In this document: one piece after another, positions 1-64,000 of the stretch
Layout: each line of letters starts with the position of its first letter
How positions within the stretch are numbered: the stretch's first letter is position 1
Origin: the human T2T-CHM13v2.0 reference genome, Homo sapiens
Strand: one strand, 5' to 3'
Assembly (NCBI RefSeq): GCF_009914755.1
Contig: NC_060925.1
DNA: 64,000 nt
The notes under the pieces: generated by a model
The model's database searches: none
Told to the model about the DNA's origin: nothing
The model's input: the letters and a program-made list of their open reading frames with translations, nothing else
Made by a program: the position numbers and the translations under genes

Positions 1-1630
1 GAGGTATTTCAATGTGATTTGAATTTGCCTTTTCTGAGTAACAAATAATGTAAAACATCTCTTTAGGTAAAGATTGATTGCCCATTTGTATTGTTTGTTT
101 GTTTGTTTGTTTTGAGACCAAGGTCTCACTCTGTCCCCCAGGATGGAGTACAGTGGCGCAACCATGGCTCACTGCTGCCTCGACCTCCCTGGACGCATGT
201 GATTCTTCCAGCTCAGCCTCACAAGTAGCTGAGACTACAGGTGCATGCCTGTACACCTGGCTACTTTTTGTGTTTTTTGTAGAGATGGGGTCTCCCTATG
301 TTGCCCATGCTGGTCTCAAACTCCTGGGATCAAGTGATCCTCCTGCCTCGGTCTCCCAAAGTGCTGGGATTCCAGGTGTAAGCCACTGCACCCAGCCAAT
401 GTTGTCCATTTGGATGATATCTTTTTTGAAATATGCACTCACATCTTTTACTGGGTAAATATTGAGTTATCTTGTTGATGCATTGAAAGAGTTATTTATA
501 TATTTTGGATATGAGATATTCATTTTTTCACTATGAGATATTCTCATGAGATATTATTCATTATGAGATATTTCACTATATTCATTATAGAATGATGAAT
601 ATTCACAAGTTGACTTTTGCCTCCCAGTTTGACATTTGCCTTTTTATTTTCCTGTTTTCCAAAGAACAAGTTTTTAATTTTTACGAAGTTCAGTTTTTCA
701 ATTTTGTCCTGTTTTCTTCTAGAAATGTTATAATTTTAGTTCTGATGTTTAAGTCTATAATCTGTTTTGACTTAAATTTTGTATGTATTTACAATAAGTG
801 TTAAAGTTCCTTCCCACACTCACTCCCAATATGAGTATCCAGCTGTTCCCACACAATTTATTGAAAAGACTATCTTTCCCCCATCGAATTACTTTGGTAC
901 CTCTGTCAAAAACCGCTTGTCTATATTTACTTTTATTTAAAGAGTCTGTAATTTTTATGTGGCAAGTACTTTGGTTTTTTTCAATATTGGTGTTTAAGAT
1001 CTATCAGGACAGGACAGAGGAGGCTTTATTCTATGGCTAGCTTAAGCCCTGCTCTCAAGGCCAACCATTTTGGAGTTTCTAACAAATGTTCCAGGTATTC
1101 AATAATGTCTGTCTTCACTCTGGCTGTTTGGAAATGGAATATCCTCCTACTCTCTATGAACTCTGTGAATTATTTAACTTACAGCTCTTTAGTAGTTTTT
1201 CTTATCCTGGCCTCATAGAGTTTTATTGGATGCAAGCTCAGCTTATTCAGGCAAAGACTCAAGGGGATTCCTGGGCAAATGTTTGGAGTTATTTTTCTTA
1301 AAAATTCCCTCTTCTCTGCAACCCAGCCCTTCCAACTTGAGCTGCCTCGGTCTCCCTGAATTTGGTTTTACGTCTCCTCACTCAGTGAGAGTGTTATGCT
1401 CTGCTTGTTCCCCCACTGTGCATGCTAGTTCAGAAAAGGTTCCCATGCAGAAACCTCAGGTAATTATGGGACTTGCCTTGTTAGTTTCCCTTATCTTATG
1501 AGTCACAGTCCTGCAGTTCCTATTGCTCAAGATCTGAACATGATGTGTCATGTGCTTTGTCCCATATTCTAGTTGTTTACAGCAAAAGAGCAAATCTAAT
1601 ATCAGTTATTCCATAGTGGCTATAAGTGGA
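1..1630 (-). mobile_element. Old L1M-type LINE fragments, interrupted by an Alu
   Basis: Typical antisense L1 text, e.g. gtgatttgaatttgccttttctga and ccacacaatttattgaaaagactatctttcccccatcgaatt; T-rich strand bias. Confidence 0.7.
91..397 (-). mobile_element. AluJ-like element
   Basis: (TTTG)n tail, then gagaccaaggtctcactctgt...ctcaaactcctgggatcaagtgatcctcc...gccactgcacccagcc; highly diverged. Confidence 0.9.
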
Positions 1631-1634
1631 AGAT

Positions 1635-2195
1635 TTTGGAAACAGTGCTTCTTGAATTGTTTCATGTCTCCGCACTGTCAGACATACAAATTACTGATAG
1701 CCTTGTTGGAAGGATTGAATGGTAAGCATGCTTTATAAATTAGAAATAGTAAATTGCTCTGGAGAGATCTGAAGTTCCATCTCCATCAGAACTATTTGCT
1801 TACACTCTAAGAGTGATAAAAACCTAGAGACACCTTCCTTTCCTCTCCCCAGAGAGGATCTGTTTACATTTCAGAGCAGCAAGATCTCTTTCATTCTCCC
1901 CTCCCTTCAGGGCAGGTAAGACACATGTGCCAGCCATCTTATAGAAGCTTCAAGCATCATAAATAATCAATCAAGTATCAATAATCAATATCAAATTTAC
2001 CTACTTGTGCAGCGGTTGCTTCATAGGAGAGAAAACTAACATTAGTTTTCTCTCCTATGAAGCAACCGCTGCACAAGTAGGTAAATTTGGCTCCCACTAT
2101 GTTACCCGCGAAACAAGAATTGGGACATGGGGAACTAGTGCTGCTAAGATTCTCTGAGTGAATGATCTGTTTCTGACCCAGAGACCTGTGTTGTC
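1635..2195 (+). mobile_element. Old ERVL-class LTR (LTR40/LTR41-like)
   Basis: ttttctctcctatgaagcaaccgctgcac...gaattgggacatggggaactagtgc...tctgacccagaga resembles the recalled LTR40/41 3' half. Confidence 0.5.
1992..2089. repeat. Perfect inverted repeat: 48-bp arms, 2-nt spacer
   Basis: 1992-2039 is the exact reverse complement of 2042-2089. Confidence 0.97.
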
Positions 2196-5100
2196 AGAAA
2201 AAAATAGATAAGTAAATATAGGGAGATTTTTTTAAAGACTCTTTTAAAGTCTCTCGTGATTGTAAACTTAATCCATGCTCATATTTAAAATCTTTAAAAT
2301 AAAAATCAAAAATTATGAAAAGAAAACACTGTAAACATTTTGACATGTCTCTGAGGAGGAAAAACATAAAGAGAAGATGAGGAAAAAAAGGGGAAAATGT
2401 TTAAACTGTGTTAATAGTTTTTTTAAATTTAGCATTATGTTGTGAGCTATTTTCTCTGTTGCTGAATACTCTTTGAAGCCTGGCATTTAATAATTGAATA
2501 ATCTTCTATTCACTAGATCTCCTTTGGTTTATTTAAATATTCACCTATCACTTGACATTTAAGTCATTTCAAGCCTCATTTATTATAAAGAATGTGACTT
2601 GCATGTAAGTTTTTAGCTACATCTGTGATTAAATCATATTCTTGAGATACAAACACACAGGTGAAAATTTTAGGTCAAATGGAATGAACTTCTTAAGGAG
2701 TTAGAAATGTCATTCATATGACCAAATTCTTTGGCAGGTTTTGAGATGGGCTTCTGTTTTATTTTGAGGAGAAGCTTCTGCCTGCTTTTTGATAGCCAAC
2801 AGACAAAACTTGCATGTCAAGAACCTACAGAGAAGGATGAACCGACTTGTCCTGGCTATCAACAATCTGCAGGAACCTCTGAGCACCTACCTCCCTCCCC
2901 ATTCAAATAGTTTGCACATTTTGCACTCTTGGAGAAAAAGAAATTTTCTTTGTTTTCTTGGTTTCCTTATTTTGTTGTTGTTATTTTGTTTTCAACTACA
3001 ATATTTAATCAAAATTATACATTCAAGGTGAAGATCCATATGCCTTAATAACAGTGATACAGAATTAAAGTCTCACCAGAAATGCTGTTTGAAAACGAGT
3101 GGACTTTTCTTTAAGATTTATAATTTGGGGATGCTCTCTTGCATAAGATTACAAGTTCAGATTTTGTAGACAGATCCTTGGTCAATTGACTAGGCTGTCC
3201 CTGGTCTTTCTGCACACTGGACATGCTTCGGCCAATGGTTCTCACTATTCTTACTAATGTTAGACCCAACATTATGGCAGGAGTAATAGATCAGTAAGAG
3301 GAAGCATAGGGACAGCTTTGAGGTCAATTACCAGAGATATTGTTTAATTTACTCTCATCTCTGACTCAAATCCAGAAAAATATTTACATATCCCTTCCTA
3401 AGCCCAAACTCTCATCAGACACAGATAAATGTTAGTCATATGGAAGGGGAATTACTGGGAGAACAAAAGCTCTGTCTTTGGCTTCTCACACCTGTTGGCA
3501 CTTTCTGTGTGATAAGAACCATGCTAGCATGTGGGAAACAGTGATTTACTGTAACCATGTGAGCCTATCAGCCAGGTCAGTCTGCTCCAGAAGACAGAAT
3601 GTGGAATCACCTGTTCCTGAAATGGCCCCAGGAACATCAATTGCATCGGTAAACAGACAATTAAATTGGCAAATACTGATATGAAAAAAAAACTGCATGC
3701 TAGTTCAGGGGGGTATATGGATATCTTTTCTATTTTAAAAAATAAAAGGGAAAGTTGGAGAATGGGAGGTAGAGAACTATCTAATCACTGGGGCCCTTTG
3801 ATCTTTGGAATGTTGGTTCCAAAACTCTGCTTGAGCCTCTTTGCTGTGTTTCCCCTGTTTTATTTCGATGGCTTCTGTTTGTCAGCCTCTCTGATTTTTC
3901 TGTCTTTATTTCAGATAATTGATGACCCTATGCAACTGTTAAAAAAATGTGGGCATCCCTTTGGACTAGTCTGGATTCCTGATGCTGAGGAAATCGACCA
4001 CACGAACAGCTTCTGGAATTTAACCAGATCCACAAGGGTGAAGAGAGGGCAAGAGATCATCTTAGAGAAATTTTAAACTATTCTATTGTCTTTTGTTCTG
4101 CTTCATGAGAAAGACTAGATTGTGAAATTCATCCCATTTCTAATTCCCACCCAGGGAATAAAAGAGAGAATATTCATTTCCTTTTAATATCAGCTTAAGC
4201 AAAGAAAATGCAGTTACACCAAGGAAAGATGATGGGAGAGTCACAGATGATTCATAATTGACTCCAAATTTCATTCCTGAACATATCTGCTCTCATTAAT
4301 AGTTAAGACAGAAAAACAAATAAAATATAAGAAGCTCCAATCGAGTAGAGCCTCCTTGATTCTTGCTATCTGCAGTGCACTGCATGTGACACTGGCCATT
4401 TAAATCATTATAGTCCTCACATGCCATTTTTCAAACAGAAGACCTAGCTTCTTATCATTGTTTTAAGTCAGTTATGACCCAAGCTTTCCCCATATACAAT
4501 TAGCAGCTTGAAAGGTGGTACCAAATCTTATATATCTTTATATTTCTAGTGTGTGGTATTAGTGCCTTGAACATGGTAGGTGCTCAGTAAACGTGGTTAA
4601 ATTGAATAAACGTAGTGAAAATGTGGGTAGGGGGATCCCAATGGAGCTAATACCTACTGAGCCCCTGATACTTTTTCCAAACTATCTCATTTATTAATTA
4701 CAAGAACTCTATGCAATAAGTCTTATCACCTCCATTTTACAGGTGAGGAAACAGGACCAGAGAGATGAGTACAATCAGCCCAACTAGTTAGTAGCAAGGC
4801 TGGTATTGAAAGTGGATGGGTTTGACTGACAAAATCAATTGACCTCCCCAACTGCAAGACGATCTGAACAGAAACAGTAGGTTATCTTGTCCCCAGCATC
4901 CTTACTCTTCCACAACCTCCTTCAACCAGGCTTTAACCTTCTTCCTTCCTGAGTATTTACTGGGATGTTAATACCAGAACACTAAGGTATTTACATAATG
5001 TAATTTACCATCTAAAGTGGAAGGCATTCAGAGAGAGAATATGAATAAAATAAGAACTAAAATATACAGGGATTTAGGCAAATTTATATTAATACTAATT

Positions 5101-7689
5101 GGGAATATTGGAGACTAACACAATAAAGAAAATATGTAAAATTTGGTTGGACTGTATAAAAATAGTACTAATTACAGTTATTTACATAAATTGCTCAACA
5201 TTCAGCCTAATTACTGTGAATTACAATAATTCTTAGGTAAATGTTTAAATGTGGCTTTGATTAACCTGTGTAGATTGTGCATCTCAGAGCAAGCTTGGCC
5301 CAAGACTACTCAGTCTCTGGATGTGTTGCCCGTGGAGCTTGGACGAGAAGGCACAGAAGCAGGAATCTTGCTCAGAAGGTAGAAATTAATTCATGTCATC
5401 AAAAGAGAAACCATAAGGAATAGACTTTTCCTCAATCCCTGCTTCCCTTTTCCTTTCCCACTAAGTTTTAATATTTTTGTTAAAAAAGAAAAGCTGAAAA
5501 CACAAGTCCTACAGCAATATTTTCAACAGAATTATCCTTTAATGTGAAGGAACAGTCTTCTCTCTCTGTTTCTGCTAATTGGACTAGTAGCTTTTCCTTA
5601 AAAATCCAACCAATTTCACAAGACTTTAGAGGTATGTTTCCAACTGTCTAGTGGCCTTTTTTAAAATGACTTCATAGTAGGCATAAAGCCTCAAATAAAA
5701 GAAGAAAACACTCAAAGGAAAATCTTATTTCATAAATTAATGTACCATCTCAGAGTCTTAGAGGCAAGAAATGTGTATTGAATTACTTGTTCTTGGATAA
5801 AGAGCCTTGAAATGCCCACTATGTGCCCCATCATAAAGACACTGTATTTGTAAGCTTCCACAGTGTGTTGTCTCACTAATAGATGTACCTAAAAGATATA
5901 TATTGGGAAGGCAGCTAACCATGAAAATTTGCTATAGCCTAATAAGTAAAGGTATCATGCTAGGCTAGAAGTATAGTAATAACTGGTAACATGATTCGAA
6001 ATAAAATTGGCATTAGTCATTCAAGAAATAGAAAACTGTAACTTAGTTTAGCAAAGATTTAAAAAGCAGTGCTAGTTCACTCTCTCCCTGCTTTCTCATG
6101 CATTTCCCTCCTTTCTCCTTCCATAAGAAATGACTAATCTTTAATATGAGGTCAACAACATAGGAAGTCCTTGGGTGGAGAGAACATGGTAAAATAACAA
6201 GCAAGCAAAGCCACACATGGACAAATGCCAGATAATGTAACAGCCACTTTCTAGATGTGAGCCGAGGGGTATGGAGTCCAGTCAATTTAAAAGAAACAAA
6301 ACTGATATAATCATTGAGAGTAATCAGGCTACGTGCAGTCAAAGTAACTTGAAGGAAGTAGTAGATGTGGGTTGGTGCCAAAGAGTGACAAGGCTGTGCA
6401 GTTGGAGGAAAGAGCAGCCATTAATAGGCATATATTGTTTGAAAGATACTGCTGGGGATGTTCATTCACAGTTGTGAAGATAACAAACATTCTTAATATC
6501 CAGTAATATATTTTAGCAAACAGAACATATATTCACAGGATGATATATTATGTGATTATTTAAAATGATCAGGAATACTAAGTAATGACTTAAGAAGAAA
6601 CTTTTGATATCATGTTAAGCAACAAGAGTAATTACAAAGTTGTACGTATGGTACATCTACAACTACATTAAAAATGCCTCGAAAAAATGTGTTAAGAAAT
6701 AAACCAAAATATTTACACTGGAAATAAGTTTTTCTTTTCAAAATCATGTTTAATGGCACATACTATATTTATAATAAAAACTTTGGAGAAGCACAGGCTG
6801 CTCAAGAGAGTGGGTTGCTCATAATATTCTTCTCCTAAAAGATCTCCAGCATAACCTCTCTCTAGGTTTCAATCTCTCCATTTGGGAAATTTGATGCTTA
6901 CTCATAACAACTTCGCTGCCTGGCTGTCAGGGTAAATTGAGATGAGCAAAGCAGCACATATAATCGTACCTTGTTTACTTAAGAGTCTGAGAACTCACTC
7001 CCAACATACATTTGTAATACATGTTCAATTATGCTTCTGCCTTCTGTCTCATGATAAAAATAACTTTGAACAAATTTTCAGTTTAAAGTTGAATCATTGC
7101 TAATTAGTTCTTCTTCAACCTCTACACTCTAAAATTGGACTTAACTATTTGTAATGATTACCAGCAACGTCTATAGAAACTTAGTCAAAGACTACCATTG
7201 ACATGATCCAACAGAGACATGAAGGAACATTGTTAGGATGGTGGATCTATTTCTCAGACGTCTAACTTTTAAGTTTCTTGAGATTACAAACAATATTTTT
7301 GAGCCACTTTCTAAGTTAGGCCTCTTGGAAGTACAAATAACAAGAGCCGCTCTAGCCAAGCTTAAGCAATAAAAGGGAAAAAATAGTATCGTGAGGATTT
7401 AATAACAGCTTAGAGAAAACAAGAAAAACTAAGCATGCTCTTAGGAAAGGGATGACAACCAGAAACTGAAAAGTTGTAAGAAATCCAGGCAGACCTCTGT
7501 ACACCTTTCAGCTCTGTTCTTTCAGAAGATGTTTCATCTTTTTTTCTCCCACATGCCATAGACACCAACAACTTCCAAATTTAAGTAGTACACATCCAGC
7601 TACCCAGAGAGAAATTGACCTGTCCTCTCGTTTCTAATTCCAAATTCCTGGAGATACCACTCTAAAGAGCTCAGCTTGTTCAATCCCCC

Positions 7690-7920
7690 AGTGAACAGGT
7701 AATTTTTCAACCCTCGTCTCCCTCTTACCTTTTCACTTTTTGGAGTCTCTAGTGTCTATTGTATGTCCGTGTGTTCCCATCGTTTAGCTCCCACTTATAA
7801 GTGAAAACATGCTGTATTTGACTTTCTATGTCTGCATTATTTCAGTTAGGATAATGGCCTCCAGTTCCAACCACACTGCTGCAAAGGATGTGATTTCATT
7901 CTTCTTTATGGGTGAGTAGT
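7690..7920 (-). mobile_element. L1PA/L1PB 3'-end fragment
   Basis: tttagctcccacttataagtgaaaacatg...aggataatggcctccagttcca...gctgcaaaggatgtgatttcattctt. Confidence 0.85.
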
Positions 7921-10900
7921 TGGAATATGTTATGATTTTTAGCTGTTTACCTCAATCATCTTTTGATGGCCTGGTGACAGCAAAGATGTTTTATCGCATT
8001 CCCTATAATGAAAAGAGAAACTCTCAGATTGGTAAAATCTGGGTCTTCCCTTTGTGCAAAAACATGAAAGCCTGGAAACTTTCTCTATCCTTCTATCACA
8101 CACCCACATTGGTCTATAGTAGCCTAATAGTTTACCCTGTAATCACTTACTGCCTATTCATGTGTGGCCTACACTTCTTAGGTTTCCTCCTGTACGTTCT
8201 TTATATCACCAAGCTAAGAGAACACACTGGCAATAAAGTAATAGGTGAATGCCCATCAATTACAGCACTTTGGACGCTCACTGGCCAGAAGACAAGAGTA
8301 CCGGATCATCTGTCTCCTTCCTTTCTGAGTCTCCTATTTTTCAATCTGTCTCCATCCAGCCAATACATTTCATCTTCCCTACACAAACACCAAACAGTTA
8401 AATCAAAAGGGAAGAGAAAATGGGGCTGTTTAATTTTGGAATGTCCAAATAGTTTTTTACATCCCTCTTCCAAAATATCTCAAGATCTTTGGCAAAGGGA
8501 GCTTGGTATTCAAAACCTTGGCATGGTGGTATCCTAGTCTGGGATCCCAACAGTTGTCTGTAGCACTCTTTCTAATTTCCCGTTGGGAACAGCTAGGAGA
8601 TGCTATTTATTAAATAACTGCCCCAATTCTGCAGCCCACTTTCCACCCCACCAGTAGGAAATCACTGGTATTTTAAGGTTGATTACAGTGAAGTCTGTCC
8701 ATTGTCATGAGTGTAGAAAAGGTTGGGTTTACTTGCAAGGGAAAGATGCTTTGTTACTGCTATCCTATGTTATCAAGGGGTTGTTAAATAGGTAAGTATG
8801 GAGTCCAAATGATAAAATAATTGACAACCATCCTTCCACTTCCTTGGTAAGATGTTTCTGGTGTTATCTCTTATGTCTGATGCACAGTTAAGTGGGAGGC
8901 AGGATTGATAGGAGACTCCGAAAAACAAAGGTAAAATCACATTCGCCATCACTTTCCTTTTCAGAGTAAGAACACCTAAAAATTTTAAAATAAACTCAGG
9001 ATCTAATTTGATGCCGAGTATGACTCAACCAAATATCCCTCCAGGGACACAGGAAACTTAGTACATTTCTTTCTGATGGCTTTATTAACTCCACCTTTTG
9101 CCAATAAATGTAAGTCCATTTGAGGACAGTGGGCTCTAATTGCTCCAGGAAACATGGCTGAGGCTCTTTACTCTAATTCATCCCCTGCACAGAATCCACA
9201 AGGCTGCTCCGGCTTGAAAGAAAGACTTCTCTCTGAGACAGGGCTATTGCCTTTGAAATCCATGTTGACAGAAGTCCTGTGGGTTCATAGATGCTTTGTG
9301 CACTTTTCACATTTCTATTGTATGAGGGAGACAGAGGGAGAGAAATAAAAAAACAAGAAGAGTTAAAAAAAAGAAAATTAAATGTAGTAGTTTAAATAAG
9401 TCAAATTAAGTGTCACTATAATATATTAGGGTCACTTCATAGTCCTAGAGCAGTGCCTGGTACACAGTGACCACTAAGTAAATGTTTGTTGAATGAATGA
9501 GATTTTCAAACCATTCATAATTAAGGAAGTTATTAATTATCCCAAACAGATATGAGAGCATGGGAATGTTGTTCTTCGGAATTCAACTCTCTTTCAGTAT
9601 ATATTCACCTGAATGGCTTGCTAATTTAAAAATTCTAACTAGTATTTTTTAGAGAAAAATGCCAAATCACCTTCCCTTTTATTTCCACAACACAAATAAT
9701 CAATTGCAATCTGTACTTACTGACATTTTCAACTCCTGGGTGGGGCAATTTCCACAAAGCAGGTTAAGTAAAACATTCAATTTCCCAGGTCACTGGGCAG
9801 GGTTCGAGGCTCTGACCTCACCTGCCCTCGCTATCCCACTCCAAAACTTCAGGTTAGCCTGAAAAGAGCCAGGAAAATGCTGGTAGATTGCATGATAAAC
9901 AGTGTTTTCCTGGGTCATTGGGAAGCCCAGCCACCCTCTCTGAGAACCCAGCCCAAATGCTAATGCAGCAGCAGATAGGAGCAGGGTAACAGGTGGTAGG
10001 AAGGGAGAGCCAGGCAGGTCAGAGTAAGGCTCAACCTTGAACCTTTAAACTCAGCATCATCAGCAAACAGCCCTCTCTTCTACTTGAACCAACTGCACAG
10101 CTCTATTCAGGCAGCTGGGTTTCCCCGGATATTTTCCAGAGGTGTTTCTGGGGATGGGCCCTGCACTTTGCCCTTTATCATGGGGAGGGATGACTGTGGG
10201 TCAGTTTCACTCAGCGGGAGACGCCAGTCCTCCTACAAAGTAGGATAGCCCTCCACTCAAATATTCATTTATTTTGCTCTTCCTCATTCCATCTGTCAAT
10301 GTCTGAGGCCTAAAGGCCTCTGATGTAGTTCACATGGTGGATGGATGGTGGCATATTTGTAAGTTGTTTGATAAGTTGAGCTTGGTTCATTCCAAAAGAA
10401 TTTTATCTTCTCCAGATCATACTGATGTTGGGAGGTGACCCAATAACAGAGGCAATGCCAACTCTTCCCTTTCTAGACAGCTGTCTCTACCCTTATAGTG
10501 CATGGTTGATGGATGTTATCAGCCTGTGTCACACTTCTTTGCTTTTGGTCCCAAAGGATATGTTCATTTCTCCTTCCCACCAATCCTACACATAAGCTTA
10601 ACTCCTTCACATACGTAAATATACAGATTCTAAATGTTATTCAATTTCTTTGTGTTGCAGAAGGTAGCTGTTCTCCTTGTTTTATAGCAATATAAAATGA
10701 ATAGTACCCTGAGTCTAATTCATAATTCATTAATACCAGTGTTACATCTCTGAGAATATTTCTAAAAGAACTTTAGTGGATACTGTGGCTTTTCTCCAGG
10801 ACATCAGTGAAAAATATTTAGGGATTCTTCATGTTATCCAGCAGAATAATTGAAGGCCTTAGAGTCTGCATATTCTCTGACTATACCTCTTCTTGGGGAA

Positions 10901-11191
10901 ATAAATTTTGAAATTTTAGTTTTGAAACTAGTTTTGTGAAGGTTCAAATACATCTCTTAACCCTTTGAGTAATGTTGCCATAGACAAGCAGTTGTCAAAA
11001 TGGCCCAAGGAATCTAGGGGTCTCTGAGACCATTTAAAAGACTCCATATGTACCAACTATTTTTATAGTAACACCAAGACACTACATGCTTTTTTTACTG
11101 TATTGACATTTGCACTGATAGTACAAAATCAATAACACGTAAAATTGTTGGTGATTTAGCATAAATTAAGGCACTAATACCAACTGTATTA

Positions 11192-11415
11192 CAGGATAAA
11201 TATCCCTTATCCAAAATATTTAGAACCAAAAGTTTCAGATTTCAACTTTGCTTTGGATTTTGTACTATTTGCATTATATTGGTTCAGCATCCCTAATCTA
11301 AAAATACAAAATGCTCCATTGAGCATTTTCTTTGAGTGTAATGTTGGGGCTCCAAAAGTTTCAGATTTTGGAGCATTTTGTATTTGGGGTTTTGGAATTC
11401 AGGATATTCAACCTA
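11192..11415. mobile_element. Tigger4/MER46-type TcMar MITE nested in Charlie1
   Basis: Degenerate TIRs caggataaatatccc...ggatattcaaccta flanked by TA; internal aaaagtttcagattttggagcattt. Confidence 0.75.
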
Positions 11416-11991
11416 TAGTTGTTATTGTTCTATTCTTGCTGCACCTTCCCAGATAAGAAAAAAGTACCCATTTCTCCTAAAAATAACCTTTGATAAATCA
11501 GTGAAAACTATTAATGTTATCAAATCTCAACCTTTGAGTATGTTACAAATTGGGAAGTAAACATAAAGCGATGCTGCTACACACCAAAGTATTCTGATTT
11601 GCCTCAAGGGAGAGCACTTGGAGATCATTTGAGTTGCAAGCTGAACTTGCCACTGATTTCATGGATCATTATATTTACTTTAACGGTTGTCAGACAAACT
11701 GTGGTTAGTCAAGCTTTGCTATTTGTCAGACATTTTCTCAGAAATAAAGTGATTCTGTCAGTACAATAATGCAACTGAGAGTATTTGTTGTCAGTGGTAA
11801 AATTTGAGATTTCAAGTGAAGATTAGAATTTTGACAAAATCTTATTTTGGCATATAGCTTTTTATAGTGACATTTAGCTTGACAAGTTCCCAATATTTAA
11901 AGCTATTTCTGATGAGATCAGCGCTGATGTTGATGAATGTAATTTGTAATATTGTATAATGAAATATGTCAATATTTGCAAGGGCTGCATA

Positions 11992-12531
11992 AGACAATGT
12001 AACATCTAGAATTTTGACCCCATGACCTTTGACTTTTGGCTCCTGGTGCCATGGTTTTGATATTTTACATGGCAAAAGAGTTGGCAGATATAATTAAGGT
12101 GACTAATCAGTTGATTTTAAGATAGAGAGATTACCCTGGATTATCTGAGTGGATTCAAGCTGCAAAAATGCTCAACAGGAGAGAGAGGCAATGGAAGAGA
12201 AAGCCAGAGAAATATGAAGCATGAGGAGGACTGAGCTTGCTTTAGCTGGCTTGAAGACAGAGGATGCCACATGAAAAGCATAGGAAGGAAATGAATTCTG
12301 CCAAAATCCTTAACTTGAGAATAGATTCTTCCCCAGAGCCTCCAATAAGCAATACAGCACTCCTGTCACATCCTGACACATCGATTTTTGCCTTTTGAGG
12401 CCTAAGCAGAGAACCTAATTCATTTATGGTATGTCCAGACATTTGACGCATGCAATTTGGGGAAAATGGGTGTTGTTTTAAACCCCTAAGTTGTTGGAAA
12501 TTTGTTGCAGCAGCAATAGAAAACTAATACA
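11992..12531 (+). mobile_element. MLT1D/E-like MaLR LTR nested in Charlie1
   Basis: gcagatataattaaggt...gagattaccctggattatc...gcagcagcaatagaaaactaataca terminus. Confidence 0.8.
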
Positions 12532-12799
12532 TTCAGTGAACTATAGTTTCCAAATGGCCAACTCATGATCTAACAAAATCATGCATGATTAAATGGACAA
12601 ACAGGACTAATGGATTTTAATGTCACTAATTATGAAAGTTTCATAATACGGTTTCAGAATCCAAGTTGCAGCTTACCTTTAAGAAATTGTCACTTATGTA
12701 AGTTGAGTATATTATCAAAGAAGAATGTTTACACTTTCCTAAAAAGGACATTAAAATGTTTCTTCCTTTTGCAGCTACAGCCATCTTTCATTTGTCATT

Positions 12800-14462
12800 A
12801 TTAATGCATTTAGCCTTCAAATCTACTTGTCTATGTTAATATGACTGCACCAGCTTTCCTTTGGTTAGTGTTTGTATCTTTGCTCATCCTTTTACTTTCA
12901 AGCTTTCTAAATTCTTTCATTTCAGGTGTGACTTATAAGCAATACACATTTGGATTTTCTTTTTTCTATCTACAGTGTCAACTTTTGTTTGGAATATTTA
13001 GTCCATTTACATTTTGCATACAGTATAATATATTTGACTTTAAATCTAGTATGTTTCTATTTGTTTCTATATATCCAATCTGTTCTATTTTCCTTTTTCC
13101 TTTCTTTCCTTTTTTAAATCAAGTATTTAAAAAAATTAGATTCTTTTTACCTCTATTTACACATTAGATGTATTTTTTACTTAAAATTATAACATGCACA
13201 CATTAAAATTTAGTTTAAATTAATACTTTCACTTCATTCCATATAATGCTGTAACTGAGAACAATTTAACTTTCATTATGCTTCTGGGAACATATATGCC
13301 AATGCTGTTGTATGATACATGTGTGTAAGTTCATATGATATTATTGTTCATGCATATAGATAATATTTGTTTAGATTTACCCATATATTTATATTTATAT
13401 GTATTTTTTTCTTTTATACTTTATTTTTTTCCCACTTCTTCAAGATTTCATCTGAGATAATTTTTCATCTGCCTAAAAAACAACTTTTAGATTTCCTTTA
13501 GGAACAGTCTGATGATTAATTCTAACAGTTTTGATTAGATTTAAAATGTCTTTATTTCACCTTCATTATCAAAAGGTATTTTCACTTTGTATAGAATTTT
13601 ATATTGGTAGTGATTTTCCATCAGCTTTTTGAAGCTGTTGGTCTTCTGGTTTTTATTATTTCTGTTAAAAAATTAGCTGTCAGTGTTACTGGTCTTTTGG
13701 TTTTCATTATTTCTGTTAAAAAATCAGCTGTCCATGTTATTGCCGCTCTTTTGAATGTAATTGTCTTTTTTGCTTTTGGCAACTGTTACAATTTTCTCTT
13801 GATCTTTGCTTAAATATGATGTTTAGCTGTGATTTTCTTTTTAAGTATTCTTCTTTGGATTCATAATGCTTTGTAAATCTATGGTTTGAGACTTTACATC
13901 ATTTTTAGAAAAATATCTAGGCAAATATTGCTTCTATCCTGTTCTATTTCTCTCCTCTTTGAACTCTAATTACACATAAATAAGACCATGTACCGAATCA
14001 TATGTATTTCCTCATATGTAATTCATGTTATCTATAAGTATTTTTCATCTTTTTGGTTTTTAATTCTTTATTCTAGAAACGTTCTTACAATTCATCTTCA
14101 AGCTCCCTAATTCTCTCTTCAGCTATGTCTAATCTAATCTGTTAAATCCATCCATTGAGTCATTAATTTCAATTACTATATTTTATCAGTGTTAGAATAT
14201 CCCTCTTGGTTCCTTTTTAAAGTTTCTTGTTCTCTTCCAAAATTCTCAGATTATCATGTCTTATGCATTAATTGAAGATATAAAGTCCATGTCTGGAAGT
14301 CTATTCTCTAGACCACCAGTAAATCTCTTCCTGTTTTCTGTCATTTTCTTCTTTTCAAGTCATGTTGTTTTCTTGTGTCCTAATGTTTACATGGTTATAC
14401 ATGGTCACATACACACATGTACACACATAGGCATGCACATTGTATCTCTCTTTCTCTTTCAT

Positions 14463-14514
<52 letters not shown>

Positions 14515-15550
14515 ATAGAGATAATTTGAAGCTCTGGATGATATATCTCCCAGCCAGGCTGGTGCTAGGAGCATGCTGAATCCTAGACTCACCTTAATCC
14601 AATAAGTAATTGAGATTCTTAAACACTGAGTTTTAATCTCCATGTAGGTTTGTATATTCATTATACAACTTGAGTCCAAGGCTATCATCTCTTGGGACAG
14701 CAACTAAAGCCTGGACGATTTACCAGTATCCTTCTCTCCTTGAGGGCTTCTGAAGACCAGTGTTTTCCCTAGTCCTTTCAGACTTTCAGAAGCTTTGCTC
14801 AAGTTTACAGCTTCTCAATGGACTCTACCACAACTGTACAATGCATTAGAGGGAAAGCATCCCAAAATGCCAAGCTCATCTCTCTGAGTTTCCTTTTCCT
14901 GAATTTTGTCTTCACAATTAATTCTGAATTATGGCAGTAATCTGGTGTTTTCAAACATTTGTTGTTTATATTTTGTCCATATGTGCTAATTATTTTCAGT
15001 AAGAAAATTAGTTCAATTTACTAGTCATCCAAGTAGCTTCTAAGATTTTCTAATTTTCCTGATATTTTGTGGTTTGTCTGTGATGTGTATAAGAATCAAT
15101 TTGTTTGTATTTATCCTGCTTGATACTCATTGCTCTTTTTCAATCTGCATCCAATATCTCCTTTCAATTCTTGAACTCTCTGCCATCGTCTTTTTGAACA
15201 TTGGCTGTCCCCATTGTCTCTAATCTTTTCTGGAATTTTTACTAGACATTTGTTGGAGCCTCTCCTGTCTTCTATATCTTTCAATTTCTCCTCCAAATTA
15301 TTCATTTACTTATTATCATCTAGTACATTCTAAGTGGTTTCCTTAAAATTATCTAACAATGTTTTAATCTGTCTTCTGGTAAACTACCAATTTTATATAT
15401 ATTTTAGTGGCTATTTTTTATTCTCAAGAATTTCTACTTTTTTTTCAAATGTATCTGTTCTGCTTCATTTTCTTATTATTATGTTCTGGATTATTTTCCC
15501 TTATAATTTGAACGTCTTTAATATGTTAATTTTAAAGTATTTTTTAAGGT
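12800..15550 (-). mobile_element. Old L1M/HAL1 fragments including ORF1 relics
   Basis: Strongly T-rich. ORF 15305-15111 (LKDIEDRRGSNKCLVKIPE) resembles the L1 ORF1p motif DxEDRxRRxNIRxxGxPE. Confidence 0.7.
14465..14512. repeat. (AC)24 microsatellite
   Basis: Directly visible, uninterrupted. Confidence 0.97.
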
Positions 15551-15670
15551 TGAGAAGAACTAAATATTTATCAGACCAGTTTTCTGAATAGTTCCCACCC
15601 TTTCCTTATCCCTAAAGCCATGGCTCTAGATGAGCTATGTCCTCTTAATTTTCTTATTGTATAGATAATA

Positions 15671-16005
15671 TACTCATCCTTTGGTATTCATGAAAGATTT
15701 GTTTAAGGACTTCCAGCAGATACCAAATGCACAGATGCTCAAGTCCGTGATATAAAACAGTATGGTATTTTCATATAACCTATGTACATCTTCCTCTATA
15801 CTTTAAATCACCTCTAGGTTACTTACAATAGGTAATACAATGTAAATGCTATGTAAATAGTTGCTATACTGTATTGTTTAGGGAATAATAGCAAGGAAAA
15901 AAGTCTGTAAATGTTTAACAGAGATGCAATTTTTAAAAAATATTTTTGATCTCTAGTTGGTTGAATCCATGGATGCAGAAATCCGTGGATGTGGGCGGCA
16001 ACTGT
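15671..16005. mobile_element. MER2 (Tigger-family MITE)
   Basis: gatgctcaagtccgtgatataaaa...taatacaatgtaaatgctatgtaaatagttg...ggttgaatccatggatgcagaa. Confidence 0.85.
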
Positions 16006-18639
16006 CCAAGAGTTTTACCTTTGCACCAAAGCATAATGTAGTCTTGAGGTTCTGATTAGTAATGGTGAGTATGCTTTCATCATATTAGTAAGACGACCCT
16101 AATTCCACTTTGTATCCTTGAACAGGGGCTAGAGTTTTACTAGGAAGCAGCCTTTCTTGCAAAGTATCCATTTTCATCTCCCTCCAGATACAAAGCTTAC
16201 TGCTGGGCTCCTGCTCTGTCTTTGGTATTCAAAGCGTGCAGCTTTCATCTGGTTGTGTAACCTGGGCCATATGGCCTCCAATCCTACTCAGTTATTTATT
16301 GATCCTCTTTATCATTGATACCTGAAGAATTCACTTCTTGCTTTCAAAATTGGCAATGTATTTTTTAAAATAATTTAATCCACTATCTTGTATTTTTATG
16401 TGTTTGGAGTAGAGAATAGTGAGTTAATGAGGCCACTTCCAGAATTTGCCTGGTCTACCGACTTGAAAGAGAGCCAGAATATTCTTTAAACTTCTAAGTG
16501 CAGTCATGTTTGTCAAGAAATGCTGGTGTGTCTGCTGGAAATTTATCATAAAAATTCTAACTTCTCTGCCTCTTCCTGACAAAATAAATAAATTAGATCA
16601 ATTGCTTGAACCCAAGATCAAACTATATACATTATAAAAATGTATATACATATCAAAACATAATGTACACTATAAGTAGGTATGATTTTTATTTGTCAAT
16701 TATCCCTTATTAAATCTGAGAAAAAACAAATGAAATAAATACATAAAAATAATAGTTATCTGTGTTAGGGGAAAAAAATTTATAGCCTTTAACCTTATCC
16801 CCAACTTTATTACCAATAGATGAGAGTGCATTATTAGGCTTTACTTCAAGTATTTTTCTCAGCTGTGCCTTGGTCTAATACAATAAACCATGTATCATGA
16901 AAAAATGTAAAATGTTACCTTCATAAGCTAAGAAATTATGCATTAGATAGCCTATTTACTGGTGTTGGTGGTAGAGAAATAGCCTGTCTTGGACCTCATT
17001 TCCAAAGAGGTTTACTATGAAGTATTCAACAGACTTCATTATCAAACAGTGTCTTCTGTTTTCTCATTACTGTGTTGCTTCCAAGGACCATAGTCAGGAG
17101 TCAGAGGTCATTTGAGAGTATAATCCTACAAATATATATGTACACATTTCACTGATGGACCTTGTTGCTGCCTATCTGAAGAAACTATACTATTTACTCA
17201 GCAGCAAAATCAGCACCACTGCTCTTTTTCCCCCAAAGTCTCAAACAACACCCAGCCCATAGTAGGACCCTTACAAAAGTTAGTTGGGTAGTTAGAGAAG
17301 TAAATGACTGGAGAGAAATGAGAATGCTGAGACTATAGTATTGATCACTTGCTGCAACTCTCAATGTAGACTCCTAAAGTCAGGCAGGAGAATAGTTTTA
17401 GTCCTGCAGTCCATGGGGATCTGGACTACTAAGCAGATAACCCACAGCTCTTTCCTGGACTTCTAAGGGTTTTTGTCATATAAGTAATCTAAGTAATCTA
17501 AAGCTTTAAATATTTTTAGTTCCTTGTATAAAAGACAATCGATGCAGCAAGTATTTATTATTGCTGAACGCAAGCTTGGGAATTAATAGGCATAGTCTTG
17601 GCTGTATACCTTGAGTGAGTCACTTCTCCCTTTGAGACTTCAGTTTCCTAATCTGTAATTTGAAGTTTGAAAGGCTTTGACTAGATGGCATTTTAAGGCC
17701 CCTCCCAGTATGAACATTCTCTGATGTGTTAGTGACCTTCTAGCAGATGTAGTAACAATAAAGCAGATTTTTGATTGGGTTATTTTTTAAGCAATATGGC
17801 TATTTCCAAATAGCCAGTGGTTATTAAAAATATAAACACAATTCCTGCTTCATTCATGATATTTCTCCAAAAATCAGCAGGTTATTTACCATATATATTT
17901 TCAACAACTCAAAAGCCAGGGTTTATAGTAATACCAGCCTCCCTTTACACAGTGCATTTTATTCTAAAGTGCATTATCTTTAGAATTACCCTGAGACATT
18001 CTTTCAGTCAGTCATGAATGCAACTATTTCAGTAAGGAAAAAAAAAATCACCTCTATTCAAGCACACACCTGTGTGGCCAGACGAGAACTGAAAAACAAA
18101 TCTGCTGCATTTGGGGAGGGAATTCCCAGTAGAGGAAATGAGGAAATGGAAAGCCCTTTGGTGGGGATTAGAATCCTGAGTCCCATCCCTCATTCAGCAC
18201 TTCAAGCTGTGTGGCCTTGAGCATATCACTTCACCTTCAGCTTCTCTTGAATGAAATGGAAGGTTCTCTAGTGACTGTCTAACCCTGGCTGTGCCACAGG
18301 ATTACCTACAGACCCTTCTACATGCACGGTATTGGGCCCCATCCAATATAATGAAATCAGTACTTCCAGAGGTGGGGCTTTGTAATATATGTCATTAAAA
18401 ATCCTTCCAGTGAATTCTGGCTTCACACAGACCAGTATTTGGAGATAAGCAGGCTTAGAATCAGATCTCTCTCAGTCTTGATTTTTTAGGATTCTGTGAA
18501 TGCATCTTCTGGATGAATCACTCCCAAATCTCCTAAGTATATGTAATACAATCTCTATTAGCAGTGATGGGTCCTTCTGAGGAAGATTAAGAAACAAGCA
18601 ATGACAGAAAGATACCTTTATCTTCAGAGATATGGTAAT

Positions 18640-19020
18640 CTAGTCTAATTATTGAATCCATTCAACAAATATTTATGGACAATCTATTATATGTATACAA
18701 ATGTGCCAGGGACTAGGGAAAAACATGAACAAGTCTCACAGATCTTGTATTTGTTGGAGGATACAGACAAATAAAGAGGCTATTAGAAAGCAGAGTAATA
18801 AGGTGATTAAAATAAGAATAGGGTGCACAGGGCATGTTACAGGGGCTATAATACAGATTTCAGAAGACCAGGGAAGGCTTTCTGGAGGAAGAGACATCTA
18901 AGTTGAAGCCTGAAAGGCAAGGAGAGAATGAAGAAGAGGGTTCCAACTGGAGGAAGCAGCTTGGGTAAAAGCGAGGAAGTCCATGCTAGTATAGGGTAAG
19001 CACTGAAAGATATGGTTGGT
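18640..19020. mobile_element. L2 LINE fragment
   Basis: cattcaacaaatatttat...gggaaggctttctggaggaagagacatctaagttgaagcctgaaagg. Confidence 0.7.
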
Positions 19021-19023
19021 GCG

Positions 19024-19531
19024 GGGGTTTATTAAGGAGAATTGACTCACATGATCACAAGGTGAAGTCCCACAGTAGGGCACCTGCAAGCTGAGGAGCA
19101 AGGAAGTCATTCTGAGTCCCAAAACCTCAAAAGTAGGGAAGCCAACAGTGCTGCCTTCAGTCTGTGGTCAAAGGCCCGAGAGCCCCTGGTAAAGCACTGG
19201 TGTAAGTCCAAGAGTCCAAAAGCTGAAGAACTTGGAGTCTGATGTTCAAGGGCAGGAAGCATCCAGCACAGGAGAAAGATGAAGGCTGGAAGACTCAGCA
19301 AGTCGGCTCCTTCCACCTTCTTCTGCCTGCCTTTTTCTAGCCACCTGCCTGCATTCCTTCTGGCTGGCAACTGATTAGACTGTGCCCTCCCAGATTGAGG
19401 GTGGGTCTGCCTCTCCCAGCCCACTGACTCAAATGTTAATCTCCTTTGGCAACACCCTCACAGACACACCCAGGAACAATACTTTGCATCCTTCAATTCA
19501 ATCAAGTTGACACTCAATATTAACCATCACA
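19024..19531 (-). mobile_element. MLT2A (HERV-L) LTR, apparently 3'-truncated
   Basis: Minus strand begins TGTGATGGTTAATATTGAGTGTCAACTTGATTG; well-preserved body. Confidence 0.9.
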
Positions 19532-20074
19532 GGATGAGAACAAGAGATGAAGCTGGAGAGCAGGAGGGGGAATCAGGGACCAGACCACGAGTGTGGGTAT
19601 CAGGGTTCCAGCAGTGACACCACTTTGGGAACTTGTCAAGTCCTGACCTGGAGTCTGGTATGTGCCCCTGTGTACCCAGCTGAGTTTGAAGGTATGGCCC
19701 CAGCCTTTCCCAGAAATGCTGCTCACCCATATTAGAGGCAATCGGCACTGGACAAGTGTGATGAGGTAACACTATTTTTCTAAGTGCTTTATTTCCCTGA
19801 ACATGCCGTTTATTACATTTTGGGTTTTAACTAAGGCTCACAGGAATGGACTGGAAGGATGTGGCTTCCCAGCTCAGGTTCAGAGTAAAGCAGCATGCCG
19901 AGTGAGCATGTTTCCAGAGCCCAGAGGGAGAAGGCCCAGGTGAAGGCTGCCATCTGGGGTGTGCCAAGAGGGTGGAGGTAAAGAACCACCATGGCAGGGC
20001 ACCACCCTCTCCAACCCTGACACTACTTTGAATTATCAGAAAACATACAGATTTCTGCCTTACAGAAGACCCTT

Positions 20075-20910
20075 TTATTTTTTGCTTTTATAACTTTATT
20101 ATGATATACTATCAAATGTACAGAAGAATCACAAGTACTTCCATATATTCCTTACTCAGTCTCCTTATATATTAAAATTTTGCCCATATTTATTATGTTA
20201 TTGCCTCAAATTTTATACATACTATTTTCTGAATCATTGGAGAGTAGTTTCATATGTAAACAAATATATATTTTACTTTTAATTTGCCAGATACAACTTT
20301 ATTTTTTTAATTTTTAATTTTTGTGTGTACATAGTAGGTGTCCATATTTATGGGTTACCTGAGATATTTTGATACAAAGATGCAATGCATAATAATCCCA
20401 TCAGGGTGCATAGGATATCCATCACCTCAAGCATTTATCCTTTGTGTTTCAAGCAATCTAATTATAATATTTTAGTTATTTTAAAATGAAGGATTAAATT
20501 ATTTTTTATTATAGTCACCTTGTTGTGCTAGCAAATACTAGTCTTAATTATTCTTTCTTACTATTTATTGTACCCATTAACCATCTCCCACTCCCGCCCA
20601 CGATTACCCTTCCTAGCGTCTGGTAACCATCCTTCTGGGAGTAGTTATATATATCACGCCTCTTTATTCCTAAATATTTCCATGTGTATTTCCTCGGAAC
20701 ATTCATACATAGTCACAGTGCAATTATCAATGTTTTTAAAAAAATTAACATTATTATAAAAGTGTTATCTTATCCAGGGTCCATATTCAAATTTTGCCAA
20801 CTATCTCCCAAAACGTTTTTTATTGCTATCTATTCCTAATAAAGCATCAAATCCAGTATTACACGTTGTATTTAGTTGCCATATATCTTAGTTTGCTTTA
20901 ATCACTAGCA
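20075..20910 (-). mobile_element. L1MA 3' end (about 20300-20640) nested in an older L1MC fragment
   Basis: gtacatagtaggtgtccatatttatggg...atccatcacctcaagcatttatcctttgtg...cccttcctagcgtctggtaaccat. Confidence 0.75.
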
Positions 20911-22649
20911 GTTCACTATGTACATCATTTCATTTAATCCTCATAACTGAGGCTCAGAAATGTTTAAGAAACTTGCCCAAAGTCATAGAGATTGAAATCC
21001 CAGTCTATTTGATTCCAACGAGTCTTTTCTTTCCATGATATCATCCTGACCATAATTAAGATATTATGTTCTTCTAACATGGAACCAACTATCTCTCAGA
21101 ACTATCAGAGAAAAGATTCGGTTTCTTGTCCAAGATGTATCATTTGTTAAGTGCATGAGCTTGAGGTGCTCATAGACTTATTTGTTGAGCCTCACTTTCC
21201 TTTCTTGCATAATGAGAGCCATGCCTGCCATTGCTAACCTTACAAGGTTGCTGTGAGGTACTAAAAGAATGAGCATGTAAATGATCTTTGTAAATTATAA
21301 AGCTAGAAACATATAAAAACCTACCAGTGGCACAGTCACACTAAGGTGCAAATGGCTGAAATCAGACCCTACACTGAGTAATGACAGAAAAAAACGGAGC
21401 AAGAATTAAACAGAATAATAAAATATTCACATAGAAAGGTAAAAAGGCAAAAGAATAGGCTGAAGATAGTGGAAGGACATGTTTCAGCTACGTCCTAACT
21501 TTTCTGAACCAGTTCCTTCCCAGACCCAAGGTGCTATGCTAAACTTTTCCATATCACTTTCCTGGGTTTATCTAAGATTCCAGAATCCATAGACTGCTCC
21601 CCTCTCCCTCCACCCATACACACACTCACACTCACTCCACCATCCCTGGGAGAAGTTTCTTCCTTCTCCAAATATGTACAAAACCACCAGTCCCTAAGCC
21701 CAAGTGGGCTGGCTGAGATCAGGGCTATTCTGGGGCAGCCAGTTTGCACGCTGATAGGGGAGGATTAATGAGACAGTCTGCTCATCCATTGCAATTAGAA
21801 ACAACACTGGAACTATTCTGAGGCTATTTCTATGCAGGGAACTTGAACTGCTCATCAGCCCTCCTCACTCAGAGACCTGTGGGTAATTAGGGCCGTGTTA
21901 AATATAGGAGAATCAACCCAGAGCAGCCCCATCTGTGCCGGCGCCTTGGGTTCTGAGGATACACTGTGCCCTCAGCTAGCACTCCAACAGCAGTAAAGGG
22001 GGATTTAGCTTCAACCTGGAGGATTTGGGTGTTGCTTAACTCAAGCTAAAAATGCCCTGGCCTTTTAGGCCCACATGGGCTGTCAGATAAAACTCAGGAG
22101 TGAAAACCACATCAGCCCCAGGAAAGCACCTGACATTTATGGGCCCTATTTGCCAAGCCACAGGGTTGCCACCAACTCATTAAAAAGGACAGTTTAGCTT
22201 AGGATGAAGGCATGGAGGGAGTGCAGTGTGTCTGTAAACCTTATATTTGAAGAAGAACAACTAAAAAAACAAAAACAGTGGGTAAGGAAGGATGCTATAG
22301 TATGTAATTACAACACCCTCTGACTCCAAACAGTTGTGTGGACACTGGGTCATTATGCAGGACTTTTCTGTCCTTCTGAAAAGACACTCCTAAGTAATAA
22401 GCTCATAGCACACAAGATTGGATAATACTGCACAGTCATTATTTTCTCATGATGTTGCTCAGGGGTGGAGGGGTTGCTGAGTATATTAGTTTCACTTTAC
22501 GGATTTTATTTTCTAGAAGTTGTTGGGGGAGATAGTAAACTCAGACCCATAGGTAGAGCCCACAATAGGTCCCAGAGAGAGCAATCCTGAGTTCCTGTGG
22601 CCACTAGTCTTCATGGTAATTACCTCTTTGCAAAATGCATCCTCTGGGG

Positions 22650-22820
22650 CCTGCTACTCAAAGTGTGGTCCTTGGATTGGCAGCTTTGGTCTCCACCTAA
22701 AGTGTGGTAGAAATGCAGAATCTCAGGTCTCATCTACTCAATCAGAACCTGCCTTTTAACAAGGTCCCTTGGTGATCCATATGAACTAAGAGAAATATTA
22801 AAGTTTAAGAAATATTCTCC
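22650..22820. mobile_element. MER5A-type hAT MITE
   Basis: tgctactcaaagtgtggtcc...agaaatgcagaatctcagg...ttttaacaaggtccc. Confidence 0.75.
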
Positions 22821-24274
22821 AGGAGGCCCATTGCCTTGTGTCTGGGAGAGGGTGTGAGGCCATTTGTTGCAATGCCCCAGGTATTTGTTGTTCGCTTGTT
22901 TGTGGTTGGTTGGTTTGTGTTTCCTGATGTCTGATGATTAGAAAGTCTTACAACCTCCCAGGCTTCCAGGATGGGTGCATTTGAGGGTCCTAAGGTAAAA
23001 TTTTAGGCCAAGCCATCATTCTTAAGCCTTTCCATTTCATCCATCTCACAAGGGATGAGGATTCAAAGGTTCTAGACTGGGAGGGCCTGTCTCCTAATTG
23101 ATTTAGGACATTCAGTTGTGTTTACGGTTACCAAATGTCATAGGGGCTTGTCCTGCACTGATCTATAGCTCAGTGACTAACATCCTCAAGATGCGGAAGT
23201 GGCTTGGTGTGTTCCTGTAGCTGTATACCTTGTTTCCATGGAGCCCATTTTTTATTCACGCTAAGTTTGCCTGGCCTTACAAAACTTCTTGGGTGGTAGC
23301 AGGGGCCACTGTATCCTAAGCAGATCCACTGGAATCAATTTTTGGTGGAAGCTGGCTCCAGTAGAGGTCAACTGCCCCAGATAAAAAAGGAAATTGCTGT
23401 TTTTCCAGGTATTTGGAGGGCTTGCTGGCCAGGCAGTTCGCTGTCAGGGTTTGAAGGCACTAAGACCCAGGAAGTAGACCCTCAGCCCAGCTGTTGAGAC
23501 AGATCCAGACTCTCCGTCTCTGACAAGCCATTTGGACTGTCTTTTCTGAGTTCTTTATATTTTCCTAATTCATGGGCTTCAGGCAATCACAACCACCCAA
23601 TGACATCCTCTTTCAGCTGCAAAGTACCATGGGGTGATGGACAGTGCACTATCCTGGAGACACTATTTCACAGGCGATTTTGCATCCACTTAGCCCCATC
23701 TGAAGTTGACTCAAGTGGACTAGTATGGGCAGCAAAGAAGCTCACAGACGATGGCATCTCTAGGAGTACTAAGCTACCGAGATGACCGAGAAGAACAGTT
23801 ATGATAAGGTGACAGGCTGCATTTCTCCAATCCTGAGTAGGAAACGTATTTTCATCCCACATGGTAACTCAAGTTCTATGGTTGTCAGGAGCTTCTAATG
23901 TCCCCATATTAAGAATCACACAATGTAATACACCACTAGCTATCACATGACACATGGGAGAGAGTTTCAGAAGAAGAATGTCACATTGGTTCTACTTACT
24001 TATCCCTAAGTAATTCTCCTCTTGCCCATGGAAGCAACAGAAGTGCCATTTGCAGATTACCTTCTTTTTTGATTTGTTTCTTTGACAAAGTTAAATGCCC
24101 AGGCCAGACTATGTAAGTATTACAAGTATAGCAGTGAACAGGCAGATACGCTTCCTGCCTAATGAAACCTACTTCTTGGTGAGATACACAGACATTAAAT
24201 AAGCAATCAGAGAATTAATGCGCAATTAAAATTGTGACAAGTGTGACAAAGAAAACATACAGGATGCTGTATAC

Positions 24275-24461
24275 AGTGGTTGTTTGTAAACGAGCTTTCA
24301 AAAAAAGCCCTGATTTGTAGCATCTGCCAATTTCTGCAGTGTAAATATATCCACAGTTAATTTCAAGCTATGGGCAGTTGCAGTTGCCAGCTCACGCAGT
24401 TCTAGAATATTCAACAATCAGCTCTGGTTAGCCAGCATGAGCCAACTTCAGCAGACCACTG
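24275..24461. mobile_element. MER63-like hAT element within an L2 fragment
   Basis: Termini cagtgg...ccactg; internal aaaaaagccctgatttgtagca. Confidence 0.6.
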
Positions 24462-25576
24462 CGTCACATCAGATATTATAGAGAAGGACTAAACTGAGCT
24501 ATGGGGGGTCAGAGCTTTTCTGATGAAGTGAAATTTAAAGTGAGCCTTGAGGGATCATCAGTAATTTGCTAGGGAAGGAGTGAGAGCAAAAGACTTTTCA
24601 TGCGTAAGGAATAACTTGTACAATGCATAAGGAATAACATGCATAAGGAATAACTTGTACAATAACTTGTACAAAAGAGGTAAGAAGGAACATGGTGTTT
24701 TATGTAATGGGAGAAGATCAGTGTGGGGAAGCTTAGTGTGCCTCCAAACCAGATGAAATAGATACTATTATAATTATCCTCATTTGTAAGGAAACTGAGC
24801 TGCAGACAGCCTGAATAACCAAGTAACTAGCTCAAGGTCATACAACTGCAAAGTGGTAGGGTGTGGATCTGAATCTTGGCAATCTTTCTCTAGAGGCTGC
24901 CATGCTATCACTTTGTGCTGCCTTTCAGCTGAGAATGGAAATGGTAGGCAAGGGCCCAAACCATGCAAAAGCTAGTAAAATGGCTTTCTTCTACAAGCAA
25001 TATCAAATTCGTTTCTCAAGGCATTTCTCTAGGCCAGCAGATCTTACCTAACCCATTTGGTTAGGAGACCATAGGAAAATCTGATGAAAGATGTAGACAG
25101 CCTCATCATAATGAATGTGTTCAAACACATAACACAAATTTACATATGTTTTTTGATGGCTCACAGACACCCTAGCCCATTTATAATCTCCTTAGTAGTC
25201 CAAACATTGCAGAAAAGCAATCTGTGGGCTGCATTTTCCCCTCCTGCTGGCCTCCTGCCTCCTATCTCTATCTTAGATACTTTTGTTGATTCAGTTCTTG
25301 CTCTCTGCCATCTTACAAGAAATTTGCAAGCTTCCAGGAACAGAAGATTTCATCTTTCACTGAAGCCCTGGGGCCATGTCATTTAAAATACCTCTAGCAA
25401 GAGTGCTGGGCTATGGTCAGGAAATGATTTTCATCTCAACCTGCTCTCTGACAACTTTCTCCCCTGTTTCCCTATCCATAACATGGAAATTTGTTAGCAC
25501 CTATATTTAGTGCTTTGCTTGAAGACCCATATCCTGGCACTTCCTATGTTAAAATATGCCATAAAAATCCAAATGT

Positions 25577-25726
25577 GCCGGGTGCGGTGGCTCACGCCTG
25601 TAATCCCAACTCTCAGGGAGGCAGAGGTGGGAGGATGGCTTGAGCCCAGGAGTTCAAGACCTGCCTTGGCAATATAGTGAGACCCCGTTCTCCACAGAAA
25701 GAGAGGGGGAAAAAAAGACAAAAAAA
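25577..25726 (+). pseudogene. BC200 (BCYRN1)-type Alu-monomer retrocopy lacking the unique 3' domain
   Basis: Carries BC200 rather than FLAM-C diagnostics as recalled: CTCTCAGGGAGG, GACCTGCC, CAATATAG, CCCCGTTCTCCA, and AAAAGACAAAA in the A-rich region. Confidence 0.8.
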
Positions 25727-25745
25727 GGAAATTACCAGACCCTTC

Positions 25746-26114
<369 letters not shown>

Positions 26115-27211
26115 TCAGTTTACAATAAGTCTACTTTTCACTGAATTATATTTGAGAGTAAAATTGTATTAGAGTATTGAATTACATTTCAGAGTAAATT
26201 TCTGGTATAATTATGCTTTACTCTGACTTCTTCATAATTGTTTTTGAATTTGTAGGTGATATTCAGAAAAGTGTTCTGAGACCTTTGGAAAAAAACCCCA
26301 TATAAATGCAGAGCATTACGACTATAATAATAATTATTTTGCTGCTATTTCCACCATTGATCCTGAAACTATTTTTTCCTCTGCTTCCAATTAGCTATTT
26401 TCTCCCTCCCATCCAAAATAAGGAGTGACAGCTTTAAATTAGCTAAAGATAAAAAAAAAAAAATCCTTGAAGTACTGTCTGCAGTGACAACCTTACGAGG
26501 TAGAGGAGAGCTTTTTGATACCATCCCACACACCAGCTTATGAGAGCTGATTGTTAAATATTTTGGAGTTTTATAAGTTGACAACTGTTTTAGATGTCAA
26601 AAGCCAATGGAGTAAAAATGCTCTGATGAGTCAATAATAAAATACTGAGCAATACCACAACCAAGACACTGACATAAGTGTTATAGGGAAGACCAAGTAT
26701 GTCTTTAACCTATAGTCTAAATAGATACATGGGAGGCTATGGGCCCCTCAAGGGTAGAGTCTTCTTAATAAACACTTGCCATGGTTTGGGCCACTGAAAG
26801 ATATCAGTGAAACACATGTTTGTTGAATGAACAAATAAATGGATAAATGCTAAGGTGCAGTGCTGCCTAGCATTGGGAAGATGACTTTCAAGAGAATCCC
26901 AGAGACTCATGTCCAGATTAGGAGAAAGGAAATGTCTTTCTGATGACTTCCTTGAAATTGACATATATAAGGAATAAGGACTAATGAATAAATACTTGTG
27001 TTCTGTTCTTTTCTTTGGGCCTTTTTCTCTACCTCTCTTACTTATCTTCCTGACTTGGTAGAGTGTAATCCATTTGAAATACTGCTCAGTGGAGCCCCCA
27101 GTGGTTTAGTAGATCTGTGAAATTCGATATTATTTTCTTACAAAAACTCTCCTCTGGGGGTAGTAACCTTTGTCAGTCTCCTAGTTTTGGCTTTGTTGTG
27201 CAAAGTGAACT

Positions 27212-27742
27212 ATCGTGGATTAAAGATGGCCACAAGTTCTTTGCTACTCTATGCATTGAGAAGTGAAGTCTAATTACCCAACCCTTGGATCTGGGCTTGC
27301 ATTACTGATTCATTTAATAAATAGAATTTGGCGGAAGTGATCCAGAACTTTGGAATTTAAGTGATTTAGAAGACTTACAACTTTCATCCATGCCTTTTGG
27401 AATCCTTGTTCTTGGAAACTAGCTGCCATGTTTTCAGGAAGCCCAAGCATCCCTATGAAGAGGTCCATGTGGAGAGGATCCAAGGTATCCAGTGGATAAC
27501 CCTGGATGAGTTCCAAGTCAACTATAAGAAGCACTTGCCAGTCATTTGAGCAAGCTATCTTGGAAGTACGTTCTCCAGCCCCAGTCAAGCCTTCCCAGAA
27601 GACATTTCTTATCTGCATGAGTTTATCAGAGATGAACTGTCCCTATTGAACCTGCCTAAAACAGATTAGTGAACAAAACAATTGTTATTGTTTTAAGTCC
27701 CTAAGTTGTGTAGTAGTTTATTATGCAGCAATAAGCAACATG
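27212..27742 (+). mobile_element. MLT1F/G/H-like MaLR LTR
   Basis: gtggattaaagatggccacaagttctttg...ttgttttaagtccctaagtt...ttatgcagcaata. Confidence 0.75.
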
Positions 27743-28062
27743 CCAAAATAGTAAACAAAAGGAATATTGAATTCTTAAAGGAGTATGAAGATTAGAGCCA
27801 CCAACAGGAACTGAAACAAAATGCAAGGATGGTGATTCCTACCAAATTCCCCATTTATTTTGCTGATTTATCCTATGCAGAACACAGATGAATTTTGAAG
27901 AATGACAGTGAATTTTTAATATCTCAATCAGATGTTGGCTCCAATTGCAGCTGTTGTTCCAACTGTAGTTTCATTGATGGAACAAATCAATAGGGCTCCT
28001 GGCACCTGGTCAGGAGCCACTGAGCTGGCAAATGCTTATTTCTCTATACCTGTTAATAAATT

Positions 28063-28285
28063 CCAGAAATTAGCAAATTACAGCTCATGGGCCAAATTCA
28101 GACTACTGGATTTTTATAAATAAAGTTTTATTAGAACACAGTTACATTTATCTATTTACATATTAGGTATGGCTGCTCTTATGCTGCAACAGCAGATTTC
28201 AGTAATTATGGCAGAGACCATATGTCCTCCAAATTCTAAAATATTTATTTTCTAGCTTTTTACAGAAAATGTTTGCTAACCTCTG
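28063..28285. mobile_element. MER58A-type hAT MITE inserted in ERVL RT
   Basis: cagaaattagcaaattacagctcatgggccaaattc...ataaagttttattagaacacag...tttgctaacctctg. Confidence 0.8.
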
Positions 28286-30959
28286 GTATATACTATCAGA
28301 AGCAATTTGCTTCCAGCCAACAGGGTTACTAATGTACCTCCACTGTCCTACTTCAGGGCTATTTCAACTTTACAGCCCTGTGTTGTAATCTAGTCCACAG
28401 GGACCATAATTGTCTATCCATTCCATCAGATACCATGCAGGCACATTATATTAATGATATTATATCATGATTACTGTACCTGGTAAATAGGATAAAGTAA
28501 CTAGTTCTAGATATGATGTTAAGATACTTGCATACCAGAGAGTGATAAATTCCACAAAATTCACTTTATATCCACTGAATGTTACTGAAATTTGTAGTGA
28601 TCTACTTGTTTTGAGCATTCCAAGATATTCCTTTCATGAACATGATGACAGGTTGCTATATCTGACCTCTCCTACTATTAAGAAAGAGGGATAATGTCTA
28701 ATGGGCCTTTGTGGATTTTGAAGAGAATATATATTTCATTGGGCATGCTACTACAATCCATTTACCAAGTAAGATGTAAGGTCATTAGTTTTGTGTGAGG
28801 TCCAAAACAAGAAAAGCCTCTACAATACAAGGCTGCCATACAAACTGCTCTTACATCTAGATCCAGTAGATTCCATGGTGCTAAAAATGTCTCTGTTAGG
28901 CAGGAATCTTGCATGAAGCCATTAACCTGATAGATGAATCATAGAGCAGACATTTAGAATTCTGGAGCAAAACTATAACAACTTCTTCAGAAAAATTCTT
29001 CTTTTAATTCAGATATTCTTCTTTTCTCTTCAAAATTCTTCTTTAGAATACCAGTTTGAAACTGGAAGCTTGATCATGGGCCATCAAGTTATAATGCAAC
29101 CTGAACTGCCCATGATGAACTAAGTGTTGTTGATCCATCAAGCCTCTAAGTTGTGCATGAATGATCAAATGGAAGCCTCTAAGTTGTTCATTCAATGATC
29201 AAATGGAAGTAGAATATATGAGATCAAGCACAAGTATATTAAATAAGCAAGTGACCCAGTTACCCATGGTGTCTATTTGTGCAACAATAGCTTCAGAATC
29301 TTACACCCATGGCCTCATGGGAAGCACTCAGTGACCAGTGGACTGAAAAATATTTGGCATTGTTTACAGAAATTTTTGTGTGATATTCTGGTATCATCCA
29401 AAACCGAATGACTAAATCATTGTGGCCCTATACTGGTGGTGTGGGGAAGAAAAATTTTCCCAGTAATAAGAACTTCCAGCAGTGTACCTAATTGTTCATT
29501 TTGCCTCAAAGGAAAGACAGCCAGAGGTATAAATCTACATTGCTTCATGGGCAGTTGCTAATGTTTAGATGGATAATAAGGGACTTAGAAGAAACATGAC
29601 TGGAAAATTAGTGACAGGAAAATCTAGGGAAGAAGTAAATGGATAGACTTTCCTAAATGGGCCCATGTGAATGTTGATCAAAGCTCAACCTCAGCATGTA
29701 AGAATCTTAATAATGGACAAGAGAACACATTCTGCAGACCTCTATCAGGTTTTTCTTTCCAGTTTCTTCTGTTCTTGACCAATGAGCTCGTGAACAAAAT
29801 AGCCATGATGGTAGACATGGAGGGTATGCATGAATTCAGCAACATGAACTTCTACTCACAAGGCCTGAAAGGGCAGTATTTTGTTCTTGCTCCATAGAAA
29901 CTTACTCTTTATAGGGATTTGTCTTCCCTACCTGTAATACCTTTGCCAAAATCAGTATCTGTGGACTTAAAGAATTCTTATATCTTATTTCCCTTCATGT
30001 TATTCCACAGTGCTTTGCTTTTGACCAAGGAACTTACTTTGCAGCAAATGAAGAATAACAGACTCATGCTCATGGAATTCATTAGTCTTAACTTGTTATT
30101 CATCACTCTAAAGCAGTAGAAAGGTGGAATTCTTCTTTTAACTATTTACTGTGCTAGATGGATGGAAACACTTTGCAGGGCTAGGATAATGTCCTGAAAG
30201 ATGCAGTAAATTCTCTAAATGATCAATCAATGCATGTTGCTGTTTCTCTCTTATCCAGATTTCATAGATCCAGGAATCAAGGGGGAAAAATGGAAAGGGC
30301 TCCTCTTACTGTTACCCATAGTGATCCACAGCAAAATTTATTCTTTCTATTCTCAACTTTAGACTCTGCTGGTCTAGAAGTTCTGGTCCCCAAGGGAGAG
30401 ATGCTTCTACTAGGAGATACAGCAATGATTCCATTAAGATGGAAGTTGATACTCCCTGCTGCCGACTTTGGGCTCCTTATGCTAAAGAATCAACAAGCAA
30501 AGTCAGATATTGGTGTATTGGCTGGGATGACTGGGGAAATTGGATTACTACCAGATTATAGGAGTAAGAAAAAGTGTGCCTGGAATTCAAGATCATATCT
30601 TATACTCTCAAGTCTTGTAATTACTTTTGTTGCTGTAACGAACAAAGTAAGTGGAAAATAACCCAATGCAGGCTCAATTGCAAAAGCTTGGATCCCTCAA
30701 AAATGAAAACTGACATCACCCCAACAGGCAAGAAACCATGACTAGGTGATGTGCTTGCTGAGGACACAAGTATATGGAATGGGTAGTGAAAGAAGGAAGT
30801 TATAAATACCAGCTATGACCACAAGATCAGTTATAGAAATTAGGATGGTAAGAATTATGAATATTTATTTTTTGATATAAATATATTTGGTTGTATATTA
30901 ACCAATTCTTTTTTCTACCCCATCCACCATCTAATATAAAATGGGGTAATAATAGTCTT

Positions 30960-31392
30960 TGTATTAGTTCCCTAGGGCTGCTATAACAAAGTACCACAAA
31001 TTGGGTGGCTTAAAACAACAGAAATTTATTTTACTGCAGTCTGTATGCGAAAAGTCCTAAATCAATGTGATAGTGGGGTCACTTCCTTTTTAGAAGCTCT
31101 GAGGGAGAATCTGTTCAATGAGTCTCTTGTAGCCTCTGATGGTTGCTGGTAATCTTTGATGTTCCTTTGTCCAATCTCTGCCTCCATTGTTACGTGACAT
31201 TCTTTGTGTCTGTGTTCAAATTCCCCTCCTCTTATAAGTACACCAGTCACTGAATTAGAGCCCATCTTAATCCAATATGACCTCTTCTTGATTATATCTG
31301 CAAAGACCGTATTTCCAAATAAGATCATATTTACAAGGTTCAGGGTTTAGCACTTCAACATGGCTTTTTGACAGACACAATTCAACCCATAA
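30960..31392 (-). mobile_element. MLT1B/C MaLR LTR
   Basis: tgtattagttccctagggctgctataacaaagtaccacaaattgggtggcttaaaacaacagaaattt...acacaattcaacccataa. Confidence 0.85.
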
Positions 31393-31509
31393 TATCATTA
31401 TATCTCAGTATATTCAAATGACATGACATCGAAGGGAAAGTGGATCTTAGCTAAAAAAAGACTGAATATCATCCCAAAATGGACAAAGTAACCTATGAGG
31501 CTATGTATC

Positions 31510-31789
31510 TTTTTTTTTTTTTTTTCTGTGGCATCATCTCACTCTATCACCCAGGCTGGTGCAGTGGTGCAATCTCGGCTCGCTGCAACCTCTGCCTCTT
31601 GGGTTCAAGTGATTAGAGTAGCTGGGATTACAGGCATGCACCACTATGCCTGTCTAATTTTTGTATTTTTCGTAGAGACAGGTTTCACCATGTTGGCCAG
31701 GCTGGTCTCGAACTCCTGACCTCAAGTGATCCACCCACCTCAGCCTCCTAAAGTGCTGGGATTACTGGTGTGAGTCACTGCACCCAGTC
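31510..31789 (-). mobile_element. AluS with a small internal deletion
   Basis: Poly-T then Alu body. The junction gggttcaagtgatt|agagtagctggg lacks the usual ctcctgcctcagcctcc. Confidence 0.9.
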
Positions 31790-31929
31790 GTCTTTTAAAT
31801 GTGTTTTCATCTGTAGAACTGATAGTTGCATCATACTACATAGAAGCATCGTTTTGCTAATGTCTTCATTTGGAAGTTATATTTAGTTAAGAGAAGTGGA
31901 CATGGATGCCAAGTTGGCAAGGGATGGAC

Positions 31930-32511
31930 TTTGGTAGCTTTCTACAGTATCAACTTGGCTAAATCAGGAGCTATATTTTCCAGAATTTCCTCTCCTGATT
32001 CACACTGAGTTAAGGTTAGCCTTAGGGGAAATTTGCATGAGGTTGGAAAAGCAGAATTGAAGCAGCAACCATTTGAAGGGGGCACCAAACTCTATGATGG
32101 CAAGCACACATTTACCCTGATGTGGTGACTCACCTGGACTTAGCGCAGCAGCTGTAGTTGAAGCTCCCAAAGCTCTGTCTTCAGCTTTGCCAAGTCCTAT
32201 GCTAGGTACATGTTCAGCTCCATGGCAGAGGGCACTAGATCCTTCTGGAAGTCACCCCCATTGAGGTTGGTAAAAGGCTGATGTGGGTTCCAGTTTTTCC
32301 TCCTAATTCCAATTCTTTGTTCTTCTCTACTTCATGCCCAGCTTTTGTTACTGGTGGCTGTGCTGACCCGGAGAGTTCAGCCCATTATCAGACAGATGCA
32401 ACACACTCCCATTGACTTCTTCACCAGATCCCACACTTGCCTGAGGTCTAATCCCTGGAATAAACCCCTCATTCTATGTCACTGTTTCTGCTTCTTATTA
32501 AACACCGATAC
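31930..32511 (+). mobile_element. MLT2F-like 3' LTR of the ERVL provirus
   Basis: Follows the PPT-like gccaagttggcaagggatggac. Starts ..ggtagctttctacagtatcaacttggcta; AATAAA near 32459; ends gataca. Confidence 0.7.
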
Positions 32512-33795
32512 ATGCACCTTGTATCAAACACTGACAAAGGTTGTCACGAAGGAAGAAATCAGGAACCACAGAAAGCACTGGTGTTCATATTCCACCACCT
32601 CAAAAAGGCAGGAAGTCTTCTACAGATAGGTGTGATTTGGGGCACTTCTGAATTATGACCCATCCTTCTGGGTGCCAGTGCTAAAATAGTCATTTTCTAC
32701 CACCCTTCATCTGACCTCCATTCATATGCAACAACTGTCTCCAATCAGAGCTTGAAACCAAACAGCAACTATATTTCCTGATATTTCATGTTTGGGGAAA
32801 AAAGCATAAAATAAAATGTGTTGTGACCTATTTACAAGAGCCTGTCCCCAAATAATGTGAAGGCCATCATTGATTGATCTCTATTTAACTTGGCTCATTG
32901 GACTTCTTACCATCAGAATATCTAGTTGAGCAATTTATTAGCATTCTATCTTAGTCAGCTTCTGGAGTGTAATTCAGGTCCTAGTTCCTTACTCTGACAT
33001 AGGTTTTTTTCTTTTCATTTTAGCCTCCCATTTTCTCCTGTTTCCCGTATTACGAAAGGCCATGTTTCCCCTTTACTGCCAGCATGTGATTGTGTGGTTG
33101 TGTACATTTTTTCTTGAATATTTCCCCTTGTACATGTTTTTTGTCAGCTTCCTTGCCCTACCTCCCATGATGCCTTTCCTTATCCAGAAGACACTGGCAC
33201 AAACTCTTTCAAGAAATGAAAACTCCCTATCATGGTTCACATGCATTGATTGGAAAAGTATTAACTATTGAAATAAATGTAATATATATAGAAACCTAAA
33301 GCTACTGTTTTGTTCAACCTAAGATAACAATGCTTGCTGTATTTCTTTAAATTAGTTACAGGTTCACTCTACTAAGTAATTAGATTCATTTAATATAAAA
33401 CAACCGTTGCTGGATTCTGAGAATGGTTCATGCGTTGGTCAGGGACTTGGCTTTCTTGGGGAGACACAATTATTTCCTAGGGCAGCCTTATAGCTCCCAG
33501 ACAGCTAGTGAGGCCCAGCAACATGTGGAGTCTGGTTTCTAGAGCTATGGCTTGGTTAATCTGTATTATTTTCATGAAGTGGTTAACATTCCTTATGAAG
33601 AAATGGAGGCTAAGTGACTCACAGCAGATTAGTAGAAAAGACCTGAGTCCCTCTCAGAATCTTTGGTATTCTGGTTGGCAGGATTACTGTTTGCCCCAGG
33701 ATAGGCTTTTCTCTCAAAATCATAAACTTCCAAAAACATAAATCATTTCCATGTGGATAAAGATGAGAAACTGTATTGACTTTTCTCTGTTTTGT

Positions 33796-34107
33796 TAGAA
33801 AGAAAGAAAAAAGAGAGAGGGAAAGAGGGAAAGAGGCAAAGAGAGAAAGAGGGAAAGAGGGAAAGAGGCAAAGAGGGAAAGAGGGAAAGAGGCAAAGAGG
33901 GAATGAGGCAAAGTGGGAAAATGGGAAAGGGAAGGGAAGGGAGAGGGAATGGAAGGGAGAGGGAAGGGAAGGGAGAGGGAAGGGAAGGGAGAGGGAAGGG
34001 AAGGGAGAGGGAAGGGAAGAGGGAGGGAAGGAAAGAGGGAGGGAAGGAAAAGGAAGGGAGGGGAACAAAGAAAAAGCAGAAGGAAAGAAGGAAGGGACAG
34101 AGGGAGG
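33796..34107 (+). repeat. ~310-bp polypurine compound microsatellite: (AAAGAGGG/C)n then (AAGGG/AGAGGG)n
   Basis: Directly visible; very few pyrimidines. Confidence 0.95.
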
Positions 34108-35224
34108 CAATATACCTTACATGCTATCAGAAATTTAACACTTAGACTTAAAATAACAAAAAGAAATGTCTGCTAAATTACCATGTATTTTAAATCACTA
34201 ATTATATATCAACCTCACTCCTTAAATACTCTAACACCAAGGAAATTGTTAGCCTGAGGAGTAGAAAGCACAAAGCAGAGATTTGCTTTTCACCTGATTA
34301 ACACTTTCTATTAAAATAATCTAAAACAGCTGTTAATTCCTGTTAAATTCAGTCTCCACTTTTCTATAAAAGAAAAATTTAAATTATTTTTGGTAGAAAA
34401 GCTATTTTTTTAAATGTCAAAAATATTTCCTAACATTTTCAAGCCAACATACACAAAATTATTTATGTCAAATGTTGTCACATAGAATCCAACATGCCAG
34501 ATTCTTCAACTCTTTTATTCACCCCAGGCAAATTTCAGTTTGCCATAAATCTTCCTTATGGCCAAGTCCCACTAGACTTTTAATTTAATGAAACACAGAA
34601 AATATTTGCATTGTGTTTTTCCCATACCCCCAACCCTCCATCAACAGTGAATTGGGAACCCAGCTATGCATTAACCCAGTGTTATAAGGAAGCTGTACAC
34701 ATGTATGGAGCTGAGTTTCAGTTTGCTGGGGAAAAGAGTAGGCAATAGCAATTTGCTGCAACGCATTACATGGTTAATGTCACCAAAGATGCCAAGTGAG
34801 CAAGTGACAATGGGGTGGGGGGGTGGGGGGAGGAACATCAAGATCCCTAAATGGAAGATTGTCCTAAGTATTTATCAAATAGCCACTAGGGAGATCACTG
34901 AATTCTCACCAATCAATCTGGCAGGGATTTGGTCACCAAGGCGCAAAGGCAGATGGGATCCCCTTAATGCAAGCCTTCCCCAATGCAAAAGGAATGATAT
35001 TTGCAGGAGAGGATGACAGCATTGTGAGAATATAAGGGACAGTGACTGGGCAGATCAATACTGGAGCTCTTCCACTTCCTTGCTAACTCTGTTTCACAGT
35101 GAGAAAACTGGATATGTTCCCTTCCTCATCTCTCTTTCCCTATATAAAAATCTGTTTTATTTCAACTTTGTTATATATGCAAGTTACCAGAGCTTAAGAA
35201 AGGCTTGAACCTGAGTTAAGGTAA

Positions 35225-35270
35225 AAGAGAGGGGAAAAAAAGACACATCCTAAACCAGTTTCATTTATAT
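35225..35270 (-). terminator. Probable poly(A) site: variant signal TATAAA (35269-35264) plus downstream GU/U-rich element
   Basis: Minus strand reads cattaTATAAAtgaaactggttta then ggatgtgtctttttttcccctctctttt. A canonical AATAAA also lies at 35161-35156. Confidence 0.55.
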
Positions 35271-36241
35271 AATGAAAATAAATTTTTACACAATCAACAG
35301 AAACACACCAAGATTTTTTTTTTTTTGCGAAAAATATTTTTAAATAAATTTTTTTTTCTTACATTCTGATATACATATGTAACAAGGTTTATGGCACTGT
35401 AACCAGAATCAAATCAGAAAAAAAAAAAAAAAAGGAAAAAGGTGGGAAGGAAAGTATTTGATATATTGTTGAATTCCTTTCTATCTCCAAGCTGGCAAAT
35501 TTGCACTATTTGTCTATCATTCAGCTGCCAGCTCTAACTTGTTTGCACACTTAAAACATCATATTATTGCACAAGAAGCCAGTGAAGGCATATAATGGTC
35601 AGTTCCTCACTATTTCAAAAAAAATCTCTTAAACCCAGAGAAGGAAAAAAAAAAAAAATCCAGAGCATGAAACACACAAAATCAAAGGTATCCTTTTTCT
35701 CCTTAAAGAATGCCTGAAGGATTCTTAGACCACTTAAGCTGCCCTGATCTTCTCTTTGCACCAGTGAGCACAACAGGGCTTGGTTTGGTTGGGTTTTTGT
35801 TTTCTGTGTGGACAGCCCAGGTTGATCCCAGGCCTTGGTGATTCAATGTCTTTTCTATTTACTTTTGGTTCTTTTTAATTGGTTTAAAGTGTGTAGTATC
35901 TTCGGTCTATGAACCTGCACAGACTATTTAGTCATAAACTCTACAAATAGCTTAAAAGGAAAAGGGGGAGAAACAAGTTGTATTATATTTTTATTGTTGG
36001 CTTAAAAAAATTACTTCTTTAACCTCCTTAATTTGTCAGTTTGTGGGAGGTGAATCTCAATGGCATCAAAAGTTATAGTCTTCTTACACTTGTTAAAAAT
36101 AAAGTGTTTAAACAAGTTTGTTTCCATTCACAAACTTACTCCCAACTACAAAAAAAAAAAGAAAGAAAAAAAACCAGAATCCATCCTCCTTCCTCATTGT
36201 CTCCTAATGGAGAGCAGCAATCCTTTCCATCCAGACCATTG
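35250..36241 (-). other. DUSP10: DUSP10 3'UTR (~1 kb, AU/U-rich); 3' end approximate
   Basis: Follows the stop codon. Repeat-free, with U tracts, AUUUA motifs (35341-35349, 35279-35283) and seed sites for miR-92, miR-183, miR-181 and miR-21. Ends at a TATAAA signal followed by a GU/U-rich tract. Confidence 0.8.
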
Positions 36242-36574
<333 letters not shown>

Positions 36575-36974
36575 TCATCTCAACTTTGCAATGCCTTATT
36601 TTGTATAGAAATAATGAATTAAAACAGTTTTAAAGCCAAGTATAATCCACTAGTTCATTACGTATACTTATGTCACAACTTCCAGAACTGGCTAAAGTTG
36701 ATATCAGCATGAACAAGAAGCTATACATCTACATTTAAAGAGAAGATTAAATGAAAGAATTGCTCATAGGAACAGTTTGCTGCACAGGTGACAGCAGTGG
36801 CCGGAAGCCAGACCTATAACACAGTTAACTTTCACGTTGAACAAGCTACTGATCAAGTCGACTCTAACAGTCACTGAACCTTCTCTCAAATGTCTTGTTC
36901 TCTTTTTTTCTGGAATTACACTACTGAAAGAAAAAAAAAGAATGAAGGAAAAGGAGAGAGGAAGGGGAAAAATT

Positions 36975-37031
36975 ATACACACACATGAAAATATACACTC
37001 ACACATATATATGTATATGTATGTGTGTGTA

Positions 37032-37064
<33 letters not shown>

Positions 37065-37065
37065 G
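36975..37065. repeat. Compound (CA)/(TG)/(TA) microsatellite in intron 3
   Basis: Directly visible. Confidence 0.9.
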
Positions 37066-38930
37066 CAGTTCCTCTTTGGATTAAGGATGTTAATTCCAAT
37101 TTTCGGTTGTGTGACTTAACAAACCTAGTGCTAGTAACAACTCTCTCACTTGTAATAGAGAAAAAACACTTTCTTTATTCTATAGAATTGCTCTGTACAG
37201 GAACGGGCATTAAATGGATAAGAGTTTTAGTCTTACTAAACCCTGATTAAGGTTAAAGGAATAAAGCTTAACTAGGAAGATACTATGTTCAGCTTCTCCC
37301 CAGAAAATCCAGTTGTTGCAAAGTTAACTAAAGGCTAGTAGTATACAGGCCGAGGGTGTCACCTCTCAAGCATTCAATCCCGTTTGCTTCCATGTATGAC
37401 ATTCCAGTGTGGCAATAATGCAGAAGATGGAGGAATCCCAGCAATGGCTCAAAATCCAGAGCAATTGAAAGAGGAAGACTTGCTAAGTTTTCAAATATAT
37501 TAAAAGCTCAGGACAATAGCATGTGGGCACTACCTGAACAGATTCTTAATGACATTTCTAGACTCTAACACATCCCTAAGAAAGCTTCCTTGAAGGAACA
37601 CCAATTAGATAAACAGGTAGGGAAGGAGAAGGGGTAGAGAGAGTAGTGATTTCACCTAAACTACATCTACTGGCTACCCACCAGTGGACCAAGGAAAAAA
37701 AACCTGATGTAAATTTTCATCTTAAAAATTTACAGATGAAGTTTACTTCTCATAGTCAACAGTATTTCAAGAAAAGTAAGCATCTCTCTTTTTCAACTTT
37801 TTCCCTTCAGCACACGGTATTTAGCTCCAAGTCAAGACCAGAAAGCATGGTGGTGAGAGAATGAGCTTCTGAGTGCCTGGCTGGACCACCGGTTCCACTA
37901 CACACACTTGATTCAGGAATAAATAAACTGGTATAAACACTAAACTTAGATGCTGCTCAGCTTATATTACACTCTCAGTGAAAGCTATTATGTTTATAAA
38001 ACCTGCTGTGTTTTTACTAAAGCAAGACTGTAAGATTTCAGTTTATCCAATAATATAACAATGAAAATAAAATTGTGCCTATGCAGGTTGTGATATGGAG
38101 TTGTTCTTCGGGCTGAATGCTATTTGTTATTGGTTTTGTTTTCCTTAAAAAAAAAAAAAAAAAGGCAGGTAAGCCTGAATAATCTATAAGGAATGTGAGA
38201 AGGAGCTTTAGTTGAAATCCTCTTAGAACAAGTATATCTTACCCTACTCATTAAATAGAAAACAATTTCCTAACTTCCTCCAACTGGAGTTAAGTCAGAT
38301 GGAATCTCAGTCATAACATCACATCATGTATCAACCAGAAGTTCCTCATATGCTTGTTGAGAAATTTTTCTTCCTCAGCGCTCCAGGTTTGGCTCAGATT
38401 TTATTAATAAAGAATCTGCAGTATCTCTGCATCCTCAGTGTTGCCAGTTGGGAATTACTTAATAGGGCATCATAAACATTGCCTTAGTGTGTTGTGAAAA
38501 GGCCTCAGGCTTGGGAGTCAAAAACCCTGGATTCTGGCCCCTTCTTGGACACTAGAATTCCTATGACCTTGAAGAAGTCACTTTACTTCTCTAAGTTCAG
38601 TGATCACCCTGAATTTCCTTTCAGACTCAATATTCCATGGTCCTGTGCTGACGGCATAATTAGCAAGGAAAACAGCTTGGCAAAATGACCAGAGATGTCA
38701 ACACTACAGCAAATCCACCAGACCCCACTGGCTGTTAAACCTGAGGCTGTTTTTTTCTTTCTCTGACAAAGGAACACCCCACTCCACTTAACTGTATTCT
38801 TCCTGGAATAACAACCTGCTGTAATATTTAGGAAAAGTACTAGGCCACCCCTTTATGGTAATAAAAGTTGAAGTTACGTAAAAAAAAATAAATGTTGAGT
38901 TTTGCTATATTGCAGGTGCTCCCAAAATGA

Positions 38931-39268
<338 letters not shown>

Positions 39269-39910
39269 CTATAGAAGTTGCAGAAATTAAGATTAGGATT
39301 AGGCTAATAGTTGCTTCCTTCTGGGGATCAAAGCGTGCTGTTGCTAAAACTTCCTCCTTGGGAACTACTCCGTCTACACAACCTGATCTTTCCTAGTTCA
39401 ATGAGTTTGGGGCAGACTGTCAAAGGAAACCTAGTACCATCTCCCCTTATGCTGGATGAATAAGGCTTAGTAGGGTGACCGGAAGGCATAGGTATGTTTG
39501 GAAGGGGTGTCATATTCACTAGATATTGCTTCCAAGGTGCTCAACGGCGCTAGTAGATCAAGTAGCAGTAGCACCAGCTCTGACCTCCGATTCCTTACTT
39601 TCCATCCACTTTTCTGGTTACAGAGCACATAAATGCTAACCCCTACCACTATTTCACTGAGAACTTGAGGGATGAGGATTTCTAGTTGAACAGATCCCAA
39701 CAAATTCAATTACTGTCCTTTTATATCCATCCTGATGGCTTGGATACACTCGACAGGCTATGACTTAGGAGAATGCTTAGGCTGTTTCAGGTGGCAGAGC
39801 CCTCCAAAACTCCAGGGCAGCTTTTCTTTTCCAACACAGGAATAAACCTTGAACTTGATATCAAAGCAAGAGCTGGAGGGAAAAGGAAGGCAGCGGATGA
39901 AAATTCCCTA

Positions 39911-40387
<477 letters not shown>

Positions 40388-40779
40388 TCATGCATATTTT
40401 AAATACATATATAAATATGTATTTAAGCAAAAAAAATAAAAATAAAAATAAAACAAAACAAAACAAAAACTAAAAGTCCATTTGGAGACCCAAGACAAGC
40501 TTCGGGGAGTATCACTGCATGGAACACTTTGGAAATGTGCTCTTTCTACAAATGAGGGCATGTTCCCCTAGCAAGAGTTCCACGCGGCATCAGGCAATCT
40601 TCCTCAGCTGCAAATGTGACCTGCCTCAAAGAGCCATATGCTCAGTGGCCTACATAGAACCCTGTGCTTTGGGAGCCAAGAAAGGCACAGATGACCTCCT
40701 CGGGTGGAATCTCAGCACCACAGGAGCATGTCTTGCACCCTTCATAGCTCACCTCACCCAGAGGGACAAGTTTGCTCCC

Positions 40780-41030
40780 AATACAGCAGAGTGGTTACAA
40801 GCAGGAACATTGGAAGAGACAGGTTATCTTGATTATAATCTGGGTACCATCATTTCCTGACACTATTACTTAAGTTCATTTATCTCTGTGCTTCAGTTCC
40901 ACCATCTGTAAACTGAGGGTGATGGTGTCTCCCTTTGAGTGCAATTGTGAGCCTGAGATAAATGAATACGTGTAAAATACTTAGCACATCTCCTGGCACA
41001 CAGTAGAACTCAGCAGGCATTCACTATTTT
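40780..41030. mobile_element. MIR SINE
   Basis: ctctgtgcttcagttcccaccatctgtaaa...cttagcacatctcctggcacacagtag. Confidence 0.75.
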
Positions 41031-42929
41031 AATTTATATTATTTATATGATTGCCCACAGGTGAAATCAGCAGAGAAGTACTTGGAAAAGACAAGCCAGG
41101 GTGGGGTGTGAAGGACTGCTCTTATAATCTTTTTTGATATTCTCCACGTAGGGCCCTGACATTTATCAACCCTGACTTTCAGTAGAACAGAATGTGAGAG
41201 CAGCGCGGTTGCTTACTCCTCGACTTTCCAAGGCTTGTGGGCACATAAACCCATCAAGAAACCTCTTTTGGATGTGTGAATGCATGCTTTTGAGCTTACG
41301 GCTCTGCTCTGCCTCCCACGAGTTATGGGTCTAGTATAAAAAGCTTATAAACTGTGCTTATTTCTCCATTTTTAAAATGCAAACCTTCCCCTGAACAAGT
41401 GCAATCTCACTTTTGGGAATGGATCTTAGGGAAATCATCTAACCAAAGATAGTTAGCTAGATATATGGAGATGTTCACTACAATGTTATCTGTTTTATAT
41501 ATATTTTAAAAAGGCCAAGTAAAACACAAAAATAAAAGAAAAAAAGTTATTACATTCATTCCACGGAGTATTATGTAGCCTTTAAAAGAGTAGTTGCAAA
41601 AAGGATGTGAAAATAAATAAAACATTTTGGTTTAATATTAAATTTTTTAAAAGCTAAGTAAAAAACATTGACCAAAAGCTGAAGAACTGTACAAAAAACG
41701 AACAATTGTTTAAATTAGGGAATTTACGGATCATAGTTTATTGTTTAAATTTTCTGCTAATATTTTTACACACAATGGCATGCACAGATAAACCCAAAGG
41801 ATTATTACAAAGCTCAAATTATAATAATATACATGTAAGTGCTATAAAATCTGGATTGACATTATTAGTGCCAACTGAGCTCTAACCCTACTCAAACAGA
41901 ACTAGATACACTCTGGCTTTCCCTTTGAAAAGAGGGGGAAGTGGAAAAGTCCTATTAGCTGAAAGCCACCAGAACACAACATCTACCCTCAAAGACAGAT
42001 GGCTTGTGGCTGTCTTGATAGTTCCAGGAGATAAGGCAGAAAACCCAAAGCATGAACAAGAGACGGTTATGTTGCAATAAGGACAGGAAGTCTATCTGTC
42101 CACTAGCCTCTGAGCCTGGCATATGTTCTTCTCCATTTCAAGTCTCATCTTTGACAAACCACAGCGGGAAACTCCAGACCATAACCTAGACCGAGTCTCA
42201 TGACTTTTCACAACCAATGGACCCGGAGCTGGCTGTGTAAAAGAGAGAAATCATATTTTCCTTAAGGTATGGTTATGATCCAAAGAAAACTCAAAGGGCA
42301 ATATTATGTTCACTTTACTCATTGAAAGTAAGAAGTCAAAACCTACCCTAGCTTTTTGAAAAGAAAAACAAGAGCTATATACGAATTTCAGTTGATTTCT
42401 AGAATTAACCTCTGCCCTTACATATGATAGTTTATTCTGCTAGGCAATTATGACAATAAAGTTTGAACCTGAAGAGATAATTCTGAAGTAGAAGAAAGAA
42501 AATATGGAAAATAACTTCACCAGTGAAGACTTAAAAAATAAATAAGATAAAAACTACCCATTGTCATCATCACAGCCTCCACAAAAGGGATTCTGAAGAG
42601 TTAAAATCTGCTCAGCTTCGCCTCCACAAAAACCCAAATTCCACACAGATTCTGTGATGGGAACCTAATTCACTTTTTTCTTCAAAAAAGGCAGTTGTTA
42701 CATTTTTCCATATAAGATGAGAGGGAAGAACAATAAAACAAATTCAAAAGAAGGCTCTAAAAGCAGGGGAAAAACCTCTCTGTTCTTATTTAGGGTACTC
42801 AAGCTGTAATTTGTCTTAAAAGCAGCTAGTTTAAAAAAAAAAAAAAAAACCAACACATGCTAGAAAACCCCACACACAGAAAAAAGCAGCGTCCAGCTTT
42901 TTAAAATTCTGCCTCTACACCTCCTTTCT

Positions 42930-43105
42930 CAATGACATCAGCTGGAGGCTCCCCACCTGCCCAGTTGCCATAGCAGTTACACAAAGACATACAATGACAT
43001 CAGTTGGCATGATATCAGCTCTTTGAGTGCAAACAATACAAGAAGAACTACTTTGTTTAAGGCCTTTGGTGCAACTGTGTTCTGGGGAGCCAATGATGTA
43101 ATGCT
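42930..43105. promoter_or_regulatory. Candidate intronic enhancer: 2x TGACATCA, RFX-like X-box, C/EBP-ATF site
   Basis: Motif cluster in non-repeat sequence; motif evidence only. Confidence 0.45.
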
Positions 43106-43774
43106 AACAGGTGGCATGGGCCTTCCATTTGCCTAATGGGGGGAAAAAAACCCGTGGCGGAGTGGGGGGAGGAGGGAATTTGAGACAGACACACAGAATG
43201 CTCCAAATCACAGAGCATGCTTATGTGCAAAAGTATGGGTGCATTGTATGTTTAAGCCATGTAGGAACTCTGTTCTTATAATATTTGGAGGTGGGAGGGG
43301 TGGGGGTGGAGAGAAAAGGAGATATTACAATTTAAACATATAAGGTAAACAAGGAAATTCTCCTTGAGGGGTCTGAAGAAATAGTCTCCTGTTCAACTGC
43401 CACTCTGCTAATCAACTTGGGCATCAGTTTTCCATAAGGCTTATGCACAGCTCTGTACTGCAGTTAAAAACTCTCTCTGTGGACGGTGCTTAAAGTAAAA
43501 AACAACGAGTGGAAGCTCACAGTGGTGGCTTTTTCCAGAGAAGTCTGCAGGAAGGATTGTTTTCTTCTCTTGGGGAAGGGTTGAAATTGAAATCTGGAGG
43601 GGAGGGGGAAGAGTAAAGCTAATCTGGTTTTTCTTTTCCAGTTACTTTCCTCCGACCCTACCCCATCAAGTATCACCAGAGGCCAAAGTGACTGATCACT
43701 TAATGAGGAACCCTGATGATGTTATGTTTATTACTATTTAAGAATATTAGAACATGATAATTAACAAACAAAGC

Positions 43775-44320
43775 AGGAGCAGTGTAGCATGGAGGTTAAG
43801 AGCAAAGGTCAGAGACAAACCACACCTAGCTGCAGTTATGATTCTGCCTCCTAGCAGCTGTGAGACCCTGTGCAAGTCAGGTTCCCTCATTAAGCCTCAG
43901 TTTACCAATCTATTAAGTGGATGTAATATCATCTACCCATCAGGGTCATAGTTCAGGAAGCCTATGTAAAGGTTTTGATACACGACCAGGTATTCGATAA
44001 ATAATGTCTTATTACCCCCAATATCATCACCTTTGTTCTAAATTCCAACAGATCTATGCACACGCATAGTCCATGAGAGCCCTAAGTGCAGTGCAGTGAT
44101 TCAGAGAAGGAGTATTGAGGCTGGACTTCTTGGGTTTGAATCCCCAGCACAGCCAAACACTAGCTATGAGACCCTGGGCAGGTTTCTCACCTGTCTGTTC
44201 CTCAGTTTCCCTGTATACAAAACAGGGATAACAATAGTACCTACCTCACTGTACTGTTGTAATGATTAAAGTGGTTAATAAAGTACCTTAAAACAATGTC
44301 CAGCACATTGTAAGTGCTTT
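43775..44320. mobile_element. Two tandem MIR SINEs
   Basis: Two MIR cores: ctagcagctgtgagaccctgtgcaagt..gcctcagttt and ctagctatgagaccctgggcagg..cctcagtttcc. Confidence 0.75.
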
Positions 44321-45948
44321 TTCTTTTCATCACTTTGGGAAACTACCATTTTAAAGATCTAAAAAAAAAAAAATCTGCTTAATATAAAGACTCTATATAA
44401 GTAAACTAATGTTCCTGAGTTTTTACTTTTAAAATTTTATTTAACAAAAAAGAATTAGGAACCAAGGTATCCGAGCAGTTTTAAAGTTTGCAAAACATAC
44501 TTTTAACATAAAGAAAGCAACAGCTCCCTATTTTTCCTAAACAAATATATCTGATTTCACTTTGTTGGTCCTAGCTTTCCTAACAAACACTGTCTTTGCA
44601 TTTCTGGTTTTTCCACAGAATTGGATTTTGAAAATAAAACTGTTCTTCCCTCCTTCTTCCTTTCCTCTAATTTCTACCAAGGTGGCTAACTTCCTTATGT
44701 GCACAAGAGCCTGCAGTTATTAGTGCGAACATATTGTAGCCATGAGCAACAATGCTGGGGTAGGGTGAGGCAAGGCGGGGTGGGGGGGCAGCAAACATTT
44801 TCAAAGCTTATGTCAAAAGTAGGTTCTCTGCCAAAATGAGTATGGTCAGTACATTGATTCTAAATGGCAGCAACAAAGAATACCTAGCACCCCTAAAGAA
44901 CTATATGTGGAAATACTGCCTGCCAGTTTCTTCTAACACACGGTCAGTTCAGTGACAGTCCTACTGAAGCAATGGATTCTAGTTTTAGTGGGAAACTTCT
45001 CTTTATAGATGCATTTCAGCTCCTGTTGCTGTTTTGGCGACTGCAGTCCTAGAAACAGAAGAGTCCTCTGTAATGTGATTCAGAAGCAATGCGCTGGGTT
45101 GTGAGTTAAAGAAACCACATCCAAATGCAGAATCTATAAGCAAGAGATTTTTATACTCTAAAGGTGGACAGCCCTTTTTGGTCTTATGCTAAGCTAGAAA
45201 GTGAGCTGTTTCCAGAAATTTAAGGAACACTCTCACTGAAGGTCAGCAAACAGAAGTAATGTCCAAAGACCAGGGGGAGGGGTGTAGGCTAAAATTGGAC
45301 TCTTCTACAGTTTGCTATAAGCATATTGATCACCCCTCTCTGTTGCCTAGTTTTTCTTACTGAGTAACCAGTCTTTTAAAGTAAAACAGTACCTTGATGA
45401 TAGTGGTTAAGATCATAGACTGGAGCCAGATTGCTTGAGTTAAAACTCCTGACTCCTATCACTTACCTTGTAACCTTGAGCAAGTTATTGATGTCTCTGC
45501 ATCTCAGTTTACATATCTGTGACTTGTAATATAATAATTTCTATCTCACAGAGCTCTCAATATGGATAAAATGCTACATGAGAGTTAGGTGTTTTATTAT
45601 AAGTGGGAGAGACATTGCTGTAAGTTGCATACTATTTTGTTTATACCAGGAACAGATGGATGCTATGATATACTCCATGGAAACAGAACATCAGAGCCAC
45701 TCAAGATTCTATAAGCACAAGAATCTGTGGAAGAACAAAGCCTGGATGAACTGGAGCTGATGTCAGGCTGCCAAGGCTGAAATCTTCTTCAAAGACAGGG
45801 TCAGAGTCACTTCATAAGTTTCAGGGCAGAATATCACCTATCTTAACAGGAGAAACATGTGGGGTGGTGGTGGGTACCAGCTCGATCCACAAAGATTATT
45901 TCTACTTCTTGTTTTCTATGAAATGTTCTTTATACTCCATAGATGTGA

Positions 45949-46036
45949 TTGGGTATTTTACAGTAGGAATTGGGTATTTTACAGTAGGGTATTTTCAAGT
46001 TCAAGATGAAAATCATTCCTACTGTAAAATACCCAA
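45949..46036. repeat. Tandem plus inverted copies of a 22-mer
   Basis: TTGGGTATTTTACAGTAGGAAT (45949-45970), a 19-nt second copy, a 9-nt third copy, and the exact reverse complement at 46015-46036. Confidence 0.95.
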
Positions 46037-48058
46037 GGAAGTATTACTTAAATTGTCTTAGGATCTTGCCCCCAGGGAACTTGTATTTCTTTCCCAAGAA
46101 GAGTAAAGGGAGGCCCTATCAAACAGAGGCAGAGAGAGTTGAATGGGAGTGCTGTCTCACTAGGTATAAGGTATGAAACAAGAGATAAAGAAGTATTTAT
46201 CTTACTCAGGGGAAGAAAGAGATTTAGGAGGCTGACTATGAGTCAGAGAGAAGTCTTCTTATGATCACGTCATTTGACTGCTTCCCTCAAACCAGTGTGG
46301 TCTGGCTTACATGTGAGATGCCTTATGTTTGAAAAGACATAAACAAGGAAGTATCACAAGCTTAAAATACACACATATACATAAAACTTCAGATATACTC
46401 ATATAACATAATGGGATCTTGAATCCCATTGAGTACCCATCCACATTATTTGGCTTGCTATATTATTAAGTCTTTTAGGAAGATATATCTAAAAATAAGT
46501 TAGTCCCTCCATTCATGGGTTTTTCCTGTGTGAAGGAGACACAGTTATCTACAGATATATCTTAAAAGCCAACTCTAGAAAAGACAGTGGATGATATATA
46601 AAGCAGCAAAAAAAAAAAAAAAAAAAAAAAGAGCTTTGCCTTGGATTTAGAATAGTGGGTCTGCCACATGCCAAGTGTGTGACTTTTTGAAAGTTATTGA
46701 AGTATTCTGGGCTATCTTTCCATAACTATAAAATAGGATACTACTACTTAGGTCTGTCGTAATGATTCAATGATTTTGTGTGTACAATAGCCATCCTGGT
46801 ATTTTAAGAAGGCATTCAAACCCTGCAGCTATTTGAATGACTGTCAAATGGAGCAGCAAAGCTAACTAGCACTGGAGGTAGTCAGATGCAGGAAGATGAC
46901 CAGAGACTACAGGGGTCAATGTCAGTGTTGCTAGAGATGAACTTTTGATGCTGGTACAGTTGCTTCAGAGCAGTAGGAAAAGGAGACCATCCTGCAGAGG
47001 CAACCCCATGCAAGGGCATCACCAGAGAGGGAGGACAAAGCAGGAGCCATGAGGACAGCCCACTGTAGCTCTGCTCTGCTAAAAGTGTACTCAGTGCTGT
47101 TAGCCTAGTCTACACTCCATCACTGCCGGAGGAAGTGGCATGCAGAGTGGGGGTTGGGGCTGGTGGTTAGTGTGGTCTCCCTTGAAAACCTCATTATATT
47201 TAGTTCTTTATGTCTACGATTTTCAGAAGCCTTGAAAAAAAAGACATTTTTTAGGCATATCGAATAGCCAAAAATACATTTCTGGTATATTCTCTAAAAA
47301 TATATGCATACTTCTAGAAATTTTTGAAATGGACGTACAGAAAAGTTATCACACACACAACTTTTTCATACCTCAATTTCCTCAATAAGTTGAGGTGTTT
47401 ACAGTTTTTCTCAGAGTCATTCTATAAAAACTTAGTTTCAACAACTTATTATATGTATACATGCAGCCTCATTCTACAACTATAACTGCATTATTAATAC
47501 ATATTCTTTTAAAATGTATTTTCCTTTCTGTGTATATCCAGATTAAGAGCTTTAATAGAATTTAGGTCCTTGGAGAGCAGGACTAGTCTTATTTAAATCC
47601 CTTTGTACACAGGAATTAGCCCCAAGTCACATGAAGACAGGTGACTGCTGATATGTTAGATACCAATAGGAGCTACAGGGAAAGAGGTATTGAGATAGGT
47701 GGTCAATTTCTTTTTGGAAATAATTTACAAAAACTTAATAAAATAAAAAGATCTTCCTGGTGTTTTCCTAGTGATAAATGATAGGCTGAAATCATTTCCA
47801 GAATAGCCCTCCCAAAACTATCTTCCAATAATAAAAGTTGTTCATTTTTATTTAGTTCATCTAACCAAGTAGTATTTAGTAATGTTTTAAGAGAAAAAAA
47901 AATTCTGAAAAGTTGATACCAGAATTTGCCTGAATTTTGAGTTAACAATAGTCTTTTCTTTGGATTGTCTGGACAAAACAACATAATATAGAATACTGAG
48001 GCTTACATGAAATAGACATTGCTTGAGTTGTCATCGTATAGTAACTTTGGTATCATAG

Positions 48059-48678
48059 TGATACAGGAGTTAAGAAGAAATTACTTAGGCAGATAGTGAG
48101 GGTACAGAAGTCCTCCGTAACGTTTTCCTTTTAATGAAAAGCAGCCCCAAATCATTTTCAACAGAGAGCAGCCTGTAAAGTTGAGCTGCAGACACAGACA
48201 AGCAAACTGAGAGCTCGCACGTGTGGATGCCAGCAGGAAAGAATTACCTGCGACTAGACATGTTCAAAATGGCGGCTCCATCTTCCCTTCTCTGCCGGCC
48301 ACGTGTACAGTAAGGAGCAGACAAGATGGCGCCAGGCAAGGGGAGAGTTCATTTGCATAATAAGATTAGGGTGGGGTGACCAGCCTCCCCTGAGTGCTGT
48401 GTAAACCTCACACCTGATCAAACCAATCTGTGAGCCCTATGTAAATCAGATACTGCCTCCTCAAGCCAGACTATAAAATCTGGCACATCCACCACCAGTC
48501 GGCCTTTTTCCTCTGGGAAGTCACCTCTCTCTCACTAAAGAGCGAGCTGTTTTCCTTTCCCTTTCTTTTGCCTATTAAACCTCTGCTTCTAAACTCCTCT
48601 TGTGTGTCTATGTCCTAAATTTTCTTGGTGTGAGACAACGAACCCCGGTTATTTAACCCAGACAAGGTAGCCACTTCA
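48059..48678 (+). mobile_element. Solo ERV1 LTR (MER51B-like), complete, antisense to DUSP10
   Basis: TG...CA ends, 4-bp TSD ATAG (48055-48058 and 48679-48682), CCAAT, TATAAAA at 48472, ATTAAA near 48575. Confidence 0.88.
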
Positions 48679-49739
48679 ATAGTTACTATTGTTTCTCTCA
48701 GATGATGTGCCATTCCCTCCCACCCCAACGTTAAAAAAAACCCAGCATTCCAGAAAGAAGCTAATACTTGACAATGACACTTACCAAGAACTAAAACAGT
48801 CACTTTCGCTACTTCCTAATCTTTGTATAATTAGCAGTGTGCTTTCTTCTCCATTTTTTGTTCCATATACTTCTACATTTTCCAGTCATTAACTTGTTTA
48901 TTGGAGGGGTCTCTTGTCATTTTTCTTATATTTTCGAATATACTGTTTCCTTCCTTGTTTGATAAAACCTTTGCCATGCCCTCAATAGGAAGAATTTTAA
49001 AAAATTATTGCCCACATATTTACCTCAAAAAAGTAAACTGAGTCAGAAACATCCAATGATTTAGGAATTGTGATTTATGAAAATTGAAAATAAAGTTTAA
49101 TTGGAGGCCTTCCAAGAAATGCTGACCCTGGAAAGTTTTTGTCAGAGCTTTAAAGATTCCCCTCTGCTCTCACCACCCTCCCCTCCTGGCTCAGAAGTTG
49201 CCTCAGGGCAGAATTGGTATAGAAAAGAGCTGGGGATTGGATTTCCGCCGGCTGGAGTAGCTCAGTCCACACAGAAAAGTCAGCCTCTGGTTCCTACCCC
49301 CTGAAGGGAGGTGCAGTTCTCTTGCCCCCCTCCTACCATTTCAACTTTAAGGCTTTAATGAATAACTAATGTTTGAGCTACCACAAGTTTAATTTGTGTG
49401 TATTTGAATAACACAGGCAGATTGTTTTGAGAGGATACCTCAGAAGTATGTAAATACAGCCTGTTTCTTTAAATCTGTTACCTCATTTATTTACATTAGA
49501 ACAGAAAGCACTGCCAGAAGCAACAGCTGATGACAGTCATGTAATTTTCCACAAAGACAACAATTAAACAGCTTTGTGTTATTTTAATGAGCAGATGACT
49601 TTTATGTGAGCAGGATTTGAACTGTTAAGATCTCAAGAGTTCCCAGAGCCAGGAAGCCCCTCAGGTTTTGCAGAAGTCAGTGAGACTCTATGACTCTCTC
49701 TGGTTTCTTCCCCACCAGGGCCTTGGGTTTGGTCTCTAT

Positions 49740-49920
49740 CTCTATCCCCTTTGCCCCCTTCTCCACTCTTCTCTCCCTCACCTCTCCTCCCCAACTCTTG
49801 CTCCTCTACCCTGATCCCTCCTCCCTCCCCTCCCCTCCCCTCTCCCTCTTCTCTCCCTGTCCCTGCCATCTCCCCTCTTCTACCCTTCTCTCCCTCTCCC
49901 TACACCTTCTCTGTCTCTCA
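49740..49920 (+). repeat. CT-rich low-complexity tract
   Basis: Directly visible polypyrimidine stretch. Confidence 0.85.
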
Positions 49921-51401
49921 TAAATCCATCAGCAGTAGATGGGAAGAAAACATGAAAGAGAGACTTCTACCTGGAATACATTTTGATGCTTGAATTTCAA
50001 ACGAATCCACAGAATATTTGTTAGACCTATTTTTAAAAAGTCAAAGGTGGGCTGGGAAGAGTGATTGAGCACTCATCCCTGCCAGCCAAACACACAGTAA
50101 GGCTCTGCTAGTGCAGAGAATACCATCTTTAACTCACCCTCCCCATTCTGTCTCACAAAGGTTTCAGTAAGAACCACCTGAAGACAGGTTGTGGGCATAG
50201 TTGACTTCAAGTCAGTCCCTCTGCCAGAGGGGCAGGGAAGTGCCTTCTGCTCTCCCTTAATCCTAGTCTGGAATAGAAGGGTCAGAACAGATGTTTCTGG
50301 TGGTTCCAGTTGTCCCCTCCATCCACAGACCTTCCTCCCAGCCTGTGTAGTCTCATTTTTTTTTCCACCAGAATTTTGTCTACTTCTATTGAACTCCATT
50401 CTCACTAACAAAAATGCCAACTAAAGAAAATAAGAGTAAGTATTTTTGCTTTCCAAGAAAGGATTTTGGGCTTCAATCAAGTGAATGGCTAAGAAGGGTG
50501 CCTACCAAGATCCAGTCTGGGGGTGAGGGGTCAGGGGCCGACAGAAAGACAGCCAAGTTCCAGCCCCCATGTTCCTGAAAACTTGCAAGTTCAGTTTTCT
50601 TTCTGGTACGTGTCTAAACTTTACCTATGTTAGCACAGACCAACTGGTTCCCAGGGAGAAATGCACACCATAAACACTCAGATCAAGTCTGGGATTTGTT
50701 AACAGACATGCCAGTTACATTAACACATTTTTCACTGTTATAATCTCTTGTATTTAAGATCAAACCCTCCCCAAACATTCTGGGAGTTGAGGAGGTGAGT
50801 GACACGCTGCAGAGGCCCCTTCCCTGCCCCTCCCCACTCCATCAGGAGGAAACATATGACAACCATAAACACAGATTCCAGAAGGCAGTCACAAATTAAG
50901 ATAAGTCATAACGGAAGACGCTGTCCAGTTCCTGGGTGCTATGAGAGGGGACTAATTAGATTGGGGTTCATGGACAGCCTCTCTGAGGTATGAGAGGGGA
51001 CGGAATCCAGGAGAACATAGGGAGGGAACACCACACTGGGAAAGGCAGGGAACTCAGGGAACCTCTGAGTGACTCAAGGGAGCCAAATGTGGGGAGGCAC
51101 AATGACTGGGCAAGAGGCGGGTGAGGAGAAGGGCTAGAGGGGAAGGAAGGGAGGCAGGGACCCTCCTCACAGGGCCTCTTAGGCAGGTTTTATTCTGAGT
51201 TCAGTGGGAAGCTCCTGAGTGTTCCAAAGTCCACAACAGGTGATCAATATGTGTTTGAAAAGAAAAGAGGGGGGAGGGGAAAAGAAACAGAGAGAGAGAG
51301 AGAGAGAGAACGCACTGATTTACCAAATGGTGTAATTTACATACACTCCAAATCCTGGGCAAAATTCATACCCTTTCCTTTTCTGAATGCATTTTTTGTG
51401 G

Positions 51402-51750
51402 CTGCTATGGACTGATTGTATCTCTCCTCCCCATATTCAAACACACACACAAATTCGTATGCTGAAGCCCTAATCCCCAGCGTGAGGTCATGAGGGTAGG
51501 GCTCCTGTGATGGGAGTAGTACCTTTATAAGAAGAGACAACACAGAGCTTGCTGTCTCTTTTTCTCTGCCTTGTGAGGGCACAGCAAGAAGACAGCTGTC
51601 TGCAAGCCAAGAAGAAAGGCTTCACCAGAACCCAACCATGCTGGCACCCCAATCTTGAACTTACAGCCTCCAGAACTATAAGAAAATAACTTTCTGTTGT
51701 TTAAGCTATCCAGTCTACGGCATTTGGTTAAAGCAGCCCAAATGAATATA
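51402..51750 (+). mobile_element. MLT1A MaLR LTR
   Basis: tgctatggactga...aaattcgtatgctgaagcccta...cagcctccagaactataagaaaataactttctgttgtttaagc. Confidence 0.85.
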
Positions 51751-53911
51751 GTGCCACTTGTAATTCCCAGTGTAGCTTACTTTTAGAAATACAACGTATA
51801 ATACTTACTTTTGAAGAGCCACACTAAAACTTGTGGGCTTCCTGAGAACAAAGCCCCTGAGAGCCAACCCAACTTGGTGTCATACCTTAAAGCCAAGCCA
51901 AAAATGGTCCAAGGTCAGAATGGGGGTGGCAGGGTGGTGGGGGTGGGGGCGGGGGCTGCAGGGGGTGGGGGTGTGCTGAAAGGACCAGCATGCCTATAAA
52001 AGGCAAGCGCAGTAAGCCTTGTAGAACCTTAGTTCCATGAACCAGCTACATGCACGCACAGAAGCCCACTCCTCTCCCAAAGACACTTCCCTCCTCATTA
52101 GATATATGCCCTTTCAGATCAGCACTGGCACATGACCTCCATGTGGCATCCTTCTGGGCGGAAGAATATTTTAGCTGGAGACATTCTGCGTACTGGGGAG
52201 GCTACTCTATACCATGTTAGGGCTCCACCTTTTTTGCTCACTGGTCTCAAACTTAATACTGGTTAATCCATCAAGACGGATTAAAGGAGGGGGAAAAATC
52301 CATGAGATCATCCTGGGAAGCTGCAGAGAGAGGAATGTTAACAGGAGGAGAGTGCTATAAAACACAAAGCCATATTTCTCCCGAGAGCTCAACCAGATAT
52401 TCTGCATTAAGTCTCTAAAGAATGTCTAAAAACATTCTTGCCTTTCAGTGCAGAAGTTTAAATAATGAAGCATTGCTAAACAAACAAACAGAGGAAAGCC
52501 CAGTAAAGCTATTCATTACACAAACCCACTGTACAAAAGGAAAACTATTGCTCAACCATCCACCCCGAGGACCAACATTTATCTTAGACCCCAAATTAAA
52601 CACATCACAGCTTCACAGCAAAAGTATGTTTCCCAATGGGATTTAAGTAAAGTCCAATTAAATAAATCTTCAGAAATGTCACATGCGAGCCTCACAGGAG
52701 AGCATATTTCTACTGTGAAACATTCCCATTGGAAGTTACATTCACAAAAGGTCCTCTAGAAACATCCATGACAGGAGGGGTGGGGGAAAGCAGTAAGCAA
52801 GACAAAGTTACACAGGTGAAGCCTGGATAGGGTTCCATTGCTAAAATCATGTATGGAAGTGCCCAGCCAAAAATGCTGCATCTGAGTTTGCTTTGAATAA
52901 AACCCCCATGTCCAACAAACAGTATGTATAACTGTGTATTTCAGTAGGATCTGGAGGTCAAAGAGCTCTGGCTTAGGGAATTCAGGAAGTGGTAGGGGAA
53001 AGGATCAAATGTCAGCATCAAAATTTGAATTGTTTTCCTGAACCGATGTTTTCACTTCACAAAAGGCATAGCAACAACTTCCTCAAGTCACTGAGCTGGA
53101 TTCTATGTTTGGTGAATATAATGAGCAAGGCTGAGTACTAAAGGATCAACTTGCAGAAAGAAAAGGCATGGGCTTTCCTTAAACATGGACTCAGCCATGT
53201 CCAATGATCACACCGTACCATGAGGGCTGAGCTTTGACAGGTCCACCTGAAGCAAGGTGAGGTCTCCATGCACTAAGAGACATACAAAATTACACTGGGT
53301 TAAAAAAAAAAGCTAGCATGTCCCTGCCTGGGTGACCACCTTCTGAGATTAGGGGGAAAACAAAACAATTAAAAACACTGCTTGTCTCTGAGGAGGTGGG
53401 CTGGAATTACATATTGTCAACATGGACTTGAGGCTAAGTGAAGGACCAGCCAAGTAATGGTCAGTTCAACCTGGGGCACGCAGAATGAAGCGCTGACCTG
53501 GGATGCATCCCGTATCTGGCACCATCAGACTTTCGACCATTTCCCCTGAAGCCATGTCTAACTTTGCACAGGGTAACAAAAGCCCTGACAGCAAGGACTC
53601 AGAGGGCAGCCCTTCCTTCCACACTAAAAAGATACTGGGTTCTAGCTCTGTGACCTCTTTTGCCACCCCTATACAATCAGGACTTAGGGTAATCTTTAAG
53701 TTTCTCCCAACTCTGGTGTTCTATAACTTCAATATAGCCTTGATAAACCATATATATGATATGATATGGTACGATATGACATGAATGAACAATGGCAAGA
53801 ACAAAATCAGCTGTCAGAGGTTGTGTAAAGCCTGGGTGCTCTGCTTCCCACTTCCAGGCCTTTGCATTTGCTGTTCCCTCTTCCGCAAACTCCCTTCCTG
53901 TAGATCCTCAC

Positions 53912-54577
53912 TGTGATACTGTGATATGAAAAAATATATATTTGATCTCTGCCCCTGGTTCCTGTAGCATAGCTTCTAAAACCCCTGGAATCTCTGAAGT
54001 TATGAGTGTTTTCTGAATGCCAATGAGATGACTAGTGGCTGGGGGCCCCTAAATAGCTCCAGGAAGGGAGCTGGTCACCAGAATTAAAACAGCTTAATTA
54101 GAGGATTGGGACATTCAGCCGCATCCCCCAACCTCCAGGGAGGAGACAGGGACTGAAGGTTGAGTTGATCACCAATGACCAATGATGTAATTAATCATGC
54201 CTATGTAATGAAGCCCCCGTAAACCCCATCCATCTCCTTCATCTGACTGTCCACCTATATTCTTTGTAATATCTTTTATAATAAATGTGTAAACACATTT
54301 CCCTGAGTTCTGCGAACTGTCCTAGAAAATTAATGGGACTCAGGGAGGGGGTTGCAGAAATACTGATTTATAAACAGTGTGGGGAAGGTGGGGTAATCTT
54401 GTAGGACTGAGCCACAACTTGTGGGGTCTGAAGCTAACACCAGGTAGAGTCAAAATTAAGTTGCAAGACATTCTGCTAGTGTCTGCTGGAAGACTGCTCT
54501 GTGTGTAGGGGGCATAAATCCACAGAGGTGTTCCGAAAGTATGGTAGGATAAAAATTTATTTTTCTTTAGACTCACA
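53912..54577 (+). mobile_element. MER21-family LTR inserted into an L2 fragment
   Basis: tgtgatactgtgatat...gattgggacattcagcc..aacctccagggagg..gttgatcaccaatgaccaatga; L2 text on both flanks. Confidence 0.7.
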
Positions 54578-57239
54578 TAGATGATTCAGACCTCAGACCA
54601 GATGTGTTCTCAGAAAAGTCTTCCCTGACATTCAATTTACAGCTACCCTTCCAAATCTCTTTTATCATATCATGAAGTTTTTAAGAGTTTCATTGTCTTC
54701 AGAACACTTATCGCTATCTGAAGTTACCTATTTATTTCTTCCCTGTTTATTGTTCTTATTAAAGTGTGGACCCCAAGAAAGTCAAGATGTTCTTTCTCTT
54801 AGAGGAAATAGAGTGTAATGGTTTGGTGCACTAGGGCCAGACTGTCTCCACAACTTTCCAGTATGATATTGACAAAGCTGTTTCACCTCTTTGTACCCTG
54901 AAATGGAGCTAATAATAGTCCTAACAGGCAACAATAGTTATTGCAAGAATTAAATCAGCTACTACATTGTAGTTATTAATAGAAATTCTAAGTATTCACT
55001 GTTTAGCATCTGAATTGTATATAGTAAGTGCTCATTAAATATTTTTAGATTCATTGAACACTGGAATGAGATGAGATAGGACCAGTTTATTGTAAAGCAT
55101 CTATTATATGCTGTTCAGCATTATGCTATGGATTTGCGAGATTTGATTGAAAAAAATAGTCCCCAAAGAGAAATCTAATGAGGGAAAGGAGGAAGGAACT
55201 TTAGGGAAATTCAGTGACAGGACTGGCAGAAGAAACATTTTCAGAACACACTGAAGATTGAGCTGAACAATGCCATCCAGCTGTAACTCACACAGTCAGG
55301 TGCAGGACTCGCCAGGTGAATTCAGCACAAGGATTTAGAAATCCTGGCATTCCAAGGCTGGGAAGGAGGGCTGAGTACACTTATGAGGAAGAGGCAATTT
55401 ACAGGGGTGCTGGGCCTCCCTTAAATGTGACAAATGGGCACCTTCCAGGGAGGGCTGAAATCCAAGGCAAATCACACTTGGTGGCCTCTTACCCCTTTCT
55501 CCTCTCTCCTCGCCCCTACTTCTTGGACATTCTATATGAGTGATGAATGGTAGAGATGCATGGAAGGTAGTCATGAAAGGGAAAAGAAGGCTCAGGAGGG
55601 AAACTCACCCTGAGGGATGTCACTGAGCAGCAGGAGGGGCCCTCAATTCAGTTTAATATACATTTATTAAGCACTAAATATGAAATGGGGGCACAGTGCT
55701 CAGTATAGGGTATACACAAGCTAAGATCTAGGTGGGCCCTCTCAAGAGCTTGCTGACCCTCTCACTTAGATGTGGTAAGCAGTAACAGATGATTCTGACA
55801 GTATCTTCACCAACCCCGGGTGGCCCTGTTTCTTCTATCTCCTTTTGAAGGGATACAACACTGGATCTGAAATCAGTAATCTGGAGTTCCTCTTATCCCT
55901 CTTAATAACTGTGCACCTTTGGGCAAGTTACTTGAACTTAAGACCATGTGAAACCACACGATCATATCATAAGAGCTATTTCTTCAAACACAGGAGTTCT
56001 CTCTTTTCTAAAAATAAGGGCTGTTACAGCCCTAGATCTCTCAAAGAGCAATAGCACGCTATAACGCTCTTGAAAGGTAGAAAAAGGGCCTTGAAGCCTC
56101 TGGTATTCTGGAAGGTGAGATGCTCAGGGACTGTGTGAGAAGTGAATGCCTCATGTTCTGTACCTCTTCAGTTGGTTCTGATGAATTTGCTCTCCCCCTC
56201 TCAGAAACTGGGACTGAGACTTCCACAGTCAATGAGTGGCAGAGAACACTGCCTCATAGTTATCTGGTGTGAACTGTCCCTAGTCTTAAAGCTGAACACC
56301 TCTGAAGAGCAGGCCTGGTGTGGTGGCAGATGAAAAGTGCCCAGGGCTGGCCCATGTTAGGAAAAAACAAGTCATATTGATTTCTTTTTGAAAGAGGCTT
56401 CTTTTATACATTCCAAAATCTTGTTTTATTCCTAGTTTTCACTGGTGACGGAAACTTTCTCCCAATAACTGCAGAGTTTATGTTGGACTTTTCTTAGAAA
56501 TCTGCATTCTAAGGTGGCCCCAAGAGATGCTCATAGGAGTCAACTTTCTAGGAGCTGGTGACCTAAGAGGGCCTTGCAGAACATGGGCCAGGCCTGAGCA
56601 GGAAACAGAAGAGTAGTGGATACCAGGACCACAGACAAGAGGCAGTGTCTATTTTAAGCAGGGATGAAGAAACTAAACCAAAATAAATAAAACACATGGA
56701 TCTTGGCTTAAAAATCCAAACAAAAGCCCCAAAAGAAAAAGCAACAATTGAGCTAAATACCTTGTTTATGAAATGTAATAGGACATACCACAAAAGCGTA
56801 ATTCCAGACAAGGCAAATGATTAAAAAACACAACAAAAAATCGAAATACTCCTTACCCATAGTATCACCCTGTGTCAGCTTCCCATGAACATCTCAATCC
56901 CAAAACCAATACTTAAGAATCCCTGGTGTCAAAGAGGGGCCAACACATATGTTTGTCACCACCGCTAACATGATGCCAACTGGGAGATGAAATAGGCCCC
57001 AGAGATTACAGCCTGAAGGGTTTTGAGTATGAAGGTCTCAGAGGCCTGCCTGCCTCCCAACTGATCCTAGTGGTCAAAAGCAGTTGCTCAAAGATTGAGT
57101 CATTTTCCAAGTCTAGAATGCAAATGGCCATTGTCACCAAGGAAATGGTGTTACAGAGATAAGCAAGTTAAGCTGCAGCACTTAGCTCTCTCAGCTGCTG
57201 TTCTCCTAATACATACATCCAAATAAAAGGCAGTCTATT

Positions 57240-57970
57240 CTTGCAATACTGCAATATAATTCTGAAACTGACTAAGCAGAGTCAGTGCAGACTCCCCAAG
57301 TTAAGGCCACAGTCTCAAATAAGAATGCCTTCACTTCCAGATGCTAGCCACAGGTTCAGGGGTTCCCAGGCCACCCACACTTCTAGCCAACTGGTTATAA
57401 ATTCTGTGGCTTCTACAATGCTTCAGGCTTGATAATTCACTAGAATGACTCACAGAACACAAGCCCTATCTTTATGATGATAGTTTTTATTATAAAAGCT
57501 ACAAATCAGGAAGAGCCAGATAAAGACACATACAGGGCAATATCTGGGAGGGTCCTGCATATGGAGCTTCTAGGCCCTCTCCTTGTGCAATCAGGACACA
57601 TTGCCCTGCTGACACAGCAATGTGTTCACTAGGAAGTTTAACTGAGCTTTGGTGTCCAGAGTTTTTATTGGGTTCCATTACTTAGGCATAATTAAATTAT
57701 TGGCCTTGTGATTGAACTCAATCTTCAGTCCCACTCTCTTCTGCTGAAGAAGATGAACTAATACAAAGCCCTGACCTTCTAATCATGTGGATGTCTTTCT
57801 GATGATAAACTCTTATCCTGAGTCATCGCATTACCATAAACACAGGTGTGATCCAAGGGGCTCATCATGCATAACAAAGACACTCCTAACACTCGGGGAG
57901 TTCCAAGGGTTTAGAAATTATTTCCCAGGAACTGAGGACAACGGCCAGACAAATTCTCTATTATACAACA
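57240..57970 (-). mobile_element. MER21C-like LTR
   Basis: cacttcagatgctagc..gataattcactagaatgactcacagaac..gtccagagtttttattgg..aaattctctattatacaaca. Confidence 0.7.
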
Positions 57971-58149
57971 GTTTCTTAGTGATGAAGGGTGTGGGCTCTG
58001 GAGTCAGGCAGGTCTGAATTTGGCATTGTGCTGTGAGACCTTGGGCAACTTACCTAACCTCTCTCAGCCTCAATTGCCTCATCTAAAAAGTGGGGATAAT
58101 AATACTGTTATTACCACATTGAGATCGGCAACATTTGATAGACATGGAA

Positions 58150-58441
58150 TTCAGGCTACTATAATAACAAGCATTTTTTTTTTCTAGTAGCTGCATTCAA
58201 GAAAGTAAAAACAAACAGGTAAAATATTGCTAATATATTTTTCTTAACATGTGCAAATATCATTTCAAGAGTCAATATTAAAACAATTACTAATGAAATA
58301 TTTTACATTATTTTCTATATAAAGTCTTGAAATCTGGTATATATTTTACACCTACAGCACATCTCTGTTTGGACTGGCCCCATTTCAAGTGCTCAATGGC
58401 CACGTTTGGCTTGCAGCAAGGCTACTATATTGGACGCTGCA
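58150..58441. mobile_element. MER33/MER3-type hAT MITE
   Basis: tttctagtagctgcatt...catttcaagtgctcaatggccacgt...ctactatattggac. Confidence 0.75.
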
Positions 58442-58914
58442 GATAGATTTAATACTATTGCTATCCCCATTAAATGAGTTAATGCTCAGTGTCATAATTG
58501 TTCCCATTCTACAAATGTTAACTAAAATATGTGTTTGTTTGCATGTGAATGTGTGTGCATGCACATGGAGGGGTAGTGACCAATGACTAAAATCTACGGT
58601 GCTATAAGCCACACTACACCAGGAAGTCATTCGGCTCCCATGGAACATCAAATAGCCACTCTATTTTCAGGAAAAGAAACACTTCAACTTGGAGAAGAGA
58701 GGCTCTCTGATCGATTAACTACAGCATGCTCTTTTATTTCAGCACTCCAACATCTCCCAGTGCACGTTTTAATATGAGCCAAATCAAGTAGCCACGACAA
58801 TAGCTTTGAATGAGAAAAGACACCCCAAAAGCAGTGCGCAGATACATGGGGATGCCTGAAGGAGCTCAGAATGGCTTAAGGAGTAGGGGGAAGAAAAACT
58901 GCAGAGAGGAGCTT

Positions 58915-59010
58915 TGACTCACTGAGTCATTGAGCAACTGTTCTGTGCCCTCTCAGGCTACTTCCCACAGCCACCGCCCAGCCAACAGCTAGCTGCACCC
59001 AGCCAATCAC
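58915..59010. promoter_or_regulatory. Candidate intronic enhancer: double AP-1, RBPJ, CCAAT
   Basis: TGACTCAcTGAGTCA, TTCCCACA, agCCAATca; motif evidence only. Confidence 0.45.
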
Positions 59011-61709
59011 TCACTCCACTCCCTGGAAAAAGCTCCACATTGGGAAGCCAGAAGAATGTCACTAGCAAGAGATTGATTTCAAGGTAATTATTTAGGCAAC
59101 TTTGTAGCATCTCATTCTCAGGCCTAAAAGTGTTCTCAGAGTTTGTTTTAATAAATGCATGTATTAATATGAAGTCTCTGTGTCTTTTAATAATGATATA
59201 CCACATTCAGCTCCTCCCAATCTTTGTAAGAGAGGGCTTCCTGGACTCCATAACCACAGCATTCCTCCAGCTCTTTCTATTCACTGGAGCAGAAATGGGG
59301 CTTTCTAGCCATCCTCAAGGTAGGAATTAAGAGATTCACCTAGTAAGTGTACATGAATAGATTTTTACATAATATGCAAAATTAATTATAATATACTCAA
59401 CCAATTCACATATTTTATCAAGGAAGACAAGCTAATTATCTGTCAAAGAATTATCTCCTATTTAAAGGGCACTTTACCTCAATTTGGCAAAATGAACTAA
59501 TGGGAATTATCTTTCCATTCTGATGTGTTTTTGCTGCCTGTGTTTGCTTAAGCCCCTAGAAGACTTCAGCACTGCACTAAAACCTCAGGATTTAGAAAAG
59601 TTGAGAGGAAGGGAGACACAAACACATCTACTCAGCATCTCACTAAATCTACCTCTTGCTGCTTTTATTGTCCCTTTCAGAGTGTTTTATCTACAGTGTA
59701 AAACTGGGAGTGACTCATATTTATGAAATAAGGAGCCGTTGTTAGCCTTGCCAGATCATTCACTTCCACAATAGCTTCTGATTTTTAATAGCGCTGAGTG
59801 GTGCTTCCTCATGTCCTCACTCTATCCACCAAAGAGGTCCAAGATCTGCAATATGTGCCTTACAGGACATGTGGTAAACACACACATTCAGGATCAGTAT
59901 CAAGACCTGTGGTCAAGGATAAAGATGTCCCTAAAAACTCACAACTTTGATAGGTATTTGGATCTTACACTCAGGAAAGAAAAGCAGAAGTTAAAAAGTG
60001 AAAGAGAATTGGGGGGAAAAATAAACTCAAACTGGCAACTAGCACCCAAAATGGCAGCTAGTACCCATTTCTCTAAATGGGGAGTGCAGTTGGGTGGGAA
60101 GGTGGAGAAAATTCCAAACAAGGGTTTCCTTCAAGAGGTTTCTCTTGTCATACCAAAACCTTGGAAACAATCTTAATTTATATTAATAGGCAAGTAAGTA
60201 AAATGTGGTAATAAGACAGGTTACAGCATTAAAGAAGAAAATCTATGATCACAACACAGGAAGCAAAAGTACATGCAATATAAAGTGAAAATGAATTTCA
60301 GTTACTATGTGAGAAACCCTGAAAAACATGCACATATATGGGTAGAGAACAAAAAGAAATGTAAAAATGAAACTAGGCCAGTCAGGGCGGGATTAGTAAT
60401 ATTATGTTTTTCTTTCTAAAATGTTCTTAATATCTTAACAATAAGTATACATAAAGTGTTTCTGCTAAGACTTTTATAAGATTTCCTTACATAGAAATAG
60501 CATATAATTTTTCAGCACAGCACTATTTCAGGAAAAAAAAAAAAAAAAACCCTATGTAGTTATCTATCCACCCCAAAAGAAACACTGGGTTTTTCCAAAC
60601 TTTTAAACAAAAAGATCTACCAAGCATCAGAAAAGTATCTCCTACTTGTACTGCATTAGTGGTGACATCAAAGCATTTTACTGAACTATACCACTCATAT
60701 ATCAGTTGAATATAAGCAGATTATGAATTATTATTGTAGAGATTCAATATTATAATTATGGTTGATTTTCAATAAATGTTAGCTAGTATGCATTCGTTAT
60801 TGTTCAAAGCACTTCTACATATGTTATCTAATTCTCAATTGAGCCCATGAGAAAAGAGCCATTACCCTCCCCATTTTATAGACAAGCAAACAGAGGCACA
60901 GAAAAGTGAATTTGTCCAAAATTATAATAATTGGCAAAATCAGAATTCAAACTCAGCAGCCTGGTTCCAGAATCTGTGCCCTTAACCTCCAAACTATACT
61001 CCCTTCGCAAGAAAATATATAAACTGAATACAAATATAAGGGAGCATCAGCCGGCTCATTCAATTAGTCACTATATACGCTCCTAAGAAAGGTAATGAGA
61101 AAAATTATGGAATGACCTGGCTGAATACTTGAACCCACAAGATTTGCTTATTTAACAACAACTCAGATACTAATCCAAAGGATTATATACTGGTTGGGCT
61201 TCTAAACACCCTAAACTGAGAGTTAGGAAACATGAATCCTATGCCAGTACTGCTAATAGCTATTTATATCCTCCTGGATAAGTAATCAGTTTCTATGTCT
61301 GTAAAATGGGATGGTTAGATCAAATGCTTGATAACATCTCTCACAATTCTGTAACACCATGTTCTTTGAAAAATGTCTTTCCTTTCTAATTCAACATAGA
61401 GTAAGTGAATGCTTGCTGTGCAATGGACTATAATTCTGTGGTTTTTCAACATTTCTAAAGTCATCCTGGGGTTGTTGTGGTTCAGAAAACTCACCTTGCC
61501 ATGTAAATGTGAGAACTTATGATCAGTGAAGTTAATCTCCTTGAATTTATTTTAAGCTTTCTTAAAATTGATTACTTTTATATTTCAGAATAAAAAATGC
61601 TCAGATTTTTAAATTTTGTTCTCCATTCACTAATTCTACTGCCTTGATCACCCATGTCCCCCTCCCTTCCCCTCTCACTGGAGGACCTGAGTGTTTGGGG
61701 TGACCTTAC

Positions 61710-62108
61710 TGCTATGGTTTGAATATGTCCCCCAAAGTTCATGTATTGGAAACTTAATTGTCACTGTAGCAGTATTAAAAGATGGGGCCTTTAAGAGGAG
61801 ATTAGGTCATGAGGGCTCCACTCTCAAGAGTGGATTAAGACCATAATTGCATGGCCATTCCATGGAGTGGATCATCACAGGGGTGGGTCCTAATAAAAAG
61901 GATGAACTCTTAGCCTCCATTTTCTCACTGTCTTACACACTTGCTCATCATGTGATACCCTCCACCATGGGCTGACCTTGCCAGATGTTGGCACCCTGCT
62001 CTTGCACTTCACAGCTTCCAGAACCATAAGCCAAATAACCTATGGTTCTTTGTAAATTACTCAATCTCAGGTATTCTGTTTTAGCAGCATAAAATGAACT
62101 TAGTGACG
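61710..62108 (+). mobile_element. MST (MSTB/MSTD) MaLR LTR
   Basis: tgctatggtttgaatatgtcccccaaagttcatgt...ggggcctttaagaggagattaggtcatgagggc...aaattactcaatctcaggtattctg. Confidence 0.85.
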
Positions 62109-64000
62109 AAACCTTATAGTTGATATCTGAGAGGACAGTCACATACTTTCACTGTGTGAAGCTGGGTGCTCTGTCAGAAGACAGATTCTGCCTCTATGAA
62201 TGCTGCCCCTAACACAGGATTCCAAGGAGTCCATCCTGCTGTCCTTCAAATGTGTTCATTATTATTTTTCCCAGGGTCTGTCCTTGCCACACCTCCAGAT
62301 TACCTGAGCTATATTTGTAGGCTTAGACTGTAGAAGGGAAGAACAGAGATAAGAAAGATTAGGAAAGGAGAGGAGAGAAACTAAACAGTAAATGGTTTGA
62401 TAGGATCTGTTCACTTATCCCTGATAACTAACCTTCCCAAAGGGCAATCATAACCTACTAGAGATTCTTTCTTCACCTACTTGAGGGAAAACAATCTATA
62501 GTTTTCATTATCATCCACACTAATAGGACAGATAATGAATATAAAGCATAAACAATCAAATACCTTTGGCATTAGAGTCTTTAGGATGTAGTCATCATAC
62601 TCGTCACAGATTCTTTCTTGTTCTTTTTACCTAACTTTGTACTTGTACTTTTCTTTACCTTTGTTCATCTACTTCCTACTCCAGAAAGTGGGTTTATTAA
62701 TGTGTGCAAAAGCAGGAAATATCATCCTTCTATCCACAGGCTACTAGGAGAATGAATTCTAAGGTTCCAGATATCAAAAGCAAACTGAGCAGAAGTATAC
62801 CAGAGCTACACCCAGGATCCACTAGGCACCAGCTGAGTAACACTGGACAAGTGCCTGAACCTCTCCGAGTTTCAGTCCCTCGTATGTAAATTGGAAAGGG
62901 ATCATGAGACATAACACTTGTGGCATAGAGTCTGGCATGTAAGAAATACTTCATATATGTTAGAATTATCACAGTTTTCAAAAGTTTGTTTTGCTCAAAT
63001 TTTTATTCCTTAAAAAACTGTCATGACCAAAATTTAAAGTATCCAAAAGCTGGGATATAATTTGAGGCAAGGTTACTGGGAAGCCAGTCTACTCTAAGGA
63101 CACAGAATAGGCTACTCACCTTAGCAATGGAATTTTTATTTGAGGATATACAAGAAAAATGGGGAAAGGAAGATGGCATTATAACTAAGGCACCACAGAG
63201 GTAAAGCACAACTAAAGCCACCATAAGGAATGAGACTTGCAAATAGATATGGCCAGCCTGAAAAGAATTTGGGCTTTGAAATCATAAGAACTGGATTTCA
63301 ATCCTTATTCTCTCATTTACTAGTTAATAACAAGGGAGAAAATATTTAATCTGTTCCTCAGATTCCTGAGCTATAAAAGTCAGGATATAAAATGACGTTC
63401 ACAGAGCTTCTCTGAGAACTAAATAAGACACATATATGACAGCCCAATGCCCAGCATCTAGAAAGCATTCAATAGCTTTTAACTTGTTTTTCTTCCAAAC
63501 TATCTGGAAAATAATTTTCTAATTTCAGGGATGACAGGTTGGTCACAGAGCCAGAGTAGTTCTATGTGATTAACTGATGTTCTGCTGGCAGATTAAAATA
63601 TCACCTCATGAGAACCATAAGACCCGTTCCTTTAAAGTCTTATCATAAAAACATAGCATTTTAATAAAAATAGAAATTAAAAGAAACAATAGAAAATGTC
63701 CTCTATCTCTTCAGGGAAGGCCCTCTTAGAAGTTTGTGTCTAGTCTTATTCTTTTAAGACAGGAAGAAACACTGTAATGATTGAAGAAAATGACTCACAG
63801 TCTTCAATACTGGAGCCCAGAACTCAGGTCTGGGAGCTAGAAGATATGTTGCTGTCACCCTAAGACCCTCAACCCTCATGTTATTCTTTTCTGTCCACTC
63901 CCCCACCCCTCCTCTTTCTCCTTTCAATTTGTTTTTTGCTTCTCTCTTGCCAGTAGCAACAGCTGGTAATATTTAGCTCAATGGTAGTGAAGCTCAGGGC

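What the first reader, a model, noticed from the sequence alone, without database searches (positions are those of the whole stretch)
1958..2089. Perfect 98-bp palindrome created inside an ancient LTR
Seen: 48-bp arms with no mismatches around a 2-nt spacer (CA), immediately preceded by stuttered AATAATCAAT/ATCAA fragments (about 1958-1993). The right arm continues smoothly into LTR-like sequence, so the left arm looks like the inserted copy. Established: long near-spacerless palindromes extrude cruciforms and are unstable and rare. Inference: perfect identity in a highly decayed element means either a recent fold-back/template-switch event or ongoing arm-to-arm correction. If transcribed, it would give a ~48-bp dsRNA hairpin, a potential Drosha/Dicer/ADAR substrate.
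Basis: partly seen in the sequence, partly recalled or inferred. Interest (0 to 1): 0.72.

Follow-up and report, generated by a model that had tools for sequence, protein, structure and literature searches.

The report
Perfect hairpin repeat in old LTR
A 48-base piece of a very old retrovirus-type repeat was copied backwards right next to itself, giving a perfect 98-base hairpin-forming palindrome; it is a clean, rather long example of a known DNA-copying error and shows no sign of a function.

Summary
Arms 1992-2039 and 2042-2089 are 48 nt each, 100% complementary, with a 2-nt spacer. The palindrome occurs once in CHM13.

It lies in an old solo LTR. Four other complete copies are 598-663 bp, and three of those four carry 5-bp target-site duplications. 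None of 18 other copies has the palindrome.

Fitting each arm separately to other copies shows that the right arm is the original LTR sequence. It scores higher in 15-18 of 22 copies and sits directly after the base aligned to 1962 in 10 of 12. The inserted block is therefore 1963-2041: a 29-bp AT-rich tandem stutter, the inverted copy and CA.

The best mechanism is a short-range template switch during DNA synthesis. This is a known process, though at 48 nt the copied stretch is longer than in most inferred events.

Zero differences between the arms only limit the age to under roughly 13-22% of the LTR's age, or about 10-62 Myr. That is young relative to the LTR, but not necessarily recent.

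The site is intergenic, 33 kb from DUSP10, with no annotated transcript and no Rfam family.

The LTR family could not be named, because the tools hold no repeat library. Orthologues, other assemblies and reads could not be checked.

The parts
1634..2311 (+). Host element: an old solo LTR, family not named. The 5' end is at 1634-1638. The 3' end is uncertain: homology is shown as far as 2184, and end-to-end fits place the end at 2275-2311.
   Evidence: Alignments to other copies start at 1634, 1635, 1635 and 1638. The BLAST match to L013 runs to 2184. End-to-end fits of the 3' parts of 4 complete copies span from 2042 (three copies; L001 from 2086) to 2275-2311, with z of 3.3, 2.0, 3.65 and 1.2. 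Probes made of the terminal stretch alone were not significant.
1963..1991 (.). AT-rich tandem stutter, 29 bp, GC 0.17. It is specific to the window and forms the outer part of the inserted block.
   Evidence: It is absent from all 7 copies in alignment A1. TRF gives period 7 x 3.9 or period 13 x 1.9 over 1969-1994. Its internal repeats are listed, and its GC content.
1992..2039 (.). Left arm, 48 nt: the derived, inverted copy of 2042-2089.
   Evidence: It is 100% complementary to the right arm. It fits the family no better than shuffled sequence: mean z is 0.09 and -0.01.
2040..2041 (.). Spacer CA. It may be original LTR sequence or may have been added at the junction; this is unresolved.
   Evidence: The right arm's best placement starts 0-3 bases after the base aligned to 1962, which leaves room for about 2 original bases.
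2042..2089 (+). Right arm, 48 nt: original LTR sequence and the template for the inverted copy.
   Evidence: It scores higher than the left arm in 13 of 17 copies and in 15, 17 or 18 of 22 under three scoring schemes. It is placed 0 to +4 after the anchor in 10 of 12 exact-anchor copies. The match to L013 is collinear, 1709-1962 followed by 2047-2184.

Best explanation
The palindrome is the scar of one local copying error inside an old, dead solo LTR.

While this stretch was being synthesised, the growing strand left its template just after window base 1962. It then copied the 48 bases lying immediately ahead (now 2042-2089) from the opposite strand, so in reverse complement. After that it returned to the original template with no loss of sequence. 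The result is an insertion of 77-79 bp (1963-2039 or 1963-2041), and its inner 48 bp form a perfect hairpin partner for the neighbouring original sequence.

The 29-bp AT-rich tandem stutter at the outer junction arose either by slippage during the same event or by later slippage at that junction.

Shown here: the structure, its uniqueness in the genome, its absence from other family copies, and which arm is the original. Inferred: the switching mechanism, that it was a single event, and the age. The age is well below the LTR's and probably within the last few tens of millions of years at most.

Nothing indicates that it does anything. It is intergenic and lies in no annotated transcript.
For: - Perfect 48-nt arms with a 2-nt spacer.
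- A single occurrence in CHM13.
- 0 of 18 other family copies have an inverted repeat at the homologous site.
- The right arm fits the family and the left arm does not. Right is higher in 13 of 17 copies (3 left, 1 tie), mean shuffle z 2.17 against 0.09, Wilcoxon p 0.0036.
- With 22 of 26 copies and three scoring schemes, right is higher in 15, 17 or 18, with p of 0.003, 0.001 and 0.0005. The right arm starts 0 to +4 after the base aligned to 1962 in 10 of 12 exact-anchor copies, against 2 of 12 for the left arm.
- With the window aligned as it stands, more right-arm than left-arm bases pair in 15 of 17 copies.
- The BLAST match to L013 skips 1963-2046.
- The literature describes exactly this product. 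Template switching creates perfect inverted repeats and whole hairpin stems in one event, also without any pre-existing repeat. 53,666 putative events were inferred in primate genic regions, 6,054 of them of miRNA size (PMC10710096, passages; PMC5453318, passages). Events of up to 318 bp are inferred in human haplotypes (10.1101/2021.11.26.470150, passages).
Against: - No orthologous sequence from another species or another human assembly could be examined. The ancestral state rests on paralogous LTR copies that are only about 60-75% identical.
- A minority of copies favour the left arm: 3 of 17, 3-5 of 22, and L011 and L012. The alignment also carries a bias of about 3 score points towards the right-arm solution, because that solution needs one long gap rather than two.
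- A simple two-switch event does not explain the 29-bp stutter, and I saw no clear microhomology at either junction.
- The copied stretch of 48 nt is long; most inferred events are 10 bp or shorter.
- An assembly error or a change private to the CHM13 cell line cannot be excluded with these tools.
Confidence: 0.72

Rival explanations
1. The product is the same but came from break repair rather than replication. After a double-strand break between 1962 and 2040, the right-hand 3' tail snapped back on itself and primed synthesis, as in polymerase-theta-type end joining. This gave the inverted copy. Repeated aborted rounds of synthesis gave the stutter before the ends were joined.
For: The inverted copy lies directly next to its template with only a 2-nt loop, and a stuttered junction sits on the far side. 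That is the pattern described for snap-back or in-cis templated extension (PMC4912351 and PMC5728401; I saw only the search listing and the start of each abstract).
Against: The stutter repeats itself rather than copying the flanks. Its longest exact match outside itself is 6 nt, and 998 of 1000 shuffles reach that. From recall, 48 nt is long for such templated insertions. Nothing in the sequence distinguishes a break from a stalled fork.
Confidence: 0.13
2. The palindrome is old, and its arms are kept identical by repeated arm-to-arm correction, through template switching within the hairpin or through gene conversion.
For: Template switching is reported both to create and to maintain perfect stems (PMC8794818; search listing and start of abstract only). 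An old palindrome under correction would look the same in a single genome.
Against: Correction is not needed to explain the data. Zero differences in 2 x 48 nt is expected for millions of years: the median is 2.4-14 Myr and the 95% bound 10-62 Myr. From recall, arms of 48 nt are far shorter than the tracts that support efficient gene conversion in mammals.
Confidence: 0.05
3. The palindrome is not a germline feature of human DNA. It would instead be an assembly or consensus error, or a mutation private to the CHM13 cell line.
For: I have only one assembly and no reads. Palindromes are hard for cloning and for some sequencing chemistries (PMC7999016, passages).
Against: The block has a complex, non-mirror part (the 29-bp stutter), which an artificial fold-back would not add. 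From recall, read-level fold-back artefacts in long-read data span whole reads, not 48 nt. No tool result bears on this directly.
Confidence: 0.05
4. The hairpin is a working small-RNA locus, either a young miRNA or an endogenous siRNA precursor, or an ADAR target.
For: The RNA folds into a 47-48-bp perfect stem at -92.6 kcal/mol. Hairpins born by template switching have become human miRNA genes, at least 18 of them (PMC10710096, passages).
Against: - No Rfam family reaches its gathering score. The best hit is 64.8 bits against a threshold of 80 for a plant miRNA model, and the scores are nearly equal on both strands, so the match is to structure only.
- No gene or transcript is annotated over the site. 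The nearest is the 3' end of DUSP10, 33.2 kb away, and then a lncRNA 104.6 kb away.
- The cited paper names a promoter as the limiting factor and finds such miRNAs enriched in introns.
- From recall, a perfect 48-bp stem with a 2-4-nt loop is not the usual Drosha substrate.
- A 22-mer from the arm occurs in 0 papers of the library, though supplements were closed.
Confidence: 0.03

Closest known systems
Short-range template-switch mutations (four-point model; PMC5453318, 10.1101/2021.11.26.470150)
   Same: A nearby stretch is copied in reverse complement and placed next to its source, giving a perfect inverted repeat in one step. No pre-existing near-repeat is needed. These events are mostly intergenic or intronic.
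   Different: The copied stretch is 48 nt, whereas the great majority of inferred events are 10 bp or shorter. The event is a pure insertion with no replaced sequence. A 29-bp tandem stutter sits at one junction, which the two-switch model does not produce.
Primate miRNA hairpins born by template switching (PMC10710096)
   Same: A perfect stem arises suddenly in previously unstructured non-coding sequence.
   Different: There is no host gene or promoter, no annotated or Rfam miRNA, the stem is longer than a typical miRNA hairpin, and the loop is almost absent.
Snap-back templated insertions of polymerase-theta end joining / SD-MMEJ (PMC4912351, PMC5728401; listing only)
   Same: An inverted templated insertion lies directly beside its template, with a repetitive junction.
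   Different: Its size is larger than usual (recalled). The stutter is not demonstrably templated from the flanks.
Palindromic AT-rich repeats (PATRRs) and other long cruciform-forming palindromes (PMC7999016, PMC7680136)
   Same: It is a near-spacerless palindrome with highly similar arms, the configuration most prone to hairpin or cruciform formation.
   Different: It is 98 bp and 40% GC, against roughly 200 bp or more and AT-rich for the named PATRRs. No rearrangement is known here.
Solo LTRs of old mammalian LTR retroelements (class III ERVL/MaLR type, or Gypsy-like)
   Same: The host repeat has discrete ends shared by many copies. Several copies begin with TG, and all four with a clear 3' end finish in CA. 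Three of 4 complete copies have 5-bp target-site duplications. Full length is 598-663 bp, and flanks are unrelated between copies.
   Different: No paired LTRs, internal region or core gene were found among about 60 places (my hand count). The family name and class therefore remain unassigned. The rule linking 5-bp duplications to class III is recalled and was not found in print.

Membership tests
LTR retroelement (solo LTR) | Discrete 5' and 3' ends shared by many dispersed copies, with unrelated flanks | tested here: met
   All-against-all BLAST shows left starts clustering within a few bases in most copies, 1634-1638 in the window. Four copies have a clear common 3' end. Upstream flanks of 13 copies share nothing beyond one weak A-rich match.
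LTR retroelement (solo LTR) | TG...CA termini | tested here: inconclusive
   By eye, 5 of 12 copies (L003, L006, L009, L011, L016) begin with TGT at the shared 5' end; the others are mutated or ambiguous. The window copy reads TT there. All 4 copies with a clear 3' end finish in ACA. The window's own 3' end was not located.
LTR retroelement (solo LTR) | Short target-site duplication (4-6 bp) flanking the element | tested here: met
   Of the 4 copies with both ends clear, L011 has ATACT/ATACT (5 of 5), L006 has GCAGC/GCAGC (5 of 5), L003 has CTCTT/CTCAT (4 of 5) and L001 has none. No duplication is recognisable for the window copy.
LTR retroelement (solo LTR) | Paired LTRs around an internal region with a core gene, to assign class and name | tested here: not met
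   Among about 60 places hit (my hand count, a lower bound) there are no two hits on one strand within about 10 kb that are not the same copy. The repeat just upstream in the window (926-1631) belongs to another family and is not followed by this LTR elsewhere. I neither fetched nor translated any large flank.
Named Dfam/Repbase LTR family | Match to a curated family model | not testable with these tools
RefSeq soft-masking does not even mask 404-15384.
Template-switch mutation (four-point model) | The new sequence is the reverse complement of a stretch close by | tested here: met
   1992-2039 is the exact reverse complement of 2042-2089, 2 nt away.
Template-switch mutation (four-point model) | The ancestral state lacks the inverted copy | tested here: met
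   This was tested by proxy only, using paralogous copies: 0 of 18 have it, and the family runs from the base aligned to 1962 straight into the right arm. Orthologous outgroups could not be tested.
Template-switch mutation (four-point model) | One event with two switches explains all the differences | tested here: inconclusive
   The 48-nt copy fits the model. The adjacent 29-bp tandem stutter needs slippage or further switches.
miRNA gene | Membership of a curated miRNA family or an annotated locus | tested here: not met
   All 11 Rfam matches at E up to 1 fall below their gathering scores, and 8 of them come as near-equal pairs on the two strands. No miRNA is annotated in the window.
miRNA gene | Expression and precise processing | not testable with these tools
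   No expression data are available. No annotated transcript overlaps the site.
MITE / DNA transposon with terminal inverted repeats | Many dispersed copies of the inverted-repeat unit | tested here: not met
   Genome searches with the palindrome plus its right flank (1992-2160) and with the right arm plus flank (2042-2330) find only this locus.
Palindromic AT-rich repeat (PATRR) | AT-rich arms, total length of some hundreds of bp | tested here: not met
   GC is 0.40 and the length is 98 bp. PATRR sizes are taken from PMC7999016 (passages).

The most novel reading that the evidence does not exclude
The block is a very young allele, specific to apes or humans and perhaps still polymorphic. Its perfect 48-bp stem would matter in one of two ways. 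It could act as a local replication obstacle or fragile point, with the adjacent stutter as the trace of repeated fork trouble. Or, when reached by read-through or LTR-driven transcription, it could be a source of Dicer-type small RNAs or an ADAR/dsRNA-sensor ligand. That would make it a caught-in-the-act case of small-RNA gene birth from a dead LTR.
Probability: 0.06. Interest if true: 0.55.

Novelty: new member of a known kind. Interest (0 to 1): 0.25.

Why it matters
The locus is a clean natural example of how one copying error turns unstructured junk DNA into a perfect long hairpin. That process is proposed as the raw material for new miRNA genes and as a source of local instability.

It also gives a lesson for the scan. 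Perfect identity of two 48-nt arms inside a decayed repeat proves that the duplication is much younger than the repeat. It does not prove that the duplication is recent or actively maintained.

Nothing here points to a role in DUSP10 regulation or in disease.

Tried and rejected
1. My first reading, by eye from the MAFFT alignment (noted), was that the left arm was original and the right arm inserted. Separate fits of each arm, the alignment of the window as it stands and the L013 match reject it.

2. One search shows A/T-rich and microsatellite sequence after an internal ...TGTCA in many copies, so I considered a poly(A)-tailed retroposon (SINE or LINE 3' end). I rejected this because four copies continue another 70-100 nt to a common end in ACA, with 5-bp duplications.

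3. I considered a DNA transposon with terminal inverted repeats, because the 5' end and that internal site are inverted matches of about 9-12 nt. I rejected it because the site is not the terminus and the duplications are 5 bp.

4. I tested whether the repeat just upstream (926-1631) is the internal part of the same provirus. It is not: its other copies are not followed by this LTR.

5. An apparent 60-nt shared upstream extension of L009 and L020 is a weak A-rich match with a score of 17.

6. I tested whether the stutter was templated from the flanks. This is not supported (998 of 1000 shuffles do as well).

7. I tried to locate the window's LTR 3' end with terminal probes. The result was not significant (z from -0.55 to 1.0). 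Whole-segment fits give only 2275-2311, and there the start at 2042 (three of the four copies) is simply the first base I offered, so it is not independent evidence.

8. The Rfam scan gave sub-threshold, structure-only hits.

9. Two paper searches for the rule linking duplication length to ERV class found nothing usable (listing, 0 papers), so the rule is recalled.

10. A paper search for a 22-mer of the arm returned 0 papers.

11. Supplements were closed. The locus lists of PMC5453318, PMC10710096 and 10.1101/2021.11.26.470150 may contain this site and I could not see them.

12. Pairwise distances depend on gap costs: p is 0.21-0.31 without gaps, while the median BLAST identity of 63% counts gaps. 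The LTR age is therefore an order of magnitude only.

Full report
**Observation.** Arms 1992-2039 and 2042-2089 are 48 nt each and 100% complementary, separated by CA at 2040-2041. The flanking bases, 1991 T and 2090 G, do not pair.

A 13-nt direct repeat lies just to the left, at 1959-1971 and 1977-1989. Tandem Repeats Finder describes 1969-1994 as period 7 x 3.9 copies, or period 13 x 1.9 copies.

As single strands, the region 1950-2130 folds into one long stem. As DNA it reaches -61.2 kcal/mol (z -17.3, 0 of 200 shuffles as good). As RNA it reaches -92.6 kcal/mol (z -17.6). Two bases next to the spacer stay open, so the stem is 47 bp in the DNA fold (47-48 bp as RNA) with a 4-nt loop.

The arms have ordinary composition: GC is 0.396, against 0.392 for the window, and each arm has one CpG. 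In the whole window the next-longest perfect inverted pair within 150 nt is 22 nt.

**Uniqueness.** Genome searches with 1992-2160, 2042-2330 and 1700-2039 find the arms only at this locus, apart from each arm matching the other. Matches in closed regions are not shown, and the search scores only the best candidates. This is therefore strong but not absolute evidence of a single copy.

**The host repeat.** Sequence left of the palindrome (about 1613-1962) matches dispersed places in the genome at 60-75% identity. I fetched 26 distinct copies.

- Their shared 5' boundary is sharp. In the window, alignments start at 1634, 1635, 1635 and 1638.
- Four copies have both ends clear: L001, L003, L006 and L011, with lengths of 663, 598, 638 and 615 bp.
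- Several copies begin with TGT, 5 of 12 by eye. All four with a clear 3' end finish in ACA.
- Three of those four carry a 5-bp target-site duplication: L011 ATACT/ATACT, L006 GCAGC/GCAGC, L003 CTCTT/CTCAT. L001 has none.
- Upstream flanks of 13 copies are unrelated to each other.

These are the marks of a solo LTR. A 5-bp duplication is what I recall for class III (ERVL/MaLR) and Gypsy-type elements, but I could not find that rule in print.

I found no paired LTRs and no internal region among about 60 places (my hand count, a lower bound). The session also has no repeat library. The family name and class therefore stay open, and I fetched no large flanks and translated nothing.

Many copies have an A/T-rich or microsatellite stretch 70-100 nt before the 3' end.

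In the window the LTR runs from 1634-1638 to at least 2184. Whole-segment fits put its end at 2275-2311, with z of 3.3, 2.0, 3.65 and 1.2. Terminal probes alone were not significant.

The repeat at 926-1631 belongs to a different family.

**Which arm is original.** None of 18 other copies has an inverted repeat of 20 nt or more at the homologous site. The pairs found there in 4 loci are microsatellite-derived or lie elsewhere. The L021 pair lies about 90-200 nt upstream of the homologous site, by the coordinates.

I compared the pieces apart and did not delete an arm. Each 48-nt arm was fitted whole to the stretch of each copy that follows the base aligned to window 1962.

- With 17 copies, the right arm scores higher in 13, the left in 3, with 1 tie. 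Mean z against shuffled arms is 2.17 for the right arm and 0.09 for the left, and Wilcoxon p is 0.0036.
- With 22 of 26 copies (4 dropped for weak anchors) and three scoring schemes, the right arm is higher in 15, 17 or 18 of 22, with p of 0.003, 0.001 and 0.0005.
- Among the 12 copies whose left-flank alignment reaches 1958-1962, the right arm's best position starts 0 to +4 bases after the anchor in 10. The left arm does so in 2.
- Aligning the window as it stands, with cheap long gaps, pairs more right-arm than left-arm bases in 15 of 17 copies. The exceptions are L011 (44 against 15) and L012 (23 against 7). This set-up favours the right-arm solution by about 3 score points.
- BLAST aligns L013 collinearly to 1709-1962 and then to 2047-2184.

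The right arm is as diverged from the family as the rest of the LTR: 26-36 of 48 bases are identical. The family thus runs from 1962 into 2042, allowing for 0-3 bases that may be the CA spacer. The inserted block is 1963-2039 or 1963-2041.

**The stutter.** The 29 bp at 1963-1991 have a GC of 0.17 and are missing from all 7 copies aligned. They consist of internal repeats: a 10-mer at 1962 and 1980, and a 7-mer at 1977 and 1984.

Their longest exact match to surrounding sequence is 6 nt, and 998 of 1000 shuffles reach that. I therefore cannot show that the stutter was templated from the flanks. It is slippage, either within the event or afterwards.

**Age.** Pairwise K2P distances are 0.24-0.31 among the four complete copies, and 0.23-0.42 between window pieces and those copies. 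The median identity of BLAST matches of 150 nt or more is 63%, counting gaps.

Half of the pairwise distance gives about 0.12-0.21 substitutions per site per lineage. With recalled neutral rates of 1-2.2e-9 per site per year, the LTR is on the order of 10^8 years old. This is rough, because it assumes a star phylogeny and rests on alignments at the limit of detection.

The arms show 0 differences in 2 x 48 nt. Relative to the LTR's own decay, the duplication is younger than 13-22% of the LTR's age at the 95% bound, with a median of 3-5%. With absolute rates of 0.5-2.2e-9, with or without extra weight on the CpG, the 95% bound is 10-62 Myr and the median 2.4-14 Myr.

The palindrome is thus clearly younger than its host. 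Perfect identity does not by itself show a human-scale event, and it does not call for arm-to-arm correction.

**Mechanism.** The product is an exact reverse-complement copy of the adjacent 48 nt, inserted 0-2 nt from its template with no loss of sequence. This is what short-range template switching yields.

- The four-point model and its human-chimp and human population surveys describe such events, including ones that create new inverted repeats and hairpins without a pre-existing near-repeat (PMC5453318, passages; PMC10710096, passages).
- Most inferred events are 10 bp or shorter. Events of 90 bp in complex sequence and up to 318 bp overall are also reported (10.1101/2021.11.26.470150, passages).
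- A break-repair version, snap-back synthesis in polymerase-theta-type end joining, gives the same product and could account for a stuttered junction (PMC4912351 and PMC5728401; listing and start of abstracts only). I cannot separate the two versions from one sequence.

**Function.** No gene overlaps the site. The 3' end of DUSP10 is 33.2 kb away and on the other strand, and the next annotated gene, a lncRNA, is 104.6 kb away on the other side.

Rfam gives only sub-threshold matches to perfect-hairpin miRNA models, nearly equal on both strands. The best is 64.8 bits against a gathering score of 80. A 22-mer of the arm appears in no paper of the library.

The cited work finds that a promoter is the limiting step for hairpins born this way, and that those which became miRNAs sit mostly in introns. 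The dsRNA idea is therefore possible in structure and unsupported in every other respect.

**Comparison and novelty.** The locus is a new example of a known kind of mutation in a known kind of repeat. Three features set it apart somewhat:

- the length of the copied stretch;
- the near absence of a spacer in complex, non-AT-rich sequence;
- the adjacent tandem stutter.

A published catalogue counts 69,888 near-perfect spacerless palindromes over 50 bp and 783 of 100-200 bp in the reference, with 80% of palindromes at 80-90% AT (PMC7680136, passages). That method seeds on a perfect central 8-mer, which this palindrome lacks because of its CA spacer. It is probably not in that catalogue; this is my inference.

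Longer arms, higher identity and shorter spacers raise the risk of hairpin or cruciform formation (PMC7999016, passages). Whether 98 bp at 40% GC matters in vivo is not known.

**Limits.**
- I had no primate orthologues, no other human assemblies, no reads, no expression data, no repeat library and no supplements.
- The polarity of the event rests on paralogues at about 60-75% identity.
- Several rules of thumb are recalled rather than checked. These are substitution rates, duplication length by ERV class, the geometry of Drosha substrates, minimal tracts for gene conversion, and the types of long-read artefact.

**In passing.** A second, smaller structure of the same design lies in a DUSP10 intron. 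It is a perfect 22-nt inverted pair at 45949-45970 and 46015-46036, and its left arm is tandemly duplicated. It too is single-copy in the genome.

Noticed in passing
window 45949-46036: A second perfect inverted repeat lies in a DUSP10 intron. Its arms are 22 nt, 100% complementary, with a 44-nt spacer. The left arm is tandemly duplicated (19 nt repeated at 45949 and 45970). The design matches the main finding, an inverted copy plus an adjacent tandem repeat, so it may be another template-switch scar. The sequence is single-copy in the genome. It lies about 150 bp before the annotated enhancer 'active region_2560' at 46182-46361.
   Followed up: partly
window 926-1631: An old repeat of a different family abuts the 5' end of the LTR. 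It matches L023, L024 and L025 at 60-64% identity, and in those places it is not followed by the LTR. Window 85-398 also matches L025 at 76% and coincides with the two soft-masked stretches 85-193 and 210-403.
   Followed up: partly
LTR copies L003, L004, L005, L006, L010, L012, L016 (3' parts); window 2197-2225: Many copies of the LTR family carry an A/T-rich or (TA)n/(CA)n-type microsatellite 70-100 nt before the 3' end of the LTR. The last 50-70 nt of copy L011 match many more places, and at higher identity (81-92%), than the rest of the LTR does. This may mean that a related, more abundant family shares that end.
   Followed up: no
L006 (G000:C1:214149800-214151000), L009 and L001 5' junctions: Three copies have GCAGC, or nearly that, immediately before the LTR 5' end. 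In L006 it is the target-site duplication. In L009 and L001 I have no explanation; it could be coincidence, target preference or an extra base stretch in a subfamily.
   Followed up: no
window 11118-11398: Two imperfect inverted pairs lie close together: 30 nt at 80% with a 50-nt spacer, and 20 nt at 85% with a 111-nt spacer. This could be an old DNA-transposon or MITE remnant.
   Followed up: no
window 36974-37053: A (CA)n/(TA)n microsatellite gives imperfect palindromic pairs. It lies in the soft-masked stretch 36891-37071, in the DUSP10 intron just upstream of the last exon.
   Followed up: no
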